Position numbers and translations under genes: made by a program
In this document: one piece after another, positions 1 through 64,000 of the stretch
How the letters are laid out: each line of letters begins with the position of its first letter
Position numbering within the stretch: the first letter of the stretch is position 1
Virus record (IMG/VR): IMGVR_UViG_3300046777_002520
Span: 1 to 64,000 of that record
Source of the DNA: a virus
Direction: 5' to 3' (one strand)
Length of the DNA stretch: 64,000 bases
Notes under the pieces: model-generated
Databases searched by the model: none
The model's input: the letters and a program-made list of their open reading frames with translations, nothing else
Told to the model about the DNA's origin: nothing

Positions 1-15
1 GGTCTGGTGTGTCTC

Positions 16-116
16 TTCAAGGTTACCGATCACCGAGTAGGAGTGTCTGAAAGACACACCAAGGTGCAACTCCTTGGCGGTGATATGCTTCCTTAACTGG
101 AAGTAGTTGGTTGTTG
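16..116 (+). repeat. Structured constant repeat, copy 1
   Basis: ttcaaggttaccgATCACCGagtaggaGTGTCtgaaaGACACaCCAAGGtgcaactCCTTGGCGGTGATatgCTTCCttaactGGAAGtagttggttgttg. Confidence 0.95.
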
Positions 117-166
117 GGCGAGGTTTGGTGAGGCACGATGTGGTGTGTCTCGGTCGGGCGCGTCTT

Positions 167-267
167 TCCAAGGTTACCGATCACCGAGTAGAAGTGTTTA
201 AAAAACACACCAGAGTGCAACTCTCTGGCGGTGATATGCTTCCTTAACTGGAAGTAGTTGGTTGTTG
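167..267 (+). repeat. Structured constant repeat, copy 2
   Basis: Same as copy 1 but with compensatory stem changes GTGTT/AACAC and CCAGAG/CTCTGG. Confidence 0.95.
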
Positions 268-327
268 GGCGGGGTGGGGCTCGTAGTGGCAAGGTCTGGC
301 GAGGCGTGTCGAGTTTTGGCGCGTCTC

Positions 328-428
328 TTCAAGGTTACCGATCACCGAGTAGGAGTGTCTGAAAGACACACCAGAGTGCAACTCTCTGGCGGTGATTTAC
401 TTCCCTAAGTGGAAGTAGTTGGTTGTTG
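328..428 (+). repeat. Structured constant repeat, copy 3
   Basis: GTGTC/GACAC and CCAGAG/CTCTGG stems; last hairpin is TACTTCC-ctaagt-GGAAGTA. Confidence 0.95.
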
Positions 429-483
429 GGCAGGGTATGGCACGTCGCGGTCGGGCGGGTCGCGGTTTGGCGCGACGCGGTGC

Positions 484-551
484 ATCAAGACTCCGATCAC
501 CGAGTAGAAGTGTCTGAAAGACACACCAAGGTGCAACTCCTTGGCGGTGAT
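484..551 (+). repeat. Structured constant repeat, copy 4 (only the three-way-junction part)
   Basis: atcaagactccgATCACCG...CGGTGAT; the downstream CTTCC/GGAAG hairpin is replaced by a terminator. Confidence 0.9.
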
Positions 552-553
552 TT

Positions 554-579
554 GTCCGTACACATGTACGGACTTTTTT
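554..579 (+). terminator. Rho-independent terminator ending the RNA array
   Basis: GTCCGTAC-acat-GTACGGAC followed by TTTTTT. Confidence 0.8.
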
Positions 580-603
580 GTTTGATTTGAAGGGGTAAGT
601 TAC

Positions 604-1266
604 ATGGCTGCTAAGACTAAAGTTGTTTCTGACGTTGTTGTTATGAAGAGTTCTGACACGTCGCCCACGTCTCTGGTTCGATTAGACCTGAGAACCATCC
701 TTGTTAATATTGAGGGCACATCGCCGCTCATTACCCATCCTTGGTCTAAGAGAGCTATATATACGATACAAGCCAAGCAAGCCGGTAAAGCGGCAAAAGG
801 CAGGGCTCTGCGCAATCCCGTGGAAGAATACGAAGAATCCTTCTACAGGCTTCCTGACGGTTCTCCTGCTTTTCCGCTTCTATCTTTTAAGAATTGCGCG
901 GTGACGGCCTGTACTTCTTTGGGCAAAGAAATTACAAAGGTAGCCGCCCGGCAGTTTTTCCGAGTCGTTGCTGAAAAAGGCTGCGGTGACTTGACAAGAA
1001 TTTATTATCCAGAAGACTGCCCTCCTCGTATGCGTACTGACGTAATTCGTGTTGGTATGGGCGCGGCAGACCTGCGTTACCGTCCAGAGTTTGCACAATG
1101 GGGCGCTAAGCTTCGGATACAGTTCAACGCCCGCGCAGTTTCTCAGGAGCAGGTGGTGAACCTGCTGAACCTGGGCGGCTTTGCCGTGGGCATCGGTGAG
1201 CACCGTCCAGAGTGTAACGGTGACAAGGGTTGCTTTGAAGTGGTTGACAAGTTTTCCTGGGAGTAA
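604..1266 (+). CDS. Cas7-like RAMP-fold protein (Vipr-like RNA-binding effector)
   Basis: RAMP hallmarks: first strand VNIEGTSPLITH, GSPAFPLLSFK (compare G.P.iPgsslKG), DLRYRPEF, and a C-terminal Gly-rich loop GFAVGIGEHRPECNGDKGCFEV. RBS AAGGGG upstream; adjacent to the array. Confidence 0.8.
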   Translation: MAAKTKVVSDVVVMKSSDTSPTSLVRLDLRTILVNIEGTSPLITHPWSKRAIYTIQAKQAGKAAKGRALRNPVEEYEESFYRLPDGSPAFPLLSFKNCAVTACTSLGKEITKVAARQFFRVVAEKGCGDLTRIYYPEDCPPRMRTDVIRVGMGAADLRYRPEFAQWGAKLRIQFNARAVSQEQVVNLLNLGGFAVGIGEHRPECNGDKGCFEVVDKFSWE

Positions 1267-1271
1267 CAGAA

Positions 1272-1802
1272 ATGGCACGAAGCCGACAGGCTACGACAAA
1301 CCGCTACCAGTATAAAACCAACAGGTCAGTCACTGGCCTGGAGGCTCAGACGGTTGGCGAGGAACTTGAGCGCATCAGAGAAGTTCGAGGAGAACTTACT
1401 CCTCCAGCTATTGTGCATGAAAGCCAGCCAAGAACAGCTGTGCTGCACAACGCTTTCGAGTGGAACGATGCCACAGCTGCTCACGAGTATCGGCTGCATC
1501 AAGCCAGAAACATCGTGAGTACTGTGACGGTTGTCCGTGAAAACACGGAAGGTAACGAGATCAGCGTTCCTGGTTTTGTCTCAATCTCGGTGCCTAGCGA
1601 AGACGAAGAAGATACAGAAGACGAACAAGAAACCAGTCGCAGACAGTACCTGCCTGTTGACGAAGTCATAAGCAACCAGGAGTTTAGGGCTCAGGCTCTG
1701 CAAACTCTGCGTGCTAGGCTGCGAAACATTCGTCTGGAGTACCAGAGCTTTAGCGAACTTAGCCGAGTGTGGTCCGCTATAGACGCTGAGTGCAGAGACT
1801 AA
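1272..1802 (+). CDS. Conserved phage hypothetical protein, partner of the RAMP gene
   Basis: Motif GEELERIRE..GELTP..IV.E......LH..FEWND..AA.EYRL.QAR, which I recognise from phage hypotheticals; 5 nt downstream of the RAMP gene. Confidence 0.75.
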   Translation: MARSRQATTNRYQYKTNRSVTGLEAQTVGEELERIREVRGELTPPAIVHESQPRTAVLHNAFEWNDATAAHEYRLHQARNIVSTVTVVRENTEGNEISVPGFVSISVPSEDEEDTEDEQETSRRQYLPVDEVISNQEFRAQALQTLRARLRNIRLEYQSFSELSRVWSAIDAECRD

Positions 1803-1810
1803 ACTATACA

Positions 1811-1840
1811 AGCGTTAACTCCGTAAAAAAAGTTAACGCT
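1811..1840. promoter_or_regulatory. Perfect 10-bp inverted repeat upstream of tRNA-Arg
   Basis: AGCGTTAACT-ccgtaaaaaa-AGTTAACGCT. Confidence 0.5.
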
Positions 1841-1844
1841 TTAA

Positions 1845-1918
1845 GCTCTCGTAGCTCAACTGGATAGAGCAACGGATTTCTACTCCGTAGGTTGTGGGTT
1901 CGATTCCCGCCGAGAGTA
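1845..1918 (+). tRNA. tRNA-Arg (anticodon UCU)
   Basis: Acceptor GCTCTCG/CGAGAGT; anticodon arm ACGGA-tt TCT ac-TCCGT; T loop GGTTCGATTCC; CCA not encoded. Confidence 0.92.
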
Positions 1919-1999
1919 CTTTTGCCTTTAAGGGTTGAAATTCATTTACACATGTGTAGTATGAGACAACTTGTAAGTTGTTGATGTTCTATGTGGTTT

Positions 2000-2072
2000 A
2001 CCCCTTTAGCTCAACGGTAGAGCGGAGTTCTTATACAGCTCGTCAGAGAAGGTTCAACTCCTTCAAGGGGTA
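2000..2072 (+). tRNA. tRNA-Ile (anticodon UAU)
   Basis: Acceptor ACCCCTT/AAGGGGT; D arm GCTC/GAGC; anticodon arm GAGTT-ct TAT ac-AGCTC; T arm GAAGG-TTCAACT-CCTTC; discriminator A. Confidence 0.88.
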
Positions 2073-2126
2073 ATGCGAGTGAGGACGGCTTACTCGCTTG
2101 TTTGTTTGTTCTAGGAAGGTAGTTAA

Positions 2127-2426
2127 ATGCGTAAGTTTGCTTTGATTGCGGTTCTTGCTTTGAGCAGCGCCAGCTTTGCAGTCGCAGGTCCTCTGGATCG
2201 TATTCGCGAGCGTCGTGAGTCTCGGGTTGAAACCCGTCACCACGAGCCCGTGTCTGTGGTTGTGGACAAGGACGGCAAGCCTGCCCTGCTGCTGCGTGAC
2301 GGCACTTTGGCTCCTGTTACCAGCAAGAACGGCAAGCTTACTGCCACCGCGCCTGCTAAGGAGCAGAGTGGTGTGAAGGTTATTCAGCGCGGACATCAGC
2401 CTGCTATTCAGCTGAACCGCAACTGA
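2127..2426 (+). CDS. Small secreted protein with signal peptide
   Basis: MRKFALIAVLALSSASFAVA signal peptide; RBS AGGAAGG. Confidence 0.8.
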   Translation: MRKFALIAVLALSSASFAVAGPLDRIRERRESRVETRHHEPVSVVVDKDGKPALLLRDGTLAPVTSKNGKLTATAPAKEQSGVKVIQRGHQPAIQLNRN

Positions 2427-2479
2427 GTAACCTGCAATTAAGCCTTGGTTCAAGGTTCAAGGAAGAGAAAGGGACGACA

Positions 2480-2851
2480 ATGCGTAACACTTTTGCTTTG
2501 ACAGCTGTTCTGGTTTTGACTGAGCTTGCAGCCGCTGGTCCGTTCGGGCTGGTCGGGCGTAGGACGGTTTACAACAATCAACCTGCGGCGCAGCAGGTCA
2601 CTTACCAGCAGCAAGCCCGTTTTCCTGTTGTTCACGGAATGTTCTCATCTGCCCAGGGCGTTGCCAACCACATGGCCAACCTGTGCAGGATCGGACACTT
2701 CGGTGGAAATAGCGGCTATGAGGGCGTGGGCTGCGGCTCCACCCCGTACGCTGCCGAGATGAATTGCTGCTTCCGTCAGCGTATGCAACCTCGCGAGGTT
2801 GGCATCGCTAGGGGAGCGAACGGGCTGTATTACGCCTGCTGTCGTTACTGA
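2480..2851 (+). CDS. Secreted Cys-rich protein, possibly a reduced CAP/SCP-like domain
   Basis: Signal peptide; GHFGGNSGYEGVG..NCC...YYACCRY pattern resembling Planctomycete secreted proteins. Confidence 0.7.
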   Translation: MRNTFALTAVLVLTELAAAGPFGLVGRRTVYNNQPAAQQVTYQQQARFPVVHGMFSSAQGVANHMANLCRIGHFGGNSGYEGVGCGSTPYAAEMNCCFRQRMQPREVGIARGANGLYYACCRY

Positions 2852-2904
2852 GACCCTGTCAGGTTTTGCGCAACAAAACTTGACATAGAACTTGAATAAG
2901 CTTA

Positions 2905-2936
2905 TCGGGGGAAAGGGCTTGTGCTCTTTCCCCCGA
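2905..2936 (+). terminator. GC-rich hairpin, probable terminator or regulatory stem
   Basis: TCGGGGGAAAGGGC-ttgt-GCTCTTTCCCCCGA, followed shortly by TTTT. Confidence 0.5.
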
Positions 2937-2943
2937 GGCTTTT

Positions 2944-3273
2944 ATGTACGTGTTCCTATGTTTCCTCGCAGCCGCCTTGATGTACGGCGCGCTTAGCTGG
3001 ATAACCTACAGCCCGTATTTCAGGGACACGTGGCTGGTCTTTCCAATAACTTGGGTGCTGACAATCAGCACCTCGACGCTCTGGGTCTTACTGGTAAGAC
3101 ATTTGAATGACACCCGGAAGATAGTTACAGCGTCGCTTTGGTGGGACCTGCTGATAACAGCGATGTACTCGGCGCTACCGCTGATGCTGGCAGACAAAAG
3201 GACAAGCCCACAGGCTTTCCTGTGCTTAGCCGTAGCGGTAGCGGCGATAATAGCGTTCAAGTTTTACAGCTAG
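2944..3273 (+). CDS. Small integral membrane protein (about 4 TM segments)
   Basis: Four hydrophobic stretches, SMR/EamA-like in size. Confidence 0.7.
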   Translation: MYVFLCFLAAALMYGALSWITYSPYFRDTWLVFPITWVLTISTSTLWVLLVRHLNDTRKIVTASLWWDLLITAMYSALPLMLADKRTSPQAFLCLAVAVAAIIAFKFYS

Positions 3274-3281
3274 GAGAGCTG

Positions 3282-3644
3282 ATGATCACAGACGACAAAC
3301 AGCTGAAGACCACTTTGGCAAAGTGGCAACAGACCCATTACAGGTTTCACGAGGAGAGGTACAAGGCAAAGAAAGAACAGCTGCGTAAGGACTACGAGAA
3401 AATAGTCGTGTCCTTGAAGCAGTACTGGGAAGAAAACAAGAAAAAGCTGAAAGGCCTGAAGTGGACCAACTATCTGTTTGAAAAGATGTTGACCTCCTGT
3501 CCTACAGCCGTGCTGCGTATGCATGTCGCTGACAGCATCCATGAAATTGAAGATTTCCTGAGAGGAGGCTCCGGTGCCGAACTGGTGCGTAAACGAGCTA
3601 ACAATAAAGGGAAAAAAGAAAATAGTCCAGAAGCTGAAGCGTAA
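3282..3644 (+). CDS. Hypothetical protein
   Basis: Start moved to ATG 3282 after the AGGAG RBS; overlaps the next gene by 71 nt. Confidence 0.65.
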   Translation: MITDDKQLKTTLAKWQQTHYRFHEERYKAKKEQLRKDYEKIVVSLKQYWEENKKKLKGLKWTNYLFEKMLTSCPTAVLRMHVADSIHEIEDFLRGGSGAELVRKRANNKGKKENSPEAEA

Positions 3645-4314
3645 GGTAAGAACAGACGACGTGTATCTGGACTTTGAAAAAATAGTACCAACGCCAGAGT
3701 CGATAAAGAACACGCCGTCTAGCAGCATCTGCAACGTCAGGCTTGCGTTGTTCGGGACCGATAAACAGGTCGAAGAACTGATCGACTCGCTTTTGAAAAC
3801 AACCGAAGGCGAGACAGCCGAAACAGTTGAGTACAAGCAGCACATCCCTGAAGACGTAGCCAGGGCCTACCCAGAGCAAAACCTGAAGGCCTTATGGCTA
3901 ATGTTTCGGCGCTACGAACACTCGCACTTATTGGATGACGCCGACCTGAAAGAAGGTATACGCGGCTACGAGCAGCTGGCCAACAAGTTCAACCACAATC
4001 TGCAAGCGCACGGCTTTACCAACTGGTACGACTGGCGCTGCGCAAATTGGGGAACAAAGTGGAATCTGGACAGCAGCACGACTCGTGTGTTTGAGGAGCG
4101 AGAAAACGGCTTGGCTCTACTCAAGTACGGTTTCGACACAGCCTGGAGCCCTCCTGAGGCTGTCGTAAAAGAACTGGCTAAGCGGTACCCGGAGCTGGCT
4201 ATACAGCTGAGGTACTGGGAGGGCGGCATGTGCTTTCAGGGCCGACTAAGGCTCAGGGGCGAAAAAGTTTACGAAGACAGGACCTGGAAATACTCGGGAT
4301 CAAAGGGAGGTTGA
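3574..4314 (+). CDS. DUF1281/YubB ferredoxin-like family protein
   Basis: MPNWC.N.L.I.G start; WYDWRCANWGTKWN and FDTAWSPP motifs; GAGGAGG RBS. Confidence 0.85.
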   Translation: MPNWCVNELTIKGKKKIVQKLKRKVRTDDVYLDFEKIVPTPESIKNTPSSSICNVRLALFGTDKQVEELIDSLLKTTEGETAETVEYKQHIPEDVARAYPEQNLKALWLMFRRYEHSHLLDDADLKEGIRGYEQLANKFNHNLQAHGFTNWYDWRCANWGTKWNLDSSTTRVFEERENGLALLKYGFDTAWSPPEAVVKELAKRYPELAIQLRYWEGGMCFQGRLRLRGEKVYEDRTWKYSGSKGG

Positions 4315-4315
4315 G

Positions 4316-4501
4316 ATGGACAGCGACGAATTAGAGTTTCTGATCAAGGACATCTGCGAGGGTCTGAGCGAAGACAAGAAAGACCAGGTCAAAAAGCTGG
4401 CAAACCACACTTACGCAGCCAGGGATCTGGTCAGCGAACTGAGCGAAGGGCTGGAAGACGATGGCCTTATGGAACAAGTTGAAGAACTTCTGGGAGACTG
4501 A
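4316..4501 (+). CDS. Hypothetical acidic protein
   Basis: Tightly packed ORF with GGAGG RBS. Confidence 0.65.
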   Translation: MDSDELEFLIKDICEGLSEDKKDQVKKLANHTYAARDLVSELSEGLEDDGLMEQVEELLGD

Positions 4502-4503
4502 CC

Positions 4504-4779
4504 ATGGCCTTAAAGGTAGACGCAGGACGGATCAGCTGGCTCAGAGCTTACAACGAAAGTAGAGCGGACCAAACCAAAGACTGGGATGTTTACGAGTACG
4601 ACTACGGTGGCGTGGTTGAGATAACGGTAGTCGGAGCAGGTGTTGAAGACAAAGAGAAAGAACTGACTGATTGGTTCTATGCCTGGTACAACCCAGCAGG
4701 CTACGGCTCAAGCGTCAGGAAGATCAACAAAGACGGTAAGACAGGACTGTTGTTCCATAGGTTCAAGTCCTGCGATTAA
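4504..4779 (+). CDS. Hypothetical protein
   Basis: Tightly packed ORF. Confidence 0.7.
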   Translation: MALKVDAGRISWLRAYNESRADQTKDWDVYEYDYGGVVEITVVGAGVEDKEKELTDWFYAWYNPAGYGSSVRKINKDGKTGLLFHRFKSCD

Positions 4780-4912
4780 GCAAAGGAATGCAATAGCGTG
4801 CAAAAACAGTTATTCGGTGGGTATAAGTGGAGCGCGTCAAATAATAAGGTTGACGAAATAAACAACACCCAGTTAACTGTTTAAGACAAGTGTTCAGTAT
4901 GTCGGCTGAACC

Positions 4913-5656
4913 ATGTTTGCAATAGAAAGGATTTTGAGCATGTCAGTAGTTACGATTAGCAATTCTAACAACAAAGTTATAAAGATAGTAGGTTGTGACT
5001 TTTTTAAAAAAGAAGAAGATGACGATATCATCATTATCACTTTGTCTCCTTCAGACAATAGAGACAAAAAAGAAAACCAGGCTATTGAACAAGAAGAGGC
5101 TGCTCAGGAACCTGAACCTCAGATAGAAACTAGTCTGAAAACTTTTAACAACAGCATAAAGTCGGACGGTGAAAACACTGCACAAGAGCCTGACGAAACA
5201 CTTGAGGATGCTAAAAAACCAGAGGCTTCTAGTAAGGAGCTTTGGCACGCTTGGGGTGACGGAAACTACACCATACGTACGGCTATAGGAGAAAACAGAA
5301 CGCAACAAATCAGGAAACTGGCAGCTAAATACTGCAAAACAAAACCCAGGTTTATCTCCATTGGCTACGCCTCTGACACAAATTCTGACTTGTCTATCGT
5401 ACCGCCAGAACTATACTGGACAGCTAACAGACGAAGAGGCTGTACAAGAGTTGTTTTGGTAAACAAAACAGTTCTACAAATGGAGCGCAGGCCTAGTTCT
5501 TTAATTTTGCACATTGTAAAAGCTGAAGACCTATACCTACACAAAAACCAAAAAACAGCAAGCGTACACGGTCTTAACGGCGATCTTTTCTACAAGAACG
5601 CGCCGCTTAAAGACAATCGTTTGTTTATTTCCTCTGAAGGTTTAAACAACCAATAA
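4913..5656 (+). CDS. Hypothetical protein
   Basis: Long AT-rich ORF; a TTGACG box lies upstream near 4851. Confidence 0.7.
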   Translation: MFAIERILSMSVVTISNSNNKVIKIVGCDFFKKEEDDDIIIITLSPSDNRDKKENQAIEQEEAAQEPEPQIETSLKTFNNSIKSDGENTAQEPDETLEDAKKPEASSKELWHAWGDGNYTIRTAIGENRTQQIRKLAAKYCKTKPRFISIGYASDTNSDLSIVPPELYWTANRRRGCTRVVLVNKTVLQMERRPSSLILHIVKAEDLYLHKNQKTASVHGLNGDLFYKNAPLKDNRLFISSEGLNNQ

Positions 5657-5698
5657 CACAAAGTTCTGCTTATTGCGTCTAACGCAATTTGCAGATTC

Positions 5699-5771
<73 letters not shown>

Positions 5772-5815
5772 ATGCCTTGCGCTGGAAAGCAAGGTCGGCA
5801 CCAAAAGGAAAAGAC

Positions 5816-6496
5816 ATGAACAATCTTATGTTTTTGAATAGTTTTGTCAGCGTCGCTTATGTTGTCCAGCATCTCAGCACGAGAAAAGCTGTAACGTGGG
5901 GCGGTAGAAAGTTTAATGAGCATCCTGCAGTCAAAGAGATTTACTTACAAACAACGACAAGCTTTACATCAAAAACGGAAGACGCAAAAACAACAAGCTT
6001 ACCACAGATTGAACATAAAATTGCGCAGATTAAAGAAGAGTCTGCTGATGAAAACTTTAACAATATACTTAGCGAAATTAAAAAACTAGGGGACGATTTT
6101 GAAGAAACCAAAGAGTCTAACGTTGACCCCAAAGCGTATGAGCGAAAACCAAACAAACTGTCCAAAGTAAAAAAGAAGCTGTCCAGAGTCAAAAAAACAT
6201 GGCATCTAAATCAAAACAAAATGCTGGCCTCGAAGGTCTATTCTCAGTTTGGCATCAAAGCTGAAGAGGTAGACATAGCCTACTTCAACAAGCCTGCCAA
6301 CGGCTGGTCTGTGCCTAGAACATCTGCGGTAAAAAAATATATGTTGCTAACAGGCGCTGAGCAGCTATTTTTAATCCGAACAGAAGAACTTAAAGATGAG
6401 CGGTCAGGTTACGGCACAGCGTTTATCAGCCTAAGCGCAGACAACCGTACTCTGTATAGGAAAGGTCAGGTCTATCACTCAAAAATTGTTAGTTAA
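5816..6496 (+). CDS. Hypothetical protein
   Basis: Start moved to ATG 5816 (AAGGA RBS), downstream of the tRNA. Confidence 0.7.
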   Translation: MNNLMFLNSFVSVAYVVQHLSTRKAVTWGGRKFNEHPAVKEIYLQTTTSFTSKTEDAKTTSLPQIEHKIAQIKEESADENFNNILSEIKKLGDDFEETKESNVDPKAYERKPNKLSKVKKKLSRVKKTWHLNQNKMLASKVYSQFGIKAEEVDIAYFNKPANGWSVPRTSAVKKYMLLTGAEQLFLIRTEELKDERSGYGTAFISLSADNRTLYRKGQVYHSKIVS

Positions 6497-6525
6497 CAAG
6501 CTTGCAGCAAAAACTAGTTACGAAG

Positions 6526-6555
6526 AATAAGCGGGGAAACACCCCGCTTATTTTG
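6526..6555 (+). terminator. Terminator hairpin
   Basis: AATAAGCGGGG-aaaca-CCCCGCTTATT-TT. Confidence 0.65.
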
Positions 6556-6565
6556 CGGAGAAAAT

Positions 6566-6793
6566 ATGGACACAGAAAATAACGAATACAAGTCTGGCCT
6601 GATGCTAACACGCAAGGTAGGCCAAAAAGTTATGCTCATGATTGGAGAGGAGAAAATATGGATCACGTTGGAACTAATAAGAAAAAACAACAAGGCTGTG
6701 TCCCTCAGGTTCAACGCATCGGACAAAGTCGCCATCTTCAGAGGTGAACTGCTGGATAACGGAACAGACGAGTACTTCGTTTACGAAAAATGA
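6566..6793 (+). CDS. csrA: CsrA/RsmA-like carbon storage regulator
   Basis: LMLTRKVGQKVML.IG...I.ITL....V.L.F.A...VAIFRGEL matches the CsrA pattern. Confidence 0.75.
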   Translation: MDTENNEYKSGLMLTRKVGQKVMLMIGEEKIWITLELIRKNNKAVSLRFNASDKVAIFRGELLDNGTDEYFVYEK

Positions 6794-7284
6794 ACATTTT
6801 CATCCTGGACAGGGACACGCAGCTGTGCGCCAGGTATCACCTGGACAAGCACGTGGTGAAGATGCCGCTTGAGTCAGCCCAGCTGCTTTGCACGGCTGTG
6901 CTGGCTCATGGCGGTACTTCGGAATACAAGCCAGCGCACAAGAACCATCCCTGCGCCATCTGGGCAAGGGAGACACAGGAGAACTTCCTGTGGCTGGTAG
7001 ACCTGGGCATAGAGCTATGCCACGAGTATCGACTCAGGTACGGCAAGATCCACAAATGCCTCAAGGTTATCAACAACTGCTTCAGAGTAGCGAAGCTGAT
7101 TCCGTCTGGTGGGCTTACGCCTTTTGCCCAAGCCATGCCAGACAAGTACAAGGCCAAAGACCCTGTCGTAGCCTATAGGGCCTACTACCTTGGAGACAAG
7201 AAAAGCATGGCCTCATGGAAAGACAGGGAGGAACCGGAGTGGTGGGTAAATGTCGAGTCACAACAAGATAGTCAAGTTGTTTGA
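6790..7284 (+). CDS. Pyrimidine-dimer DNA glycosylase / T4 endonuclease V-like protein
   Basis: MNIFILD, DKHVVKMPLESAQLLCT, HKNHPCAIW, EY..RYGK.H motifs. Confidence 0.85.
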   Translation: MNIFILDRDTQLCARYHLDKHVVKMPLESAQLLCTAVLAHGGTSEYKPAHKNHPCAIWARETQENFLWLVDLGIELCHEYRLRYGKIHKCLKVINNCFRVAKLIPSGGLTPFAQAMPDKYKAKDPVVAYRAYYLGDKKSMASWKDREEPEWWVNVESQQDSQVV

Positions 7285-8470
7285 AAGCATCAGGATAGAC
7301 GGCAAAGCAGACAAGGCTCCAGAAGAAGTCGCAGTCAAGCCGAAGAAAAAAGTTTATCTGAAACCGCCAGCAAACTGGTCAGCTTGGAAGCTGGTGGATT
7401 TCATAAAGGAGAACCCAGAATACGCCGGTAACGAAGCTTTCGAAGCACCGATTCTGGCAGATGGTCTGTATATGGCTGGCGGGTACGCCAGCGAGGTAAG
7501 GACAAGCAGGTGGCCGAAGTTTGAGCAGCTTTATTTGCTAGGACCAAACGTAGAACGAAGAAACATATTCACATACAACCACCTGGAAAAGTACATACAA
7601 AAGTTCTTCAGCCCTACCGAAAGAAGCGATGAGCTAGAAAGCTCAGTAACCAAAGCGCTGAATAAGTTTAAGCGAAGGCTTAACTTGGCAAAGACGAGTG
7701 ACCAGTATCTGTTCAAACTTGTCAGTCAAGATATTCAACAAATTACTTTCACAGAAATAAGGAAAGCCGTTATATACGGCCAAGCCTGTGGTCTAGAGTG
7801 GATGACAAATCAAGCAAAAGAATTGTTTTTCTCTTTCTGGGAACTGATTGTTAGCAGGCTTGCTGAACTGCCAGTAACGCAAGAAGACGTAAACGCGTAT
7901 TGCTCATACAGAGAAGGAGGTTTGGCTTCGGAGTTTAGTGTGGTAAAGCTTTACCAGCGACTGGTTAGTATGAACGAAGGCAATATGCCTGACATGCTGG
8001 ATAAGCTTGTAACCGAATGGACGGATAGGCTTACAGATTTGTTTATAAACGCAATTAAAGTCTCAGCCAGGTTTGATAACGAAACAGAACTTAAAGCGCA
8101 TAAAAGTTGCTACCGCATTGTCAGGGAAGTAGGTGGTGTACTTAAAGAACTGAAGGTTTTCCCAGAAAAACTGCAAAAGGCTTTAGAGGACCAGCCTCAC
8201 TTCTGGTTTAACTATGTGAGTATGTGTGCAGCACAAGACAAAGTAATAGACGAAGAAATGCTAACTAAACTTAGCATTATGTACTGTGAAGCTATAAGAC
8301 AGGTGGTGAGTGGGGAAAGTGGCTACGCGTCTAGAAGTTTGCAAGACTGTGTTACAGATTTCTTTCAGTATTTGGCAAAGTGCAAACGCAGGTCAGAAAG
8401 AATTGAAGAGACTCTGCTGAGCCTGGACAATCTGGACCTGGCCAAGGAGTACGCCAGTGCCTTCAAGTAA
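7250..8470 (+). CDS. Hypothetical alpha-helical protein
   Basis: 406-aa ORF overlapping its neighbours. Confidence 0.75.
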   Translation: MSSHNKIVKLFESIRIDGKADKAPEEVAVKPKKKVYLKPPANWSAWKLVDFIKENPEYAGNEAFEAPILADGLYMAGGYASEVRTSRWPKFEQLYLLGPNVERRNIFTYNHLEKYIQKFFSPTERSDELESSVTKALNKFKRRLNLAKTSDQYLFKLVSQDIQQITFTEIRKAVIYGQACGLEWMTNQAKELFFSFWELIVSRLAELPVTQEDVNAYCSYREGGLASEFSVVKLYQRLVSMNEGNMPDMLDKLVTEWTDRLTDLFINAIKVSARFDNETELKAHKSCYRIVREVGGVLKELKVFPEKLQKALEDQPHFWFNYVSMCAAQDKVIDEEMLTKLSIMYCEAIRQVVSGESGYASRSLQDCVTDFFQYLAKCKRRSERIEETLLSLDNLDLAKEYASAFK

Positions 8471-8765
8471 ACCCAAAACCATCATCCACGTAAACCAGCA
8501 CGTCATCAGAAGCAACAAAAAGAAAGGAGAGCAGCAACCAGTCTTAACGGTTAAGACGGGAACCGACAACACCTATGCCCACGAGGTGTACATCGATGGG
8601 CCATGTAGAGTGATTTACCGACCGGACAAGCCATTGTCCTGCGGTGCCCGAGTCTGGATAGAGACGACGGGCGAAGTAACAACCAAACGCTTCTCGTCTG
8701 CAGGAAACGCAGAAGGGGAAGAAAAAGGAACTACCGATGGAAAGCTGGAAAACTGTAAATCCTGA
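8457..8765 (+). CDS. Conserved phage hypothetical protein
   Basis: IIHVNQHVIRSN...PVLTVK...YAHEV.I.GP..VIY.PDKPLSCGARVWIET. Confidence 0.8.
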   Translation: MPSSKPKTIIHVNQHVIRSNKKKGEQQPVLTVKTGTDNTYAHEVYIDGPCRVIYRPDKPLSCGARVWIETTGEVTTKRFSSAGNAEGEEKGTTDGKLENCKS

Positions 8766-9093
8766 TCTTGTGCTAGCCCTGCTTGAGTACTGCGACGGGT
8801 GGAACGTTCTGGACTCGTCTCTGTTGAAAGAGGAAGGGTTTCCAGAACAGCTCGTTGACAGGGTCACAGAAGAGCACAAGAGCAAACAGAACGGCAAAGC
8901 TGCCGTGCTGGACGAGGACTGTCGCAAGGTGGACAGCCTCAAAGGCGTTTTCTGTTTGGACTTGCTGTATGACATCGCAAACGATCTTGAGCTTTCGAGC
9001 GCGATGACCAAGGCAAGAAACAGGTTATGCCAGGAAGAACAGGCTAAGATATTGGTCGGTAGTATTACAAAATATTACTCAAAACCTGAGTAA
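8737..9093 (+). CDS. Hypothetical protein
   Basis: Packed ORF, AAGGA RBS. Confidence 0.7.
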   Translation: MESWKTVNPDLVLALLEYCDGWNVLDSSLLKEEGFPEQLVDRVTEEHKSKQNGKAAVLDEDCRKVDSLKGVFCLDLLYDIANDLELSSAMTKARNRLCQEEQAKILVGSITKYYSKPE

Positions 9094-9130
9094 TATGGTC
9101 TTGGCGAGGATGTAGGACTTGTGCGTTTAT

Positions 9131-9310
9131 TATACTCATCCTTACAGATGAGTATACTAGACACTTTTTTGTCATTGTCTGGGTCCAGACAATGCACAAA
9201 AAATCAGAGTATATTTTATTTTCATAAAATAAAATAAAAGCACAACTTCTACATTTCCGCTTTTGATCGGTTTGCCGATAGTTGACGTATCCTCGCGTTG
9301 GGGATACAGT
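9131..9310. other. Intergenic cluster of inverted repeats (AT-rich)
   Basis: Inverted repeats at 9131-9156, 9173-9194 and 9212-9236, plus shorter ones near 9266-9279 and 9287-9307. Confidence 0.7.
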
Positions 9311-9365
9311 TCTACGTCCCCTAGGTTACCGAAATTGAAACTAGTCCCAGAAAGGAAGACGGCAT

Positions 9366-9761
9366 ATGTCAAGCAACATTAAGGTCCAGAAGGTCAAGCA
9401 TGTTGGTGTTACTCGCAAGTGCGATGACGAGACCTTTGTTCGAGTGTGGGAAACCTATGCTCCCAAAGGCCGTCGTGTGATTGCTGACGCTTTGGGTATG
9501 GCGGTCGTGTCTGTCAATGCTCGATATAAGAAGCTCACATCTTGCGGTGTACGCTTGTCCGAGCCTGCCAAGATTCGACGCATTGTTGATGTCAAGAAAC
9601 TGAATCAGTTGGCCGAGCAAACTCGCCAGCTGGCTCAGCAGCCTGCTGTGACTCCGCACGCGCCTCAAAAATCGCGTGTGGTCGTCGCTGAGACCTCCAG
9701 GCCTCCACTCCCTCGCCCAAGGGTGATGAGCGCTGTGGAGCCCGTTTCTGAAGAAGTGTGA
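9366..9761 (+). CDS. Putative DNA-binding (HTH-like) protein
   Basis: RRVIADALGMAVVSVNARYKKL helix-turn-helix-like segment; basic. Confidence 0.6.
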   Translation: MSSNIKVQKVKHVGVTRKCDDETFVRVWETYAPKGRRVIADALGMAVVSVNARYKKLTSCGVRLSEPAKIRRIVDVKKLNQLAEQTRQLAQQPAVTPHAPQKSRVVVAETSRPPLPRPRVMSAVEPVSEEV

Positions 9762-9783
9762 CGAAGCGGGTTGATGTTTTAGA

Positions 9784-10122
9784 TTGATCCAAAACAGCGT
9801 AGCCTCTAAAAAGGCTACGCTGTTTGTTTATACGAGGGTGAGCATGTCTGAAACGCGGTCTATCCACACCGTTGTCACGCGTAACGCCACGGACAGCCAC
9901 ACAAGTGGCAAGTGGCATTTCCCAGAAGACGTGACGCCAAACCACTGGTATATCGGCATTTACTTTGGAGATAGAACTCCTTATCTGCTTAAGTGGGACA
10001 AGCACTTGTGGCGCGACAGCGCTGGCAGGCCCATGGCTGTGCCAATGCGGATCAAAGGTGTTGGAGAGTTTCCAAAGCTGTCCAAGGAAGAAAAAGTTTC
10101 GGAGGAGAAGCAATGCCTCTAG
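9784..10122 (+). CDS. Hypothetical protein
   Basis: ORF; start uncertain (possibly ATG 9844). Confidence 0.6.
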   Translation: MIQNSVASKKATLFVYTRVSMSETRSIHTVVTRNATDSHTSGKWHFPEDVTPNHWYIGIYFGDRTPYLLKWDKHLWRDSAGRPMAVPMRIKGVGEFPKLSKEEKVSEEKQCL

Positions 10123-10343
10123 TCGCTTCAACAGACGCAGTGATCGACTACCTGGTCGAGGCTTACAGAGAAGCTTTGGAAGATGACGGCGACCTGGTGG
10201 CTTCAGAGCTTGAGGGCTCCGTCAACGGAACTATTTCAGCAGTGTACGACTCAGACGCTGACGTCGTTTCCGTAAACTGCGACCCGGCAAAGCTACAGGA
10301 AGTTTTGCCCGTTTCCCAGCGAAATCTCTTTAAGTCTACCTAA
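10113..10343 (+). CDS. Hypothetical acidic protein
   Basis: Start moved to ATG 10113 after GGAGGAG. Confidence 0.65.
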   Translation: MPLVASTDAVIDYLVEAYREALEDDGDLVASELEGSVNGTISAVYDSDADVVSVNCDPAKLQEVLPVSQRNLFKST

Positions 10344-10386
10344 CCGCGACACAAAACAGTTTGTATAGGTTTTAAACTTAAATTGC

Positions 10387-10728
10387 ATGGAGAGAGTTAT
10401 GGAAAGCTTTGATTTGTTAACGCTAGCGGCTGCAGAGAAATTTGAAACCAACATTGTTGTTGACAAGTTTGAAAAAGTTGACGGAGAGTGGACCTTTGAA
10501 CTTAAAGACGGCAGCTGGTACCCGCTTAGCAATAACCCTGAAAAGTTTTTGGGTGAGCTGATTCACATGCTTCAAAAGACTTGGTTCACTGCAAGAGACG
10601 CTCAGGTTCTTATTGACTGGGCCACGCTTAAGTTTGGTTGGAAAATTCACGAAGGTGACTGGCCTCACATCCCTTGCGGGCTAAGGTCTGCCTTAGAAAA
10701 TCCAGACAACCTTAGCGCCAATCAGTAA
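10387..10728 (+). CDS. Hypothetical protein
   Basis: ORF in the + strand gene run. Confidence 0.65.
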   Translation: MERVMESFDLLTLAAAEKFETNIVVDKFEKVDGEWTFELKDGSWYPLSNNPEKFLGELIHMLQKTWFTARDAQVLIDWATLKFGWKIHEGDWPHIPCGLRSALENPDNLSANQ

Positions 10729-10756
10729 CCGATCTAGCGTTTAACGCTTAAAACCA

Positions 10757-10872
10757 AACCCTGTCGTCTAATTGAGGCCTGCCTCAGCTAAGCGAGCGTA
10801 CCGCCTAATAGCTGCTGCGAGGACACCCCCAGTGCGTAAGGGGAAATGAGGGTTTGAGTCCCTCCAGGGTTT
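10757..10872 (+). ncRNA. tRNA-like element with a ~50-nt D-loop insertion and a non-canonical anticodon loop
   Basis: Acceptor AACCCTG/CAGGGTT; D stem GTCT/GGAC; CCCC/GGGG anticodon-like stem; T arm GAGGG-TTTGAGT-CCCTC. Confidence 0.55.
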
Positions 10873-10892
10873 CAGCTTGAGGAAAACGATTT

Positions 10893-11105
10893 ATGAGCAA
10901 TAGTTTCAAACAGTTCAGGGTGACATGGCAACAAAAACCGTATGCCTACAATCCTAAACGGGTTGTTTTTGTAAGAGCCAAAAGCAGTGAGGACGCGCAA
11001 ATTTTGGCTAAAAATCACATTGAACAGCAAGGGTTAGAAAAATCTGAGTTTAGTGTAATGAGTGTATCTGATGTAGACCCTCTTCCAGCAGGTGAAATAC
11101 TTTAA
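10893..11105 (+). CDS. Hypothetical protein
   Basis: GAGGA RBS. Confidence 0.65.
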   Translation: MSNSFKQFRVTWQQKPYAYNPKRVVFVRAKSSEDAQILAKNHIEQQGLEKSEFSVMSVSDVDPLPAGEIL

Positions 11106-11174
11106 CGTTACAGGGCTTTGGTTATACCAGGAAATCTAATACGAAATTAAACCCTATACAGCCGAGCACTTTAA

Positions 11175-11414
11175 ATGAGCCGTTTAAAGAAATCTAAATA
11201 CAACTGGCAACACGTCGTGGCCCACTGGGAAGAAGTTGTCTTCAGACTTTGCGACGAGCTCACGCCTCACGACATACTAAAAGAAGTCGCAAATTATCTT
11301 GAGTCCGCAGTCTCAGAGTGTCAGGCTTTGAAGTTTAACCCTTCAAAATTTTCAAAAGCTTTGAAACACATAAACAAAGCTTTAACCGAAATAGATCCAA
11401 CTGATGAGGATTAG
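11175..11414 (+). CDS. Hypothetical protein
   Basis: ORF in gene run. Confidence 0.6.
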   Translation: MSRLKKSKYNWQHVVAHWEEVVFRLCDELTPHDILKEVANYLESAVSECQALKFNPSKFSKALKHINKALTEIDPTDED

Positions 11415-11420
11415 TCGCCA

Positions 11421-12119
11421 ATGAAATCAACTATTGTTTTTAGGTTGTTTAAAGACAAAAGTCTTACTGAAATGTATTCTGCTGCTGCTTCCTCTGAAGC
11501 TATAAAAAAGTTTTTAAAACCCTGGATGAAAATAAAACACGAACCTTACGATGGCGTAGAGGTTTGCAAAATAGACGTATACGAAGAAAACGATCCAGGG
11601 GCTGCTCTGTGTGAATGTTTTGCAGAAGGATTTATTGTTAGCAGCACTGACGAACTAACTTGTTTAAACATAGCGAGAAGTGAGTTAGGCTATTATGACT
11701 TTTTTGAAGAAAGCAGCAACCTAGACGTTAATCATTCTGAAAAGCTTAGGGTGTTAGCTAGGTACATGCTTAACGGTGCCGATTTGCACATGGCGCACGT
11801 TAGACTTAGAAAGGAAAAGGGAGAAGAACTGGATTTCGATAAGCTTAAAGACAACAAGTGCCACTTTGTTTACTGGTTGACGAAGATGAGGAACTTGTCA
11901 AAAGAAGAAGCAATAGCCGTTGTAGACCGAGATATACCAGAACTTGCTGGAGCTAGCTCTGAGTTTTCTGACTACACACAAGTTGATCTTAGCAACTTAA
12001 AGGTAAACCCAGACAATGCCCACGAGATCATACTAAGGTTGTGTGGACCAAATGTAGCTAGGAAAGCTGGCTGGACAGGTTTAACCGACAGCGAGTACGA
12101 CAAACTTTTTAACGGCTAA
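11421..12119 (+). CDS. Hypothetical protein
   Basis: 232-aa ORF. Confidence 0.75.
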   Translation: MKSTIVFRLFKDKSLTEMYSAAASSEAIKKFLKPWMKIKHEPYDGVEVCKIDVYEENDPGAALCECFAEGFIVSSTDELTCLNIARSELGYYDFFEESSNLDVNHSEKLRVLARYMLNGADLHMAHVRLRKEKGEELDFDKLKDNKCHFVYWLTKMRNLSKEEAIAVVDRDIPELAGASSEFSDYTQVDLSNLKVNPDNAHEIILRLCGPNVARKAGWTGLTDSEYDKLFNG

Positions 12120-12132
12120 TCTGAGACTAACG

Positions 12133-12432
12133 ATGCTGCACCGCATATCTCACGGTTATTTTATTCAACGGTTTGACGAAAAGGAAAAAAGGTGGGTTGA
12201 CCAGGAGTTTGTCAGCACAGGCGACTACTCCTGGGAAACCGCTGAGGGTGAGCTTGTAGAAATTGAAGAGATCCTGTTCGACGATCCAGTGCTGCCGACG
12301 GACGCAGCTCAATACCCACACGGCGTTGGGTCTGAGTTTGACGGGACTTGTCCTCAATGCGGTTCAGAGGACTTGGCAGAACAGTACAACTTGCATACAT
12401 GTAGAAACTGTTCTTTTGCTTTCCTTGTTTGA
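12133..12432 (+). CDS. Hypothetical protein with C-terminal Zn ribbon
   Basis: CPQCGS...CRNC. Confidence 0.7.
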   Translation: MLHRISHGYFIQRFDEKEKRWVDQEFVSTGDYSWETAEGELVEIEEILFDDPVLPTDAAQYPHGVGSEFDGTCPQCGSEDLAEQYNLHTCRNCSFAFLV

Positions 12433-12444
12433 CCAGGAGGCTTT

Positions 12445-12885
12445 GTGGAACAGAAGCTAGGTGATTCTGGGTGGGTGTCTGGTAACGCTGAAGACTTTTT
12501 AAAATTGACGCCTGAGGAAGCAGCGCAGGTTAACATCCAGTTCCACAGGGGAAAACTGGACGAGGACTATCTGGCTCTGCTGGAAAAGCTGCACAGCCAA
12601 GCTACTCCAGGTGAGTGGTATCCCCGCGCAGGGGATGACGACATGTGCATGAACGCACGCTGGATCAGCACTGATCCAGGCAAAGGCTTCCAGCACGACG
12701 GCCTTATCTACGACCACGACTCAACCAAGTGCGTCGCTATCACGCTTTTGCAGTCTCCCAGACTGGCAGACGTTTGTGACGCTTACGACTACAACCTGAT
12801 GTTCATCTGCGAAGCCAAACAGGCTGTTCCCAGATTGATAGCTGAAATCAGAAGGCTTAGGGCAGAACTCAAAGACAAGGAGTAA
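12445..12885 (+). CDS. Ead/Ea22-like phage protein
   Basis: L..L...ATPGEW...FI..A..AVPRLIAEIRRLR pattern. Confidence 0.65.
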   Translation: MEQKLGDSGWVSGNAEDFLKLTPEEAAQVNIQFHRGKLDEDYLALLEKLHSQATPGEWYPRAGDDDMCMNARWISTDPGKGFQHDGLIYDHDSTKCVAITLLQSPRLADVCDAYDYNLMFICEAKQAVPRLIAEIRRLRAELKDKE

Positions 12886-12888
12886 GTC

Positions 12889-13167
12889 TTGGCAGTTAAG
12901 ACTATTAGCAGGAAGCGGATCGAAGAGTATGCCGACGAGACCGAAGCCCAGCTTCTGTTTGCCGACGGCTTCGACTCAGCGATTGTCGGACTGGGCAATC
13001 AGGCAGGACGACCTGAGACCGTTGTTTACGATTACTCCAGGTGCGTCGGTATCCTGATGGCGCGAGACGGCATGTCCTACGAGGAAGCCGTCGAGTACAT
13101 GGAGTTCAACGTTGTCAGCGCGTGGGTCGGTGACAACACGCCGACGTTTATTAGGACAACCATTTGA
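12889..13167 (+). CDS. Conserved phage hypothetical protein
   Basis: DGFDSAIVG...VYDY...GMSYEEAVEYMEFNV..AWVG..TP. Confidence 0.8.
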   Translation: MAVKTISRKRIEEYADETEAQLLFADGFDSAIVGLGNQAGRPETVVYDYSRCVGILMARDGMSYEEAVEYMEFNVVSAWVGDNTPTFIRTTI

Positions 13168-13181
13168 CTGGAGGAGCCAGC

Positions 13182-13541
13182 ATGAGCGCTGTTGTTTCGT
13201 CTGTTGTCCTGCACAAAGTCGGCAAGTCAGAAGTTAAGCTCAACGACCTTCTGACTTCCGACTCTCCCAATTTTGTTTGGATCGTGTACGATTATTCTGC
13301 CTCCCAGTTCGAGGGATACGGCAAGGCTATTGGCAAGTCGGCAGACACTGGGGAGCTTTGGTACAAGTTCCTGGATCACTGCTCGTGTCACTACCTCAAC
13401 ACCGAGCTAGACGGCTCGACTGTCAGGGAGTGGCAGCGCATGTCCAATACGGCTATCTCTGAGTTCTTTTACCCGACGCACGCTTTGGAGGACGATGCCA
13501 ACCTCAGGGAAGCAGTCTTCAAACTGGTGTCTAATTCTTGA
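13182..13541 (+). CDS. Hypothetical protein
   Basis: Start moved to ATG 13182 after GGAGGAG. Confidence 0.7.
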   Translation: MSAVVSSVVLHKVGKSEVKLNDLLTSDSPNFVWIVYDYSASQFEGYGKAIGKSADTGELWYKFLDHCSCHYLNTELDGSTVREWQRMSNTAISEFFYPTHALEDDANLREAVFKLVSNS

Positions 13542-13556
13542 CGCCATGAGGACGCT

Positions 13557-14315
13557 ATGGATGCCGAGTTCAAACTGAAGTCTTTCAAGCGCAACGCTTA
13601 CTTCAGATGCAAGTCTGTCAGTCTGTTCAAAAAGACCGTGAAGACAAAACAGGAGCTCAAGCTAAACCTGGGCAAGATCATAACCTTGTGGCGCATAAAG
13701 ACCTACAAGCTTATGAAGTACGGCATGTTCTCAGATAATCCCGTGCGGGTCCAGTACCTGAGGAACTGCCCTCCCAGCATCGGCAAGTTTGAGAAAACAA
13801 AGGATTCCCTGCGGTCCTGCAAGTTCTACTCCTGCCCCTGGTGCTGGCTGAGAAAGTACTCTTCGGGCGTTCTCAAGCGAATGCTCAAAGTAGACAACTT
13901 CATGTTCTACTCGATGTACAAGAAGGTCCGGTACGAAAGCAAAGACGTAAGGAACAGCGTCAAGCTGTACAGGGAGGCGCTGCAGGACGCCTCTGCCCTT
14001 TCCAGAAAGCTCACGCGTCGCAAGAACGTTGTGGGTGGTTTCAGCCTAGTGTACTTCGAGCCAGCCAAAGACGGATTCAGTCTGGTGACTAGGCTTCTGA
14101 TCGCCAGCCCTTCAGAGTCTTTTGTTCCTCTGGAGGAGTTCACACCAAACCTGGCATCGAGAAACAAAGTCAGAGCTGCGTTCGTCTTTGGTTTTTACCC
14201 ATTCAACTTCCTGAGCTCCAAAGTCGGAGCCAAGAAGCTTGTTTACTTCATCAAGAACAAAACGAAGTACGACAAGGGCTTCAAGGCCTTTGGCGTTTTT
14301 TACGGCAAGACCTGA
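13557..14315 (+). CDS. Basic hypothetical protein with a Cys cluster (CKFYSCPWC)
   Basis: Lys/Arg-rich; possible Zn-binding motif. Confidence 0.7.
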   Translation: MDAEFKLKSFKRNAYFRCKSVSLFKKTVKTKQELKLNLGKIITLWRIKTYKLMKYGMFSDNPVRVQYLRNCPPSIGKFEKTKDSLRSCKFYSCPWCWLRKYSSGVLKRMLKVDNFMFYSMYKKVRYESKDVRNSVKLYREALQDASALSRKLTRRKNVVGGFSLVYFEPAKDGFSLVTRLLIASPSESFVPLEEFTPNLASRNKVRAAFVFGFYPFNFLSSKVGAKKLVYFIKNKTKYDKGFKAFGVFYGKT

Positions 14316-14324
14316 GGGTGCTCC

Positions 14325-14654
14325 ATGCACGTAACGGTAGATCACAATCCCGACGACCCAACGCTTATCAGCAGGCACTTTGAAAACCCGTTCAATCGTC
14401 TTGACGACATTCGCAAGAGGATCAAGACGTCCTATCTGGACATCACTATCAAATCACCGCACGTTGAGAAGTATCTCTACGAGCTTTATTACGACATGGT
14501 TTTCCTGAAGAACCTGCTGGTGGCTCTGGGAGTCTTTGACGACGAGGTTGTCAGCGCAGACTATCCAAACGCCGCAGGACTTGAGAAAGTTGTTGAAGCT
14601 ATTCGTAAAAAGCTATTGAAAGCTAATGTTGACAGTCCAGGTTCGGTTAATTAA
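14325..14654 (+). CDS. Hypothetical protein
   Basis: GAGGG RBS. Confidence 0.7.
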   Translation: MHVTVDHNPDDPTLISRHFENPFNRLDDIRKRIKTSYLDITIKSPHVEKYLYELYYDMVFLKNLLVALGVFDDEVVSADYPNAAGLEKVVEAIRKKLLKANVDSPGSVN

Positions 14655-14659
14655 AACTA

Positions 14660-15169
14660 TTGCAGTTCGTTCAGATAGGCCTGAGCAAACAAACTCAGGC
14701 CTATTTTTTTATGGGTCAGATTATGCAGCCGTCTATTGAAGACTTTCTCAAGACTTTCGTAGACAGACACTTCAAAGTCGTTGTTCCACATATACCTTAT
14801 CTGCCTTCAGATCAGGAAGTAAAAGTAAACTACAGCCAAGTGAAGGACGACCGAGAGATATATGCGTTTATCAAGCTTAAAACATTTCCGTTAGACGATC
14901 AGACATACACATATGAAGAAGCAATAGACGTACTTGAAATATTCAACAGTAGATGGCAGCATACAAGAGCAGACCCCTGGACGGAGCCATACGCCAAGGC
15001 TATGGGTACTCCAGAAGTCACGTTTACGCTAACCGAGTTCAGAAACTATAAAGACGCGTCAGTGATGCTTGAGAAGTTCTGCAGGAATCGTAAGCGCAAA
15101 GACGGTCTGGGTGGCAGACTGTTTGCCCATAGCGAAGAACTCGAAGATCACGAAGATATGTCTGACTGA
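14660..15169 (+). CDS. Hypothetical protein
   Basis: ORF; start uncertain (possibly ATG 14711). Confidence 0.65.
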   Translation: MQFVQIGLSKQTQAYFFMGQIMQPSIEDFLKTFVDRHFKVVVPHIPYLPSDQEVKVNYSQVKDDREIYAFIKLKTFPLDDQTYTYEEAIDVLEIFNSRWQHTRADPWTEPYAKAMGTPEVTFTLTEFRNYKDASVMLEKFCRNRKRKDGLGGRLFAHSEELEDHEDMSD

Positions 15170-15181
15170 GGTTCACATGGA

Positions 15182-15358
15182 ATGAAAGATAAGGGGTACT
15201 TTCCTAACAGGAAGCCAGGCGAACGCAACTGTCTCAAGTGCGGCAAAAAGTTCAAGTCGTACGACATGACTGCAAACAGAATATGCGGCAACTGCAGCGA
15301 CTCCAACTCAAGAGAAAGAACTCCCAGAGTCTTCAAGTGTGACAACGGTGACGGTTAA
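15182..15358 (+). CDS. Small Zn-finger protein (58 aa, below the ORF-track cutoff)
   Basis: MKDKGYFPNRKPGERNCLKCGKKFKSYDMTANRICGNC: two CxxC pairs. Confidence 0.65.
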   Translation: MKDKGYFPNRKPGERNCLKCGKKFKSYDMTANRICGNCSDSNSRERTPRVFKCDNGDG

Positions 15359-15370
15359 GAAAGGGCTAAC

Positions 15371-16822
15371 GTGTCCAACATCATTGCTGTCGTAGGTGAT
15401 TCAGTTCTTGATCACTATGTACACGGGGATGTCCACAGGATCTCGCCAGAAGCTCCTGTGCCTGTGGTCCACACCAAGTACGACATGTATTGCCCTGGTG
15501 GAGCCGCACACGTGGCTTCGTCAGTACAGGCTCTCAACTTTCCTTGCATTCTGTTCTCGCCCGTAGGACCAGACTCAGAGGCAAGTCGTCTGCTGTTTGC
15601 TTTGGACACCATGAACGTTGTGGTCAGCTCAACAGCGCTGTCAGAGTACAGTACTCCAGTCAAAACTCGCATTATGGTTGGAGGTTCCCAGGTACTGCGC
15701 TTTGACAAGGAAACAAAAGCTTTTGACTCGCCAACTTACAGCAGCTTTAGCGATAACGTTATCTTCAAGCTTAAGGCAACTTTGAAAGACCTTAAGGCCA
15801 TCATCGTATCTGATTACGCTAAAGGCGCTATAAGTCCGCACCTTTGCAACGCTATTCAAGGCTTACGCATAGTCAGTCCAAACACTTTTCTTTTTGTTGA
15901 TGCCAAGCCTGAGAGCCTTCTGGCGTGGACACAAGCGGACTGCGTAACGCCTAATTTTTCTGAGGCTTGCTCCGTCCTGGGCATCGACTCAAGGACAGCT
16001 TCTGCCAAGAGCGACAGCTTTTGTGAAGGCCTGGCCAAGGCTTTGGCAGAGAAGCTTCCAAACCTGTCTTTGGCCGTTGTGACCAGAGCCCAGAACGGCT
16101 GCAGCTGGTACGACAGGAACACCAACAAGTCTGGAAGTCTGCCAGCCTTCACCACCTGCAAGAGCGACGTCATTGGCGCAGGCGACACCTTTATAGCCGC
16201 CCTGGCTGTGGCCATCTGCGAGGGCAGGGATGTTCGCGACGCTCTTGTGTTCGCCAACTCGGCCAGCGCGTTGGCCGTCTCCAAGCCTGGCACCTCCGTG
16301 GTCCACAGGATGGAGCTGGACATGTTCATGGCCAGACCCACTCAGCTCAGTTCGCTAGCCAAGCTGATGTCACAGCAGGCAGCCATCTCCTGGGCTCAGC
16401 AACTCCGATCTACCAACGAGAAGATTGTATTCGCCAACGGCTGTTTCGACCTACTGCACGCAGGCCACGTGCATATGCTCGAACAGGCTAAATTCGCTGG
16501 TGGCTATCTTCTCGTTGGTCTGAACAGTGACGCCAGCGTCAAAGCGCTAAAGGGGGCAGAGCGTCCCTTTGTCAACGCGGCAAACAGAGCCAGGATGGTA
16601 GCGGCTCTGGAGTGCGTTGACGCCGTCGTCACATTCGAGCAAAACGAGCTTGTTCCGCTGATTCAGTCGGTCAAACCAGATGTTCTGGTGAAGGGTTCCG
16701 AGTACGCTGGCTCGGATATACCTGGCGCTGACTTTGTGCAAAACAACGGTGGACAGGTGCTGCTTGTAGATATGGCAGCAGGCCTGTCCACCACGAGCAC
16801 AGCCCAGATTGTCAGGGGGTAG
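15371..16822 (+). CDS. hldE: Bifunctional heptose-7-phosphate kinase / heptose-1-phosphate adenylyltransferase (HldE/RfaE)
   Basis: PfkB kinase domain (VVGDSVLDHY.HGDV.RISPEAPVPV; DVIGAGDTF) plus cytidylyltransferase domain (VFANGCFDLLHAGHV; LLVGLNSDASV..LKG..RP). Confidence 0.93.
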   Translation: MSNIIAVVGDSVLDHYVHGDVHRISPEAPVPVVHTKYDMYCPGGAAHVASSVQALNFPCILFSPVGPDSEASRLLFALDTMNVVVSSTALSEYSTPVKTRIMVGGSQVLRFDKETKAFDSPTYSSFSDNVIFKLKATLKDLKAIIVSDYAKGAISPHLCNAIQGLRIVSPNTFLFVDAKPESLLAWTQADCVTPNFSEACSVLGIDSRTASAKSDSFCEGLAKALAEKLPNLSLAVVTRAQNGCSWYDRNTNKSGSLPAFTTCKSDVIGAGDTFIAALAVAICEGRDVRDALVFANSASALAVSKPGTSVVHRMELDMFMARPTQLSSLAKLMSQQAAISWAQQLRSTNEKIVFANGCFDLLHAGHVHMLEQAKFAGGYLLVGLNSDASVKALKGAERPFVNAANRARMVAALECVDAVVTFEQNELVPLIQSVKPDVLVKGSEYAGSDIPGADFVQNNGGQVLLVDMAAGLSTTSTAQIVRG

Positions 16823-17444
16823 GCTTGTAGATCTTGTCCAGCTCTTTGCTGACTTCTTCTGTCAGTTCCACACCCAGCTCTGTTGCCAGCATCTTTGTTG
16901 TCTTTTCCGTATCGTCCAGCAGCGTGTTGACGTCCATGTGCAGGACCTTGCTGCTCTCTTCTTTGTTGGTCAGGTAGAACCGCTCCGTGTTGAGCGACCT
17001 GGCAACAATGTACTTACCAAGAAGACTGGAGGCCTCTTCAAGCGTCCAACTTCTGTCCGACCTGGCAATTTCCAAGGCGCTGTGGTGAGGTTGCCTCATG
17101 CTGATGATCACTTTGAAATCAACGCCCTTTTCCTTGAGTATCTGCGCAAACTCAAAGAACGTCATGCACAGCATAGAGTCGTGCATGACCCAGTTGTTTC
17201 CTTCCTTGATTTTGTCGTCAACGTACACAGCCATAGGTTCTGCTGCGTGCTTGGCCATTTCAAGTGATATTTTCGGCTTGTGTGCCCTGTCACAAACCAG
17301 GTGATTTATCGCCACCAGATTCCAGTCGCTTGTGGAGTCAGCAGGTATACCAGGTGCTTTGAAGCCCATGGCCATCAGCGTCTTAGCGATAAGACCGCCA
17401 CCGCCAGCAGGAGGACTAACAACCATGACGCACTTGATTGACAT
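16812..17444 (-). CDS. Sulfotransferase-like / P-loop fold protein
   Basis: N-terminal VSPPAGGGGLIAKTL loop, KVIISMRQP (compare I...R.P) and LHMDVNTLL; divergent. Confidence 0.5.
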   Translation of the reverse strand: MSIKCVMVVSPPAGGGGLIAKTLMAMGFKAPGIPADSTSDWNLVAINHLVCDRAHKPKISLEMAKHAAEPMAVYVDDKIKEGNNWVMHDSMLCMTFFEFAQILKEKGVDFKVIISMRQPHHSALEIARSDRSWTLEEASSLLGKYIVARSLNTERFYLTNKEESSKVLHMDVNTLLDDTEKTTKMLATELGVELTEEVSKELDKIYKPTP

Positions 17445-17623
17445 TACTTATTCTCCAGTTTAGTCTTCCTACACGGTCCTTTAAGCTCTCCACGCATGAC
17501 CGGTATATCTTTTGGAGCTACAATGCCCAGCTTGACAGACCCGTCTTTGATTATTAAAACTTCTACCACTATGTTTTCGTTTATTCTTACTATCTGCCTA
17601 GGACGCCTTGTCACAACGAGCAT
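17444..17623 (-). CDS. csrA: Second CsrA/RsmA homologue
   Basis: MLVVTRRPRQIVRINENIVVEVL.IKDGSVKLGIVAPKDIPVMRGEL; AAAGGAG RBS before the ATG at 17623. Confidence 0.9.
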   Translation of the reverse strand: MLVVTRRPRQIVRINENIVVEVLIIKDGSVKLGIVAPKDIPVMRGELKGPCRKTKLENK

Positions 17624-17698
17624 CTTGAACTCCTTTCGACGTGCCTCTTGGGACATTGTATAGAGCTTCGTTTGTACTTCAACCCAGGAGAGACATTT

Positions 17699-18835
17699 AT
17701 GCCCGTGACTCCCCTTATGGTGCTATCTTCAGACTGGCATCTCAGTCCTTTCTCGTGGAAGAAGCATCCTAACGTTCACAGAGATTCTTACTATTCGCTG
17801 CAGCAGATAGCTGACCTGTGTATTCAGCTCAACGTTCCGCTGATCGCTGCCGGTGACCTCTTCGACATCAAGCACCCGCCAAGCGAATCGGTGGTGTTCT
17901 GTGTCGAACAGATGGCCAGGCTTCAGCGAGTAGGTTTACCGGTTTACTACGTTCAAGGTCAACATGAGCTGTCAGAAATTCCGTGGATGAGCCTGTGTCC
18001 AAACGCCACGCACATAGACAGCTTCAAGGCTGACCTGAACTTCAAGACCTTTGACATACAGGGTTTGCGCGTCGCAGGTCAGGACATCGAGTTCTCAGGA
18101 GCCAGGTTCTCCGACCAGTGCAGGGAGATGCACGCACAGGCAGGGTCAGACAAGTTTGACCTGTATGTCACGCATCAAGTGTGGGCTGACTTCATCAAGA
18201 AGAGCGATGAAAGCTTCATGTTCAAGCACGCAACCTTCGCTAAGGTTGTCTACACAGGAGACTTCCACAAAACGGAAGTGCTTAACATAGATGGGACTGA
18301 CTGCTTGTCTTCAGGTTCCATCAACATGCAGGCTACCAACGAGCCTCCGCACAAATTTGTGTTTATTCTGAATAGCGATCTTAGCTGGACACAGTACAGA
18401 CTAAAGACAAGACCTTTTGCGCTATTTGAGTTACGATCCGAAAAGTATTTCAACGCTTTGATGGACGTGACTAACGAAGAGTTGCTGGCTGAGTGGCCGC
18501 ACAAAGACTTGCCAGAACACATAGCTACTCCGCTTGTTTGTGTTCGTTATCAAAACAATATTCCAAACGCATACGACCTGTTGTGTAACAAGTTCCAGAG
18601 CTGGAATTACGAAATCATTCCGACTGACTTCAATTCAAGCGAGGTCACGGCAGCTGTGGAGCGTAAACACATACAGGAGCTTGTCGATATTTCTGAGTGC
18701 GTGTCGCAGACGGGGTTCTCCGAAAGCACCGTCGCACACAAGGATGCTGTACGCATCTTCAACTCGGGTAACGTCGAGCATGAGCTTTTGGAAATGCGCA
18801 AAGAGCATCTCGAAGGAGCTGTAAATGTTTCTTAA
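17699..18835 (+). CDS. SbcD/Mre11-like (gp47-like) metallophosphoesterase nuclease
   Basis: SDWHL, AGDLFD, GQHE and TGDFH motifs. Confidence 0.85.
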   Translation: MPVTPLMVLSSDWHLSPFSWKKHPNVHRDSYYSLQQIADLCIQLNVPLIAAGDLFDIKHPPSESVVFCVEQMARLQRVGLPVYYVQGQHELSEIPWMSLCPNATHIDSFKADLNFKTFDIQGLRVAGQDIEFSGARFSDQCREMHAQAGSDKFDLYVTHQVWADFIKKSDESFMFKHATFAKVVYTGDFHKTEVLNIDGTDCLSSGSINMQATNEPPHKFVFILNSDLSWTQYRLKTRPFALFELRSEKYFNALMDVTNEELLAEWPHKDLPEHIATPLVCVRYQNNIPNAYDLLCNKFQSWNYEIIPTDFNSSEVTAAVERKHIQELVDISECVSQTGFSESTVAHKDAVRIFNSGNVEHELLEMRKEHLEGAVNVS

Positions 18836-20951
18836 GAAAGTCAGACTGCGTAACTTCTGCCAGCACATAGACAGGACAGTCGAGTTTCAGAAGGGTCTGA
18901 ACGTAATTGTCGGACCCAACGGCAGCGGCAAGTCCAACATTCTCAACGCTGTCTACGGTGCCCTGACCGGCGACTTCGGCAGAAACTCTGGCAAGGCAGC
19001 CGAGAACATCTCGCTGAACTCAGACGGCGGTGAGTCAGGCGTTGACCTGCACTTCTCCCACAACAGCCAGGACCTCAGACTGGTGCGCAGGCTGGACCCA
19101 ACGGACAGGCAACTGTACGTCAACGACAAGGTCTACACCTCCGACAAGGAAGTGGCCGAGAAGCTTCTGCACATTCTCGAAGTGGACAAAGAGATTCTCG
19201 GACAGTACGTCTTTGTCGAGCAGTGGGACAACTTCGGTCCTCTCGCGCTGTCTGCAGCCAAACGTATCTCGGCGTTCCAAAAGCTGTTCAAGATCGAGCA
19301 GCTCAACAAGATCGGTGACAACCTGTCTGACGGCAGCCTCAAGCTTGCCACCGTCGGAGTGAACGCGAGCAGCTTGCAGGACCTCAATGCCAATCTGATC
19401 AAGGCCGAGCAGGCTGTCGTGGACCTGACTACCAAGCTGTCCACCATGCCTCTGGAAGCGGACTTGGATGCTGAGATCCTTCGCAACAGCGACATCGTCA
19501 GCCTGTGGGATCGCAAGACAAAGCTTGAGAACTCCGTCACCAGCCGACTTGAGACCATCAAGAAGCTGGAGAAGGATAAACAAGACCACGAGGTGAAGCT
19601 CAAGAGCCTTACCGATGAGTTGCTCAGCCTGCACGACCTGATCGACCAGCTGGAGGCGTCTGCCGAAGAGGCGTCAAAGATCGAGGCGCTTTGGGTCAAG
19701 TACGACAACTACCTGGATCAGAAGAAAAAGGCAGAGAAGGCCCTGGCGCTTATCGAGGCTGAGAGGCTGCTGAACCCAGAGCCACAACAGCCTGAGGACT
19801 ATCTGACAGACGCAGAGGCTGTAGCCCTGACTCTTGACAGCCTGAAGTTCAAGCAGAAGCAGCACACTCAGTTCCTTTCGTCCATCAACCCAGACGATGA
19901 CTCTGCCAGCTGTCCAACCTGCGGCACGCCAGCCAAGAACCTCAAGGACAAATGGCTGAAGGCTAAGGACGAACTGACAGAACTGTCCGACAGCATCACC
20001 AAACTGACAAGCCAGCTGGCCAGCACCGCCCTCTACGACAAGAAGGCTGCGTTGCATCAGGCCTGGAAAGTCAACTTCATGCGTCGCAAGGAGACGGCAG
20101 AGCGCGTTCTTGCCGAAGTGTCTGAGGTGGAACAGCCATCCGTATCCAGGGATGAAGCCAAAGAAATTTTGAATAAAAGGAAAATACTGAAAGATTCGTT
20201 CATTGACGTCGGTAACAAGATAAACGTTTTGGACGTTTCTGGCGGCAAGATCGCGGTAGCTTTGGAGCATCAAAACGCCGAGATGACCAAGGAGCTGAAC
20301 GAGCTCACCAGCTATTCCGATCTGGACGAGAACAGTGTCAACTCTTCAAATACCCGTATTTCTGAGCTGAAAGCTGTGAAAGGCAGCATTCAAAGGCTCA
20401 ACACCGACATCGCTTTGGCCGAGGCTGAAGTGACTAATTGTAAGCAAAGGATAGCTACAGCAAACGAGCAAGTGCGCTTAGCTTCCCTGCACGATTCCTG
20501 GAACGAGCGCGTTGACAATTTGAAGAAAGTTTTCAGGTACAACGCTCTGCCTATGGTGCTGTCTTACAAGTACATGGCAAAGGTTGTTACAGAGCTTAAT
20601 GATACGTTGGCTCAGATTGGCGTTCCGTTTAATATAGAGTTAGAGCAAGACCTATCATTCACTGCGAATTTTGGGTCTAAGAAGGTTCCAGCAGCCAGGC
20701 TGTCTGGCGGTCAGAAAGTCATACTGACCATCGCCTACAGGCTGGCTGTGAACTCAACCTTCGCTTCAAACTTGGGGTTACTGTGTCTTGACGAACCCAC
20801 GGTGGGTTTGGACGAGGCTAACCTAGGGGCTTTGGAGAAAGCGTTTGACCGACTGAAACAATTTTCCGCATCCAACGGTGTCCAGATCCTCGTCGTAACT
20901 CACGAGAAGAACATTGGACACCTGTTTGACCACACAATAGACCTGGCTTAG
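18825..20951 (+). CDS. SbcC/Rad50-like (gp46-like) ABC ATPase
   Basis: GPNGSGKS Walker A, coiled coil with CPTCG zinc hook, LSGGQK signature, LDEPT, VTHE. Confidence 0.92.
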   Translation: MFLKKVRLRNFCQHIDRTVEFQKGLNVIVGPNGSGKSNILNAVYGALTGDFGRNSGKAAENISLNSDGGESGVDLHFSHNSQDLRLVRRLDPTDRQLYVNDKVYTSDKEVAEKLLHILEVDKEILGQYVFVEQWDNFGPLALSAAKRISAFQKLFKIEQLNKIGDNLSDGSLKLATVGVNASSLQDLNANLIKAEQAVVDLTTKLSTMPLEADLDAEILRNSDIVSLWDRKTKLENSVTSRLETIKKLEKDKQDHEVKLKSLTDELLSLHDLIDQLEASAEEASKIEALWVKYDNYLDQKKKAEKALALIEAERLLNPEPQQPEDYLTDAEAVALTLDSLKFKQKQHTQFLSSINPDDDSASCPTCGTPAKNLKDKWLKAKDELTELSDSITKLTSQLASTALYDKKAALHQAWKVNFMRRKETAERVLAEVSEVEQPSVSRDEAKEILNKRKILKDSFIDVGNKINVLDVSGGKIAVALEHQNAEMTKELNELTSYSDLDENSVNSSNTRISELKAVKGSIQRLNTDIALAEAEVTNCKQRIATANEQVRLASLHDSWNERVDNLKKVFRYNALPMVLSYKYMAKVVTELNDTLAQIGVPFNIELEQDLSFTANFGSKKVPAARLSGGQKVILTIAYRLAVNSTFASNLGLLCLDEPTVGLDEANLGALEKAFDRLKQFSASNGVQILVVTHEKNIGHLFDHTIDLA

Positions 20952-20966
20952 GTCTAAGGAGGCACC

Positions 20967-21971
20967 ATGGGTGTCCTTACTAATGAGACTACCACACTCA
21001 AACTTTACAACTCACTTGATGACGAGGTGTGGTATATCTCTGGTAACGGCACTCCAAGGCCGTCCAACATTCTTTATGACGAGTACTGCGACAACCCGTC
21101 ATTCCTGAACAAGAAGCTGACTGTGCGTCTAGTCGGTGACGCCAGGAATGCCAAACTTGTCAGCACCATGTACGAAGCCAAGGTGCGTGGCGAGATCAAG
21201 GACGTGCAAGTCTGCAGTCCGCAGGTCGAATGGATCAACCTGGACGAGTACTGTCCCGAGAAAGTTCTTCTCAACATGCGCAGGTGGAAGTACCCGTCTA
21301 CGCTGGGTGGGTTTCATAGCGTTACAAAGGACGAACATATTGTCTATACGCTGTCGCACATGATGGCTGGTGAAGGAGCTGTTGCTTCTAACCTGGACAT
21401 GTTTATGGCTCTTTACGAAGAGCATCCTTTGTTTAACTACATGAACTTCATACCTGGCGTCAATCAACACGCCTGCATGTTGATAGTCGCTTCTACGCTC
21501 GACCCCAGGTGGTTCACAGATCTGTTTTTTCCCAACAAGCTGTCAAAGTATTATGACTACATGGGTGTCAACAAGCTCAAGCAAAACTTGAGTGAGAACT
21601 CTGATACCCGTGGTGGAGCAATAACAAAAGCTCAACGCAGGGGTTTTGTGATAAGCGCTTGGCAGGCCTACAAGAATTGGGACAAGATGCTTATCACGCC
21701 TGAGTCTGGCAAGTCAGACTTTTTGCTAGGCACCTACTTCAATGTCGCCACCTCTTTCGTCGGCAACAAGCCGATTGAGAGCAAGGAATACTTTGACGAA
21801 GCTATTCTGGCAACATGCCAGAAGTTTTTGGCTTACCTGCATGGTTGCTGGCTGAACCTGCTGTATCCGATGCCCAACGCCTGGAATGAACCCCTGTTTG
21901 TTCCAGAACACTTTTTCCCTGCACCGGAAGAAGTCCAGCGGTTTCGGGAAACTTTCTGTAAGAAAACCTAA
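20967..21971 (+). CDS. Hypothetical protein with a possible degenerate IS110/Transposase_20-like HhH segment
   Basis: HPLFNYMNFIPGVNQHACMLIVASTLDPRWF...KLSKYYDYMGV resembles the L..IPGIG...A..I.A.I.D..RF....L..Y.GL pattern. Confidence 0.45.
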   Translation: MGVLTNETTTLKLYNSLDDEVWYISGNGTPRPSNILYDEYCDNPSFLNKKLTVRLVGDARNAKLVSTMYEAKVRGEIKDVQVCSPQVEWINLDEYCPEKVLLNMRRWKYPSTLGGFHSVTKDEHIVYTLSHMMAGEGAVASNLDMFMALYEEHPLFNYMNFIPGVNQHACMLIVASTLDPRWFTDLFFPNKLSKYYDYMGVNKLKQNLSENSDTRGGAITKAQRRGFVISAWQAYKNWDKMLITPESGKSDFLLGTYFNVATSFVGNKPIESKEYFDEAILATCQKFLAYLHGCWLNLLYPMPNAWNEPLFVPEHFFPAPEEVQRFRETFCKKT

Positions 21972-22054
21972 AACGTTTTTCTTACAAAATCGTACTCTTC
22001 TATGTTGGCGCTCCCCGTGCCGACATAGAAACCCTTTTGTCTTTGGAGTGTATC

Positions 22055-23560
22055 ATGTCGTCCGCAAGATTTAATCTCAACAAAAAAGGAAACCTGGCCG
22101 AGCTGGATCTTGTCAGCGGAGAGCTTCCCCCAGGTCTGATGCACAAGATCGAAAGCCAGCTGACTTACACGCACGTATCGCAGGTGCGCGGCCCAGACGC
22201 TTACAAGCGAGGTGGGTACAGCCCGTTTCAATCCGAGGAGGTCAAGCTGTTTGCTTACTCGGAAGAAGGGCGTCTGATTTTTCCTAAGGGCTTCACCAGC
22301 AGGGTTTACACGCTGTGTCTTGAAGCTGGAGCGTCTGTGAACGTTGTCAGCTTCCCTCCCCCTGTAGCCACCCCCAACAGGTTCAGTGTTGATTTTGGTC
22401 GCATCTTTTCCCGCATGGACTTGAAGGCCAAGCAGGACGAGTGCGTTGCAGCCGTGTCGATCAGCGACGGAGGTATCGTCGTAGCGCCGACAGGCTTCGG
22501 CAAGTCATTCCTTTTCGGCGCTATCTGTCTGATGTTTCCCAACGCTCGCATTCACGTTGTCACAAAGCGCAAGGACGTTATGAAGCGCTTGATCAGGCAC
22601 CTGATCAAATTCATTCCAGATGTGGGTCAGGTCGGTGGTGGTCAGAGGGCCTGGGGCAGGGTCACGGTCATAACTGCTGACTCTCTACACCTGGTGGACC
22701 ACACTCCAGGAGAGTCGGCTGACATCGTGCTCTATGACGAGGTACACGAAGCGGCTGCTCCGTCTTACTCTGTTGAGTTATCCAAGTACCAGCACGCCAG
22801 AATGTTTGGGTTCACCGCGACACCAGAAGGCCGTTTCGACGGAGCGCATCACAGGCTTGAGGGCTTGTTCGGTCCACGCATCTTCGAGATGACCTACCAG
22901 GAAGCCGTGCAACACGGACTGGTTTTGCCAGTTCGCGTCGAGTGGCTGGATGTGCGCATGGCCGTCAATCCCTGCGAGTTCAAGAAAGATACTGCGAAGG
23001 AACGCTGGGGCATCTGGCGTAACCCTGTGCGCAACAAACTGATAGCTGACAGGGCCAGAGAGTTCGACGATGAGGACCAGGTGCTCATCCTTGTCAGGAC
23101 TTTGGAGCACGCGGTTTACTTGAAGCAGGAACTTCCAGACTTCAAGCTGTGCTATGACAAGATGGACAGCGACCAGCATGAGGCTCTGGTAAAGAAAGGT
23201 ATGCTTGATAGCCTGACCGAGCCGCCCATGACTCCACAGATACGTGATAAAATGTCCAAGGACTTTGAAGCAGGCACGTTGAAAAAAGTGATAGCCACAG
23301 ACGTATGGTCTACTGGCGTTGACTTTCCTCAACTGTCTGTGCTTATTAGGGCAGACGCTAGAGCCAGCGAGATCATGGATGTGCAGGCTCCTGGTAGGGT
23401 TGTGCGTAGGCATGACCCGTCTGGCAAAGATCACGGTTTGGTGATTGACTGCATGGACTATTTCGACAACGCCTTCTTCAGGCGTAGTCAGGAACGCAAG
23501 AGAACATATGTCAGGCAGGGTTGGGAACAACCACCCAGCAGGGCTAGAGGTAAACTGTGA
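22055..23560 (+). CDS. Superfamily 2 helicase (UvsW/Rad25-like)
   Basis: APTGFGKS, DEVH, FTATP, TDVWSTGVDFP, QAPGRVVR. Confidence 0.92.
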   Translation: MSSARFNLNKKGNLAELDLVSGELPPGLMHKIESQLTYTHVSQVRGPDAYKRGGYSPFQSEEVKLFAYSEEGRLIFPKGFTSRVYTLCLEAGASVNVVSFPPPVATPNRFSVDFGRIFSRMDLKAKQDECVAAVSISDGGIVVAPTGFGKSFLFGAICLMFPNARIHVVTKRKDVMKRLIRHLIKFIPDVGQVGGGQRAWGRVTVITADSLHLVDHTPGESADIVLYDEVHEAAAPSYSVELSKYQHARMFGFTATPEGRFDGAHHRLEGLFGPRIFEMTYQEAVQHGLVLPVRVEWLDVRMAVNPCEFKKDTAKERWGIWRNPVRNKLIADRAREFDDEDQVLILVRTLEHAVYLKQELPDFKLCYDKMDSDQHEALVKKGMLDSLTEPPMTPQIRDKMSKDFEAGTLKKVIATDVWSTGVDFPQLSVLIRADARASEIMDVQAPGRVVRRHDPSGKDHGLVIDCMDYFDNAFFRRSQERKRTYVRQGWEQPPSRARGKL

Positions 23561-23561
23561 T

Positions 23562-24245
23562 ATGCGGAGCGACACGGAAAATCAGTTGCACCAAAGGGTA
23601 AGACAGACATACGTGTCGGAAAGAAGGAAGTTTGAATCAAGACTGACAGGTAGACCCAGCTCTTACGGATTATCGCCAATGCCCAAATGGGATGGCACAG
23701 ACGACGTAAGGCCTGGGTCTACAAGAAGGGGTGTTCAAGACAGATACGGTAAAAGCTATAAACCTATATGGCCAAAGATAGCTGAGTTTGCTCTGAAATC
23801 TGGCGTAGATCCCATAGAGCTTATCCGTACAAGGTTTGCCACAACCAGAGGTCCCAGACCCCCTGAACCTACCGACTGTATGTCCAAGTCTGCTTTGGAC
23901 TTGTGTATAAACGACGCTGTACCTGTTGACGAGCTTAACCAACAGTTGTACGAATACTTTAAAAACCTAGAGATAGAAGCGGAGAATCGCAGTGTTTACA
24001 TATCTCGCCACGGCTGGACCCCAGAAAAAGTTGTCAGTAGTATTGTTCGTGACTTAACCCTTCCATTTTCCCCATTGTTCAGGCATCATCTGGCAGTCGT
24101 CAACGGAATAGACGACATGGTTCAGATGACCAGGTCGCCTGCGCTTATTGAGTACCTTAGGCAAAAGAAGTCTTACGATAAGTCTCTTTGGAAAGAAATC
24201 ATACCCAAAGATCTTGTTGATGAGGCCGAGCTTGCCCTTGTTTAA
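23562..24245 (+). CDS. Hypothetical protein (replication module)
   Basis: Start moved to ATG 23562, right after the helicase stop. Confidence 0.7.
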   Translation: MRSDTENQLHQRVRQTYVSERRKFESRLTGRPSSYGLSPMPKWDGTDDVRPGSTRRGVQDRYGKSYKPIWPKIAEFALKSGVDPIELIRTRFATTRGPRPPEPTDCMSKSALDLCINDAVPVDELNQQLYEYFKNLEIEAENRSVYISRHGWTPEKVVSSIVRDLTLPFSPLFRHHLAVVNGIDDMVQMTRSPALIEYLRQKKSYDKSLWKEIIPKDLVDEAELALV

Positions 24246-24259
24246 TCACGGAGGTTTGT

Positions 24260-25900
24260 ATGCTTGGCCAGAGACCTGGCAATCAGAAAGCTCTAGTAAA
24301 GCGAGCTATAAGCCCTGAACATTTGATGATTGTGTTCGGCGTGCTGGTCAGAAACAAAGCGCTGTTCATAAAAGTAAAATCCACATTGTCACCAGAGCTG
24401 TTGAATCATCCTGGTGAAGAGCTGCACTCAGCCTTCATGAAAATGCTGGTAGCTCACTTTGAAGCCACCAATGAACTGCCTGTCGAGGGCGTGGCTGAAG
24501 CCGAGATGGTCAGTCTGTCCAGGGAAAACTACTCAGGTTTTTCCGACAGGGTTGCCAGGGACGAGGTCAGGGCGATCTATGCGCTGCTGGCCAACGCCAC
24601 TCCTGACCAGGTGAGGTCCACTGAGAACGTAGCTTCTACGCTCATCAGGGATCTGATCATCGACAGGCGCGTTGTCGGCCCCACGCGCAGCGCTTTGCTC
24701 AATGCTTCCAACGCTTCGCTGGCCAACCCCAGCGACATCTTCGAGTCGGCCAACCGTAATCTGCTTGAAGTGCAGCGGTTGCTGAACCGCAGCACCATAT
24801 CGTCTGTGCCTCAGGTCAGGCAGCGGTCAAACAACTACGTCAGCTTTGACCAGAACATGGAGTTCATCAACGCTTTGACGCAGGGTGGGCTGCATCGCAA
24901 GACTGTCAGCGGTCTGTTCGGTGTGTTCGGCGGCTGTAAGACCACGGTGGCTACACAGGCGGCTGCCTGTCGTATCAGCCTGGAGTGGAACAAGCACATT
25001 CGGGGAGAGGAATCTGAGATAGTCGTCTTTGCGAACTGCGAAGGCGCTCCAGAGGAAATCTCGTTTCGTGTCCTGTCCTTCCTGGCAAAGATTCCAGCCA
25101 GAAGAATCCGAAACCACTTCAACTCAATCCAGCCCCTGATGGACTACGAGCCGTCCGACCCTGAAGACTATCAGGTGAAGTACGGCATATCGCTTCCAGA
25201 GACAGCGCGTCTGGCAGAGGCGATGGAGAAGGTTGAGAAGTTCCTGAAGATCATCGACCTGTCTGGTTCGACTGAGGGTTCCGACTTTCTTGGCAAAGGG
25301 TACGTTTCCGACCTGGAAATGATGACAGACGCCTACTGCCAGGAATCTGGAAAGGGCGTGTCTCTGTTCATCCTTGACTATGCGAAAGCTTTTGTTCGCA
25401 GGTACATGGACATGAACGGCATCTCCAGCGAGCAGATCCGACACTATCTGGGCAGGCTGCCAGACTATGTGCGAAGGCAGGTTGCCGACAAGTTCAACTG
25501 TGCTTCTGTTGTTCTGCAGCAGATGAACAAGGCTGCGCTTACCAAGAAGCCAGGTACCCTGCTGTCGCACGTTGATTCGTCCGAAGCCTCTGACTTCGGT
25601 GAGAACTGCTGGTTCTGCTTCACGCTGTCGCAGCCGACCAAGGACAGCGATGACAAGCTGGTCGTCAACATGAACATGTCGAAGGCCCGTGACGTGGAAC
25701 CTCCAAGGAAGATGCCTTCTCTGGAGTACATTCCTTACTGTCAGGGCTTACGGCTTACCGACGACTTCAGGATTATCAACAACTCCATCCAGCATGTTGA
25801 AGCTCGTAACGTTGCTGTCCCCACGGACGCACCGCCGAGAAGGGCTACCAGATCAGCCAGAGTTACATCCGTCACGGCTGACGACATGAACCCTAGCTGA
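24260..25900 (+). CDS. DnaB-like (SF4) replicative helicase
   Basis: RecA-fold motifs GVFGGCKT, FILDY, VLQQMN and MSKARD; located before the primase. Confidence 0.75.
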   Translation: MLGQRPGNQKALVKRAISPEHLMIVFGVLVRNKALFIKVKSTLSPELLNHPGEELHSAFMKMLVAHFEATNELPVEGVAEAEMVSLSRENYSGFSDRVARDEVRAIYALLANATPDQVRSTENVASTLIRDLIIDRRVVGPTRSALLNASNASLANPSDIFESANRNLLEVQRLLNRSTISSVPQVRQRSNNYVSFDQNMEFINALTQGGLHRKTVSGLFGVFGGCKTTVATQAAACRISLEWNKHIRGEESEIVVFANCEGAPEEISFRVLSFLAKIPARRIRNHFNSIQPLMDYEPSDPEDYQVKYGISLPETARLAEAMEKVEKFLKIIDLSGSTEGSDFLGKGYVSDLEMMTDAYCQESGKGVSLFILDYAKAFVRRYMDMNGISSEQIRHYLGRLPDYVRRQVADKFNCASVVLQQMNKAALTKKPGTLLSHVDSSEASDFGENCWFCFTLSQPTKDSDDKLVVNMNMSKARDVEPPRKMPSLEYIPYCQGLRLTDDFRIINNSIQHVEARNVAVPTDAPPRRATRSARVTSVTADDMNPS

Positions 25901-25909
25901 GAGTGACTG

Positions 25910-26929
25910 ATGCAAGTACTTTGTCGAGAGCTTTACGCCAGGCTTGAAGAAAAGTTTGGCGTGGTGAAGATAGCCAACCAGGGTATGTCTTTGCAGATCA
26001 GGGACAGGCTGATCGGTTACAGGGTTGTCACCGAGGTTCTGTCCCCAGGTGAGTACTACAGAGTCAACTGTCCTTTCTGCGGCGACAGGAAGCAGAGACT
26101 ATGGGTGAATCACAGGTTTGCGGAGTATCGCTGGTTGGCTGTCTGCTACAACGAGACGCGCTGCCTTGAGGGTATTTTCGGTTCGGAAAACCGCAAGGAG
26201 CTTTACAACATCATTTTCAACGGCCAGCGGCAAGTCGTGCTGCAGGTCACACAGGGTTCCGAGATAGATCCTTCCAAACCCCTGGAAGAGCGACCCCTGC
26301 CAGGGGTCATCAAGCTTTTCTCGGAGCTGCCACCAGACCATCCGTCCGTCACCTACCTGCAGTCCAGGGGTTACGACACGGTGGAGCTGGAAGAGAAGTT
26401 TGGAGTCGGGTACTGCGAGAGCGTCTTTGACCGCACGTACTATCCGCTGACAAACCGTATTTTCATTCCCATTGCTTTCAAGGGTAAACTGGTCGGCTGG
26501 CAGGGCCGCTACATTGGCGATCCTGTCTGGAAGGAATGCAACGTCCAGAAGTATTTCAATCTGCGCGGCATGTCCAAGAAAGACATGCTCTACAACTACG
26601 ACACAGCCAAGAACGCCGATGTCTGTGTCGTGGTGGAGGGCGCTGCTGACGTGTGGCGTGTCGGCCCGTCAGCGGTTGCACTTCTCGGCTCGGACATGAG
26701 CGACAACCAGAAGAAGTTTATACAGGAGGCTTTTGCCGACAGGCCAGTGGCCATATTTCTCGATGCCGACGCTGCCGACAAGTCGGTGGCTTTGGCTGCT
26801 GCTCTTTACCCTTATCTGGGTAGGCGGGTTTTTCCTGTCATTAGCACGTCGAAGGACCCAGGCAGCATGACTAGGGCTGAGTGCTGGAGCCTTATAAATC
26901 AAGAAATTGAGAAAAGGGGTTTAGCTTGA
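25910..26929 (+). CDS. DNA primase (Zn-binding + Toprim)
   Basis: YRVNCPFCGD..QRLWVN; GWQGR; VVEGAADVW; FLDAD. Confidence 0.88.
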   Translation: MQVLCRELYARLEEKFGVVKIANQGMSLQIRDRLIGYRVVTEVLSPGEYYRVNCPFCGDRKQRLWVNHRFAEYRWLAVCYNETRCLEGIFGSENRKELYNIIFNGQRQVVLQVTQGSEIDPSKPLEERPLPGVIKLFSELPPDHPSVTYLQSRGYDTVELEEKFGVGYCESVFDRTYYPLTNRIFIPIAFKGKLVGWQGRYIGDPVWKECNVQKYFNLRGMSKKDMLYNYDTAKNADVCVVVEGAADVWRVGPSAVALLGSDMSDNQKKFIQEAFADRPVAIFLDADAADKSVALAAALYPYLGRRVFPVISTSKDPGSMTRAECWSLINQEIEKRGLA

Positions 26930-29900
26930 GTGCCCTATTCAGAAGTTTGTATACCGAGATGCATTTCCTAGGTATGTTAAGAGGGGATCGAGAGAACGAC
27001 GGCGGTTTGACTTCCCTGTTTCCGATGCTGCCGATTGACGCACCAGAGCTGCCAGGCCCTGGTCCTGACTTTGACAACTATTCCAGCCTGCTTGAGAACA
27101 AGGGCATTCTCTACAAGACCAAGGAGTTCGAGCTTCAGCAGCTTTACTACAGAGCCATGTACGACGACATGTTTGCCATGCCAGTCGCTTACATGGCCCG
27201 TATGCACACCATGCCGTTCATCATTGGCGGTCTGTGGGACGGCGACGTCATGGGGCCTCAACCCTGCGACGTGATGATCATCTACAAGCACGCCACGAAG
27301 ACGGACATACGCGAGCGCAGACCTATAACGGGCAGCGTCCACGACATTCTGGACAGGTGCTTCACGGGCGCTGGCCTGGACAACAGCGTGCCGGTTTACG
27401 CCACGCCCGTTATCAAGCACGATCACCCAGACCCCAAGAGCACCAACTTCAAGGCTTGCTGGATGAAGAACTGCCTGCCGATTCTTCACCAGGAGATACG
27501 GATCGTAAAGCCAAAGCACATTCTGCTGCTGGGGTCAGAGGCCATTCTGGCTGTGCTTGGCAGGGGTCACACCATAAGCAACACGCAGGGAAGAATCCTC
27601 AATTATTCCTACACCGCCATAGACGGAGAGGTAATCGAAGCCAACGTCGTTACGGCAATCAGCCCCAGCATCGCCGTCAAGAAGCCCGAGAAGTTTGACG
27701 AGGTGAAATGCTCTGTAGAGTATCTAGCCAGGTCTATCAACGGAAACAGCATCAACCACGACGAGATTGATCACAGGACCATACGGTCTGTTTCCGAGCT
27801 AGCTGCCCTGCGCGAGGAAATTCTTAGCGATAAGACAAATGACGTCATCGCCATAGACGCCGAATGGAACGGGGCCTTCCCTGGCGAGAAAAACTCTTAT
27901 GTTCGTACGATCCAGATCAGCTGGAAGCCAGGCAAGGCCGCCGCCATCGTCATGCACACGCAAGGAGGTAAAGAACCGATAGAAGGCGGCATTCCCCAGG
28001 CTGTGGAGGAGCTGAAGAAGATACTGAAGTCCACACCGGACAGGCCTGTGCGGATTGTAGGTCACTACCTCAATGCCGACATGCCGTGGCTTATGAGCGT
28101 GGGTCTGGACATTCGCAACGAGTACTCGGCTCCCATCGACGACTACGAGGCAGACGGCATCACCAAGCTGTTCGGTCATCAGAAGACCAAGATCGAAGGC
28201 GGCTTTGACACGCTGCTCGCGGCTCACTCCGTCAACGAGACAGGCGACTTCAAGCTGGAAGTTCTGGGCACGCGTCTTGTGGGCGTGCCACGTTACGACG
28301 TCGAGCTGCAGAAGTGGAAGAAGCGTTACTGCGAGGAGCACAAGCTGGACTCCGAGGGTCTGGAGGGTTACGGCGACTGCCCAGACGAGATCATCATTCC
28401 CTACGGCAACTATGACGCAGACACCACACGACGGCTTTTCGACGTTTACAACGGAGAAATTGACAAGCCAGGTCTGCTGGACAGGGACGCTTACGGCAAC
28501 AACTGCCGCGTTCCTTTCTGGGTCTCTGCCAGGGCAGCGCTGGCTTTTGGCGAGATGCACATATCTGGTTTGCGCATCAACCTTGAGTCGGCAGAGGAGC
28601 TGACGGAGCACTACGTCAAAGCCAGAGACAGCCTTCTGGTCATTCTGCGCAGAAAGCTGAACTGGGAAGAGTTCAATCCCAATAGCGTGTCGCACTGCCG
28701 AGAGATGCTTTTTGGCGTCAAGTACAACGGCATATTCGACAAGGAGACATTCGGGCCGAAGAGGGTAAGGCCTGAAGGAGCTTTGTCCCTGGAGCTGATG
28801 CCGTACAAGTCCACAGGCAAGCGACCCAAGCTGTGGCGCGAGATTATGCAGAAGGGACAGGAATCTGAGCACCAGGTGTCTACCGACAAGGAAGTGCTGC
28901 AGATTTTGGCTGACCAGCATGAGTGCGTCGCCCTGCTCAGGGACATTCGCTATGTGGCCCAGCTGACTAGGTATGTGCTCAGGCCAGGAAAGGGTGTGGA
29001 GGACGGCGAGGCTGTCAGGGACGAGGATGGACGCATCGAGTATGAGTCTGGCCTTCTGTCCTATGTGCATGTGGATGGCAGGGTGCGCAGTCAATTCTTC
29101 CAGACCAAGGAGACGGGTCGCGCATCCAGCGCCAGACCTCCTCTGCAGAACCTGGGCAAGACGGCTGAGGAGAAGTACAAGGCTGTCTTCAAACGGCATG
29201 GTGCGGAGATCGGCTTGGGGTACAAGTTCCCCCTGCGTTCCATTGTCGAGGCGAAACCTGGTCACGTGTTTGTCGATGCCGACTACACGGGTGCCGAGCT
29301 GGCCATCATGGCCTGGCAGTCTGGCGACAAGAACATGATCGATCACGTCAGGCGCTCGGGCTTAGCCGAGTCCGATTCTGACTACTACGACATCCACAGC
29401 AATGTGGCTGTCACAGCCTTCGGTCTAGCTTGTCCTGCCACCAAGAAAGGTCTGGCCAGCATAGGCAAGGCGGCTCTCAGAACGGCGGCAAAGGCTGTGG
29501 TGTTCGGCTACGCTTACGGGCAGCAGGCCGAGGCAACGTCTCGCAAAGCCAAGCAAGAAGGTGCCGACGTCAGCGTCGAGCAGGCCCAGAGGCTTATCGA
29601 CGGACTGGTGGCTATGTACGAAGCCCTGCCTTATTACTTCCAAAGCTGCAGGGATATGAGCCAAGAACCAGGCTATATTGTCAACTGCTTTGGTCGCTAT
29701 CGACGCTTTGTTCCCAGCAGGGAACGTGATGTCGTCAGTGAACAGCAAAGACAGGCTATGAATTTTCCAATTCAAAGCGCTGTTGCCGATGCAATGTCCA
29801 GGGCTCTTGATCACCTGTACTGGTACAGGTTTGAACAGGATAACCCGGATATGTGGTACGACATCGTCCTACAGGTACACGATGCCGTAGTCTTGGAAGT

Positions 29901-30120
29901 ACCTTATCACTGTGTAGACTGGGTTGTGAATGATGTCATTCCAACCTGCATGAGCAAGCGCGTCGAGGTTTACCCTTGTCACCTCGACGGCACCCGATAC
30001 ACTCAAGCTGGACCTTACCATTTGCAAGTACCACCTCCTGACATTTTCCGTAAATGGTCGGTGCCTGTCACCAAGGAGGAGTGCAAGCAAATGGGTATAA
30101 GCGAAAGCTATGGAGTGTAA
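26926..30120 (+). CDS. polA: Family A DNA polymerase with N-terminal uracil-DNA-glycosylase-like and 3'-5' exonuclease domains
   Basis: UDG4-like HQEIRIVKPKHILLLG; exonuclease IDAEW, HYLNAD, YDAD; polymerase motifs DADYTGAEL, RTAAKAVVFGYAYG, LQVHDA. Confidence 0.93.
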   Translation: MSALFRSLYTEMHFLGMLRGDRENDGGLTSLFPMLPIDAPELPGPGPDFDNYSSLLENKGILYKTKEFELQQLYYRAMYDDMFAMPVAYMARMHTMPFIIGGLWDGDVMGPQPCDVMIIYKHATKTDIRERRPITGSVHDILDRCFTGAGLDNSVPVYATPVIKHDHPDPKSTNFKACWMKNCLPILHQEIRIVKPKHILLLGSEAILAVLGRGHTISNTQGRILNYSYTAIDGEVIEANVVTAISPSIAVKKPEKFDEVKCSVEYLARSINGNSINHDEIDHRTIRSVSELAALREEILSDKTNDVIAIDAEWNGAFPGEKNSYVRTIQISWKPGKAAAIVMHTQGGKEPIEGGIPQAVEELKKILKSTPDRPVRIVGHYLNADMPWLMSVGLDIRNEYSAPIDDYEADGITKLFGHQKTKIEGGFDTLLAAHSVNETGDFKLEVLGTRLVGVPRYDVELQKWKKRYCEEHKLDSEGLEGYGDCPDEIIIPYGNYDADTTRRLFDVYNGEIDKPGLLDRDAYGNNCRVPFWVSARAALAFGEMHISGLRINLESAEELTEHYVKARDSLLVILRRKLNWEEFNPNSVSHCREMLFGVKYNGIFDKETFGPKRVRPEGALSLELMPYKSTGKRPKLWREIMQKGQESEHQVSTDKEVLQILADQHECVALLRDIRYVAQLTRYVLRPGKGVEDGEAVRDEDGRIEYESGLLSYVHVDGRVRSQFFQTKETGRASSARPPLQNLGKTAEEKYKAVFKRHGAEIGLGYKFPLRSIVEAKPGHVFVDADYTGAELAIMAWQSGDKNMIDHVRRSGLAESDSDYYDIHSNVAVTAFGLACPATKKGLASIGKAALRTAAKAVVFGYAYGQQAEATSRKAKQEGADVSVEQAQRLIDGLVAMYEALPYYFQSCRDMSQEPGYIVNCFGRYRRFVPSRERDVVSEQQRQAMNFPIQSAVADAMSRALDHLYWYRFEQDNPDMWYDIVLQVHDAVVLEVPYHCVDWVVNDVIPTCMSKRVEVYPCHLDGTRYTQAGPYHLQVPPPDIFRKWSVPVTKEECKQMGISESYGV

Positions 30121-30642
30121 ATGTCTATCCTGACTGGTTCAGCAATTATCCAAGAAGTAATGGACAAAAGGATTGTTATAGAGCCTTTTAGCAGGGAACA
30201 GGTTAACCCAAACAGTTACAACCTGCGTCTCGGTAAGCGGCTCTTGATTTACAGCAATCGTGTTTTGGACATGCGGAAGGATAATCCAGTTCAGGAGATA
30301 ATTATTCCAGAAGAAGGTTTATACCTGAACCCAGGCGTCCTATACTTGGGTGAGACTGAGGAGTACACAGAGACTCCTCATCACGTTCCTCACATCGAGG
30401 GACGCAGTTCCGTTGGTCGTCTTGGTATGCAGGTCCATGTCACCGCAGGTTTTGGCGACGTGGGCTTTCGTGGCAAGTGGACTTTGGAGATTACTGTTGT
30501 ACACCCCCTAAAGGTGTACGCAGGTACATGCGTCTGTCAGATCTCTTACGAGACTACGCACGGACAAATTGTGCCTTATTCCGGTAAGTATTCAGGGCAA
30601 AAGGGCGTGATGCCCAGCTGCCTGTATAAAGATTTTTCTTGA
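30121..30642 (+). CDS. dcd: dCTP deaminase
   Basis: VNPNSYNLRLG; EGRSSVGRLG..VH.TAGFGDVGFRGKWTLE; KYSGQ. Confidence 0.93.
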   Translation: MSILTGSAIIQEVMDKRIVIEPFSREQVNPNSYNLRLGKRLLIYSNRVLDMRKDNPVQEIIIPEEGLYLNPGVLYLGETEEYTETPHHVPHIEGRSSVGRLGMQVHVTAGFGDVGFRGKWTLEITVVHPLKVYAGTCVCQISYETTHGQIVPYSGKYSGQKGVMPSCLYKDFS

Positions 30643-30652
30643 AAGGTATAGC

Positions 30653-32053
30653 ATGTCTACTAATGATGGTATGTCTCGTTCCCGTCGTGTTTCTGCAACT
30701 GTCGGCGCTGTCAACACATCCGACCGACCCTACCAGACCATGGTCCTCAAGCGTGGTTGTGGTGAATTGTGGCGTCCTGACTTCAGCGGCAAGCCGAATG
30801 TCATTCGCATCTATCCCGGTCTGAACCCGGATAACCCCACTGTGTTCGACCCCTGGCGCTTCAGCACCCGCGCTGATGACTACGGCCAGTGGTTTTTCCC
30901 TGTCGTTGTCGCCAACGTCAGCTGCCAGGCTTCCGGTGTCGGACGCTCCTGGGTGCTGTGCCATCCGCTCGACAACCGTTACGACATGTCGCGCAATCCT
31001 CTTGTGCTCATGCGTAAGGCGGTCAAGATGGCTCTGGACCAGAAGCAGCCGTTCGCCGTGAACTGGCTGTCGCTGATTCAGGGCGGTCAGGGCCGTGGTG
31101 CCGAGCTGGCTGATCCCAAGGAGTCTTGGCTGGTTCAGGTCGCCCTGATCGAGCACAAGGGTAACGTCTACAACCCGCCCCGTGGTGGCGGCTCTGACGA
31201 CGATACCGTCTTCATGCTTCTGCCGATCAGCGCCGTGACTTCTATCAAGTCGGCCATGGATCAGCGCAAGCCTGAGTTCCGTGGTGATCCCGATGACATT
31301 GCAGGCCACTTCGCCAACGGCGACCCCATCGCCATCGAAGACGGCTGCTTTGTGGTTCTTTTCCCTCGCGGCAAGGACCCACGCAACGCTCCCCAGAACC
31401 TCGGCGGCTTTGGCCAGTCCAGGGACGGCCGTGGCGGTGGGCGTGACATCATCGGTTACGATTGCTTCCTGACCAAGGAATGGAACGGCATCAGCGCCAA
31501 TCTTTCCGGTTATGAAGACATCGTCCGGTCCCACGTCAAGAACTGGGAAGACGTCATCCACTTCCCGACGGACGAGGAGCAGGTGCGGTACCTTGAGCAG
31601 GTCTTCCGACCGTATCCCGACCTGCTGGTTTACGCCCTTGAGGATGTGTACGGTTCAGTGATGGACCCCAGCATCCGTCGCGAGGGTGCTCTGCGTTTCG
31701 GCCGTGCCCGTCAGCCTGAAGTGGCCCCGGCTCCCGTGCCGGTGGCTGCTCCTGTTGCACCCCAACAGGTAGCGCCTGCTGCCGTGCCGCAGCCAGCGCC
31801 CCAGGCTCCGGTCCAGGCGGCTAAGCCGAGGTCTTCTGGTTTCGGCGCTCCGTCACACAGGAGCAGCGAAAGCATCGACCCCCCTACCAGTACCCCTGGG
31901 ACTAGCCTTCCAGGGACCACTGATTCCGCACCTCCCGTCGTGAAAGACGCTCTGGTTAATCAAGACGACATGTCTAACGCGTTGAACCTTGTTCTGCGCG
32001 CGCGTCAAGATGCCATGCGTGGCGGGTCTGTTCCTCGTCCTGCTGCTAACTAA
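30653..32053 (+). CDS. Putative ssDNA-binding / recombination protein with a Pro/Ala-rich C-terminus
   Basis: Lies between dcd and the recombinase; codon usage typical of high expression; aromatic/Gly-rich core with a low-complexity tail. Confidence 0.5.
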   Translation: MSTNDGMSRSRRVSATVGAVNTSDRPYQTMVLKRGCGELWRPDFSGKPNVIRIYPGLNPDNPTVFDPWRFSTRADDYGQWFFPVVVANVSCQASGVGRSWVLCHPLDNRYDMSRNPLVLMRKAVKMALDQKQPFAVNWLSLIQGGQGRGAELADPKESWLVQVALIEHKGNVYNPPRGGGSDDDTVFMLLPISAVTSIKSAMDQRKPEFRGDPDDIAGHFANGDPIAIEDGCFVVLFPRGKDPRNAPQNLGGFGQSRDGRGGGRDIIGYDCFLTKEWNGISANLSGYEDIVRSHVKNWEDVIHFPTDEEQVRYLEQVFRPYPDLLVYALEDVYGSVMDPSIRREGALRFGRARQPEVAPAPVPVAAPVAPQQVAPAAVPQPAPQAPVQAAKPRSSGFGAPSHRSSESIDPPTSTPGTSLPGTTDSAPPVVKDALVNQDDMSNALNLVLRARQDAMRGGSVPRPAAN

Positions 32054-32140
32054 CGTTTAGCATTCGGTTTTTTGAGCACACGCAGAAAGCAATTTCTGCG
32101 TGTGCTTTGTGTCTGCTCGTTTACAAGGAGTCTCGATAGT

Positions 32141-33367
32141 ATGGCTAAGCGTAAGGCAGAGGCTGTTCAGCCGATCAGGAATGACGATTTCTTTTCAAGT
32201 CAGTTGGCTCAGCGCGACAGGGAAAACCACGACAAGATTGTCATCGGTCTTCCGTTGCAGGCAATCAGTCTGCGCTACCTGTTTAGCAACGATGTCTTCC
32301 CCTACAGCCGAATGACCGAGCTGGTCGGCGTGTCTGAGAGCTGCAAGACGGCATTTCTCTTTGAGATCTACCGCTGGCATATCTTCAACACCACCGAGCT
32401 GGTCCAGTACGATCCCGACGAGCTGCACGGCGGTTACGTCCACAACCTCGTCGAGCCTCGCGACAGTCCCGACCTGCGCGAGTCGATTCTGCAGCTTGGG
32501 CCGTACAGCCCGTATCCGGTCATTCGCAGCGACTCTGTCGAGGACTGGCAGAAGAACTGTGCGGACTGGATCAAGAAGGCAGAAGAGCGCTTTGAGCTGG
32601 GGGCAATGCCTTATCCCGTGGCTCTCGGCCTCGACTCGCTGACGGCTGTGACCACCAAGGACGAGATGGACAAGACCTGGTCACAGGGCTATGCCGATCC
32701 TGGCTTCTCCCAGATCGCAAAGTCCATCAACCTGTGGGCTAAGGTGTTCTTCAACAAGATGGCTCCTTGGCCTGTGTCCTTCATCGGTGTGAACCACCTG
32801 AAGGAGCACAGGGCGCACAACGGCGCTGTGGACCGCAAGGTTCCTGGCGGCACGGCCATCAAGTTTGCGTCAACCTTCATGTTCCGTCTTGCCCGAAAGG
32901 GTGACGACATCGAGACGCTCAACGAGAGCGGCCGTAACATCGAGATCGTGACGGAGAAGAACTCTCTGTCGCCTGCCAACCACGAGAAGCTCAAGGTCCG
33001 CATGACCTGGCGCTTCGACGAGAACGGCGAGCAGCAGACCATCTGGGATTGGCATGATTCCAGCATCGAGCTGCTCACGTCTTTCGACGCCACCAGGAAG
33101 AAGCGCATCGCTGAGATTGTCAACATCGAGAATGTTGACAAGTCACGACGCACGGCTGACTGCGCGGCTCTGGGTCTGAAGAAGACCTCTTGGCACGAGA
33201 TCGGCAAGGCCATCATGGAGGAGCCCGAGATCGTCCACGGTCTTGACCGCTTCTTCGGTATTCGGCACCGTCACAAGTTCCAGATGGGCGTGCCCTACTG
33301 CGAACAGGTTGCCATGGCCAAGGAAGCGGACGCTTTCTCGCCACCTGTTGACGACCAGGAAGCCTGA
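32141..33367 (+). CDS. RecA/UvsX-like recombinase
   Basis: RMTELVGVSESCKT; LDSLTA; FIGVNHLKE; VPGGTAIKFAST; IVTEKNS; start at ATG 32141 after AAGGAG. Confidence 0.85.
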   Translation: MAKRKAEAVQPIRNDDFFSSQLAQRDRENHDKIVIGLPLQAISLRYLFSNDVFPYSRMTELVGVSESCKTAFLFEIYRWHIFNTTELVQYDPDELHGGYVHNLVEPRDSPDLRESILQLGPYSPYPVIRSDSVEDWQKNCADWIKKAEERFELGAMPYPVALGLDSLTAVTTKDEMDKTWSQGYADPGFSQIAKSINLWAKVFFNKMAPWPVSFIGVNHLKEHRAHNGAVDRKVPGGTAIKFASTFMFRLARKGDDIETLNESGRNIEIVTEKNSLSPANHEKLKVRMTWRFDENGEQQTIWDWHDSSIELLTSFDATRKKRIAEIVNIENVDKSRRTADCAALGLKKTSWHEIGKAIMEEPEIVHGLDRFFGIRHRHKFQMGVPYCEQVAMAKEADAFSPPVDDQEA

Positions 33368-33384
33368 TTCTGTTCGGAAATAAA

Positions 33385-33516
33385 AGCAGGGTTGCGCCTT
33401 AACAAACGCAACCCTGCTCCGAGCGGGTTCCCCACTCCAGCCGACATTTTAAAGTTTTGCTTTTAAAGAAGCAAGTTGTTTACCTGAAACGGTTTAGGGC
33501 GACAGCTTGCTTCTTT
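33385..33516. terminator. Two long hairpins after the recombinase gene
   Basis: AGCAGGGTTGCG/CGCAACCCTGCT (33385-33418) and AAAGAAGCAAGTTGTT/GACAGCTTGCTTCTTT (33465-33516). Confidence 0.55.
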
Positions 33517-33552
33517 TATAGAATGCGTTAAACCAAATTACCGGAGCACTGC

Positions 33553-33861
33553 ATGAGTGGTGAGTGGGTAACCTGGCATTGTTTAGAGTGTAACATTACC
33601 TTGCCAGGCAGCAGAGTTTCTGACGAGTGTGTTGGCTGCAGGCTAAAGGCTGAAAACGCCAAACTGAAAGAGCAACTCCGTTGGCACAAGTGGCCAGAGG
33701 AAAAGCCAGAAACCAGCGGACGTTATCTAGTCCTGACCGACGGCTCGACTGATATTAACGAACATGTCTCATACTTCAGCTTAAGCCTCGGATGGTCTAC
33801 ATCTGACGCAGGTATAACTTACTGGAGACAAATAGGCCCGCTGCCGGGAGGGGAGTTATGA
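33553..33861 (+). CDS. DUF551-like phage protein
   Basis: WHKWPEEKPETSGRYLV...ITYWRQIGPLP pattern; N-terminal CxxC. Confidence 0.65.
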   Translation: MSGEWVTWHCLECNITLPGSRVSDECVGCRLKAENAKLKEQLRWHKWPEEKPETSGRYLVLTDGSTDINEHVSYFSLSLGWSTSDAGITYWRQIGPLPGGEL

Positions 33862-33986
33862 AAGAGCAAACCTTGAGTGATGTCATGCAGTTGATTTCAG
33901 CGTGGACTAAAACAGACAACGCTGACGAGATTGCGGTGATTAAGTCTTGCATCTTTGAAGTATTGCAAGAGGAGAGTGAGCGATGA
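33858..33986 (+). CDS. Small hypothetical protein (42 aa)
   Basis: ATGA-coupled at both ends; GGGAG RBS. Confidence 0.55.
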   Translation: MKEQTLSDVMQLISAWTKTDNADEIAVIKSCIFEVLQEESER

Positions 33987-34129
33987 CTGGTGACGACCTC
34001 GGCAGAGAAATGGCAAAAGTGTTTTTTATAGTCGCTACTGTAATCTTTTTGTCTGGTGTTTTTACAGTAATAGCGGCTCAGACAGTGTGGCCGTTTATTA
34101 AAACTTGGATTCACTGGGCCACAGGCTGA
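33983..34129 (+). CDS. Small membrane protein (48 aa)
   Basis: Single hydrophobic helix; ATGA overlap. Confidence 0.55.
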   Translation: MTGDDLGREMAKVFFIVATVIFLSGVFTVIAAQTVWPFIKTWIHWATG

Positions 34130-34145
34130 CTTTTGGAGGCCTCAG

Positions 34146-34400
34146 TTGGTAAACCTAAAAAAGCTGTTCCAAAGAAAATGGGACAAGCTGTACTTCTTGA
34201 ACAAAAAAGACATAGGAGTCAAAACACACAAATGCTCTGAGCCAGGCTGCAGGCGATACTGCCTTCCAAAGTCTTACGGCTGTATCGAGCATTGCGGTAA
34301 GAGCTACAAACGCGTGGTGAGTAAGACAAAAGCATGTTTGTCTCTTTCCAAACATAGGAGTAAGCGACGTGACAAACGGAGAGCTGCAAAAGCTGTTTAG
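34146..34400 (+). CDS. Basic Cys-containing hypothetical protein
   Basis: CSEPGC...CIEHC; GGAGG RBS. Confidence 0.5.
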   Translation: MVNLKKLFQRKWDKLYFLNKKDIGVKTHKCSEPGCRRYCLPKSYGCIEHCGKSYKRVVSKTKACLSLSKHRSKRRDKRRAAKAV

Positions 34401-34680
34401 TGCCTGCAATGACAGCTGGTTGCATTTGAAAGAGAAGAAAGACGAGATTGAGAGTAAGTGCGAGAAGCAGGCATCTGACGCTGTTACTCTTCAGGAAGAG
34501 AACAGCAAACTCAAGCTGGAGGTTCTGCGACTGCAGTACCTTCTGCGCTACCATTCCGCAGCTTGCACAAGCTGTGACGGCACTGGGATCATCCCTCCTG
34601 TTTATGCCGACTCGTTCCAACTGCACGCTTGCACGTGCCCCTGTCACAAAGAAAGTGGTGTGAAGTATGTCCAAGGTTAA
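34369..34680 (+). CDS. Coiled-coil protein with C-terminal CxxC motif
   Basis: CTSCDGTG...CTCPCH; AGGAG RBS. Confidence 0.65.
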   Translation: MTNGELQKLFSACNDSWLHLKEKKDEIESKCEKQASDAVTLQEENSKLKLEVLRLQYLLRYHSAACTSCDGTGIIPPVYADSFQLHACTCPCHKESGVKYVQG

Positions 34681-35011
34681 TTACTCTGACCGTCGCCGCA
34701 ACAAAGTCCTGCCAGTCACCAATCCGACTGAGTCGATTACTCATATTCGATATGTGCTGTGGTTCTCGTACGGCGATGACGGCGCTCGTGGCTACAATCT
34801 GTCGGTCATGCCTGTCCAGCACTCCAACGGCTTTGAGATCACCATGGCTTTCTCTGGCTATAGAATGATTCTGGAAAGGACTACTGGCAAGTTTAGCCAG
34901 AAGAAACTAAACGCGCACTGGGAAGAGCTGCACAGCAACCCAGCTATCTTGGACGAGCTGATCGCCAAGATCTGCGAAAAAACCCAGACTGGGGGCGTGA
35001 TCAAGGAATGA
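34667..35011 (+). CDS. Hypothetical protein
   Basis: Packed ORF. Confidence 0.7.
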   Translation: MSKVNYSDRRRNKVLPVTNPTESITHIRYVLWFSYGDDGARGYNLSVMPVQHSNGFEITMAFSGYRMILERTTGKFSQKKLNAHWEELHSNPAILDELIAKICEKTQTGGVIKE

Positions 35012-35526
35012 GCACTGACGATTTCTTCTTCAGACCAGAGTCAGACGATAGTCACTCGTTTACCAGCGAGGAGAAGATCGTCAAAGCCATCCTCAAGGCT
35101 GCAGACGCTTCTCAGTACTTCAAGACACTTCTGGCAGAGTGTCGCGAGGAGACTGGGGTCAACGCTGTGAATCTTGGCTGGTTCGTTACCAAGTATCCCA
35201 GCTTTCCTATCTGGCTGGGTACGCGCAAGGTGGAGTGGCAGCGCGATGTCTTCGGGCATCTGCTTAAACGCTTCACCAACACGCCATGCTTCAAGGCCTG
35301 GGAAGAAGTGGACGAGGCAAAGCCTGAGGATGACAGCAGAAGCGCAGGTTGTGTTTTTACCTGGCCTTCCTTTGGCATCTGCTGCATTCACCAGTACAGC
35401 CCGTCCTACCTGGCCAATGCCGACGGCATCTGGATAACCAGGAAGCTGCCCAGCTTTGAGGAGAGGTTTGTGATTGAGCCGTTATCTCAACTGCTCAAAA
35501 CCCTGGCTTGGCAATTCCCAGGGTGA
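35008..35526 (+). CDS. Hypothetical protein
   Basis: ATGA-coupled. Confidence 0.7.
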   Translation: MSTDDFFFRPESDDSHSFTSEEKIVKAILKAADASQYFKTLLAECREETGVNAVNLGWFVTKYPSFPIWLGTRKVEWQRDVFGHLLKRFTNTPCFKAWEEVDEAKPEDDSRSAGCVFTWPSFGICCIHQYSPSYLANADGIWITRKLPSFEERFVIEPLSQLLKTLAWQFPG

Positions 35527-35529
35527 CGC

Positions 35530-36669
35530 ATGAACAAGCAGCTTGCCTTAGACGCCACCCATGTCTTTTTCGACCAGAACAGGCTGTCGAGTTTGAGAGA
35601 CGCCGTCTTTGACCTGGAAAAGAACACAGCCACGTTTGTTCTTGACGGTACTCAGCAAGTGGCGCTCACTCAAAACTTTACGACAGTCGGAGGCATGTCG
35701 AAGCTGACTTGGGTGGCTCTAAGGCAACTCTGCAACTCTTTGTCCCCAGGGTTCTACAAACTGATAACCGACCTGTGCGGACGCAGCTTCAGCAAAAAAT
35801 CGGACAAGGTGACCTATTCCAACCAGGACGCCTTGTCTGTTTACAACACGGTATTGAACCGACGCTTTAGCCAGGCTGTTGAACGTAAGTTGATTCTCAA
35901 AAACATAAAGACGAATGTTATAGATGCGGTCCTTACCCAACAGAACAACCGTATTCCTCTGGCTGACTTCTACAAGGCCGTGAACCCTAGACAAAAGCCA
36001 GAAAACGGTACGTGCTACAGTAAAGACTTTATTTTCAAGTCTGCTGATCTGTCAGACAGGAAGCTGTCTATTAAGTTGGTACCAGACAGCAAGAACAAAG
36101 AGTATTCTTTCAAGGACCTTACGTTCAAAACTGGTATAGTGTTTACGCACAGCGAGTATTCAGACAACCACACTTCGGTTGGAGTCTTTGTTTGTTTTGA
36201 TGATAATAAGTTTGCTATAGACAAAGCTATAAAGGCAGACAAGGGTACAGACATAGAAGCAAAAGTGCAAAAGCTTACCGAGACTGTAGCTAAAAGGGTA
36301 AAAGCCTTTGAGGGCTACAGGCTTATCTCTATGCTGGAAAGGCTCGAAGAAACCAAGCTTGGGTTTACTGCAGAGTTCAATGACAACAAAACTCACAAAG
36401 ATACTGTTGTGAAAATACTTTGCAAGGCTAAACTAAGACCGAAGATCGCTGAACGTGTCGTCACGGCGACACTTGTTTCAGGATTAGCCAACCAATCCTT
36501 TTCAGCTCTGGCCACTAGCAGCAGCGAGACTTGGCCTGGCAAATCCGCTTTTGACCTTTTCAAGGCCTTGCTGGCAGAAAGCGTCAAACCTATTTACGAT
36601 AAGCCTGCCCGAGACAACATAGAGCAGGTTTTATTCAGGTTGTTGTTAGGAAAGTTGAAGTTCACATGA
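35530..36669 (+). CDS. Hypothetical protein
   Basis: 379-aa ORF. Confidence 0.75.
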   Translation: MNKQLALDATHVFFDQNRLSSLRDAVFDLEKNTATFVLDGTQQVALTQNFTTVGGMSKLTWVALRQLCNSLSPGFYKLITDLCGRSFSKKSDKVTYSNQDALSVYNTVLNRRFSQAVERKLILKNIKTNVIDAVLTQQNNRIPLADFYKAVNPRQKPENGTCYSKDFIFKSADLSDRKLSIKLVPDSKNKEYSFKDLTFKTGIVFTHSEYSDNHTSVGVFVCFDDNKFAIDKAIKADKGTDIEAKVQKLTETVAKRVKAFEGYRLISMLERLEETKLGFTAEFNDNKTHKDTVVKILCKAKLRPKIAERVVTATLVSGLANQSFSALATSSSETWPGKSAFDLFKALLAESVKPIYDKPARDNIEQVLFRLLLGKLKFT

Positions 36670-37583
36670 GCGATAACGCAGTTGTTAGCAAAAGCAACAC
36701 AAAACTTACGACCATGAACGAGAACCTTTTCAAGATCTATGAGCAGGAGCTGGCCGAGCGCAGCATCATGCTGAGGCGCAACCTGCGCTTCCACAGGGAT
36801 CGCGGCAAGGTCATCCATCGGGTCAAGAGCGGTCGGAGTCTTGACGGTAAGACAACCGTGGACTACGGCCAGAACCCTGTCGAGGTGTTGGCAGACAGCC
36901 TGGGTGTCAGCCGTTCTTACGCCTACAAGCTCTCCACTTTTTACGAGATCTACCAGGACAACGAGAAGTTCCAGGACCTGCTGGACAGCTTCGACAGCAA
37001 GAGCTTTGACCTGTCCTGGTCCCACTTCAATTGCCTTGTCCACGTCAAGGACGAGGCTGTGCGTGAGGAGCTGATCGAGCAGGCGCTGGAAAACAAGATG
37101 TCTGTGCGCGCTCTGCACGAGCTTCTCAAGAGCAAGCGCATCGTCGTCGATGACGATGAGGTCCTCTCTGACGACTCTGGTGACGCGGCTCTGGAGGCGG
37201 CTCCAGCTGCGACAGGTCCTGTCGAGATGACCCAGCCAGAGCACGTCTCTGACGAGGAGACCGAGGAGGAAGAGGCTGAAGGTCTGCCAGAGGCCCAGGC
37301 TGTCCCCTCCGCTTCCGACTGGACTTCCTCTGACAACCCCAAGATTGTTTTGCGCAAGCTCGTCACGGCAGCCGCCAAGTTTGGTGACAAGCTTGTCGAG
37401 CTGGTTGGCGACCTGACGATCTCGACCAACGAGATCCACGGTTCCAGCTGCGACAAGGACACTCTCAAGGGGCTGGAGTCTTCTGTAGAGGTTCTGGAAT
37501 CTCTCAAGCTGCAGGTTGGCGAGTATCTTGAGCAGGTCCAGATCATTCAAAACAGGCTGACTACCGAGAAGCGCAGCAAGTAG
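36666..37583 (+). CDS. Putative DNA-binding protein with acidic linker
   Basis: HTH-like VLADSLGVSRSYAYKL; LSWSHF...MSVRAL (ParB/DUF3102-like HTH pattern). Confidence 0.6.
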   Translation: MSDNAVVSKSNTKLTTMNENLFKIYEQELAERSIMLRRNLRFHRDRGKVIHRVKSGRSLDGKTTVDYGQNPVEVLADSLGVSRSYAYKLSTFYEIYQDNEKFQDLLDSFDSKSFDLSWSHFNCLVHVKDEAVREELIEQALENKMSVRALHELLKSKRIVVDDDEVLSDDSGDAALEAAPAATGPVEMTQPEHVSDEETEEEEAEGLPEAQAVPSASDWTSSDNPKIVLRKLVTAAAKFGDKLVELVGDLTISTNEIHGSSCDKDTLKGLESSVEVLESLKLQVGEYLEQVQIIQNRLTTEKRSK

Positions 37584-37591
37584 GAGTAGAT

Positions 37592-38290
37592 ATGTCAGAC
37601 AGAAAGTTTACTGTCTGCGCTCTTCTCTACGGCAACTACCCAGACCTGGCTCGCAGATGTCTCGAACCACTCTTCGAGCTCTGCGGGTCAGGCAGGGTAG
37701 ATCTGCGCGTAGGTATGAACGAGGCGTGCCAGGAGACTAGGGACTACGTCGCAGGCAGCGCTTCTGAGAACGTTGAGGTTATCTCAGCAGATCCGCAGAT
37801 TCTCAAGTACCCCATGATGCGGCGTCTGTTTTACGACAAGCCGATCACTTCTGACTATGTTATGTGGTTTGACGATGACTCTTACGTCAAAGCCGACAAC
37901 CTGGAAGATTGGTTAGACGACATAGAAAAAGCTATGTTGTCGTGCGATATGCTAGGTTCTGTTTACACCATAGGTTACACGCCTTCGCAGAAAAAATGGT
38001 GTTCAGAACAACCGTGGTATTCTGGTAAAGTCATTCCAGACAGACCACAATTCGCAACTGGCGGTTGGTGGTGCTTAAAGACTCAAGTTGTCAAGACTTT
38101 CAACTGGCCCATACCTGAACTGCAGCATTGTGGCGGTGATGTCGCCCTGGGTGTTTTGCTTCACCAGCAAGGTTTGAAGCTAAAGCATTTCAGGGAAGGC
38201 GTAGCTATCAATGCCAATGCAGAAGGCAAAGAGTCAGCAGCTGAACGTCGTGGCGCTAGCAAAACCGCCAAACCCATAGGCAGGCTGTGA
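37592..38290 (+). CDS. GT-A fold glycosyltransferase-like protein
   Basis: VMWFDDDSYV DxD motif; KYPMMRR; GGDVALG. Confidence 0.7.
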   Translation: MSDRKFTVCALLYGNYPDLARRCLEPLFELCGSGRVDLRVGMNEACQETRDYVAGSASENVEVISADPQILKYPMMRRLFYDKPITSDYVMWFDDDSYVKADNLEDWLDDIEKAMLSCDMLGSVYTIGYTPSQKKWCSEQPWYSGKVIPDRPQFATGGWWCLKTQVVKTFNWPIPELQHCGGDVALGVLLHQQGLKLKHFREGVAINANAEGKESAAERRGASKTAKPIGRL

Positions 38291-39243
38291 CCATGGAAGA
38301 ACAGGCAACAGAGCTGAAGAAGTACTTTGACATATCAGAAACCAAGACGAGGGTTACAAAGCTAAAGCAGACTTTTAAGGACTACGTTGGTTTGACTCTC
38401 GACAAGGAGCAGCTGAAGTCGCTGCTGAAGAAGGCTCTGGAGGTGCTTCCTCAAGATCTGTCGATGATCAAGATCCAGGACTCCATGGCGCATCTGTACG
38501 GTCGTCCCTTGACCGAGCAGGTGCTGAATGAGACAGCCTGGCGCTTGGCTGGCAATACTGAGATGCTGCGTCGCGGTGAGACAATCACCCAGGATGTGTC
38601 TGTCAGGAAAGCAGGTTGGTGCGCTGTTCAGGTCACTTACTGCCGACCCTATCTGCGTAATCCCAAGTCTAAGGATAAGAAGCAGCGTGGCTGCATTCTT
38701 ACCTGCTTTATCCTGTGCGGACACGCTGCTGGGCTTACCATAGACAAGTTCATGTCCCTGAAGCACTTGCGCTACCTGGCCACGGACCTGGGGTTCACGC
38801 CTCCGTTCAAGAACATGCCGTTTCGCGACGAGCGTGAGCTGTTCGGTATGCGTTTTGGCGTTCTATGCGCTCCAGACCTGGCCAGGGACAACAAGCCCAG
38901 CTTCAAGGAAGTATGCGTCACCAGCGCCATGCAGAAGTGGAACAAGGACATTATCAAGAGGCGGTTCAGGGACAACTTCAACTGCCCTCTCGGAAAAACT
39001 TCAGAGCAGTTACCATGCTTTCGATGCTGGCGCGGTACGGAGTCCTGTCTGGCCTCTGTACACGTCAAGGACTTTGAAAGCGGTTTCTGCGAGTATTGCG
39101 GCAAGGAGTCAGTGTTTGACCCCTTGTCCGTAGGTCATGCTGTTGACAAGTGCGTCAATTGCCAGCGGCATGAAGACACAACTGGCGCTTATCTTTTCAG
39201 GAGTTTTACCGAGAATGTTGACGGAAATGGACCCACTGAATGA
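38287..39243 (+). CDS. Hypothetical protein with C-terminal Cys clusters
   Basis: CFRC, CEYC, CVNC. Confidence 0.7.
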   Translation: MTMEEQATELKKYFDISETKTRVTKLKQTFKDYVGLTLDKEQLKSLLKKALEVLPQDLSMIKIQDSMAHLYGRPLTEQVLNETAWRLAGNTEMLRRGETITQDVSVRKAGWCAVQVTYCRPYLRNPKSKDKKQRGCILTCFILCGHAAGLTIDKFMSLKHLRYLATDLGFTPPFKNMPFRDERELFGMRFGVLCAPDLARDNKPSFKEVCVTSAMQKWNKDIIKRRFRDNFNCPLGKTSEQLPCFRCWRGTESCLASVHVKDFESGFCEYCGKESVFDPLSVGHAVDKCVNCQRHEDTTGAYLFRSFTENVDGNGPTE

Positions 39244-39919
39244 CGAGCGCTCCCTGGTTCGTCTTGAGCGGGTGTCTGGCGCAGACATAGATGTCGTCAA
39301 CTCCGCTAGGGTTAGTCACGCCAAGAAGATCGAGGCGATGACTCCCAAGGATGAGAAGCTGATGCGCTTTCTCATCGAGCACAAGCACGAGACTCCGTTT
39401 GAGCACAACCAGCTTGTGTTTGAGGTCAAGGCTCCGTTGTTTGTATTCAGGGAGTGGCACCGACATCGGGTGGGTTGGTCTTACAACGAATGGAGTATGA
39501 GATACCTGGAAGGAGGCAAGGACATCGAGCTTGAGTTCTATCTGCCTGTCCAACTCAGAAAGCAGTCCACGTCGAACAGGCAGGCGTCTGGCGAGACGTT
39601 TACGGACAACTCCCTTACTCTGGCTATGCTTGCTACTTACTCTGCTTCAGCTTCGGCTTATCGAAAGCTTATAGAGAACGGAGTAGCCAAAGAACTAGCG
39701 CGAGTCGTTCTGCCTGTTGGCCTGTACAGCTCCATGTGGGCTACCTGCAACCTGCGTTCTCTGATGCATTTCTTGGCGCTAAGACTTAACTCTGACGCTC
39801 AGTTTGAGATTAGGCAGTACGCCAAAGCTATGCTAAAGCTTGCAGAGCAGCACTTTCCTGTTACTATGTCTTTGTGGCGAGAGCTACATGGATACAATAG
39901 TGACGGAGAGAAAGGCTAG
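39215..39919 (+). CDS. thyX: Flavin-dependent thymidylate synthase
   Basis: NSARVSH; HETPFEH; REWHRHR..SYNE.S.RY; ELARVVLP; NLRSLMHFL.LR...AQFEIRQYA. Confidence 0.95.
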   Translation: MLTEMDPLNDERSLVRLERVSGADIDVVNSARVSHAKKIEAMTPKDEKLMRFLIEHKHETPFEHNQLVFEVKAPLFVFREWHRHRVGWSYNEWSMRYLEGGKDIELEFYLPVQLRKQSTSNRQASGETFTDNSLTLAMLATYSASASAYRKLIENGVAKELARVVLPVGLYSSMWATCNLRSLMHFLALRLNSDAQFEIRQYAKAMLKLAEQHFPVTMSLWRELHGYNSDGEKG

Positions 39920-40430
39920 GTTTACCGTGGTAATGAACATCAAGGGACACGTTGATACTAGAAGGTACAACCCCAGCAGAGACATAGCTTACGCTTGGCC
40001 TAATCTGATGCAGGCCGCTCTGGTGGCTTTTGAGAAGGAAAAGAAAGAGCCTATCACTGCTTTCCTTATTCAAGACTTCAATATCAGCGACCGCGACCTT
40101 GGTGAGCTCATTCAACGCTACGCCAACTACTTCAAGGAGTGCCTTTCCCAAGGCGACAAGAACTACAAGACTCCTGAAGACGCTTTAGCAGCCTGTGGCT
40201 TTTTTGACCTGCCTGTCAGTCACCAAGCGGTGATCCTGACGCGGCTGGGTCAGGTTGCCACAGGCGCTTTCTTTTACGCTGTTCGAGATGTCTACATCGA
40301 CTCGAACGACCCACCCTACAACGACGCCAAGATCGTCGAGATAGGGCGACTTGCTAAAGAAGCCTTTATCAAAAGGTCCAAGACTAGGTGGTATCACTAC
40401 CTGCTCAAGCCTTGGAAACTTTTTGAATAG
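39888..40430 (+). CDS. Hypothetical protein
   Basis: Start moved to ATG 39888. Confidence 0.7.
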   Translation: MDTIVTERKARFTVVMNIKGHVDTRRYNPSRDIAYAWPNLMQAALVAFEKEKKEPITAFLIQDFNISDRDLGELIQRYANYFKECLSQGDKNYKTPEDALAACGFFDLPVSHQAVILTRLGQVATGAFFYAVRDVYIDSNDPPYNDAKIVEIGRLAKEAFIKRSKTRWYHYLLKPWKLFE

Positions 40431-40441
40431 AGGTAATCGGA

Positions 40442-41197
40442 ATGACACCTGGAGAATGGCTCAGGTACGCCCAAACACGACTTGGGCCGTTACCTGACAG
40501 TTATCTCGTATTTGACATTGAGACCACTGGTCTGGATGTCAACGTGGACCTACCAGCGCAGATAGGCTGGGCTGTTGTTGAAAACAACAAGCTTGTGGAC
40601 ACAGGCGCTAGGTTCATGAACTGGACAGCAAACAGTTCAAAAGAGAACTATGACTGGCTGGTCCACAGGGTAGCCACCACCAAAAGACAGTTCGAGTTCA
40701 AGCACGGCTATGCGACTGGTAGCGTTTACAGCGTTTCCATAGAGCGCATGGCTGCTGGGGAAAACCCTGAGCAGGTGCTGTCTGAGTTCTATCGCCTCTT
40801 CTCAGAGTGCCGAAAGAACGGGTTTGGGTTCATAGCCCACAACGGTTTACGCCACGACCAGCCCATACTGGATAGGGTTATATCTGGTATGTCTGGTGGT
40901 GAGATGCGTTTCAGGTTTAAGCCGAACGACTACTTTGACACTTTGTCTCTGGAGAAAAGCGTTCAGATTTTTCCAGACATTGATCAGAACGAGTCTTGGC
41001 TTGATTTCGCCCGTCGCGCTTACCATCTTGGCGGGCATAAGGTGAAGGGGTCGCTTGACCGACACTGCGCGGTCAAGTACGACTTATCTAACAAACACGG
41101 GCTGAGCATGGACAAGGCCCACGAGGCCGACTTTGACTGTGTTCTGACCCATCATCTGCTTCAGGAATACAAGCAGCTGTCGGCGCTAGAAAGATAG
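40442..41197 (+). CDS. DEDDh 3'-5' exonuclease (DnaQ-like)
   Basis: VFDIETTG; AHNGLRHD; HEADFD. Confidence 0.85.
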   Translation: MTPGEWLRYAQTRLGPLPDSYLVFDIETTGLDVNVDLPAQIGWAVVENNKLVDTGARFMNWTANSSKENYDWLVHRVATTKRQFEFKHGYATGSVYSVSIERMAAGENPEQVLSEFYRLFSECRKNGFGFIAHNGLRHDQPILDRVISGMSGGEMRFRFKPNDYFDTLSLEKSVQIFPDIDQNESWLDFARRAYHLGGHKVKGSLDRHCAVKYDLSNKHGLSMDKAHEADFDCVLTHHLLQEYKQLSALER

Positions 41198-41204
41198 GTA
41201 ATCT

Positions 41205-41864
41205 GTGCCCAAGTACAACATATCCAGCGACCCCTGGGTCTTCAGGGAAGGGCTCAAGCCTTTAGAGGAAAAAGCCAATCTTGTTCTGGGTTTGGACCTG
41301 GGCACAAACTGCGGCTACAGCTACTGCTACGTCCGACACGGCGAACTGCTGGTTCCAGAAAAGCTGGACATACACATAGGCCAGTGGGACCTCTCTGCTG
41401 GCCCGTACGACAGCGGAGCCATTCGTTTTGCCAGGCTTAGGCAGTTTCTCCATGCGTTGCGACCCGACCTCATCGCCTTTGAGGACGTGCGCTACACACC
41501 TTCCGAGAAGCTGACCAAGTTTAATATGCACGCCATTCTCGCCAGGGCGGCTACGTCCTGTGAGTTTTTTGGCGCGCTCAAAGCCACTGTTTGTACCTGG
41601 GCTGAAGAGAACGGTATACCTTGCGGCAGCTTTCCCATCGGAACCATCAAACGCCGAGCTACTGGGAAAGGTAATGCCAACAAGTCTGACATGATCAAGG
41701 CTTGCAACCAGATGTTCCGCACAGAGTTCGATTCAGAGAACTACGAGACTGCTGGATTCGATAACGCTGCGGACAGCGCCTTTGTGTGTCTTTTGGCGCT
41801 GGAGAACTACGCCAAAGGGCTTACGTTTGAAAACGATCCACAGGAAGTGAAAGATGTCGATTGA
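41205..41864 (+). CDS. RuvC-like Holliday junction resolvase
   Basis: VLGLDLG; IAFEDV; IKRRATGKGNANKSDM; DNAADS. Confidence 0.85.
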   Translation: MPKYNISSDPWVFREGLKPLEEKANLVLGLDLGTNCGYSYCYVRHGELLVPEKLDIHIGQWDLSAGPYDSGAIRFARLRQFLHALRPDLIAFEDVRYTPSEKLTKFNMHAILARAATSCEFFGALKATVCTWAEENGIPCGSFPIGTIKRRATGKGNANKSDMIKACNQMFRTEFDSENYETAGFDNAADSAFVCLLALENYAKGLTFENDPQEVKDVD

Positions 41865-42093
41865 TTCAAGGATGCTTAAATGCTTGTGCAAAGTTTGCGA
41901 CCTTCCAGAAAGCGACCAGTATCTGACAACTTCTTTCGCTGACTTGGGCCTGGACAGTTTGGAGATACTAGAGCTTATCTACGAGATCGAGAAAGAGTTC
42001 GACGTTCGTAACCTGTCCAGCGGTAACATGCTTACCACCAAGGTTTTAAGCTTAGCTGACATCAAAAGACAACTGATTCAACACATCAACTGA
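41854..42093 (+). CDS. Acyl carrier protein
   Basis: SFADLGLDSLEILELIYEIEKEFDV with the phosphopantetheine-attachment Ser in DSL. Confidence 0.85.
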   Translation: MSIDSRMLKCLCKVCDLPESDQYLTTSFADLGLDSLEILELIYEIEKEFDVRNLSSGNMLTTKVLSLADIKRQLIQHIN

Positions 42094-42110
42094 CACGAGA
42101 AAGGGTAACA

Positions 42111-42734
42111 ATGATTTATTTCATCGGCCACACCACGTCTACCACCGAGAACGCCAAGGACTATCTGGCTGAGGTCAAAGCCCCCAAGAACTACAAGGAC
42201 CAGGCCAAGATTGACGAGTATGTCGAGAAGGCCGTGGCTGAGCAGTTGGCTACGGCCTCTTCCAAGCCTTTCACTGCCAAGGTGAAAGAAGTCTACGTCA
42301 TGCAGGTTGACGACTCTGGCAATATTGTTGATTCGCGTTGGTGGAACGGTCCCACCGTGATTACCGACTTCATGGCTTTCGCCAACGAGCACTTTAACGG
42401 TAATGCCAAAGTGTTCCTAATGAACAGCAGCGGCTTCATGCGTGTTGCCTGCTTTGAGTCTCTGAAGGTGAAGCCAAACAACTTTGCGCATTTCTGGCTG
42501 TTCCACGACAGCTCTGTGCGCAAGTGCTTCTATGATCTTCCCAAGCTGTTCCTTAACACTCTCGAGGAGCAGTCTAGGATTGGCTTGTTTGGCCTGTTTA
42601 AGTACTATGGCGTCAGCCTGACCATCGATGATTTGGCTAACGTCAAGACGCAGGCTGAAAAGCTGCATGAGCTCTACAAGGCTATTGGGCTGTCTGAAGA
42701 AGTCGTGAACATGTTGGGATACAACGGCGAGTGA
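42111..42734 (+). CDS. Degenerate PolB-type 3'-5' exonuclease-like protein
   Basis: KAPKNYKDQAKIDEYV pattern seen in phage PolB-exo2-like proteins; catalytic acids not evident. Confidence 0.45.
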   Translation: MIYFIGHTTSTTENAKDYLAEVKAPKNYKDQAKIDEYVEKAVAEQLATASSKPFTAKVKEVYVMQVDDSGNIVDSRWWNGPTVITDFMAFANEHFNGNAKVFLMNSSGFMRVACFESLKVKPNNFAHFWLFHDSSVRKCFYDLPKLFLNTLEEQSRIGLFGLFKYYGVSLTIDDLANVKTQAEKLHELYKAIGLSEEVVNMLGYNGE

Positions 42735-42737
42735 CGT

Positions 42738-43427
42738 ATGGACGAAAAGCTTCCTGAGCTGGAAGGAGTCTATAAAACCGACTGCTTGTCGGCTCAGGAG
42801 CTTTCTCGTCTTCCAGGCATAGAGCGCGCCAGCGTCTCTATGCGTTTGTCAGACATGTCTTCTGACTTTGTTTTCTTCAACCACGGAATCCTGTTTACTG
42901 AGATCAGACTGGACGCAGACCCCGTTAAGGAGTTTGCGTTGCAGTCTGGTGACAGTGATTCCGTGTTTTTTCTTAGCTATGACAAGCCTCTTTTCCGAAA
43001 CTTTTCTTCCGAGTTCTGGAACAACGTCATATTCGGCTGCAAAAAAGAACTGTGGCCAAAGTTAAAGATGATACTAAACAACATTATTTTTAAAGCTTTA
43101 GATAACAAAGTTTACTCTTGCTTTGTCCAGAGTGTTTACATGCCTGACCCTTATTTGTGGAAAGGCGACATAGAGAACTTGAAGGTGCCTGTATCCGAGT
43201 GGGGTGAGCTGTGTGAAAAAGCTGACAGGGGTATTCACGGCGACGCCAGATACGCCAACGTGCCTTTTCCCTCTTACCCCACAGCAGCCAAGATCCACGT
43301 CATGGGTGTCTCTGGGCCAGACAGGCTGGCTTACATGAAGTCTGGCATCAAACCCTTTATTGTTTATGATGACCCAGAACCAGAAACCTTGGCTTTGCAG
43401 GAGGTTATAAACAAGCATGTACAATAA
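42738..43427 (+). CDS. Hypothetical protein
   Basis: 229-aa ORF. Confidence 0.7.
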   Translation: MDEKLPELEGVYKTDCLSAQELSRLPGIERASVSMRLSDMSSDFVFFNHGILFTEIRLDADPVKEFALQSGDSDSVFFLSYDKPLFRNFSSEFWNNVIFGCKKELWPKLKMILNNIIFKALDNKVYSCFVQSVYMPDPYLWKGDIENLKVPVSEWGELCEKADRGIHGDARYANVPFPSYPTAAKIHVMGVSGPDRLAYMKSGIKPFIVYDDPEPETLALQEVINKHVQ

Positions 43428-43743
43428 GACTAAGACATTCTCGTCTCAGTTTGTTTTGGAGAGGGCTCAAGGTCAGGACTTCTGGAGCCTTCTGAACAAA
43501 ACGGATGACATCGACAAGCAGGTAAGCGACTGGGTTGATGAAACTCACAGCCGTATAGTCAATGTCTCGGCCCCAGCAATGCACGCTGAATGGCTTGACA
43601 ACACGTATACGCGCAAAGTTATTATCCTGTCTATCGTTGTGATATACATGCCTGTTGAGGATACGGCTGATGGAACCTACCCAGAATACAGAGAACTCGG
43701 AGCAGACTTTACAGCCGATACAGGAGGCGCAACCACCGTATGA
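43417..43743 (+). CDS. Hypothetical protein
   Basis: Packed ORF. Confidence 0.6.
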   Translation: MYNKTKTFSSQFVLERAQGQDFWSLLNKTDDIDKQVSDWVDETHSRIVNVSAPAMHAEWLDNTYTRKVIILSIVVIYMPVEDTADGTYPEYRELGADFTADTGGATTV

Positions 43744-44002
43744 CGATTTGTTTCTAGTTCTGATAACTGAATTTGACGCTCCTCAGTTGTTTATTTTCAA
43801 CACACCAGAAGAAGTAGCTGCCTGCATAAGGCAGCACAAAGAGTCTTACAAGAAGTTCAACGCTTACATTTTTGAAGGTAAGCGTTGGAACGTTACCGCT
43901 GGCAGAAGCCCTTACTTGATTTCACAAGAGCGCAATATGCGTATTCCTCTGTTTGAAGAGGACCCACCAGACGAGATAAGCGAGTCAGGTTTGATCAGCT
44001 AA
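43670..44002 (+). CDS. Hypothetical protein
   Basis: Probable start ATG 43670 after GAGGA. Confidence 0.6.
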   Translation: MEPTQNTENSEQTLQPIQEAQPPYDDLFLVLITEFDAPQLFIFNTPEEVAACIRQHKESYKKFNAYIFEGKRWNVTAGRSPYLISQERNMRIPLFEEDPPDEISESGLIS

Positions 44003-44030
44003 ATAACCGGCTCAAAACACGTCATAATCA

Positions 44031-44067
44031 AATGCCCAGCAGCTATCGCTTCTGGGCATTGTTTTTT
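44031..44067 (+). terminator. Rho-independent terminator
   Basis: AATGCCCAG...CTGGGCATT followed by GTTTTTT. Confidence 0.7.
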
Positions 44068-44081
44068 AGGAGGAAAACAAT

Positions 44082-44180
44082 ATGACCGAGGAAACAGTAG
44101 AGGGTAGGATCGTAGTCCCCATGTGGGGGCTAGTCCTCTTTCTGGTTATTTTTATGCTAATCCGTAGTTTTGGAGGCTAA
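44082..44180 (+). CDS. Small membrane peptide (32 aa)
   Basis: AGGAGG RBS; one TM helix. Confidence 0.55.
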   Translation: MTEETVEGRIVVPMWGLVLFLVIFMLIRSFGG

Positions 44181-44182
44181 AC

Positions 44183-45034
44183 ATGAGTTGCCCCAAAGTT
44201 ATGGCCTGGAGCCCCTCGCCCGGCAGGCCGTTTGATAACGGCCTGTTTTCCCTCAACGAGGGGACGATGCTAACCCTCGACCAAACCGGCACGGTTGAGG
44301 GTTATAGGATCACCCACTCCAAACGGAGTGGGCAGCTATGGACGGAGCGCGTTCTGCGCTGTCCGTCCAGCGCGTGGAAAAGGCCTGGCCGCTTGGGCGG
44401 TCGGGCCGAGGACGGGCGTGGAGCTCGTCTTATCGCCCTCATGGGCGAGGTGGGCAGAGAGGGCGGCGGCCTCTGCCCCGTGCCGATGCCGCAGCTTCTG
44501 GCGAGGGTCACGCCAGAAGCTCACTTTGAGTTAGATGACCCAACGGTCCAGAATTTTATTCTGGACCGAGTCAATTTCGGGGTGCCAGCCCCATCCTCCA
44601 AAGCTCCCATTACGGGAGAAATAGAGGAGATCGTAGCCGATCAGCACGATGTGTTGATCGGTTTCAAGGAAGGGCCAGTGATGACCCTTCCCCCGACAGC
44701 CAGGCTTAAGCCTTGGCTGAAGGTGGGCGTAATCGTCCAGGTAGGCACGGTGGTAGCAGACATGCTACCTAAAGTGCGCTACAACTGGGATCAGCTGATG
44801 GCCTCGTCCCAGGCCGAGCGGCTGGTCGAAGACTACCTGGACGGTTTGATGGCCATGGGCCAGGTTCCTCTGGAGATCATTCCAGAAGACTTCAGGATGT
44901 CCCCCAACCACGGCGGCTACGTCCTAGAGGTTTTGGCCGAGGCCAAAGCCAGCCGCCGTCCCGTCCTGACAGCTGGGTTGGACGCCCACACCCCGTACGG
45001 AGTCTTCAGCTTTGGAGATTCTGTTGCTGTCTAA
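44183..45034 (+). CDS. Hypothetical protein with a sandwich-barrel-hybrid-like motif
   Basis: APITGEIEEI...G....LP..ARL...LKVG..VQVGTVVAD resembles the SBHM of RNAP beta'; GGAGG RBS. Confidence 0.6.
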   Translation: MSCPKVMAWSPSPGRPFDNGLFSLNEGTMLTLDQTGTVEGYRITHSKRSGQLWTERVLRCPSSAWKRPGRLGGRAEDGRGARLIALMGEVGREGGGLCPVPMPQLLARVTPEAHFELDDPTVQNFILDRVNFGVPAPSSKAPITGEIEEIVADQHDVLIGFKEGPVMTLPPTARLKPWLKVGVIVQVGTVVADMLPKVRYNWDQLMASSQAERLVEDYLDGLMAMGQVPLEIIPEDFRMSPNHGGYVLEVLAEAKASRRPVLTAGLDAHTPYGVFSFGDSVAV

Positions 45035-45039
45035 CAGCA

Positions 45040-45080
45040 GACCCGTAGATAGGCTAACGCCTACTCTGCGGGTTTTTTTT
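45040..45080 (+). terminator. Rho-independent terminator
   Basis: GACCCGTAGATAGGC-taac-GCCTAcTCTGCGGGTT followed by a T tract. Confidence 0.8.
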
Positions 45081-45159
45081 AGCTATCAGAGAAACAGAGG
45101 TTTTCATTTACAGTAAACTGGCTATATTACTTCAGTGTATGCCCTAGAAAGGACTAAAG

Positions 45160-45963
45160 ATGAGCGCTGACTTTGAACACGTCTCGTCGCGGACGCAGCC
45201 AACAACTCTTGCAGACAAGAAAATTTACGAGATAGTAGTAGATCCAGACAGGGCTCACTTGGGTGAGTCGTTTGTGATTGATATGCGTAAGATGGGTTCG
45301 TCGTTAGGTCCGAAGGAGAAAGCTGTGGACGACACTCAGAAGGCAGCTGTTGTCGAGAACTTGCTGCGATTCTCAGCTTCTGGTCCGGTTATGGCCAACA
45401 GCCCTAAGAAGGTTGGTCGCGCTATTCCCAACATTCAGGATGTTGACCACAGTCACCCAGCCAACCCTGTTCCCGCTTCGGTTAACCCACCACAGGTCAA
45501 AGTGTTTTTTGACATGCCTGGTCTTGGGTCTATCTCGTTCAAGTACCACAAAGTCTTAACGCTAAGAGACCAGATCATTTTCGTCACAGACAAGAGATTT
45601 GGTGGATCAGCTGAGTTTTATCCTTATTGCAACATGCGATCAGGCGAGCAGAAGAAACCAGTAGGTGTTTACATTGAGGGTGAGAACAACCTGTACCTGC
45701 TCGATCCGTCGATCAAAGGCTTTCCAATCAAGTTTGATTGCGAGCCGTATGAACTTTGTATAGTTCCGATAGCTGGAGCTAAGTCGTTAGATTCAGCTAT
45801 GATGAAGGAACTTGGTATAGTAAACTCAGCTAAAGGGGAAAGTAGCGATGGAGAAGAGAGCGGTAATACAAGAGGGCCTGACGCCTACGAGCCCAGTCCC
45901 TCAGACGGAAAAGCCGACGACACCTATGAAAGCCTCGAAGGTGGCTTCGGTGGCGTGCTCTAA
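45160..45963 (+). CDS. Hypothetical protein
   Basis: AAGGA RBS. Confidence 0.75.
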   Translation: MSADFEHVSSRTQPTTLADKKIYEIVVDPDRAHLGESFVIDMRKMGSSLGPKEKAVDDTQKAAVVENLLRFSASGPVMANSPKKVGRAIPNIQDVDHSHPANPVPASVNPPQVKVFFDMPGLGSISFKYHKVLTLRDQIIFVTDKRFGGSAEFYPYCNMRSGEQKKPVGVYIEGENNLYLLDPSIKGFPIKFDCEPYELCIVPIAGAKSLDSAMMKELGIVNSAKGESSDGEESGNTRGPDAYEPSPSDGKADDTYESLEGGFGGVL

Positions 45964-46037
45964 TCTTGAATCGCATCTAACTAAGACGCTATCTGACGTA
46001 GTGTCGGTGAAACTATTAAACGCCGAGGCTGAGTAGC

Positions 46038-47963
46038 ATGGCTGCTGGCGATTTGTTTGACAGCACTATTGGTAAGAACTGGTCCCTGAACAGGGGTGAG
46101 GAACCGTTTCCTGACCCCTTCATGGATTACGCGTCTACGGTGATGCCTGAAAACATCCGTGACGCACTACGCTTCTGCGAGTTTACTTTCCACACCAACT
46201 CGATGATTCGGGAAGCTGCCCGTAGGGTCGTCTCTTACTTCATCACGGATATCGAGATACAGGGCGTCAACGGCGATAACCTTGGCGACGACGAGCGGCA
46301 GAAGTACTACACGTTTTTGAACGATATTCTAAAAGTTAAGCACATTCTGCACTCAGTAGGTTTGGACTTTCTCTGCTACGGCAACAGTTTTACCAGCCTG
46401 GTTCTTCCTTTCAGGCGCTACCTCTCCTGCCCCAAATGCTTCTTTGATGTGCCTCTGACTGAGGTCATGCGCAACCCTGTCTTTGGCTTTCAGTGGAAGA
46501 TACCGGAGTTCATAGCCAGGTGCCCCAACCCCAACTGCCACTATAGCGGTAAGTGGAACAGGGTTGACCGCAGGCTGACTGACGAGAATCAAGTCACCAT
46601 CAAGCGCTGGTCTCCCTACGAGATGGAGATCCGTTACGACCTTATCACGGACCACAGGGACTACATCTGGCGCATTCCAGAAGATTACAGGCTGCAGATT
46701 CGCAGAGGCGATCCGCAGGTTCTTCCAGCCGTACCTTGGGAAGTGGTGGAGGCCGTAAATTCAAATGGGTATCTGTTATTCGATAAAGATGTTATTTTCC
46801 ATATGCATGAGCCTACGCTTTCAGGTGTGCGTTCACGCGGTTGGGGCATATCTAGGACTCTGGTGAATTTCAGGCAAGCTTGGTATTGCCAAGTATTGCA
46901 CAGATACAATGAAGCTATCGCGCTGGACTATGTCGTTCCGTTCAGGGTGATCCACCCAGCTCCCAGCGCCTCGTCCAATCCAGAAGCTGGCGATCCGTTG
47001 ATGAACCTGGACATGGGCGGTTTTGCCGCCGAGGTTCGCGGAATGCTGCGCAAGCGCCGCCGTGACCCTGCGGCTTGGAACTTCCTGAGTCATCCGATTC
47101 AGTACCAGATGCTGGGTGGTGAGGCCAACCAGCTAGCCCCTACCGAGCTTCTGCAGCAGGGTATCACCACGCTGCTTAACGGCTTTGGTATGCCTGCCGA
47201 GTTGTACAACGGCACGCTCAGCCTTCAAGCTATGTTGCCCGCCATTCGGTTGTTCCAGTCCAGCTGGACCTACCTGACGCACTTCATGAACGATTTCCTG
47301 ACGTTTGTGGTCAAGAGAACAGCTGACGGCATGGGCTGGGAACCGGCTACAGCCAAGCTGCTGCCGCCAACTTTGACCGACGACATGAACAACATCATGG
47401 CCAAGCTGCAGCTGATGCAGGGCCAGCAGATCAGCCAGACCACGGCTCTGCGTGGTATGGGTCTGGACTTCAAGCAGGAAACCCGTCAGCTCATGGACGA
47501 GGAGCGTTTCAAGCAGGAAGAGCAGGCGAAGATTCAGGAGGAGATGGAAACAGCTGCCGTCATGGACCAGCTCGCCGCCCCTCCGCAACCACCGCCTGGG
47601 GCTGCTCCTGGTGGCGCACCCGCTCCAGGAGGTGCTCCCGCACCCGCAGCTGGAGGCGGTGCCACTCCTCCCAACCAGCCTCCAGCCGGTCCCATGGACG
47701 CGGCGGCTCAGATGGCGTCGCTCACGGCTCCGACCTCGCCCAACCAGAAGATCACGCCGCAGGAGTTGCAGGCCAAGGCCGAGGCCATCGCTTCCCAGCT
47801 GCTCGGTATGCCTGAGTCGCAAAGGCAGTCCGAGATGACCAAGTTGAAGAGCCAGGACCCGACTCTGCACGCTGCCGTCAAGCAAACCATCGAGAACATA
47901 CGTCAGCAGGCGCAGACGGCTGGCGGCAACATGGTGTTACAGCAGCAGTATGGCGGTGGCTGA
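46038..47963 (+). CDS. Putative portal protein
   Basis: Size; GLDFLCYGNSF (portal-like D...YGN.F); helical and coiled-coil C-terminus with a Pro/Gly-rich tail. Confidence 0.55.
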   Translation: MAAGDLFDSTIGKNWSLNRGEEPFPDPFMDYASTVMPENIRDALRFCEFTFHTNSMIREAARRVVSYFITDIEIQGVNGDNLGDDERQKYYTFLNDILKVKHILHSVGLDFLCYGNSFTSLVLPFRRYLSCPKCFFDVPLTEVMRNPVFGFQWKIPEFIARCPNPNCHYSGKWNRVDRRLTDENQVTIKRWSPYEMEIRYDLITDHRDYIWRIPEDYRLQIRRGDPQVLPAVPWEVVEAVNSNGYLLFDKDVIFHMHEPTLSGVRSRGWGISRTLVNFRQAWYCQVLHRYNEAIALDYVVPFRVIHPAPSASSNPEAGDPLMNLDMGGFAAEVRGMLRKRRRDPAAWNFLSHPIQYQMLGGEANQLAPTELLQQGITTLLNGFGMPAELYNGTLSLQAMLPAIRLFQSSWTYLTHFMNDFLTFVVKRTADGMGWEPATAKLLPPTLTDDMNNIMAKLQLMQGQQISQTTALRGMGLDFKQETRQLMDEERFKQEEQAKIQEEMETAAVMDQLAAPPQPPPGAAPGGAPAPGGAPAPAAGGGATPPNQPPAGPMDAAAQMASLTAPTSPNQKITPQELQAKAEAIASQLLGMPESQRQSEMTKLKSQDPTLHAAVKQTIENIRQQAQTAGGNMVLQQQYGGG

Positions 47964-48619
47964 TGCCTTCCGTTCCAGGGTTTATAGCCAGCGTTACTGC
48001 CAAGGCTAAAACAAAGCCCTGGCTGGTCATTGGTAAAGGCCCGTCGTTTGCCAAGCTGGCGTCTCTGGACCTCAGCAAGTACCACTCAATCGCGCTGAAC
48101 CACGCTGTGACTAAAGTGCCTGGCGTTGACTACGTGCATGTGGCTGATCTGGATGTGTTCGACAAGATATCGGATTGTTTGATGTCTTGTACGACAAGTT
48201 TGGTATCACCTTATTTTCTGCACGACAAAAATACTCCAGACCCAGCCTTTTCTGTGGATAAGCTTGCAGAGATAGCAACCAAACCCCACCACGACCTATT
48301 CAAGCATCTCGTAAAAACTAAAAGAATCACAGCATATGTATCCAGCCGCTCCAAGCATCTAGGCCGAAAGCCTGAGCTTGGTCGCTCCATATACGTGCGA
48401 TATTTTTCCAGTGTTGCTGTTGTCAATCTTCTGTGCGCTTGCGGTGTTAAAGACATAACTCTGATAGGCATAGACGGTGGCTCTTCTTACGACAGTCAGT
48501 TCTCTGACTTGACAGCTTTGACCAACGGTCGTAAAAGTTTTGATGTGCAGTTTAAAGAGATAGATAAAACTGTTCGTCGTCAGGGTGTCAGATTAACAAG
48601 GATACGTTGTGATGCTTGA
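47963..48619 (+). CDS. DUF115/MAF_flag10/GT42-like nucleotide-sugar transferase
   Basis: VIGKGPS; IALNHA; ITLIGIDG. Confidence 0.7.
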   Translation: MPSVPGFIASVTAKAKTKPWLVIGKGPSFAKLASLDLSKYHSIALNHAVTKVPGVDYVHVADLDVFDKISDCLMSCTTSLVSPYFLHDKNTPDPAFSVDKLAEIATKPHHDLFKHLVKTKRITAYVSSRSKHLGRKPELGRSIYVRYFSSVAVVNLLCACGVKDITLIGIDGGSSYDSQFSDLTALTNGRKSFDVQFKEIDKTVRRQGVRLTRIRCDA

Positions 48620-49370
48620 TACGATTAATTTCTACATAGGTACCGAAGAGAAAACCAAGGTTCCTGAAAAGGTCCTAGCTTACTCTATTCGACGTAGAGC
48701 CACTTGCAATGTAAGCATTACCTCAATGATTGGCGAAGGTTGGACTGTTCCTTCAGGGCTGCACCAGGGCACAGGCTTCAGCCTTCGCAGGTTCATGATC
48801 CCTTCCAAGCAGGACTATCAGGGACTTGGCGTTTACCTCGACGCGGACATGCTCGTGTTCAAGGACGTTGCCGAGCTTCTGTCTTACGGCCGTCAGCTGC
48901 TCAGCTCAGACAGGGAAGCAGCTTGCACCTACCAGCCAGACAAGTTCAGTAAGAAACCGTGGCCGCAGTCTTCTGTGATGCTTATAAACTGCGGTGCCTG
49001 CGCTGACTGGCAGCCTGAGCGCTTATGGACAATGCTGCGCAAAGGCCACGACTACACCAAGTTCATGCATCTCGACTGGTTGAGGCAGCCTCCTTTGCAA
49101 CTGCCAACGCACTGGAACAACCTCAATGTTTACAGCCTGGAGACCAGGCTTCTGCATTACACCAAGGAACCAGAACAGCCTTGGTACAAGCCGAATCACC
49201 CGCTTGCATACCTGTGGGAGAGGGAGCTGAAAGAAGCCTTGGTTGACGGAGCCGTCACAAAGGCAGACCTGGAAGAAGCTCTGGCAAGGTGGGGCAAACC
49301 CACTGGCGACAAGCGCATTTCAAACGGACTGCACCCACATTACAAGAAGTATTTGGAGTTTGCGAAATGA
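48609..49370 (+). CDS. Glycosyltransferase (GT8-like)
   Basis: GTGFSLRRFMIP; VYLDADML; SSVMLINC; WNNL; LLHYT..QPW. Confidence 0.85.
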   Translation: MMLDTINFYIGTEEKTKVPEKVLAYSIRRRATCNVSITSMIGEGWTVPSGLHQGTGFSLRRFMIPSKQDYQGLGVYLDADMLVFKDVAELLSYGRQLLSSDREAACTYQPDKFSKKPWPQSSVMLINCGACADWQPERLWTMLRKGHDYTKFMHLDWLRQPPLQLPTHWNNLNVYSLETRLLHYTKEPEQPWYKPNHPLAYLWERELKEALVDGAVTKADLEEALARWGKPTGDKRISNGLHPHYKKYLEFAK

Positions 49371-50164
49371 GTGTAGCTTGGATCACATCGTTCTCAGACG
49401 ACCTGTACCAGGCTACTGGTAAATCTCTGGTAGAGACTTACGAGAGCACAGACTCCTGTGGCAAACTGTTCGTCGCGGGAGAGAGGCTTTCTGGTTTTAA
49501 GTCGTCCAAGCCTGAAGCCGTCGTAATGCTGCCAGACCCTTCTGACAGTCCTGACCTGCACAGCTTTATCAGTAAAAACAAGGACATAATACACAAGGAG
49601 TTTGGAGGAGCCTGGACCGGACCATGCTCATGCCCCAAGCCTGACGATCCAAAAGACAAGCGACACAAGCCAGGCTGCCCAGGCTCTTGGTTCTGCAAGC
49701 ACGCCATCAGATGGTTTAGGAAGTTCCTGGCTATAAGAAGTTTTATGCAGGCCAGCTATCTCGGCTACACTCATGTTATCTGGCTAGATTCAGACGTCAT
49801 CTTCAAGAAAAAAGTCTCCGACTCTGATGCGGCTAGTTGGTTCAATAAAAACGATGTCTTTTTTCTTAAAGGACCAAAGCGCAAAGTCTGGGAAACAGGC
49901 ATTATCGGATTCACAGCCAAGCGTGGTTTGACGCTGGTGCAAAATACCTACGACTCCCTCCAGAACGGCACATTCAGAAAGCTTCCCCGTTGGGACGACG
50001 GCTACATTCTGCAGGTTACTGGAGAATCGATGCCTAATCTTAAAGCTATAGACTTAGCTACTGACGCTAGCGGTCATGCTGATGTTGTTCCTCATAGCCC
50101 TCTTCATCCCTTTTTTGAGCACAACAAGGGAACGCATGGACGCAAGCTGGGGATTATGAAATGA
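49367..50164 (+). CDS. Nucleotide-diphospho-sugar transferase (GT-A)
   Basis: AIRWFRK; IWLDSDVI; ETGIIGF; WDDGY. Confidence 0.75.
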   Translation: MSVAWITSFSDDLYQATGKSLVETYESTDSCGKLFVAGERLSGFKSSKPEAVVMLPDPSDSPDLHSFISKNKDIIHKEFGGAWTGPCSCPKPDDPKDKRHKPGCPGSWFCKHAIRWFRKFLAIRSFMQASYLGYTHVIWLDSDVIFKKKVSDSDAASWFNKNDVFFLKGPKRKVWETGIIGFTAKRGLTLVQNTYDSLQNGTFRKLPRWDDGYILQVTGESMPNLKAIDLATDASGHADVVPHSPLHPFFEHNKGTHGRKLGIMK

Positions 50165-50376
50165 TAAAAGTTGAATTGACTATCGAATCCGTTGATGACT
50201 TGCAAAAGGTTGTTGATCTTCTATCCAGAGGCATAGACCTAGTACAATCAAGCTACATGGCAGAAGACTGTCAGGCTGACATAGAGCTTATTGAAGACAC
50301 AGGAAGATTGTCTGTCAAACTTTTGTCGGACAGACGGGAGACCTTCAATGCCATCAAAATTAACTGCTGCGGATAG
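50161..50376 (+). CDS. Hypothetical protein
   Basis: ATGA-coupled. Confidence 0.55.
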   Translation: MIKVELTIESVDDLQKVVDLLSRGIDLVQSSYMAEDCQADIELIEDTGRLSVKLLSDRRETFNAIKINCCG

Positions 50377-50560
50377 CGCCTCTTTCTGCACAGCTGTGCA
50401 GCGTTGCGAGTTTAAAGGGTGCAGGAAAAACGGCACTCACCACCTCCGTATAAACGCGTCATTCTCCAGCGAGACGGGAGAAGACTGCCAGGAAGTGGTA
50501 CACAAGTGGTATTGTGACAAACATTTCAATATGCTTGTTCCTTCTCAAGAATCGGTGTGA
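50348..50560 (+). CDS. Small Cys/His protein
   Basis: CEFKGC...WYCDKH. Confidence 0.5.
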   Translation: MPSKLTAADSASFCTAVQRCEFKGCRKNGTHHLRINASFSSETGEDCQEVVHKWYCDKHFNMLVPSQESV

Positions 50561-50561
50561 C

Positions 50562-51179
50562 ATGCAGAATCCAGAAAGCAAAAAACTTCTAGAAAAGCTT
50601 CCTGACTGGAATAGAAAACTTCACCAGGTTAACGCTTTTGGTAACGATACCTTTAAAAGTTACCTTAAATACTTTGACTGGCTTCTAGGCGTAGACAAGG
50701 AAAAAGTAATAACTCTAGACTTCGGGTGCGGCAGCAACGGCGGCATAGCCAATTACGGTTTCAATGCCATACCTTATGATCCCTATGTTGAAGCTTTCGC
50801 GGCTGATCCGTGGAATCAAAATTTCCAGGCTGTGTTCAGCGCTGACGTTCTTGAGCACATGACGGTCAACCAGTGCGTTCAGTTCTTGAGAAAAGTTTCA
50901 AGCAAAGCACCAGACTACGTTTTCCTAGCCATAGCGACAAGGTCGGCAAAAAGGACCCTGGAGAACGGAATCAACGCGCATCTAACAGTAGAGGCAGGAG
51001 ATTGGTGGCTAGGGCTGTGCCAATCTGTGCTGATTGAAAAAATGGACTGTGTGCTGGCTATAGACGACATGCTTTCTGACAGCGTTATTCTTGGCTTTGT
51101 CAGCAAGTCCAAGCGCAAGACACGGCCATTCGATACTGAAAACAGCTTCCTGGGCGGCGTTGAGTCCGATGCGCATTAA
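50562..51179 (+). CDS. Class I SAM-dependent methyltransferase
   Basis: LDFGCGS; FSADVLEHM; AHLTVE...WW. Confidence 0.85.
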   Translation: MQNPESKKLLEKLPDWNRKLHQVNAFGNDTFKSYLKYFDWLLGVDKEKVITLDFGCGSNGGIANYGFNAIPYDPYVEAFAADPWNQNFQAVFSADVLEHMTVNQCVQFLRKVSSKAPDYVFLAIATRSAKRTLENGINAHLTVEAGDWWLGLCQSVLIEKMDCVLAIDDMLSDSVILGFVSKSKRKTRPFDTENSFLGGVESDAH

Positions 51180-51867
51180 CCTTCTTTCTGGAAGGCACAA
51201 AGGCGAAGACATCTACATAGTCGGAACTGGTCCGAGCCTAAGAGTCTTTGATAAAAATTATCTAAGCAACAAAGTCACCATAGGCTTGAACCAGGCGTGG
51301 AAACACCTGCCTACGGTTTACTCCATATCTGTTCATCCAGAGCTGGTCGTCGAATACGAGCAGACCAAAACAAAAAACAAAACCTGCTGGATAGTCAAAC
51401 AGAAGGGTGAGTTCGTAAACAAGTCCTTAGATGACCCCGAGTATTACATATTCAAAACTGTCGATAGGGACTTCTCCATATTCACAAAGCCCAAAGAGGA
51501 CCACCTCTTTATCGGCAGAGGCGTCCAGCAGACCGCCATGAACATGGCTGCTGTAATGGGGGCTAAGAACATAATTTTGGTAGGCGTGGACATGACCGAC
51601 GTGGGTGGCGATCACCACGGCCACGACCAACACGTGAAGTTCCACGGTCTGGCACCTAAAGACGTTTACTCTGAGTACAGGGATTACACAGCGTCTGCCA
51701 GACAGGAGCTGCGCAAACTGGGCATCACCGTAATGACCCTCTCTCCTTTCCTGGGATCATGCGACGCCTCTGAGGATTACCTGCGTATCTGCTCAGAGCT
51801 TAAATTACCCAAACTACCAGCGCCTAAAGATACTAGCACTTACGTACGCAAGTCTGTAGATAGATAA
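51169..51867 (+). CDS. Second DUF115/MAF_flag10-like protein
   Basis: IYIVGTGPSL; TIGLNQAW; MGAKNIILVGVDM. Confidence 0.8.
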   Translation: MRINLLSGRHKGEDIYIVGTGPSLRVFDKNYLSNKVTIGLNQAWKHLPTVYSISVHPELVVEYEQTKTKNKTCWIVKQKGEFVNKSLDDPEYYIFKTVDRDFSIFTKPKEDHLFIGRGVQQTAMNMAAVMGAKNIILVGVDMTDVGGDHHGHDQHVKFHGLAPKDVYSEYRDYTASARQELRKLGITVMTLSPFLGSCDASEDYLRICSELKLPKLPAPKDTSTYVRKSVDR

Positions 51868-51925
51868 AGACTTGCGCGTATAGAGGAGCAGTAGTAAATT
51901 ACTTTATCTTCAATCGGAGGTCGTT

Positions 51926-53104
51926 ATGACTCTTAGGTATCAGCATCTTATTCAAGCCGTTGACGTAGCTTCTGGAAACTCAAAGAAGCATAAGCCTTTT
52001 CGTATTCTCGAAATTGGCGTGTTCGACGCAGCTCACGGAAGGCAGATGATTGAGCGAGCCGCCAGAAACGGCCGCATCTTCGTCGAGTACTACGGCTTCG
52101 ACATGTTCGAGCAGATGACTCCAGAAGTAAACACTGCTGAGATAGGCAAGAAGACTATGGCCAAGTCGCAAGACGAGGTCATGAAGTACCTGAGAGCCAA
52201 GACCAAGGCTCGCATCGTCAAGTTGTTCAAGGGTGACAGCAAGAAGACGCTGCCAGCACAGGTTCCCAGCCTTCCCAAGATGGACATCATCTTCGTGGAC
52301 GGCGGTCACTCGCTGGGCACAGTGCAGTCAGACTTCGAGCACGCGCTCAAGTTGGCTCACAGCAAAACCATCATCCTTCTCGATGATTACTATCCTGGCG
52401 ACTTCACCAAGGGTTGCGCTTTCCTGGTCGAGAATGACCTGAAGTCCAGGGGCAATCTCAAGGTTGAAGTTCTGGAGCCTGCGGACAGCTACGCCGAAAG
52501 CGGTCTTTCTGTCCAGTTTGTCAAAGTGTCGCTCTCAGAGAATCCAGTCGAGCCTGAGCCCGTGCCTGAGGTTGTCGTTCCTCAGTCCACGCCTGCTCCA
52601 GAGCTGCCTCCTGAGCCTGTTGTAGAGACAACGCCAGCGCCTCAGCCTGTGGAGGTGCCAGCCGAGCCGCAAAACTTTCGTGCCGAAGATAGCCATAGTG
52701 ATACCCACGTACAACCACCTGGGGTATGCGCTGAAGGCTGTGGAGACAGCGCTTGCGAATACACCGGACAGCCTTGTGATGGTGGTAGACGATGCCAGCC
52801 CCGAGTGGAGGGAGGAGATCTGGCAGAAGTTTCCATCGAACAGGCTGATCCTGCACCGGTTCCCGAAGAACGACAGGAACCTGACCAGAAGCTGGAACTG
52901 GGGGTTGTCGAAAGCCCGACAGCTGAACATACCGATAACGGTGGCGACGAACAGCGACGTGATGTTCCCACAGGGTTGGAGCAGACCGCTGACGAAGGCT
53001 CTGCTAGAGGGTCGCGCCGATCTCGTCGGTCCCGCAACAAACGCTCCAGGTCACAAACCGAGACAACAGATAGCCAGGATAATGAAGGGTTACAAGATAA
53101 CTGA
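51926..53104 (+). CDS. Class I SAM methyltransferase (Methyltransf_24-like) with a long Pro/Glu-rich tail
   Basis: ILEIGVF; YYGFDMF; FKGDS; FVDGGHS; LLDDY; GGAGG RBS. Confidence 0.85.
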   Translation: MTLRYQHLIQAVDVASGNSKKHKPFRILEIGVFDAAHGRQMIERAARNGRIFVEYYGFDMFEQMTPEVNTAEIGKKTMAKSQDEVMKYLRAKTKARIVKLFKGDSKKTLPAQVPSLPKMDIIFVDGGHSLGTVQSDFEHALKLAHSKTIILLDDYYPGDFTKGCAFLVENDLKSRGNLKVEVLEPADSYAESGLSVQFVKVSLSENPVEPEPVPEVVVPQSTPAPELPPEPVVETTPAPQPVEVPAEPQNFRAEDSHSDTHVQPPGVCAEGCGDSACEYTGQPCDGGRRCQPRVEGGDLAEVSIEQADPAPVPEERQEPDQKLELGVVESPTAEHTDNGGDEQRRDVPTGLEQTADEGSARGSRRSRRSRNKRSRSQTETTDSQDNEGLQDN

Positions 53105-53420
53105 TGACCTCGGTTACCTGGATTCTGTTCAGAAGTTTGTAGAGAGTAAGCACGGGCAGGAGCTTTGGTTCACTACGGTGAACGGCTTCTGCCTGGCCGC
53201 TAAAACCGACACATGGTTTAGCGGCGCTTACAACTCTGAGTGTGTCTTTAATCCAAAGCACAAAATGACAAAAAACGAAGATGAGCTGCAGGGCAGATGG
53301 TTGAAGATGGGTAGGACCATCGCCATCTGTCCTTCGTCTTTCGTATGGCACTACAGAAGTGTCACAAGAAACCCGAACGGTAAAGACAGAGGCTCTTACC
53401 GACTCAAGAAGGATAAGTGA
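52680..53420 (+). CDS. GT2 glycosyltransferase
   Basis: IAIVIPTYN; VVDDAS; NSDV; GPATN; VWHYRS; GTG start. Confidence 0.88.
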   Translation: MPKIAIVIPTYNHLGYALKAVETALANTPDSLVMVVDDASPEWREEIWQKFPSNRLILHRFPKNDRNLTRSWNWGLSKARQLNIPITVATNSDVMFPQGWSRPLTKALLEGRADLVGPATNAPGHKPRQQIARIMKGYKITDDLGYLDSVQKFVESKHGQELWFTTVNGFCLAAKTDTWFSGAYNSECVFNPKHKMTKNEDELQGRWLKMGRTIAICPSSFVWHYRSVTRNPNGKDRGSYRLKKDK

Positions 53421-54040
53421 TGCGTTATTGGAAGCTTAAAAGCCTTGCTAACAATCACAAAGTTGGAATGGTAGTAGCGACATACAATCAGACAGATTGT
53501 TTGCAGGCTTTGTTGTGTTCTCTAAAAACGCAGACTTGGAAAAACTTCCTCATCCTCGTATCCCATGACGGACCAGCCAGCAATGAAGTCAGGCAGGCTT
53601 TCAAGGCTGTAGTCGGTTCAGACGCTAGGTTTATTTTCCAGGAAACGCCATCGCGTCAAAACAAGTTTGGACATGAAAGGCGTTACACAGGCTTTCAGTT
53701 TCTTATAGACAACGGCTGCGACATGCTGTGTACGACCAACGGCGACTGCTGGTACACACCAAACTACTTTGAAAGCATGTTATATCAAATGCAGAAAGAC
53801 AACACAGAATTTGTTTACTGCAATATGGTACACAGCCATAAATTATGGCAGCCTATGAAAACAGAAATGCGTCGTGGTAAAATTGACGTTGGTTGTTGGA
53901 TGGCTTCAAAAGCACTCATCAGTGCGGTACAGTGGACTGACTTTACTTTTGCTGGCGATTGGAGTTTCATTCACAAGTTACATAAGACGGCAGAAGGGAG
54001 GCACGCTAAGGTAGACAGTTACCTTTATGTGCATAACTGA
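53417..54040 (+). CDS. GT2-like glycosyltransferase
   Basis: VVATYNQ; VSHDGP; TNGDCWY; IDVG; GDWSF. Confidence 0.82.
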   Translation: MMRYWKLKSLANNHKVGMVVATYNQTDCLQALLCSLKTQTWKNFLILVSHDGPASNEVRQAFKAVVGSDARFIFQETPSRQNKFGHERRYTGFQFLIDNGCDMLCTTNGDCWYTPNYFESMLYQMQKDNTEFVYCNMVHSHKLWQPMKTEMRRGKIDVGCWMASKALISAVQWTDFTFAGDWSFIHKLHKTAEGRHAKVDSYLYVHN

Positions 54041-54051
54041 CGAGGTGCCCC

Positions 54052-55134
54052 ATGCGAGTAGGCATAGTACTTAACTACACTCGTCACGACTCCACATACG
54101 CTGCCTTAAAAACAGCAGAAGTGATAAGAGACTTAGGTTACGGCGTTCTGTTCTTCGACAAAGCAACCAAAACAAACAGAGCAAACCTGCACGCTTACTG
54201 GGACGACTTTGTCCAGGCGTCTAACGACGTTGACTTTGCTTCTTGGCTGGACGAGTGCCAGGTTGTTCTTTTCTTTAGCTATCCGACGTCTAAGGAAATA
54301 AAGCTGGTAAAGAAGAGGGGCATATCGTGCGCCTCGTCGATAACCTGGGACAGCATAGATTCTGAAACAGTTGCTGCCGTAAAGCCGTGTGACTTTCTGG
54401 TATGCCCCTCGAAGGTGCAGTTAGAGTATTTCAACACCTATTGGAACCTGACAAACATCAACTACGTTTACTACGATTCAAACTGGTCGATAACCAACAA
54501 CGAGCGTATCAACTCTGAAAAGCTGCGAATTATCACGGCCTGCCCTGGATACCAGATCAAACGCGTTGACTACAACAAGCTTTTTGATGCCCTGAACGAA
54601 GCCCTTGAAGCCTGCCCAAACATCGACCTTGATTTCCTTTACTCGTCGAAGGTGGCGAGCCAGGTCAAGGTAAACCTCAAAAAGCATGAGAAGACGTTTT
54701 CAGGCGGTAACGCTTTATCGCTTATCGACGATACGACTGGCTGGTCCGAGGGTCCGTTGGCTTACTCTCTGTGCGACGCCGTCTTCTGGCCGTCACAGCT
54801 TGAAAGCTTTGGGTATGTCGGACTGGAGGCTATGACTGTAGGCACGCCAGTGATTACTTATAATCACTGCCCCATGAATGAGTTTATATCTGACAGGGTA
54901 AATGGTATCTTGATTCCATGTGACACCAAGCAAACCGAGCTTGGTGTGACTTATGTAGAGCACAACCACAGGAAAATTGTTGAGACCTTTAAGCTGATCA
55001 ACAACGATCCAGGCGTTATTCACTCAATGAAAAATGCTAGCCACAAGTTAGTAGCCAAGCACAAAGAAGACTTTCCAAAGTTCTGGGAAGACACAATAGA
55101 TCAACTTATATTGCTTAGGAAAGAAAAGCGATGA
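54052..55134 (+). CDS. GT-B (GT4-like) glycosyltransferase
   Basis: WPSQLESFGYVGLEAMTVGTPVITYNHCPMNEFI..NG.L. Confidence 0.85.
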   Translation: MRVGIVLNYTRHDSTYAALKTAEVIRDLGYGVLFFDKATKTNRANLHAYWDDFVQASNDVDFASWLDECQVVLFFSYPTSKEIKLVKKRGISCASSITWDSIDSETVAAVKPCDFLVCPSKVQLEYFNTYWNLTNINYVYYDSNWSITNNERINSEKLRIITACPGYQIKRVDYNKLFDALNEALEACPNIDLDFLYSSKVASQVKVNLKKHEKTFSGGNALSLIDDTTGWSEGPLAYSLCDAVFWPSQLESFGYVGLEAMTVGTPVITYNHCPMNEFISDRVNGILIPCDTKQTELGVTYVEHNHRKIVETFKLINNDPGVIHSMKNASHKLVAKHKEDFPKFWEDTIDQLILLRKEKR

Positions 55135-55859
55135 ACGGCGAAAACGTCATCATCATTCCAGCTCGCTTGGATTCAACCAGGCTGCCAGGTAAGGTGCTGC
55201 TCAAGGAAAGCGGCAAGTATTTGCTGCAGCACGTTTACGAACAAGCGGTTAAGAGCAAAGAAAAGGACATGGTTGTCGTCGCCACGGACTCCCAGGAGGT
55301 CGTGGACGCCTGCAAGGAGTTCGAAGCCAACTGTGTCTTAACGTCAAGACAGCACAACAGCGGCACGGACAGGGCTTGCGAGGTGGTCAAGGGTCTGAAC
55401 GTCAAAAGGGTCGTAAACGTCCAGGCTGACGAGCCGTTTATTGACCCTGTTGATATAGATAACCTTTTCTCGTTTTTGGAGAACCACGATTGCAAACTTG
55501 TTACTTTGTGTGTCGAGCTTGACAAAGAAGACGAGGATAACGAAAACGTAGTCAAGGTTTACATAGACTCTTGCGGAAAGTACGCTGTTACTTTCAGCAG
55601 ACATATTTTGAAGGAAGGAGTTTCTGACCTGTTTTTGGAGCGTCACGTCGGCGTTTACGGCTACACCAAGGATGGACTCCTCACCTTTGCCAGTATGCCT
55701 CAATCAGAAAGAGAGAAAAGCCAGAGGCTGGAACAGCTCAGGTGGCTGGACGACGGCCTGGACATCGCGGTTATAAGTTCTGTGGGGCGGTCTCTTGGGA
55801 TCGACACGCGAGAGGATTACGACAACTTTCTAGCCCAGCTAGAGAAAGGACAGCAATGA
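55131..55859 (+). CDS. kdsB: 3-deoxy-manno-octulosonate cytidylyltransferase (CMP-Kdo synthetase)
   Basis: IIPARLDSTRLPGK.L; SGTDR; VNVQADEP; RHVGVYGY; E..RLEQLRWL. Confidence 0.92.
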   Translation: MNGENVIIIPARLDSTRLPGKVLLKESGKYLLQHVYEQAVKSKEKDMVVVATDSQEVVDACKEFEANCVLTSRQHNSGTDRACEVVKGLNVKRVVNVQADEPFIDPVDIDNLFSFLENHDCKLVTLCVELDKEDEDNENVVKVYIDSCGKYAVTFSRHILKEGVSDLFLERHVGVYGYTKDGLLTFASMPQSEREKSQRLEQLRWLDDGLDIAVISSVGRSLGIDTREDYDNFLAQLEKGQQ

Positions 55860-56233
55860 CTCCTGAAGAAATGCAAGCCCTCAAGTCTCAGGGCTTCGGC
55901 ATCACGACTAACGAAGACCTTGATCTTTTCGACTCGATGATGACCAAGTATCTGGCTGGCATGAAGGAGACAGTGAAGAAGCAGAAAGCCAAACCTATTC
56001 AAGAGTTTGTTGCCTTCTGCAAGCAGCAGCTGCTCAGCAACCCCCCAGTAACCATGACTTTTCTGGACAACGGCTTAGCTCTGCAAATGGCCGACTACAG
56101 CCGAGTTGTTCTGGTTAATGCTGTAGATAATAGCAATAATAAAACAGGCTCCGTGGTTATAACTGACGCTGAGAAAAAAGGTGGTCCAGTTGTATACCGT
56201 CAAGTTGATACCTCAGTACCTATCACGAGGTAG
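55856..56233 (+). CDS. Hypothetical protein
   Basis: Start moved to ATG 55856 (ATGA overlap). Confidence 0.65.
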   Translation: MTPEEMQALKSQGFGITTNEDLDLFDSMMTKYLAGMKETVKKQKAKPIQEFVAFCKQQLLSNPPVTMTFLDNGLALQMADYSRVVLVNAVDNSNNKTGSVVITDAEKKGGPVVYRQVDTSVPITR

Positions 56234-56235
56234 TC

Positions 56236-56529
56236 ATGATGACAGAAAATCAAAAAGAGAAGATCGTCGAAAGAGCCGTCATGGTTGCTGCAGACAGAGT
56301 TGATGCTTTGGTCAGTAGACCAAGCTTTCATCAGCTTGAAGCTCCGCAGGCCATGAAGTGCTTAAAGCAGTGTCTAAAAGCTGCGCTCATGGAAACAGAG
56401 CACGAGCATTACGACGTGATATCAAGAACGAGCAAAAAGCAAATTCTTATTAATCTCAAGTTGTTTAAGGACTCTGAACCCGACTATGATATACAGCTGA
56501 AGTATTCCATACAGGATAACATGCGCTGA
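56236..56529 (+). CDS. Hypothetical protein
   Basis: GAGG RBS. Confidence 0.6.
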   Translation: MMTENQKEKIVERAVMVAADRVDALVSRPSFHQLEAPQAMKCLKQCLKAALMETEHEHYDVISRTSKKQILINLKLFKDSEPDYDIQLKYSIQDNMR

Positions 56530-56533
56530 GGGT

Positions 56534-56941
56534 TTGCGCGTGATCAGCACAGATGTAATAAAGGCTATGGAAAAAGCCTGGGGTACTAACTTCCCAGTTT
56601 TTCATAATGCCAATTTCGAACTGCATCACGCTTTCATAGAGCCAGGCGGCTACTCGTCTTGTCATTGCCACCAGAATAAGTTTAACTTGTTCTACGCAGT
56701 GCGAGGCGAGTTGTACGTCCATTTCTACAGCTCTGAACCAAGTAAGAACAATTTTACAGACATAGTTCACACAGTCATAATTGAGACAGGTGAACGGCTT
56801 GTAGTTCCCCCTAAGGTGTGGCACAGGTTTTACGCTCCTGAAGGCGGTACTGGTGTTGACCTCATAGAGGTTTACTGGAACGCAGACGTGGATCCAGACG
56901 ATATTGTCAGAAAGGATGTAGGTGGCGTATACCCAGTTTGA
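56534..56941 (+). CDS. Cupin-domain protein
   Basis: SSCHCHQNKFNLFYAVRGEL; VPPKVWHRF. Confidence 0.8.
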   Translation: MRVISTDVIKAMEKAWGTNFPVFHNANFELHHAFIEPGGYSSCHCHQNKFNLFYAVRGELYVHFYSSEPSKNNFTDIVHTVIIETGERLVVPPKVWHRFYAPEGGTGVDLIEVYWNADVDPDDIVRKDVGGVYPV

Positions 56942-56957
56942 CAGGTGAGGTCACATC

Positions 56958-57323
56958 ATGTTTGAAAAGCTCACCTGCTGGGTAAAGTCTCTATTCGTTA
57001 AACCTGCTGAGTTTCAAGTACAGGGCGGTAAGCGCAGCTCAGCCTGGTATCCCCTGAGAAACTCATTTCTAGCCAACAAGCGCTGTGCCGTGTGTAACAC
57101 GGACAAAGACCTGGAAGCGCACCACAAAAAACCATTCCACGAATACCCAGAGCTGGAGCTAGACGAGAGCAATCTTGTAGCTCTGTGTTCCAGATGTCAC
57201 TTTGTTATAGGTCATTTATTTAATTACTCTATGTATAACCATGACATAGATAACACTATAACTTACTTTCAATTAATAATAAAGAAAGCGAAAGCCCACC
57301 TCAAAAAACATTCTTCTTTTTGA
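56958..57323 (+). CDS. HNH endonuclease
   Basis: CAVC...LEAHH..P...NLVALCSRCHF.IGH. Confidence 0.88.
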   Translation: MFEKLTCWVKSLFVKPAEFQVQGGKRSSAWYPLRNSFLANKRCAVCNTDKDLEAHHKKPFHEYPELELDESNLVALCSRCHFVIGHLFNYSMYNHDIDNTITYFQLIIKKAKAHLKKHSSF

Positions 57324-57333
57324 GGCTTATCTT

Positions 57334-57975
57334 GTGCCTTCAACCAAGTGCTTGTTCTGTAAAAGGCCTGCAAAGGTCATAAAGAACAAAGACGGAAGCG
57401 TTAGGGTGGTTCGCAAAACCTGCGGCAACAGTCGTTGCTTGACCAAGGCTTTGTCTATGAACGGCACCAAAGGCAACAGGACCAAGAAGAAACAAAAGCG
57501 CTGTCAGCACTGCTCCAAGCTCTTCGACCCAGCGTCTGTGCGACAGCTGTGGTGCAAAGAGTGCGTACCTGATCTGACTCAAAGGCGCAGGATGCAGAAG
57601 TATAAGCTATCGCAACAAGACTTCGATTCGATGTACAATAAACAGCGCGGAAAGTGTAAGCTTTGCCCCAAGCCAATACAGGTTGTTGATCATTGCCATA
57701 AGACAGGCGCAGTTAGAGGCTTACTCTGTAACGGCTGCAACGTTCTTATAGGCTTGTTAGACCGCGATATGTTGTTCCTGGCACGAGCACTTGTTTATAC
57801 GGGTAAAAACAATGCCTTTCAAATCAAAGAAACAGATGCGTTGGATGTTTGCAAACGACCCAGAGATGGCGAAGAGGTGGGCTGCGCACACCAAAGACAT
57901 GAAGAACCTTCCAGAAGAAAAGGAAGAAAAGAAGGAAGCCTCTGTGGGTCAAGAGGCAGGCGCAGAGCTTCTTGA
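57334..57975 (+). CDS. Endonuclease VII-like protein with N-terminal Zn motifs
   Basis: KQRGKCKLC; VVDHCHKTGAVRGLLCNGCN..IG. Confidence 0.85.
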   Translation: MPSTKCLFCKRPAKVIKNKDGSVRVVRKTCGNSRCLTKALSMNGTKGNRTKKKQKRCQHCSKLFDPASVRQLWCKECVPDLTQRRRMQKYKLSQQDFDSMYNKQRGKCKLCPKPIQVVDHCHKTGAVRGLLCNGCNVLIGLLDRDMLFLARALVYTGKNNAFQIKETDALDVCKRPRDGEEVGCAHQRHEEPSRRKGRKEGSLCGSRGRRRAS

Positions 57976-60886
57976 CAAGGCTGCCAATCTCCTGGCCAAC
58001 CGCATCAACAAACCCAAGGTTCCGTTGCCTTCTGCCATAAATCCCAACCGACCAACTGCAAACATCAAGCCTGTTCAGCAGAACCCCCTGATTCCTGCTT
58101 CGCAGCAGTACGGGGCTAATTCCCAGCAAGCTGTGCAGCAGAAAGCCCAGCAACTGGGCCAGCAGCAGCCAGCCCCGAAGATGGCGTTCCTGAGAAAGCT
58201 GGCTGAAGGGCCGTCGCCAGATCTGAAGAATATGATGGACGCGTTTGCGCCCAAGAAGCCAGACACCACGCCGACCGTTCCTACCCCCATGCCTGCTCAA
58301 CCCAAAGGACTGGCTGGTCAGGTAGGCAACCCAATGGCTGGGCGTATCGACACAAACACTGGTAATGCTCTAGGCCAAAAGCCTCAAGTAGCCGCTCCAG
58401 ACTTTTCTGCTCTTCCTGGCTTTGTCAATATGAAGGACAGCCTGCGTCAGCAGGTAATGAGCCAAGACAACCTGGCGATGCACGGCATCAACTCTCGCCT
58501 GGTTAATCCTCAAGACGCCTCCGTAGACCAGATAGCCAGGTTTAACGCGATAGCGCCTGTGGCAGATCTATCCGACAGAAACACTCTTAAGAACCCAAAC
58601 AACCCCTTGTCTGCTGAGATGATTCAGGACGTCATAAACAGAGACGCCCAAAGGTTTAACCAGTTCGCCCAGGAACAGGCTTATGAAGGCGCACCCTTCA
58701 GCTGGGTTGACGCTATAAAGGGCAACACCAGCGCTGCTGATCCTCAGCAAAAGCAGTTAGCAGAGGCTTATTTGCAGAACCGTATTCAGACTACTGCTGA
58801 CGTAGACTCCAGACAGAGACAAGTACAATCTATAACTCAACAGCAGTTAGATGCAGAACAGAAATCTAGAGACATAAACGCCTTTGCAAAAAGGTGGACA
58901 GGCCTGGACGAAGCCACCCTCAACAGGTTGGCTGGCACCGTTCCAGAGGAGCTGAAGCTGCGTGCTCGCTCTGGTGACGCCAATGCGCTTAAGGAGATAC
59001 AGAAGCTAGAGGAGCATTACGCCAATCGCGGTGCCCTCGGCTACGCTGGCGACATAGCTGGCACCGGTTGGGACATGATCAACTCAAACGCAGGTATGCT
59101 GGCAGGCGGTCTGGCTGGGGCTGGCTTGAGAACAGTTGGCAGGGCTGGCACAGCCGCATTGACAAGAAATATGGCCACTAGGGCCAACCTGCTCAACAAC
59201 CCAGCTACCAGAACGTGGTCCAACCTCGCCCCCCGAGCCGTGGCAGCTACGGCCCAAGGCGCGGCCAAGGCTCCAGCGGCTATTGGCGAAATGGCGGGTG
59301 GCTTGGCCCAGGGTATAGGTACTTTCAATACGCAGGTTGGTTTGGGTAGAGAGGCGCTGACACCGATTGTTGGCGAGGATTCAGCCAATACCATTGCCAA
59401 CCTAGCGGCCACTTCGTATTACGGCGGCAAGGGCCTTGTTTACGATCCAGCCAAAGCCCTGCTGACCAAGGGTTTGCCAGGTCTGGCTGCTGCGGCTCCA
59501 GGCATGATTCCTTCTGGCATCATGGCGTACATGGGCGGTAAGGACATCTACAAAAACCGCGACACCATCGCCAACGACTTGAATCCCTATGCCACCGACA
59601 AGGATGTGAACCTCACCAACTTTGACAGGCTCAAAGAAAACAACGTAGGTCCAATTCAGGACGCCGTTGTTGGGGCTGACGCCATATCCCCCAACGCCGT
59701 ACTGAACGCTAACCAGCCTTTGTCGGTCGAGAGCTTCAATAAGTTGCCTCAAGGCTTCCCATCCCACATGGCGGCTATAAACTCCGACGCCATACTGAGG
59801 GAGAACCCTCAAATGGCTGAGCTGTCTGCGCAGGCTGCCCAGCTCAACTCTATCGCTGACCCAGTAGCCAGAGACGCTGCACGCATCAAGTTGAACGGCC
59901 AGGTCCGTGAGCAGTTTGGTAGCAGCCTGGATGAGTTCGAGGCTTTCAACAGCAGCTCGAACAATCTGGTGTCAGCCAATAAGGCGCTTTCTGATTCTTT
60001 CCAAGCCATGCAGGCTTCGGCCAAGGAAACTGATCCGTCAAAGATCAAGGCAGTAAACAAGAGCTACACGGACGCGCTTACCAACTACGAGGCAGTATCA
60101 AGGCAGGCGACTGAGAAAGCTATACCCTTCCTGACCAAGTACCAGGACACCCAGTACAAGAAGGTAATCGCTCCGATGGAGCAAGAGCTTCCTTCCGTGG
60201 CTCAGTCCGCTCAGAAAGCCATGTCTGACCGACTGAAAGGTATAGTCACACCTGAAGGTGAGCAGGCTATAGCCAGAGCAGCTCAGATGCAAGAGACGGC
60301 TAACAGACATAGCTACAGCAACGCCATGCTGTCGCTTATGAAGTCTGGAAAGATTACCAAGGCAGACCTGGACCTCAAGATGGGGGCTGACCCCACAGCG
60401 GCCAAGAAAATGATCGACGGTTTGTTCCAAGGCAAAGCTGTAGAGACCACCAACGCCACGGAAGGATACAAGATTGATCCAAACACGCTGCAGCCTGTGC
60501 CTACCAGCCAGTACAAGGACAACTCTGCTGCCGACGTTCTTGCCGCCGACAGCAAGCGCAACATCGCCACGTCTTTGAACCAGCAGTCCAACGGTGGTCT
60601 TGAGCAAAACCCAGGACTGTGGTCAAAGCTTACTAATGAAGTATGGGGCAAGATGCAGCCTTGGGAGAAGACTCTGACCCTAGGTGGTTTAAGCCTTGGG
60701 GCTATCGGTTTGTTTAGTAGCCTTGCAGGTGGAGACGAAGATGAGGAAGATGATGAGGACAGCGGCGGCAGCTTTATGCCGTTGTTAGCTATCGCTGGCG
60801 GTGCAGCCGCTTTAGCGTCACCGATGGCTAGGTATTTTGGTGCAGGCAACACTCAAGCCCCTCAACAAGGGCAGCAAGGAGTTTGA
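57812..60886 (+). CDS. Large Ala/Gln/Gly-rich putative virion or ejection protein
   Basis: About 1024 aa from ATG 57812; MPFKSKKQMRWMFANDPEMAKRW N-terminus; C-terminal hydrophobic segments. Confidence 0.7.
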   Translation: MPFKSKKQMRWMFANDPEMAKRWAAHTKDMKNLPEEKEEKKEASVGQEAGAELLDKAANLLANRINKPKVPLPSAINPNRPTANIKPVQQNPLIPASQQYGANSQQAVQQKAQQLGQQQPAPKMAFLRKLAEGPSPDLKNMMDAFAPKKPDTTPTVPTPMPAQPKGLAGQVGNPMAGRIDTNTGNALGQKPQVAAPDFSALPGFVNMKDSLRQQVMSQDNLAMHGINSRLVNPQDASVDQIARFNAIAPVADLSDRNTLKNPNNPLSAEMIQDVINRDAQRFNQFAQEQAYEGAPFSWVDAIKGNTSAADPQQKQLAEAYLQNRIQTTADVDSRQRQVQSITQQQLDAEQKSRDINAFAKRWTGLDEATLNRLAGTVPEELKLRARSGDANALKEIQKLEEHYANRGALGYAGDIAGTGWDMINSNAGMLAGGLAGAGLRTVGRAGTAALTRNMATRANLLNNPATRTWSNLAPRAVAATAQGAAKAPAAIGEMAGGLAQGIGTFNTQVGLGREALTPIVGEDSANTIANLAATSYYGGKGLVYDPAKALLTKGLPGLAAAAPGMIPSGIMAYMGGKDIYKNRDTIANDLNPYATDKDVNLTNFDRLKENNVGPIQDAVVGADAISPNAVLNANQPLSVESFNKLPQGFPSHMAAINSDAILRENPQMAELSAQAAQLNSIADPVARDAARIKLNGQVREQFGSSLDEFEAFNSSSNNLVSANKALSDSFQAMQASAKETDPSKIKAVNKSYTDALTNYEAVSRQATEKAIPFLTKYQDTQYKKVIAPMEQELPSVAQSAQKAMSDRLKGIVTPEGEQAIARAAQMQETANRHSYSNAMLSLMKSGKITKADLDLKMGADPTAAKKMIDGLFQGKAVETTNATEGYKIDPNTLQPVPTSQYKDNSAADVLAADSKRNIATSLNQQSNGGLEQNPGLWSKLTNEVWGKMQPWEKTLTLGGLSLGAIGLFSSLAGGDEDEEDDEDSGGSFMPLLAIAGGAAALASPMARYFGAGNTQAPQQGQQGV

Positions 60887-60887
60887 C

Positions 60888-61004
60888 ATGTCGGAAGAAG
60901 TGAGTCTTAACGTTGAGACTTTACAACCGTTTGTGGCGATAGCTCATCCTTTTGTGGTTTATCCGATAGAGGTAGAGCATACACTTGCCCTACCTTCGGA
61001 GTGA
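60888..61004 (+). CDS. Small hypothetical protein (38 aa)
   Basis: AAGGAG RBS; fills the gap between genes. Confidence 0.45.
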   Translation: MSEEVSLNVETLQPFVAIAHPFVVYPIEVEHTLALPSE

Positions 61005-61044
61005 TTTCTCAGGTATATTCAAATAGAGGTATAAGGAGCTAGCC

Positions 61045-61353
61045 ATGCCAGATATTGAAGCGACAGCACCTGTAGAAATTCCAGCCGTACCAGCCAAAGT
61101 CTACGACAAGTGGGTGGTTGAGCGCCTTGTATTCGAGGGCGACGGCATCACTCGACCTCTGGCTGCTGAAGCCTTCATGCTGCCAGCCCGTAAAGACGCT
61201 GACGGCAACTGGGAAGTTTACCCAGGTGGTCGCAAGAACATCTTCATTCCCGACCTGTGGGCTTTGGTCCCGTCCAGGCCTGACTTTGCCCAGGCGCTGG
61301 TTCAGGTGCAGACCGCCCTTGAGTCTTACGGGAAAGAACAAGGAATTCTCTAA
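61045..61353 (+). CDS. Hypothetical protein (possibly tail-associated)
   Basis: AAGGAG RBS. Confidence 0.75.
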   Translation: MPDIEATAPVEIPAVPAKVYDKWVVERLVFEGDGITRPLAAEAFMLPARKDADGNWEVYPGGRKNIFIPDLWALVPSRPDFAQALVQVQTALESYGKEQGIL

Positions 61354-61373
61354 CAAACTCGTTGTTCCCGAGG

Positions 61374-61404
61374 CAACACGGGACTAGCTATCCCGTGTTG
61401 TTTT
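61374..61404 (+). terminator. Terminator hairpin
   Basis: CAACACGGGA-ctagcta-TCCCGTGTTG-TTTT. Confidence 0.65.
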
Positions 61405-61420
61405 CATAGAGGACGCGTAG

Positions 61421-64000
<2,580 letters not shown>

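Follow-up and report, generated by a model that had tools for sequence, protein, structure and literature searches.

A predicted tRNA-like tail follows each guide of a phage VIPR array and may be read by host tRNA-processing enzymes

VIPR, presented in 2026 as an ancient CRISPR relative, is a CRISPR-related silencing system whose guide RNA (vrRNA) consists of YNNGG repeats and an invariable structured 3' tail (10.64898/2026.04.26.720920). Such a system is recognised by a gene for Vipr, a minimal RAMP protein, with a vap gene beside it, by a same-strand tract of about 9-16 pentamers (GGY/NN), and by an expressed vrRNA of roughly 100 nt that co-purifies with Vipr. The Escherichia phage SUSP1 carries a type II VIPR (10.64898/2026.04.26.720920), and its tail, as read in locus L126, is an H-type pseudoknot of about 40 nt (GTGG..CCAC, with the loop pairing downstream). 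The splitting of vrRNAs through staggered arrays and hammerhead ribozymes, the latter interspersed in arrays of types I and V, has been published (10.64898/2026.04.26.720920, figs S18-S20). The cutting of VIPR multi-guide transcripts into single guides is so far only partly known. Outside VIPR, in mascRNA/MALAT1, MEN-beta and mitochondrial punctuation, cleavage by RNase P and RNase Z is directed by a tRNA-like fold embedded in a longer non-coding transcript; mascRNA is 58-61 nt long, and its processing sets the ends of the neighbouring functional RNA. Xie et al. in 2015 reportedly engineered polycistronic tRNA-gRNA arrays for multiplex CRISPR, from which host RNase P and RNase Z release the guides.

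We analysed positions 1 to 64,000 of the virus record IMGVR_UViG_3300046777_002520 (hereafter, the window), part of a 192-kb phage genome. On a single strand, the locus comprises tRNA-Thr, at least four units of trailer hairpin, YNNGG guide tract and 57-nt tail, a terminator, vipr, a candidate vap gene, tRNA-Arg and tRNA-Ile. The gene at 604-1266 (+, 220 aa) belongs to the RAMP/Cas7-like Vipr family, its family profile matching PDB 36pp_D 'SUSP1 Vipr protein' with an E value of 7.6e-9 over positions 26-196 of 214. A single-protein Vipr search of viral contigs gave no relatives, and a profile search was needed to find them; 530 Vipr homologues were found. The window Vipr is 35-41% identical to actinophage proteins adjoining GGC-NN tracts. 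The gene at 1272-1802 (+, 176 aa) is a candidate vap (vipr-accessory) by its position directly after vipr and a match to phrog_15946; it had no Pfam domain match, and a gene of 150-176 aa directly follows vipr in all related loci as in the window. Tracts of GG with a period of 5 occur on the + strand only, at 117-161, 263-312 and 429-473, and elsewhere in the whole genome the pattern has one short match per strand; among about 110 homologous loci, nearly all have it on the vipr strand. Some of the pentamers are degenerate, as has also been described for VIPR (10.64898/2026.04.26.720920). Because the adjacent gene encodes Vipr and the variable tracts are YNNGG guides, the locus is, judged by its sequence, a phage VIPR system and the constant repeat the structured 3' tail of its vrRNAs. 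The initial annotation of the repeat had missed the real tRNA-Thr heading the array, and the VIPR nature of the locus had been suspected only in a companion note.

Repeat finding and TRF placed a constant block of 62 nt in four copies, at 26-87, 177-238, 338-399 and 493-554, with copy-to-copy spacings of 151, 161 and 155 nt. The contig break falls within the array: positions 1-28 hold the 3' part of a guide tract that the contig start truncates, with the constant linker ..CAAGGTTACCG before tail 1, and the 5' counterpart, a trailer, lies at the far contig end (191931-191966 of the genome, G000). Tail copy 1 (29-85) consists of the 7-bp closing stem, hairpin A, the T-arm-like hairpin B (6 bp, loop TGCAACT), a 7-nt junction AGTAGGA and a discriminator-like A. 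It is followed by trailer hairpin 1 (86-105, TGCTTCC-TTAACT-GGAAGTA), identical in sequence to the stretch 3' of the real tRNA-Thr, and by guide tract 1 (106-179), in which variable YNNGG pentamers stand between a constant start GTTGGTTGTTGGGC and the constant end ..CAAGGTTACCG. Next come tail copy 2 (180-236), trailer hairpin 2 (237-256) and the YNNGG pentamers of guide tract 2 (257-340). Tail copy 3 (341-397), trailer hairpin 3 (398-418, TACTTCC-CTAAGT-GGAAGTA) and guide tract 3 (419-495), again of YNNGG pentamers, precede the last tail, copy 4 (496-552). An intrinsic terminator (554-580, GTCCGTAC-ACAT-GTACGGAC and a T run), with counterparts 3' of the last tail in L011, L012 and L016, closes the array transcript. 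All these features lie on the + strand, all four tails are tRNA-like, and the window has exactly one tail 3' of every guide tract; the tail is kept where the guides are wholly different.

The layout shares with SUSP1 VIPR an invariable structured module immediately 3' of the YNNGG tract, one tail per guide on the vipr-vap strand, and a tail conserved while the guides vary (10.64898/2026.04.26.720920, 10.64898/2026.04.26.720927, 10.64898/2026.10.15.759431). However, the window tail is a 57-nt nested three-way junction that shares neither sequence nor topology with the SUSP1 pseudoknot, and the array, with a real tRNA at its head, lies upstream of vipr.

The initial annotation had proposed that the stem ATCACCG/CGGTGAT encloses hairpins A and B in all copies, and each 57-nt core, folded alone, gave this same minimum free energy structure, a single three-way junction in 4/4, at -21 to -23.4 kcal/mol (z = -3.4 to -4.9; 0/200 shuffles as stable). 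Every stem variant listed there was recovered: hairpin A, GTGTC..GACAC in three copies (1, 3 and 4), takes the U-A form GTGTT..AACAC in copy 2, and hairpin B has CCAAGG/CCTTGG in the outer two copies (1 and 4) and CCAGAG/CTCTGG in the inner two (2 and 3). The separate hairpin after the tail was likewise found, as CTTCC-TTAACT-GGAAG or in its copy 3 form. When the whole 600-nt array was folded, tails 2 and 3 formed as predicted and tails 1 and 4 paired over long range with each other's identical strands, an expected artefact of folding repeats globally. Pairs were counted in the window tails and three relatives, which make up 7 distinct sequences; 98.5% of the cells were paired, compared to 34-60% with the partner columns slid, with double-sided changes at 3 pairs (1 in hairpin A, 2 in hairpin B), 2 mismatched cells, both in hairpin A, and no variation in the closing stem. 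The earlier claim of compensatory stem changes and selection on RNA structure thus stands, though at a strength limited by the 7 sequences: covariation at 3 pairs is suggestive and, because the sample is small, statistically not strong. The broader support for the fold comes from related loci, where pairing is partly built in because the wider tail set was gathered by a pattern that requires it. On the + strand, the constant repeat is a real RNA module that is structured and under selection.

The best interpretation of hairpin A is a stem of 5-6 bp with a 3-nt loop, GAA or AAA, which is AGC in L016, L119 and L120; C.A mismatches are tolerated in the stem, as L011 and L119 show. The UGAAA T-loop previously assigned to it is therefore not upheld, and of the two T-loop-like hairpins only B stands, since relatives have canonical T-arms at the equivalent place. 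The self-cleavage proposed at the same time would make the tail a ribozyme separating the guides, as hammerheads do in some of the VIPR arrays described above, and ribozymes are commonly built on three-way junctions. However, no ribozyme family (hammerhead, twister-sister or others) matched at E<=10 in the first 4 kb of the window or in 7 related loci. The tail has only about 15 unpaired positions, of which the few outside the T-loop show no conservation across the clade, and neither the loop of hairpin A nor the junction is constant, the acceptor-type stem and T-arm being all that the wider clade retains. A self-cleaving element is thus very improbable. The proposed likeness to cobalamin/FMN riboswitches and twister-sister is likewise replaced by a comparison with the top half of tRNA, the acceptor stem and T-arm.

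As in tRNA (RF00005) and the 3' tRNA-like structures of plant RNA viruses, an acceptor-type stem of 7 bp is stacked coaxially and directly on a T-arm, here of 6 bp, and the 7-nt loop of hairpin B keeps the tRNA pattern of G53-C61, U54, C56, a purine at 57 and A58. A short variable hairpin, hairpin A, occupies the place of the D and anticodon arms. Loop position 57 is A in the window (TGCAACT) and G in the sister phage (TGCGACT), and tRNAs vary likewise; the invariance claimed earlier for this loop holds only inside the window. Scanning both strands of the 192-kb genome for a T-arm with its adjoining closing stem returned 8 sites only, the 4 tails and 4 real tRNAs, compared to about 0.3 sites per strand in shuffled genomes. 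The tail deviates from tRNA in lacking the D and anticodon arms, in having G in place of U55, and in a T-stem of 6 instead of 5 bp, which gives a helical stack of 13 bp instead of 12. The base preceding the closing stem is always G; bacterial RNase P favours U there. No tail matched the Rfam tRNA model, the mascRNA-menRNA family or any other Rfam family at E<=10 in the first 4 kb of the window and 7 related loci, and ARAGORN at default settings called no tRNA on the window tails. Judged by these features, the tail is a miniature tRNA look-alike corresponding to the acceptor stem and T-arm half. Two fuller models were rejected. A complete cloverleaf would need a D arm and a 7-nt anticodon loop, which the tail lacks, and it gained no Rfam or default ARAGORN call. 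If hairpin A were an anticodon arm, CUGAAAG would supply the anticodon GAA with U33 and A37; this conflicts with the 3-nt AGC loop of relatives, and ARAGORN takes it so only in mitochondrial mode at noise-level thresholds.

Four real phage tRNAs cluster around the VIPR locus. A genuine tRNA-Thr(UGU) at the opposite contig end heads the array and is followed by a 36-nt trailer identical at 35/36 positions to the trailer after the tails; its 3' acceptor strand is CGGTGGC, compared to CGGTGAT in the tail. Downstream, on the + strand, a genuine tRNA-Arg(UCU) (1845-1919) lies just after vap, and a genuine tRNA-Ile(UAU) (1999-2073) is followed by a terminator at 2075-2097. The trailer of tRNA-Ile begins A-ATGC, as the trailers after the tails do, and those of other phage tRNAs also begin (A)TGC. 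CCA is encoded neither in the tail nor in this phage's own tRNAs. Such surroundings, and the stable tRNA-sized RNA that a 57-nt product would be if excised, could also fit a tRNA mimic with a job of its own, either a decoy for tRNA-targeting defences or a stable small RNA, that is merely co-transcribed with the guides; the tRNA top half is the part read by many tRNA-binding enzymes. However, the tail has no anticodon-like loop, and it cannot be a decoy for anticodon nucleases because the hairpin A loop is 3 nt long and variable. The element is, moreover, tied to Vipr loci and arrays throughout the subclade at a fixed position relative to the array or vipr, so that we consider an independent mimic quite unlikely.

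In a sister phage, the locus is laid out as in the window, including a one-unit form of tRNA-Thr, trailer, guide, tail and terminator, and tails are 92% identical between phages that have nothing in common in their guides. Tail-bearing loci group in one Vipr subclade (support 95/93). Phages whose Vipr is 71-80% identical have one long staggered array with a single terminal tail before the terminator. In the close relatives L016, L119 and L120, a staggered array ends in one tRNA-like tail. L019, L022, L026, L121 and L125 (two copies) have canonical UUCGAnn T-arms, located either where the array ends or immediately upstream of vipr, in which a 6-bp T-stem is joined directly to a closing stem of 5-8 bp whose sequences are unrelated; ARAGORN calls the L019 element a tRNA. 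In L026 and L121, a lone tail stands between the upstream gene and vipr with no guide tract before it. Exact and gapped DNA patterns of the tail gave only chance matches, which lay in coding regions of unrelated organisms, among viral and metagenome contigs. The covariance model that the initial annotation had suggested building (R1, of the window-type tail) recovered close relatives alone and did not reach the canonical-T-arm tails of other lineages. A weak extra match of R1, in L059, lies in a coding region and was discarded.

Temperate phages often bear tRNA 3' fragments at attP, and the repeats might act as DNA or be decaying tRNA gene fragments, whether attachment-site remnants, iterons or packaging repeats. 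The contig break inside the array would suit this, and in L008 an attP-like tRNA 3' fragment lies next to an integrase; in L019, an integrase lies 1.2 kb from the element. However, the changes in the tails are compensatory and preserve pairing, and the 5' strand of the closing stem is present in every tail, unlike in attP fragments. Across Vipr loci, the motif scan gave a strict strand bias, with 48 matches on the + strand and 1 on the - strand. The array is preceded by a real tRNA and has a terminator after its last copy, and no integrase occurs near it in the window or in the jumbo relatives. A DNA role or decay is thus hardly credible.

On balance, we lean towards the reading that the tails are guide punctuation read by host tRNA 3'/5' processing enzymes, possibly also serving as a 3' cap. 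The array would be transcribed as one RNA, and host tRNA 3' processing (RNase Z/BN, or RNase E and exonucleases) would have to cut after the functional tRNA-Thr. Since the trailer of tRNA-Thr also follows the tails, an equivalent cut is expected behind each of them and would set the 5' end of the guide that comes next. In addition, the guide might be freed by RNase P acting at the 5' edge of the tail, which would resemble mascRNA/MALAT1 or the engineered tRNA-gRNA arrays; without this cut, the tail would remain as a tRNA-like 3' cap in the role of the SUSP1 pseudoknot. Among the three roles the initial annotation had offered, the 3' cap and the host-RNase signal fit both the evidence and the published structured vrRNA tail, and self-cleavage does not.

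A retained 3' cap or handle might, on the other hand, be the whole function, marking where the Vipr filament ends or starts and blocking exonucleases, with the tRNA likeness incidental or a relic and no special part for host tRNA enzymes. The SUSP1 tail is retained at the 3' end, where the adjacent subunits are best ordered (10.64898/2026.04.26.720927), and a consensus tail was treated as needed for Vipr complex formation (10.64898/2026.10.15.759431); because the published tail is retained and caps the RNP, retention may be argued for here as well. The single tail 3' of each guide tract in the window and the linker between the last GG and the stem, constant at 6-7 nt in close relatives, also agree with a cap. 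However, Vipr loading cannot depend on the tail because the staggered arrays of phages with 71-80% identical Vipr give it to the last guide only, and the lone tails before vipr in L026 and L121 have no guide to cap. These single terminal and guide-less tails appear to favour processing over Vipr loading. The persistence of T-arm features across lineages in which all stem sequences change is hard to explain unless a tRNA shape is read. A cut after tRNA-Thr is required anyway, and the tails carry its trailer; a pure cap is also not needed because the terminator hairpin already protects the 3' end. We thus consider a cap alone unlikely, though less so than the alternatives discussed above.

Extending the punctuation reading, the whole VIPR subclade may mature its guides by tRNA mimicry, using a tRNA gene, truncated copies of it and host RNase Z and RNase P; we put this forward tentatively, as plausible but somewhat doubtful. 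Under such mimicry, the tail could also persist as a CCA-repairable tRNA-like 3' end. The structured vrRNA tail itself has already been described, and its tRNA likeness goes unmentioned there; the word tRNA is absent from the text of the VIPR preprints covered here, whose supplementary figures may still show such tails.

Like the hammerhead and staggered VIPR arrays, in which structured elements or fixed cut points split a multi-guide transcript without a Cas6-type enzyme, the window array would be divided by a structured element, but one that has no ribozyme signature and resembles a substrate of host tRNA enzymes. The systems of the mascRNA type are eukaryotic or organellar and use a full cloverleaf, whereas the window tail belongs to a bacterial virus, has neither D nor anticodon arm, occurs as tandem copies and forms part of an RNA-guided system in which cleavage is predicted. 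The engineered tRNA-gRNA arrays are a laboratory design with full tRNAs, and the present array, with a real tRNA at its head and truncated tRNA mimics after it, would be their natural counterpart. A CRISPR repeat hairpin with Cas6 is similarly a constant structured element between guides that delimits the units and may be retained on the guide; in contrast, the present locus has no Cas6 or other cas gene, its units are about 155 nt long, its guides use a non-contiguous pentamer code, and its element mimics a host RNA and binds no dedicated nuclease. The combination of a tRNA-half tail and a real tRNA head points to a third route for separating guides, through borrowed host tRNA-trimming enzymes. 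If so, it would explain how a two-gene system manages without a dedicated processing nuclease, would mean that viruses evolved a path to multi-guide arrays free of Cas6 and ribozymes, would provide a natural precedent for the tRNA-guide arrays of genome editing, and would suggest simple design rules for multiplexed VIPR guides.

The tail was probably derived from, or homogenised with, the neighbouring phage tRNA-Thr gene. The shuffling of hairpin variants among copies, read earlier as recombination or gene conversion, passed a four-gamete check (junction G/A against hairpin B type) with only four copies, which is consistent with gene conversion but is no proof of it. Near-identical phages differ in their number of units (1, at least 3 and at least 4), which shows that arrays at this locus grow and shrink by entire units.

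VIPR, described in 2026 preprints, consists of the minimal RAMP protein Vipr, the accessory gene vap and vrRNAs, in which an invariable structured tail lies 3' of 9-16 YNNGG pentamers (bioRxiv 10.64898/2026.04.26.720920). The ORF at 604-1266 showed 35-41% identity to actinophage proteins adjoining plain GGC-NN period-5 tracts, and the Vipr profile A2, built from 40 homologues, matched the PDB chain 'SUSP1 Vipr protein' over nearly the full length (E 7.6e-9). Of ~110 homologous loci, nearly all had period-5 GG tracts on the vipr strand, those of the window lying at 117-161, 263-312 and 429-473. The constant repeat therefore represents the vrRNA tail of a VIPR system, and the guides make up the variable parts.

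The phage contig is 191,966 bp long; the window covers its first 64 kb, in which a repeat search placed the tandem array at bases 11-553 with unit spacings of 151, 161 and 155 nt. Each unit comprises the constant 57-nt core (four copies, at 29-85, 180-236, 341-397 and 496-552), a small trailer hairpin (TGCTTCC-TTAACT-GGAAGTA) as its second part, a G/T-rich tract with a variable middle as its third, and a constant linker ending in ..CAAGGTTACCG as its fourth; a strong intrinsic terminator (554-580) lies directly 3' of the fourth core. The array spans both contig ends and has a real tRNA at its head, with tRNA-Thr and its trailer at the far end (G000:C1:191859-191966, or 1437-1544 of the contig-end piece L002) and the remainder of a guide at 1-28. 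Because assembly broke inside the array, four is a minimum copy number; direct joining of the contig ends would give a much too short guide, so the assembly probably lacks some units. The ENA scaffolds of the sister phage (L011) contain runs of N at the matching place. No site resembling a promoter was detected for the array. A hairpin lies between the stop codon of the upstream gene and tRNA-Thr in both phages (L002 1404-1436; L011 3279-3313); its stems are unlike (GGTCCTGCG/CGCAGGATC versus GGCCATGCAGTAC/GTACTGCACGGCC), no T run follows, and the hairpin may act in stability or processing.

Every core, folded alone, gave an identical three-way junction, in which ATCACCG/CGGTGAT forms the closing stem around hairpin A, of 5-6 bp, and hairpin B, whose 6-bp stem carries a 7-nt loop, with folding energies 3.4 to 4.9 standard deviations under shuffles, in agreement with the three-way-junction RNA proposed in the initial annotation, whose quoted sequence variants were all present in the window. 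The compensatory stem changes proposed there were also recovered, though from a small sample of seven sequences (alignment A3; four window copies and three distinct relatives), in which 98.5% of cells were paired, compared to 34-60% with partner columns slid, and double changes affected three pairs, of which one (C-G/U-A) lies in hairpin A and two (A-U/G-C) in hairpin B. The mismatches were two cells, each in hairpin A, and the closing stem was invariant within this close set. Of the two T-loop-like hairpins originally suggested, hairpin B has a T-arm-like loop, whereas a second T-loop in hairpin A was rejected because its triloop is not conserved.

The tail is a miniature tRNA, mimicking the top half of a tRNA rather than being one. 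Between hairpin B and the closing stem's 3' strand there is no spacer, an arrangement like that of the T-arm and acceptor stem in tRNA, and the hairpin B loop (U-G-C-A-A-C-U) retains the G53-C61 closing pair as well as U54, C56, the purine at 57 and A58, position 55 being the sole departure from the tRNA consensus. Position 57 is G in the sister phage, corresponding to the A/G choice at this position in tRNAs. In the 192-kb genome, a scan of both strands for a T-arm with an adjoining closing stem returned eight sites, namely the four tails and four real tRNAs, compared to ~0.3 sites per strand in shuffled genomes. However, the tail differs from tRNA in having neither a D arm nor an anticodon arm and in the variable triloop of hairpin A, and no tRNA model accepted the tails (Rfam tRNA model; ARAGORN). 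A decoding tRNA was rejected, as the tail has no anticodon loop. The genuine tRNA-Thr(UGU) at the opposite contig end has a trailer that matches, at 35/36 positions, the one behind the tails; the 3' acceptor strand of this tRNA, CGGTGGC, is similar to CGGTGAT of the tail. All four real tRNAs of the phage (Thr-UGU, Arg-UCU, Ile-UAU and a CAU tRNA) cluster in a 6-kb region around the VIPR locus and on its strand, including tRNA-Arg and tRNA-Ile directly 3' of vap (1845-2097, with a terminator at 2075-2097) and a real tRNA site at 5699-5771. None of the four encodes CCA, and the trailers of three start with (A)UGC.

The sister jumbo phage, with a Vipr 83% identical, kept the order of upstream gene, tRNA-Thr, trailer, guide, tail, terminator and vipr; by assembly it has one unit versus at least three, and the guides differ. 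Phages with Vipr 80% and 71% identical carry a single long staggered pentamer array with a lone, nearly identical tail at its extreme end, then a terminator; their tRNA-Thr lies 3 kb off and is followed by a terminator in place of the trailer. Remoter loci of the same Vipr subclade have acceptor and T-arm modules in which the loop is canonical (UUCGAUU, UUCGAGC or UUCGACU), the T-stem has 6 bp and the closing stem differs wholly in sequence; these lie at the array end in L019 and L125 and immediately upstream of vipr in L022, L026, L121 and L125, and the clearly homologous modules of L022 and L125 differ by three double compensatory changes. Pairing in this wider set is partly built in by the pairing-demanding pattern used to collect it; that pattern has no bearing on the strand bias of the matches across Vipr loci (48 to 1), on their fixed placement or on the canonical loops. 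The reading as an attP fragment or DNA repeat was rejected on account of the complete paired stems, the compensatory changes, the strand bias and the terminator. L019 has an integrase 1.2 kb upstream, and an attP role for that tail copy is conceivable.

In the Vipr tree, every tail-bearing locus fell inside one supported clade (95/93), and the three-way-junction type formed a group by itself (99/96). In one inner lineage the tail gives way to a plain hairpin or another structure, or is absent. The plain 11-bp hairpin (ATGATCACGAA..TTCGTGATCAT; L023 4745-4775, L030 1823-1853, L032, L036 and L037), the minimal acceptor and T-arm module of L026 (2883-2926) and the window tail have a GATCAC/GTGATC stem in common, making reduction of the plain hairpin from a tRNA-like ancestor plausible; the presence of this stem in three tail types hints at common descent or a sequence-specific reader.

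Release of tRNA-Thr requires a cut at its 3' end, and we propose that a single host activity (RNase Z/BN, or RNase E with exonucleases) would cut both there and after every tail, the cut after a tail producing the 5' end of the next guide. A common cut would be the simplest reading because the tails share the tRNA-Thr trailer. A self-cleaving element, as initially suggested, was rejected, since no Rfam ribozyme family matched at E<=10 and the clade keeps no conserved unpaired core. Minihelices of this kind are known RNase P substrates, and RNase P perhaps also cuts the 5' edge of the tail. The tail would then be discarded or be a separately stable 57-mer, paralleling mascRNA/MALAT1; without this cut, it would stay as a tRNA-like 3' cap, with the retained SUSP1 pseudoknot (10.64898/2026.04.26.720927) as its counterpart. 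The use of staggered arrays with one terminal tail by closely related Vipr, and the lone tails preceding vipr without a guide, argue for a probable role of the tail in processing or stability, not in Vipr loading.

VIPR, pentamer guides, the existence of a conserved structured tail, and ribozyme-separated and staggered arrays have already been published. The main texts of the 2026 VIPR preprints do not mention tRNA, and the sole tail they describe is the SUSP1 pseudoknot, which, as read in the SUSP1 genome, is unrelated to the window tail. The present locus adds a genuine tRNA at the array head with a trailer matching those of the tails, a three-way-junction tail form with a UGCRACU loop, varying unit number between near-identical phages, the capping of a staggered array by the same tail, and the assignment of tRNA-like tails to a single Vipr subclade.

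ARAGORN reported a 90-nt 'tRNA-Ala(GGC)' at L019 2838-2927 that consists of the last guide-array pentamers and the tRNA-like tail; tails of this kind may be mis-annotated as tRNAs in databases. A second conserved hairpin occurs just 5' of the tRNA-like module upstream of vipr (L022 2800-2845; L125 2830-2871), with compensatory stems (GCACGCGG/CCGCGTGC versus GCGCATGG/CCATGCGC) and a loop, CACCCUGCCA, complementary to the UGGCAGG delimiter recurring in the downstream staggered arrays; it could be an anti-delimiter RNA or form an internal pseudoknot. Unannotated VIPR loci were present in the cultured actinophages Mycobacterium phage Quico (L009 2095-2400) and Gordonia phage ODay (L007 3092-3254). 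The GGC-NN array of Quico lies upstream of the gene for its Vipr homologue and terminates in a junction-like fold (GGGGTG..CACCCC); within this fold, a CCGG-UGCAACG-CCGG hairpin has the UGCAAC loop in common with hairpin B of the window. Furthermore, several related phages encode a CsrA homologue (PF02599) at most a few kb from their VIPR locus (L010 7768-7965; L016 6487-6687; L021 776-1117; L119 2106-2306; L121 150-347).

Follow-up and report, generated by a model that had tools for sequence, protein, structure and literature searches.

Three tracts of 5-nt units near the start of the window (the whole stretch analyzed here, the opening 64,000 nt of an IMG/VR virus record of 191,966 bp) are very probably the guide segments of vrRNAs belonging to a phage-encoded VIPR (Viral Interference Programmable Repeat) system. 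We assigned the locus to VIPR because it joins a repeat array to adjoining vipr and vap homologues and a conserved tail, and because related loci carry a code in which 1 nt of the target is skipped (skip 1); all of these were seen directly.

VIPR is a CRISPR-like system of RNA-guided DNA silencing described in 2026 preprints (10.64898/2026.04.26.720920, 10.64898/2026.04.26.720927, 10.64898/2026.10.15.759431). Its parts are a ~20-kDa RAMP-like protein (Vipr), an accessory gene (vap), and vrRNAs made up of 9 to 16 GGYNN units and a structured tail (10.64898/2026.04.26.720920). In the Vipr filament, one protomer sits on each unit, GGY is flipped into pockets, and NN pairs with DNA by skipping every third base, usually the codon wobble (2026 VIPR preprints). 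For the SUSP1 and P. fulva systems, the skip-1 code was established through searches of pangenomes, competition for binding, repression of GFP, and cryo-EM (10.64898/2026.04.26.720920). A further hallmark of VIPR systems is the expression of vrRNAs, their processing to RNAs of about 100 nt, and their copurification with Vipr.

Repeat tracts, tails, and ends of the array

A tandem unit of ~161 bp is present in 3.5 copies at positions 1 to 600. It carries three complete + strand tracts of 5-nt units, at 117 to 166, 268 to 327, and 429 to 483, and a fourth tract that is interrupted by the record ends. The order on the + strand is tRNA-Thr, four units each consisting of a hairpin and linker, a tract, and a ~57-nt tail, then the terminator at 554 to 583 and ORF 604 to 1266. 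The features are as follows.

G000 191859 to 191930: tRNA-Thr(tgt), adjoining the 5′ part of tract 0
1 to 25, + strand: 3′ end of vrRNA tract 0, GGTct GGTgt GTCtc TTCaa GGTta (sequence read)
29 to 85, + strand: vrRNA tail copy 0 (outer stem and covariation)
86 to 116, + strand: inter-unit hairpin GCTTCC-TTAACT-GGAAGT and G/T-rich linker GTTGGTTGTTG
117 to 176, + strand: vrRNA 1 repeat tract, 8 variable units (ga tt ga ac gt gt tc cg), ending in the near-constant 3′ units GGCgc GTCtt TCCaa GGTta
180 to 236, + strand: vrRNA tail copy 1 (outer stem and covariation)
237 to 267, + strand: inter-unit hairpin and linker, copy 2
268 to 337, + strand: vrRNA 2 repeat tract, 10 variable units (gg gg tc gt aa ct ga gt ga tt), ending in the near-constant 3′ units GGCgc GTCtc TTCaa GGTta
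341 to 397, + strand: vrRNA tail copy 2 (outer stem and covariation)
398 to 428, + strand: inter-unit hairpin and linker, copy 3
429 to 493, + strand: vrRNA 3 repeat tract, variable units ag at ac gc cg gg gc tt, ending in the 3′ units GGCgc GACgc GGTgc ATCaa GACt
497 to 553, + strand: vrRNA tail copy 3, the last (outer stem and covariation)
554 to 583, + strand: intrinsic terminator of the array, 8-bp stem GTCCGTAC/GTACGGAC followed by TTTTTTGTTT
604 to 1266, + strand: vipr gene, encoding a 220-aa RAMP/Cas7-like protein (profile, fold, phrog_4652)
1272 to 1802, + strand: vap-like accessory gene, encoding 176 aa (phrog_15946; conserved neighbor of vipr)

Each unit opens with G, has G/T/A at position 2 and a pyrimidine at position 3, and closes with two variable bases. 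A first-pass annotation had written the tracts as a constant trinucleotide plus NN, and all 36 of its listed units were recovered as written by direct reading and a script parse. Position 1 was G in 36/36 units, as it had stated; position 3 was C or T in 35 (the single exception, also anticipated, being GTA); and the NN pairs TA, TG, CA, and CC were absent, as claimed, from all 36. Position 2 was G in 25 units, T in 9, and A in 2. That the NN vary held up as well, but not over the 10 to 12 units per tract that had been counted as variable. The final listed units, GGCgc GTCtc/tt, are nearly constant between copies, and the truly variable part comes to about 8 to 10 units per tract. Past these units, the 5-nt register goes on for another 2 to 3 that do not differ between copies (TTCaa GGTta, followed by CCGAT of the tail), and each tract has 12 to 14 phased units. 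The partial tract 0 reported at positions 1 to 15 is present as a remnant, while the tract itself continues from the other record end. The absence of TA and TG had been further taken to mean stop-free codons, an argument that is weak when set against related arrays, where these two pairs account for 9.6% of 3,043 NN (0/36, P ~0.03); TAY, TGY, and TGG are in any case sense codons.

When both strands of the 191,966-bp record were scanned for 8 consecutive phased G-[GT]-[CT] units, the only matches were these tracts; chance is therefore excluded, and the periodicity is real. The NN vary between copies and between related phages, with scaffold and tail retained. A block of ~26 nt that includes an unusual GTC scaffold unit was common to guide 2 and two guides of a relative whose Vipr is 83% identical, which shows that guides are inherited, with later divergence.

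Directly after all four tracts lies a conserved element of ~57 nt. It folds as a three-way junction in which two hairpins are enclosed by an outer stem of 7 bp (ATCACCG/CGGTGAT). In a comparison of seven copies taken from this phage and two relatives, the outer stem was invariant (7/7), and three inner pairs carried compensatory changes on both sides with pairing kept. Terminator-like scores for the inter-unit hairpins with their G/T-rich runs were weak, and each hairpin may be a processing signal or a leaky terminator; the sequence fits equally a hairpin that ends one RNA and one that starts the next. The array is closed by the strong intrinsic terminator at 554 to 583, and ORF 604 to 1266 starts 20 nt further on.

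The array spans an assembly break, and tract 0 is incomplete. The 5′ part of this tract (hairpin, linker, and GGCgg) lies at the opposite end of the record, which reads ...GTTGTTGGGCGG right after tRNA-Thr(tgt). The record ends most likely reflect assembly breaking in the repeat, and the scaffold of the closest relative has a run of N at the corresponding place. This bears on whether the tracts could be a DNA-level feature with no RNA role, such as bent DNA or DNA prone to form G-quadruplexes where packaging or replication takes place close to the ends of the record, which we consider extremely unlikely. A GG every 5 nt could form two-tier quadruplexes, and the array is indeed located at the ends of the assembled record. 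However, such a feature would not account for the strand-specific order of tRNA, covarying tails, and intrinsic terminator, the ends are most likely an assembly artifact, and the arrays of relatives occur at varied positions adjoining vipr. Among 80 IMG/VR loci encoding Vipr relatives, arrays (runs of at least 9 units) were on the same strand as vipr in 72 and on the opposite strand in 1.

Other searches of the array region were negative. An Rfam scan of positions 1 to 700 with E values up to 10 returned no hammerhead or other ribozyme and no family match; the best match was CRISPR-DR63 on the inter-unit hairpin, which was below threshold (18.4 bits versus a gathering score of 37; E = 4.6). 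A 15-mer scan of IMG/VR with the tail core gave 50 matches, all attributable to chance and none of which extends, and blastn of the array against cultured phages gave no match. Another idea was that the tail resembles a tRNA and is a substrate of RNase P. ARAGORN made no call on it, the inner-hairpin loop differs in the related locus L062, and a cut there would part tract from tail; the idea is kept only as a speculative lead. Separately, ARAGORN calls a 90-nt "tRNA-Ala(ggc)" at L067:9850-9939, overlapping the 3′ end of the vrRNA array in a 61%-identity relative; the call has a canonical T-arm (CCTGGGTTCGATTCCCAGG) and may be a tRNA-like array cap. In the phage studied here, tRNA-Arg(tct) (1845 to 1919), tRNA-Ile(tat) (1999 to 2073), and tRNA-Met(cat) (5699 to 5771) surround the VIPR locus along with tRNA-Thr(tgt). 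The Arg and Ile tRNAs decode codons that are often rare in hosts.

The Vipr homologue, its neighbors, and its relatives

On the alignments obtained, the product of ORF 604 to 1266 is a Vipr homologue. A single-sequence search matched SUSP1 Vipr (PDB 36pp; E = 0.0018) over the thumb and G-loop, and a profile of 32 homologues searched against the PDB had "SUSP1 Vipr protein" (36pp) as its sole match (E = 1e-8), covering chain residues 4 to 181 of 202. The cryo-EM preprint names H17, R138, D177, W178, and R179 of SUSP1 Vipr as G1/G2/Y3 contacts, with W178 stacking on G2. By sequence alignment only, these correspond to H45, R160, E199, H200, and R201 of the protein encoded here. H45 was retained in 31 of 32 relatives and R160 and R201 in all 32; position 199 was E in 31 and D in 1, and position 200 was W in 23 and H in 9, the window's Vipr having H. 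The thumb hairpin is at residues 142 to 163, and the G-loop, GFAVGIGEHRPE, is at residues 192 to 203. The top Foldseek matches to an AlphaFold (AF2) model of the protein (pLDDT 85) were Csm3/Cas7 backbone subunits (best scores, probability of 1.0 and E down to 2.6e-6), and the predicted fold is accordingly described as Cas7/Csm3-like. By analogy with SUSP1, we infer that the protein binds one GGY per protomer pair and presents NN for pairing, although the similarity to SUSP1 Vipr is remote and mechanistic details would be carried across a large distance.

ORF 1272 to 1802 belongs to the phage family phrog_15946, for which no function is known, and is conserved downstream of vipr in relatives. 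Its product was 26 to 29% identical (E down to 9e-20) to the vap products encoded at six other loci; similarity to Rep3/RPA (TM of 0.37 to 0.40) gave a weak hint of a winged-helix fold. Three further genes were also conserved in the loci of relatives: one for a 246-aa protein at 3574 to 4314 with a DUF1281_C/Api92-like ferredoxin-like domain (PF18406; E = 9e-10), one for a CsrA-family protein at 6566 to 6793 (PF02599; E = 6e-7), and, after the CsrA-family gene, one for a pyrimidine-dimer glycosylase-like protein at 6790 to 7284 (PF03013). Cas1 (PF01867) was absent from the 192-kb record in a search whose controls were positive.

From the SUSP1 and P. fulva work, a sequence of events can be proposed for this locus. 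The + strand would be transcribed from tRNA-Thr to the terminator at 554 to 583, and the transcript would be cut into units consisting of a repeat tract and a structured 3′ tail. Vipr protomers (ORF 604 to 1266) would polymerize along the tract from close to the tail onward, one for every 5-nt unit; protein pockets would take up each flipped-out G-G/T-Y triplet, with the two NN bases presented for pairing. The filament would then pair with double-stranded DNA, reading NNxNNx with one target base skipped per unit, and the resulting gapped R-loop would silence transcription of a competing mobile element. The vap-like protein would assist.

A total of 530 proteins in a large protein collection were related to ORF 604 to 1266 at E values of ≤0.001. 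Relatives in cultured phages (35 to 41% identity) were found in Gordonia phages ODay and UmaThurman, in ~27 Mycobacterium smegmatis phage records, and in one cyanophage, all of them annotated as hypothetical. These phages offer tractable hosts in which to test this Vipr clade.

Most related loci have "staggered" arrays downstream of vipr-vap, in which runs abut with a 1-nt overlap at GGCAG|GCGAG. The two closest relatives both carry arrays at the corresponding place, with tails of the window's family but other NN. The relative with 83% identity has the same layout as the window (tRNA-Thr, hairpin, tract, and tail) with other NN. In comparison, the relative with 80% identity (L062:5120-5885, identical in L063) has an uninterrupted staggered array of ~760 nt with about 13 runs, joined at the same GGCAG|GCGAG junction and followed by a single terminal tail of the window's tail family. 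Array architecture therefore changes between close relatives. T at scaffold position 2 (G-T-Y) is common throughout the clade and makes up ~18% of units in loci that have W at the stacking position. We considered whether H200 in place of W explains T or A at scaffold position 2, and set this aside on finding that loci with H average more G2 (P = 0.06).

The skip-1 code and the search for targets

The code was tested at the level of the clade with 276 distinct guides and skips of 0 to 3 against 1.45 Mb of sequence (this genome plus 82 related loci, with arrays masked), using one shuffled guide per guide as a control. Matches at or above 95% occurred with skip 1 only, and no shuffled guide reached 90%. 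Three skip-3 matches were at or above 90%; two were artifacts, namely, unmasked array remnants of the sister loci L117 and L120, and the third (L093 to L097; 18/20) was not array sequence and was probably due to chance. Guide L109:11155-11214 matched the vap genes of six other loci (L102:7640, L081:11288, L078:10861, L111:10852, L112:10882, and L125:10849) at 21 to 23 of 24 informative positions with skip 1. These matches are in frame over GLIRAVVAIYT, the skipped base being the wobble, and L109's own vap differs at the matched site (GLIKAVVALYS). Likewise, guide L129:11192-11251 matched the codons of the Vipr G-loop (VGVGEWRPE) at L089:2710, in frame and with skip 1, at 21/24 positions. Both the wobble-phased, one-base-skip code and VIPR-against-VIPR targeting were thus independently reproduced, by computation, in a Vipr clade other than that of SUSP1.

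These results bear on the central proposal of the first-pass annotation, which took the NN for a non-contiguous DNA guide with one target base skipped per unit and that base falling on the codon wobble. The proposal was essentially right and is already known as the VIPR mechanism. It is supported for this locus because of the protein, the tail, the accessory gene, and the clade-level targeting: guiding by NN is the published VIPR code, and the Vipr, the vap homologue, the tail, and the arrays place the locus within VIPR; a skip of one base is the published rule and the only one to reach 95% with clade guides; and wobble skipping is part of the published code and recurs in the in-frame matches of the L109 guide on vap genes. 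The peptides that had been decoded from the three guides are candidate readings only.

Our first idea had been a TRAP-like binding RNA with free spacers, which was dropped on the literature and on protein tests. Bacillus TRAP reads 11 (G/U)AG triplets separated by 2 to 3 free bases. In its general form, the idea is that the tracts serve as decoys or assembly sites and are bound by a ring-shaped or helical protein that recognizes only the constant triplets, with the NN unconstrained and uninformative. A constant triplet plus a 2-nt spacer in 10 to 14 units does resemble a TRAP site, and the window's own guides had no target above chance. Yet free spacers are not expected here because the NN of related loci match the vap and vipr of other loci, at 21 to 23 of 24 positions, in frame, and with skip 1 only. 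Moreover, no TRAP homologue (PF02081) was detected in the phage genome, with the positive control detected in B. subtilis, and the adjoining protein is a Vipr/Cas7-like RAMP rather than TRAP. We regard the protein-site explanation as highly improbable and the reading of the tracts as VIPR guides as the better one.

For the window's own VIPR guides, no target stood out. Searches of the phage's own genome with skips of 0 to 3 gave no self-target, the best sites matching 15 to 18 of 20 to 24 positions, within the range of shuffled guides; an absence of self-targeting by VIPR guides has likewise been reported (10.64898/2026.04.26.720920). The 82 related loci held no match for these guides. The annotation had expected gapped patterns to be enriched over shuffled-NN controls, and they were not: exact 9-unit patterns of guides 1 to 3 had 1, 0, and 1 matches in total in IMG/VR, compared to 17 and 0 for shuffled-unit controls, and chance predicts about 1 to 2 matches per pattern. 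Two sites were rejected as chance level, namely, a guide 2 match in L065 (antisense in rusA on a contig of 41% GC, with the skipped base at codon position 1) and a guide 3 match in L066 (at the N terminus of terS, where the wobble is the base skipped).

Searched with all 12 units, guide 2 had no match in metagenome and genome collections. Its 10-unit pattern had perfect matches in three unrelated families (riboflavin synthase, the same rusA phage, and one Pseudomonas site), with the riboflavin synthase matches coming from Myxococcota and one alphaproteobacterial MAG. Read in frame with the wobble skipped, positions 268 to 317 spell the ribE motif GGSVNLEVDL (L147, L149 to L153, and L156; high-GC bacteria), and ribE was the sole in-frame perfect match found for the 10 variable units of guide 2. 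We nevertheless treated the perfect matches of this guide as chance because about one chance family is expected and the other guides did not converge on those genomes. At the size of the database, about one in-frame family would be expected by chance; in the genomes concerned, sites for guides 1 and 3 were unconvincing (at best 15/16, in a radical-SAM-like gene), and guide 3 matched no better than a reversed control. In 401 Pseudomonadota genomes, the homologous guide of a relative phage matched unrelated genes and not ribE. Silencing of a host riboflavin synthase gene by guide 2 thus has no support beyond chance.

The lack of targets could also suggest a decaying or re-purposed VIPR array, in which Vipr is still loaded and the guides either have no targets or act as decoys that titrate a competitor's Vipr. 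Decoy vrRNAs are documented, with satellites titrating a competitor's Vipr by means of solo vrRNAs (10.64898/2026.10.15.759431), and the scaffold here is degenerate, with 11 of 36 units not being GG. In addition, the closest relative has only one or two vrRNAs at the site. Against decay, neither vipr nor vap is disrupted and both are conserved, the tails show strong conservation together with compensatory changes, and the frequency of G-T-Y units in W-bearing loci of the clade indicates that degeneracy is normal here. Missing targets say little and are expected, given 16 to 20 informative bases, a requirement for exact matches, and incomplete collections. Decay or re-purposing is therefore very unlikely, and an intact VIPR array is the reading that we carry forward.

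Relation to known VIPR, CRISPR-Cas, and TRAP systems

VIPR experiments so far concern two type II systems from phages of Enterobacteria and Pseudomonas. To these, the locus contributes a distant and intact case from an environmental phage of 192 kb, one whose tail folds differently, whose array lies upstream next to a tRNA, and whose scaffold is relaxed (G-K-Y), and the comparison set adds independent computational support for the skip code and for VIPR-against-VIPR targeting in another Vipr clade. What goes beyond the preprints is modest (the three-way-junction tail, the upstream tRNA-adjacent array with its hairpins, the G-K-Y scaffold, and the switching of architecture); its value is as comparative material on tails, processing, and scaffold specificity, and it opens no new question.

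It is conceivable, though doubtful, that the lineage is an undescribed VIPR sub-type defined by a three-way-junction tail, an array launched from tRNA-Thr, and architecture switching. Under such a scheme, each vrRNA may end in a 7-bp acceptor-like stem and a T-arm-like hairpin, and maturation may proceed by host tRNA-processing or terminator-dependent routes; the routes known so far are the vrRNAs' own tails, staggered cuts, and hammerhead ribozymes (2026 VIPR preprints). Tail-interspersed and staggered forms may switch among phages whose Vipr proteins are 80 to 83% identical.

VIPR has been classified into seven types (10.64898/2026.04.26.720920). Like the type II systems of SUSP1 and P. fulva, the window has a phage-encoded, small (~20- to 25-kDa) RAMP-like Vipr followed by an accessory gene, 9 to 16 GGYNN units in which the NN are hypervariable, a separate 3′ tail, structured and conserved, on each vrRNA, conserved GGY-contact residues, and no self-targeting. 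It differs in that the protein similarity is only remote (profile E = 1e-8), the whole array is upstream of vipr and starts directly after tRNA-Thr, a hairpin and G/T-rich linker separate the units, and 31% of units have T or A at scaffold position 2. Its tail forms a three-way junction of ~57 nt, compared to a ~40-nt pseudoknot in SUSP1, the equivalent of SUSP1 W178 is H, and the genome is that of a 192-kb phage. The staggered vrRNA arrays already described (Fig. S18 of 10.64898/2026.04.26.720920) have the 1-nt overlap at GGCAG|GCGAG found in most of the Vipr relatives, whereas the tracts in the window do not abut and each has its own tail and hairpin.

The backbone proteins of class 1 CRISPR-Cas (Cas7/Csm3) have an RRM fold with a G-loop and thumb, as predicted for the Vipr modeled here, and, as in published VIPR, they oligomerize along the guide RNA with bases flipped out periodically. 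In contrast to CRISPR-Cas, the window has no CRISPR repeats (the best Rfam match, E = 4.6, being below threshold), and Cas1 is missing from the genome. VIPR has a period of 5 nt, with 3 bases sequestered and 2 pairing, compared to 6 nt in CRISPR, with 5 pairing, and only VIPR reads its target with a 1-nt skip. TRAP sites in the Bacillus trp leader RNA resemble the tracts in having about 11 constant triplets with 2-nt spacers. The triplets are G-K-Y here and G/U-A-G there, however, the phage genome lacks a TRAP protein, and in the clade to which the tracts belong the spacers carry targeting information.
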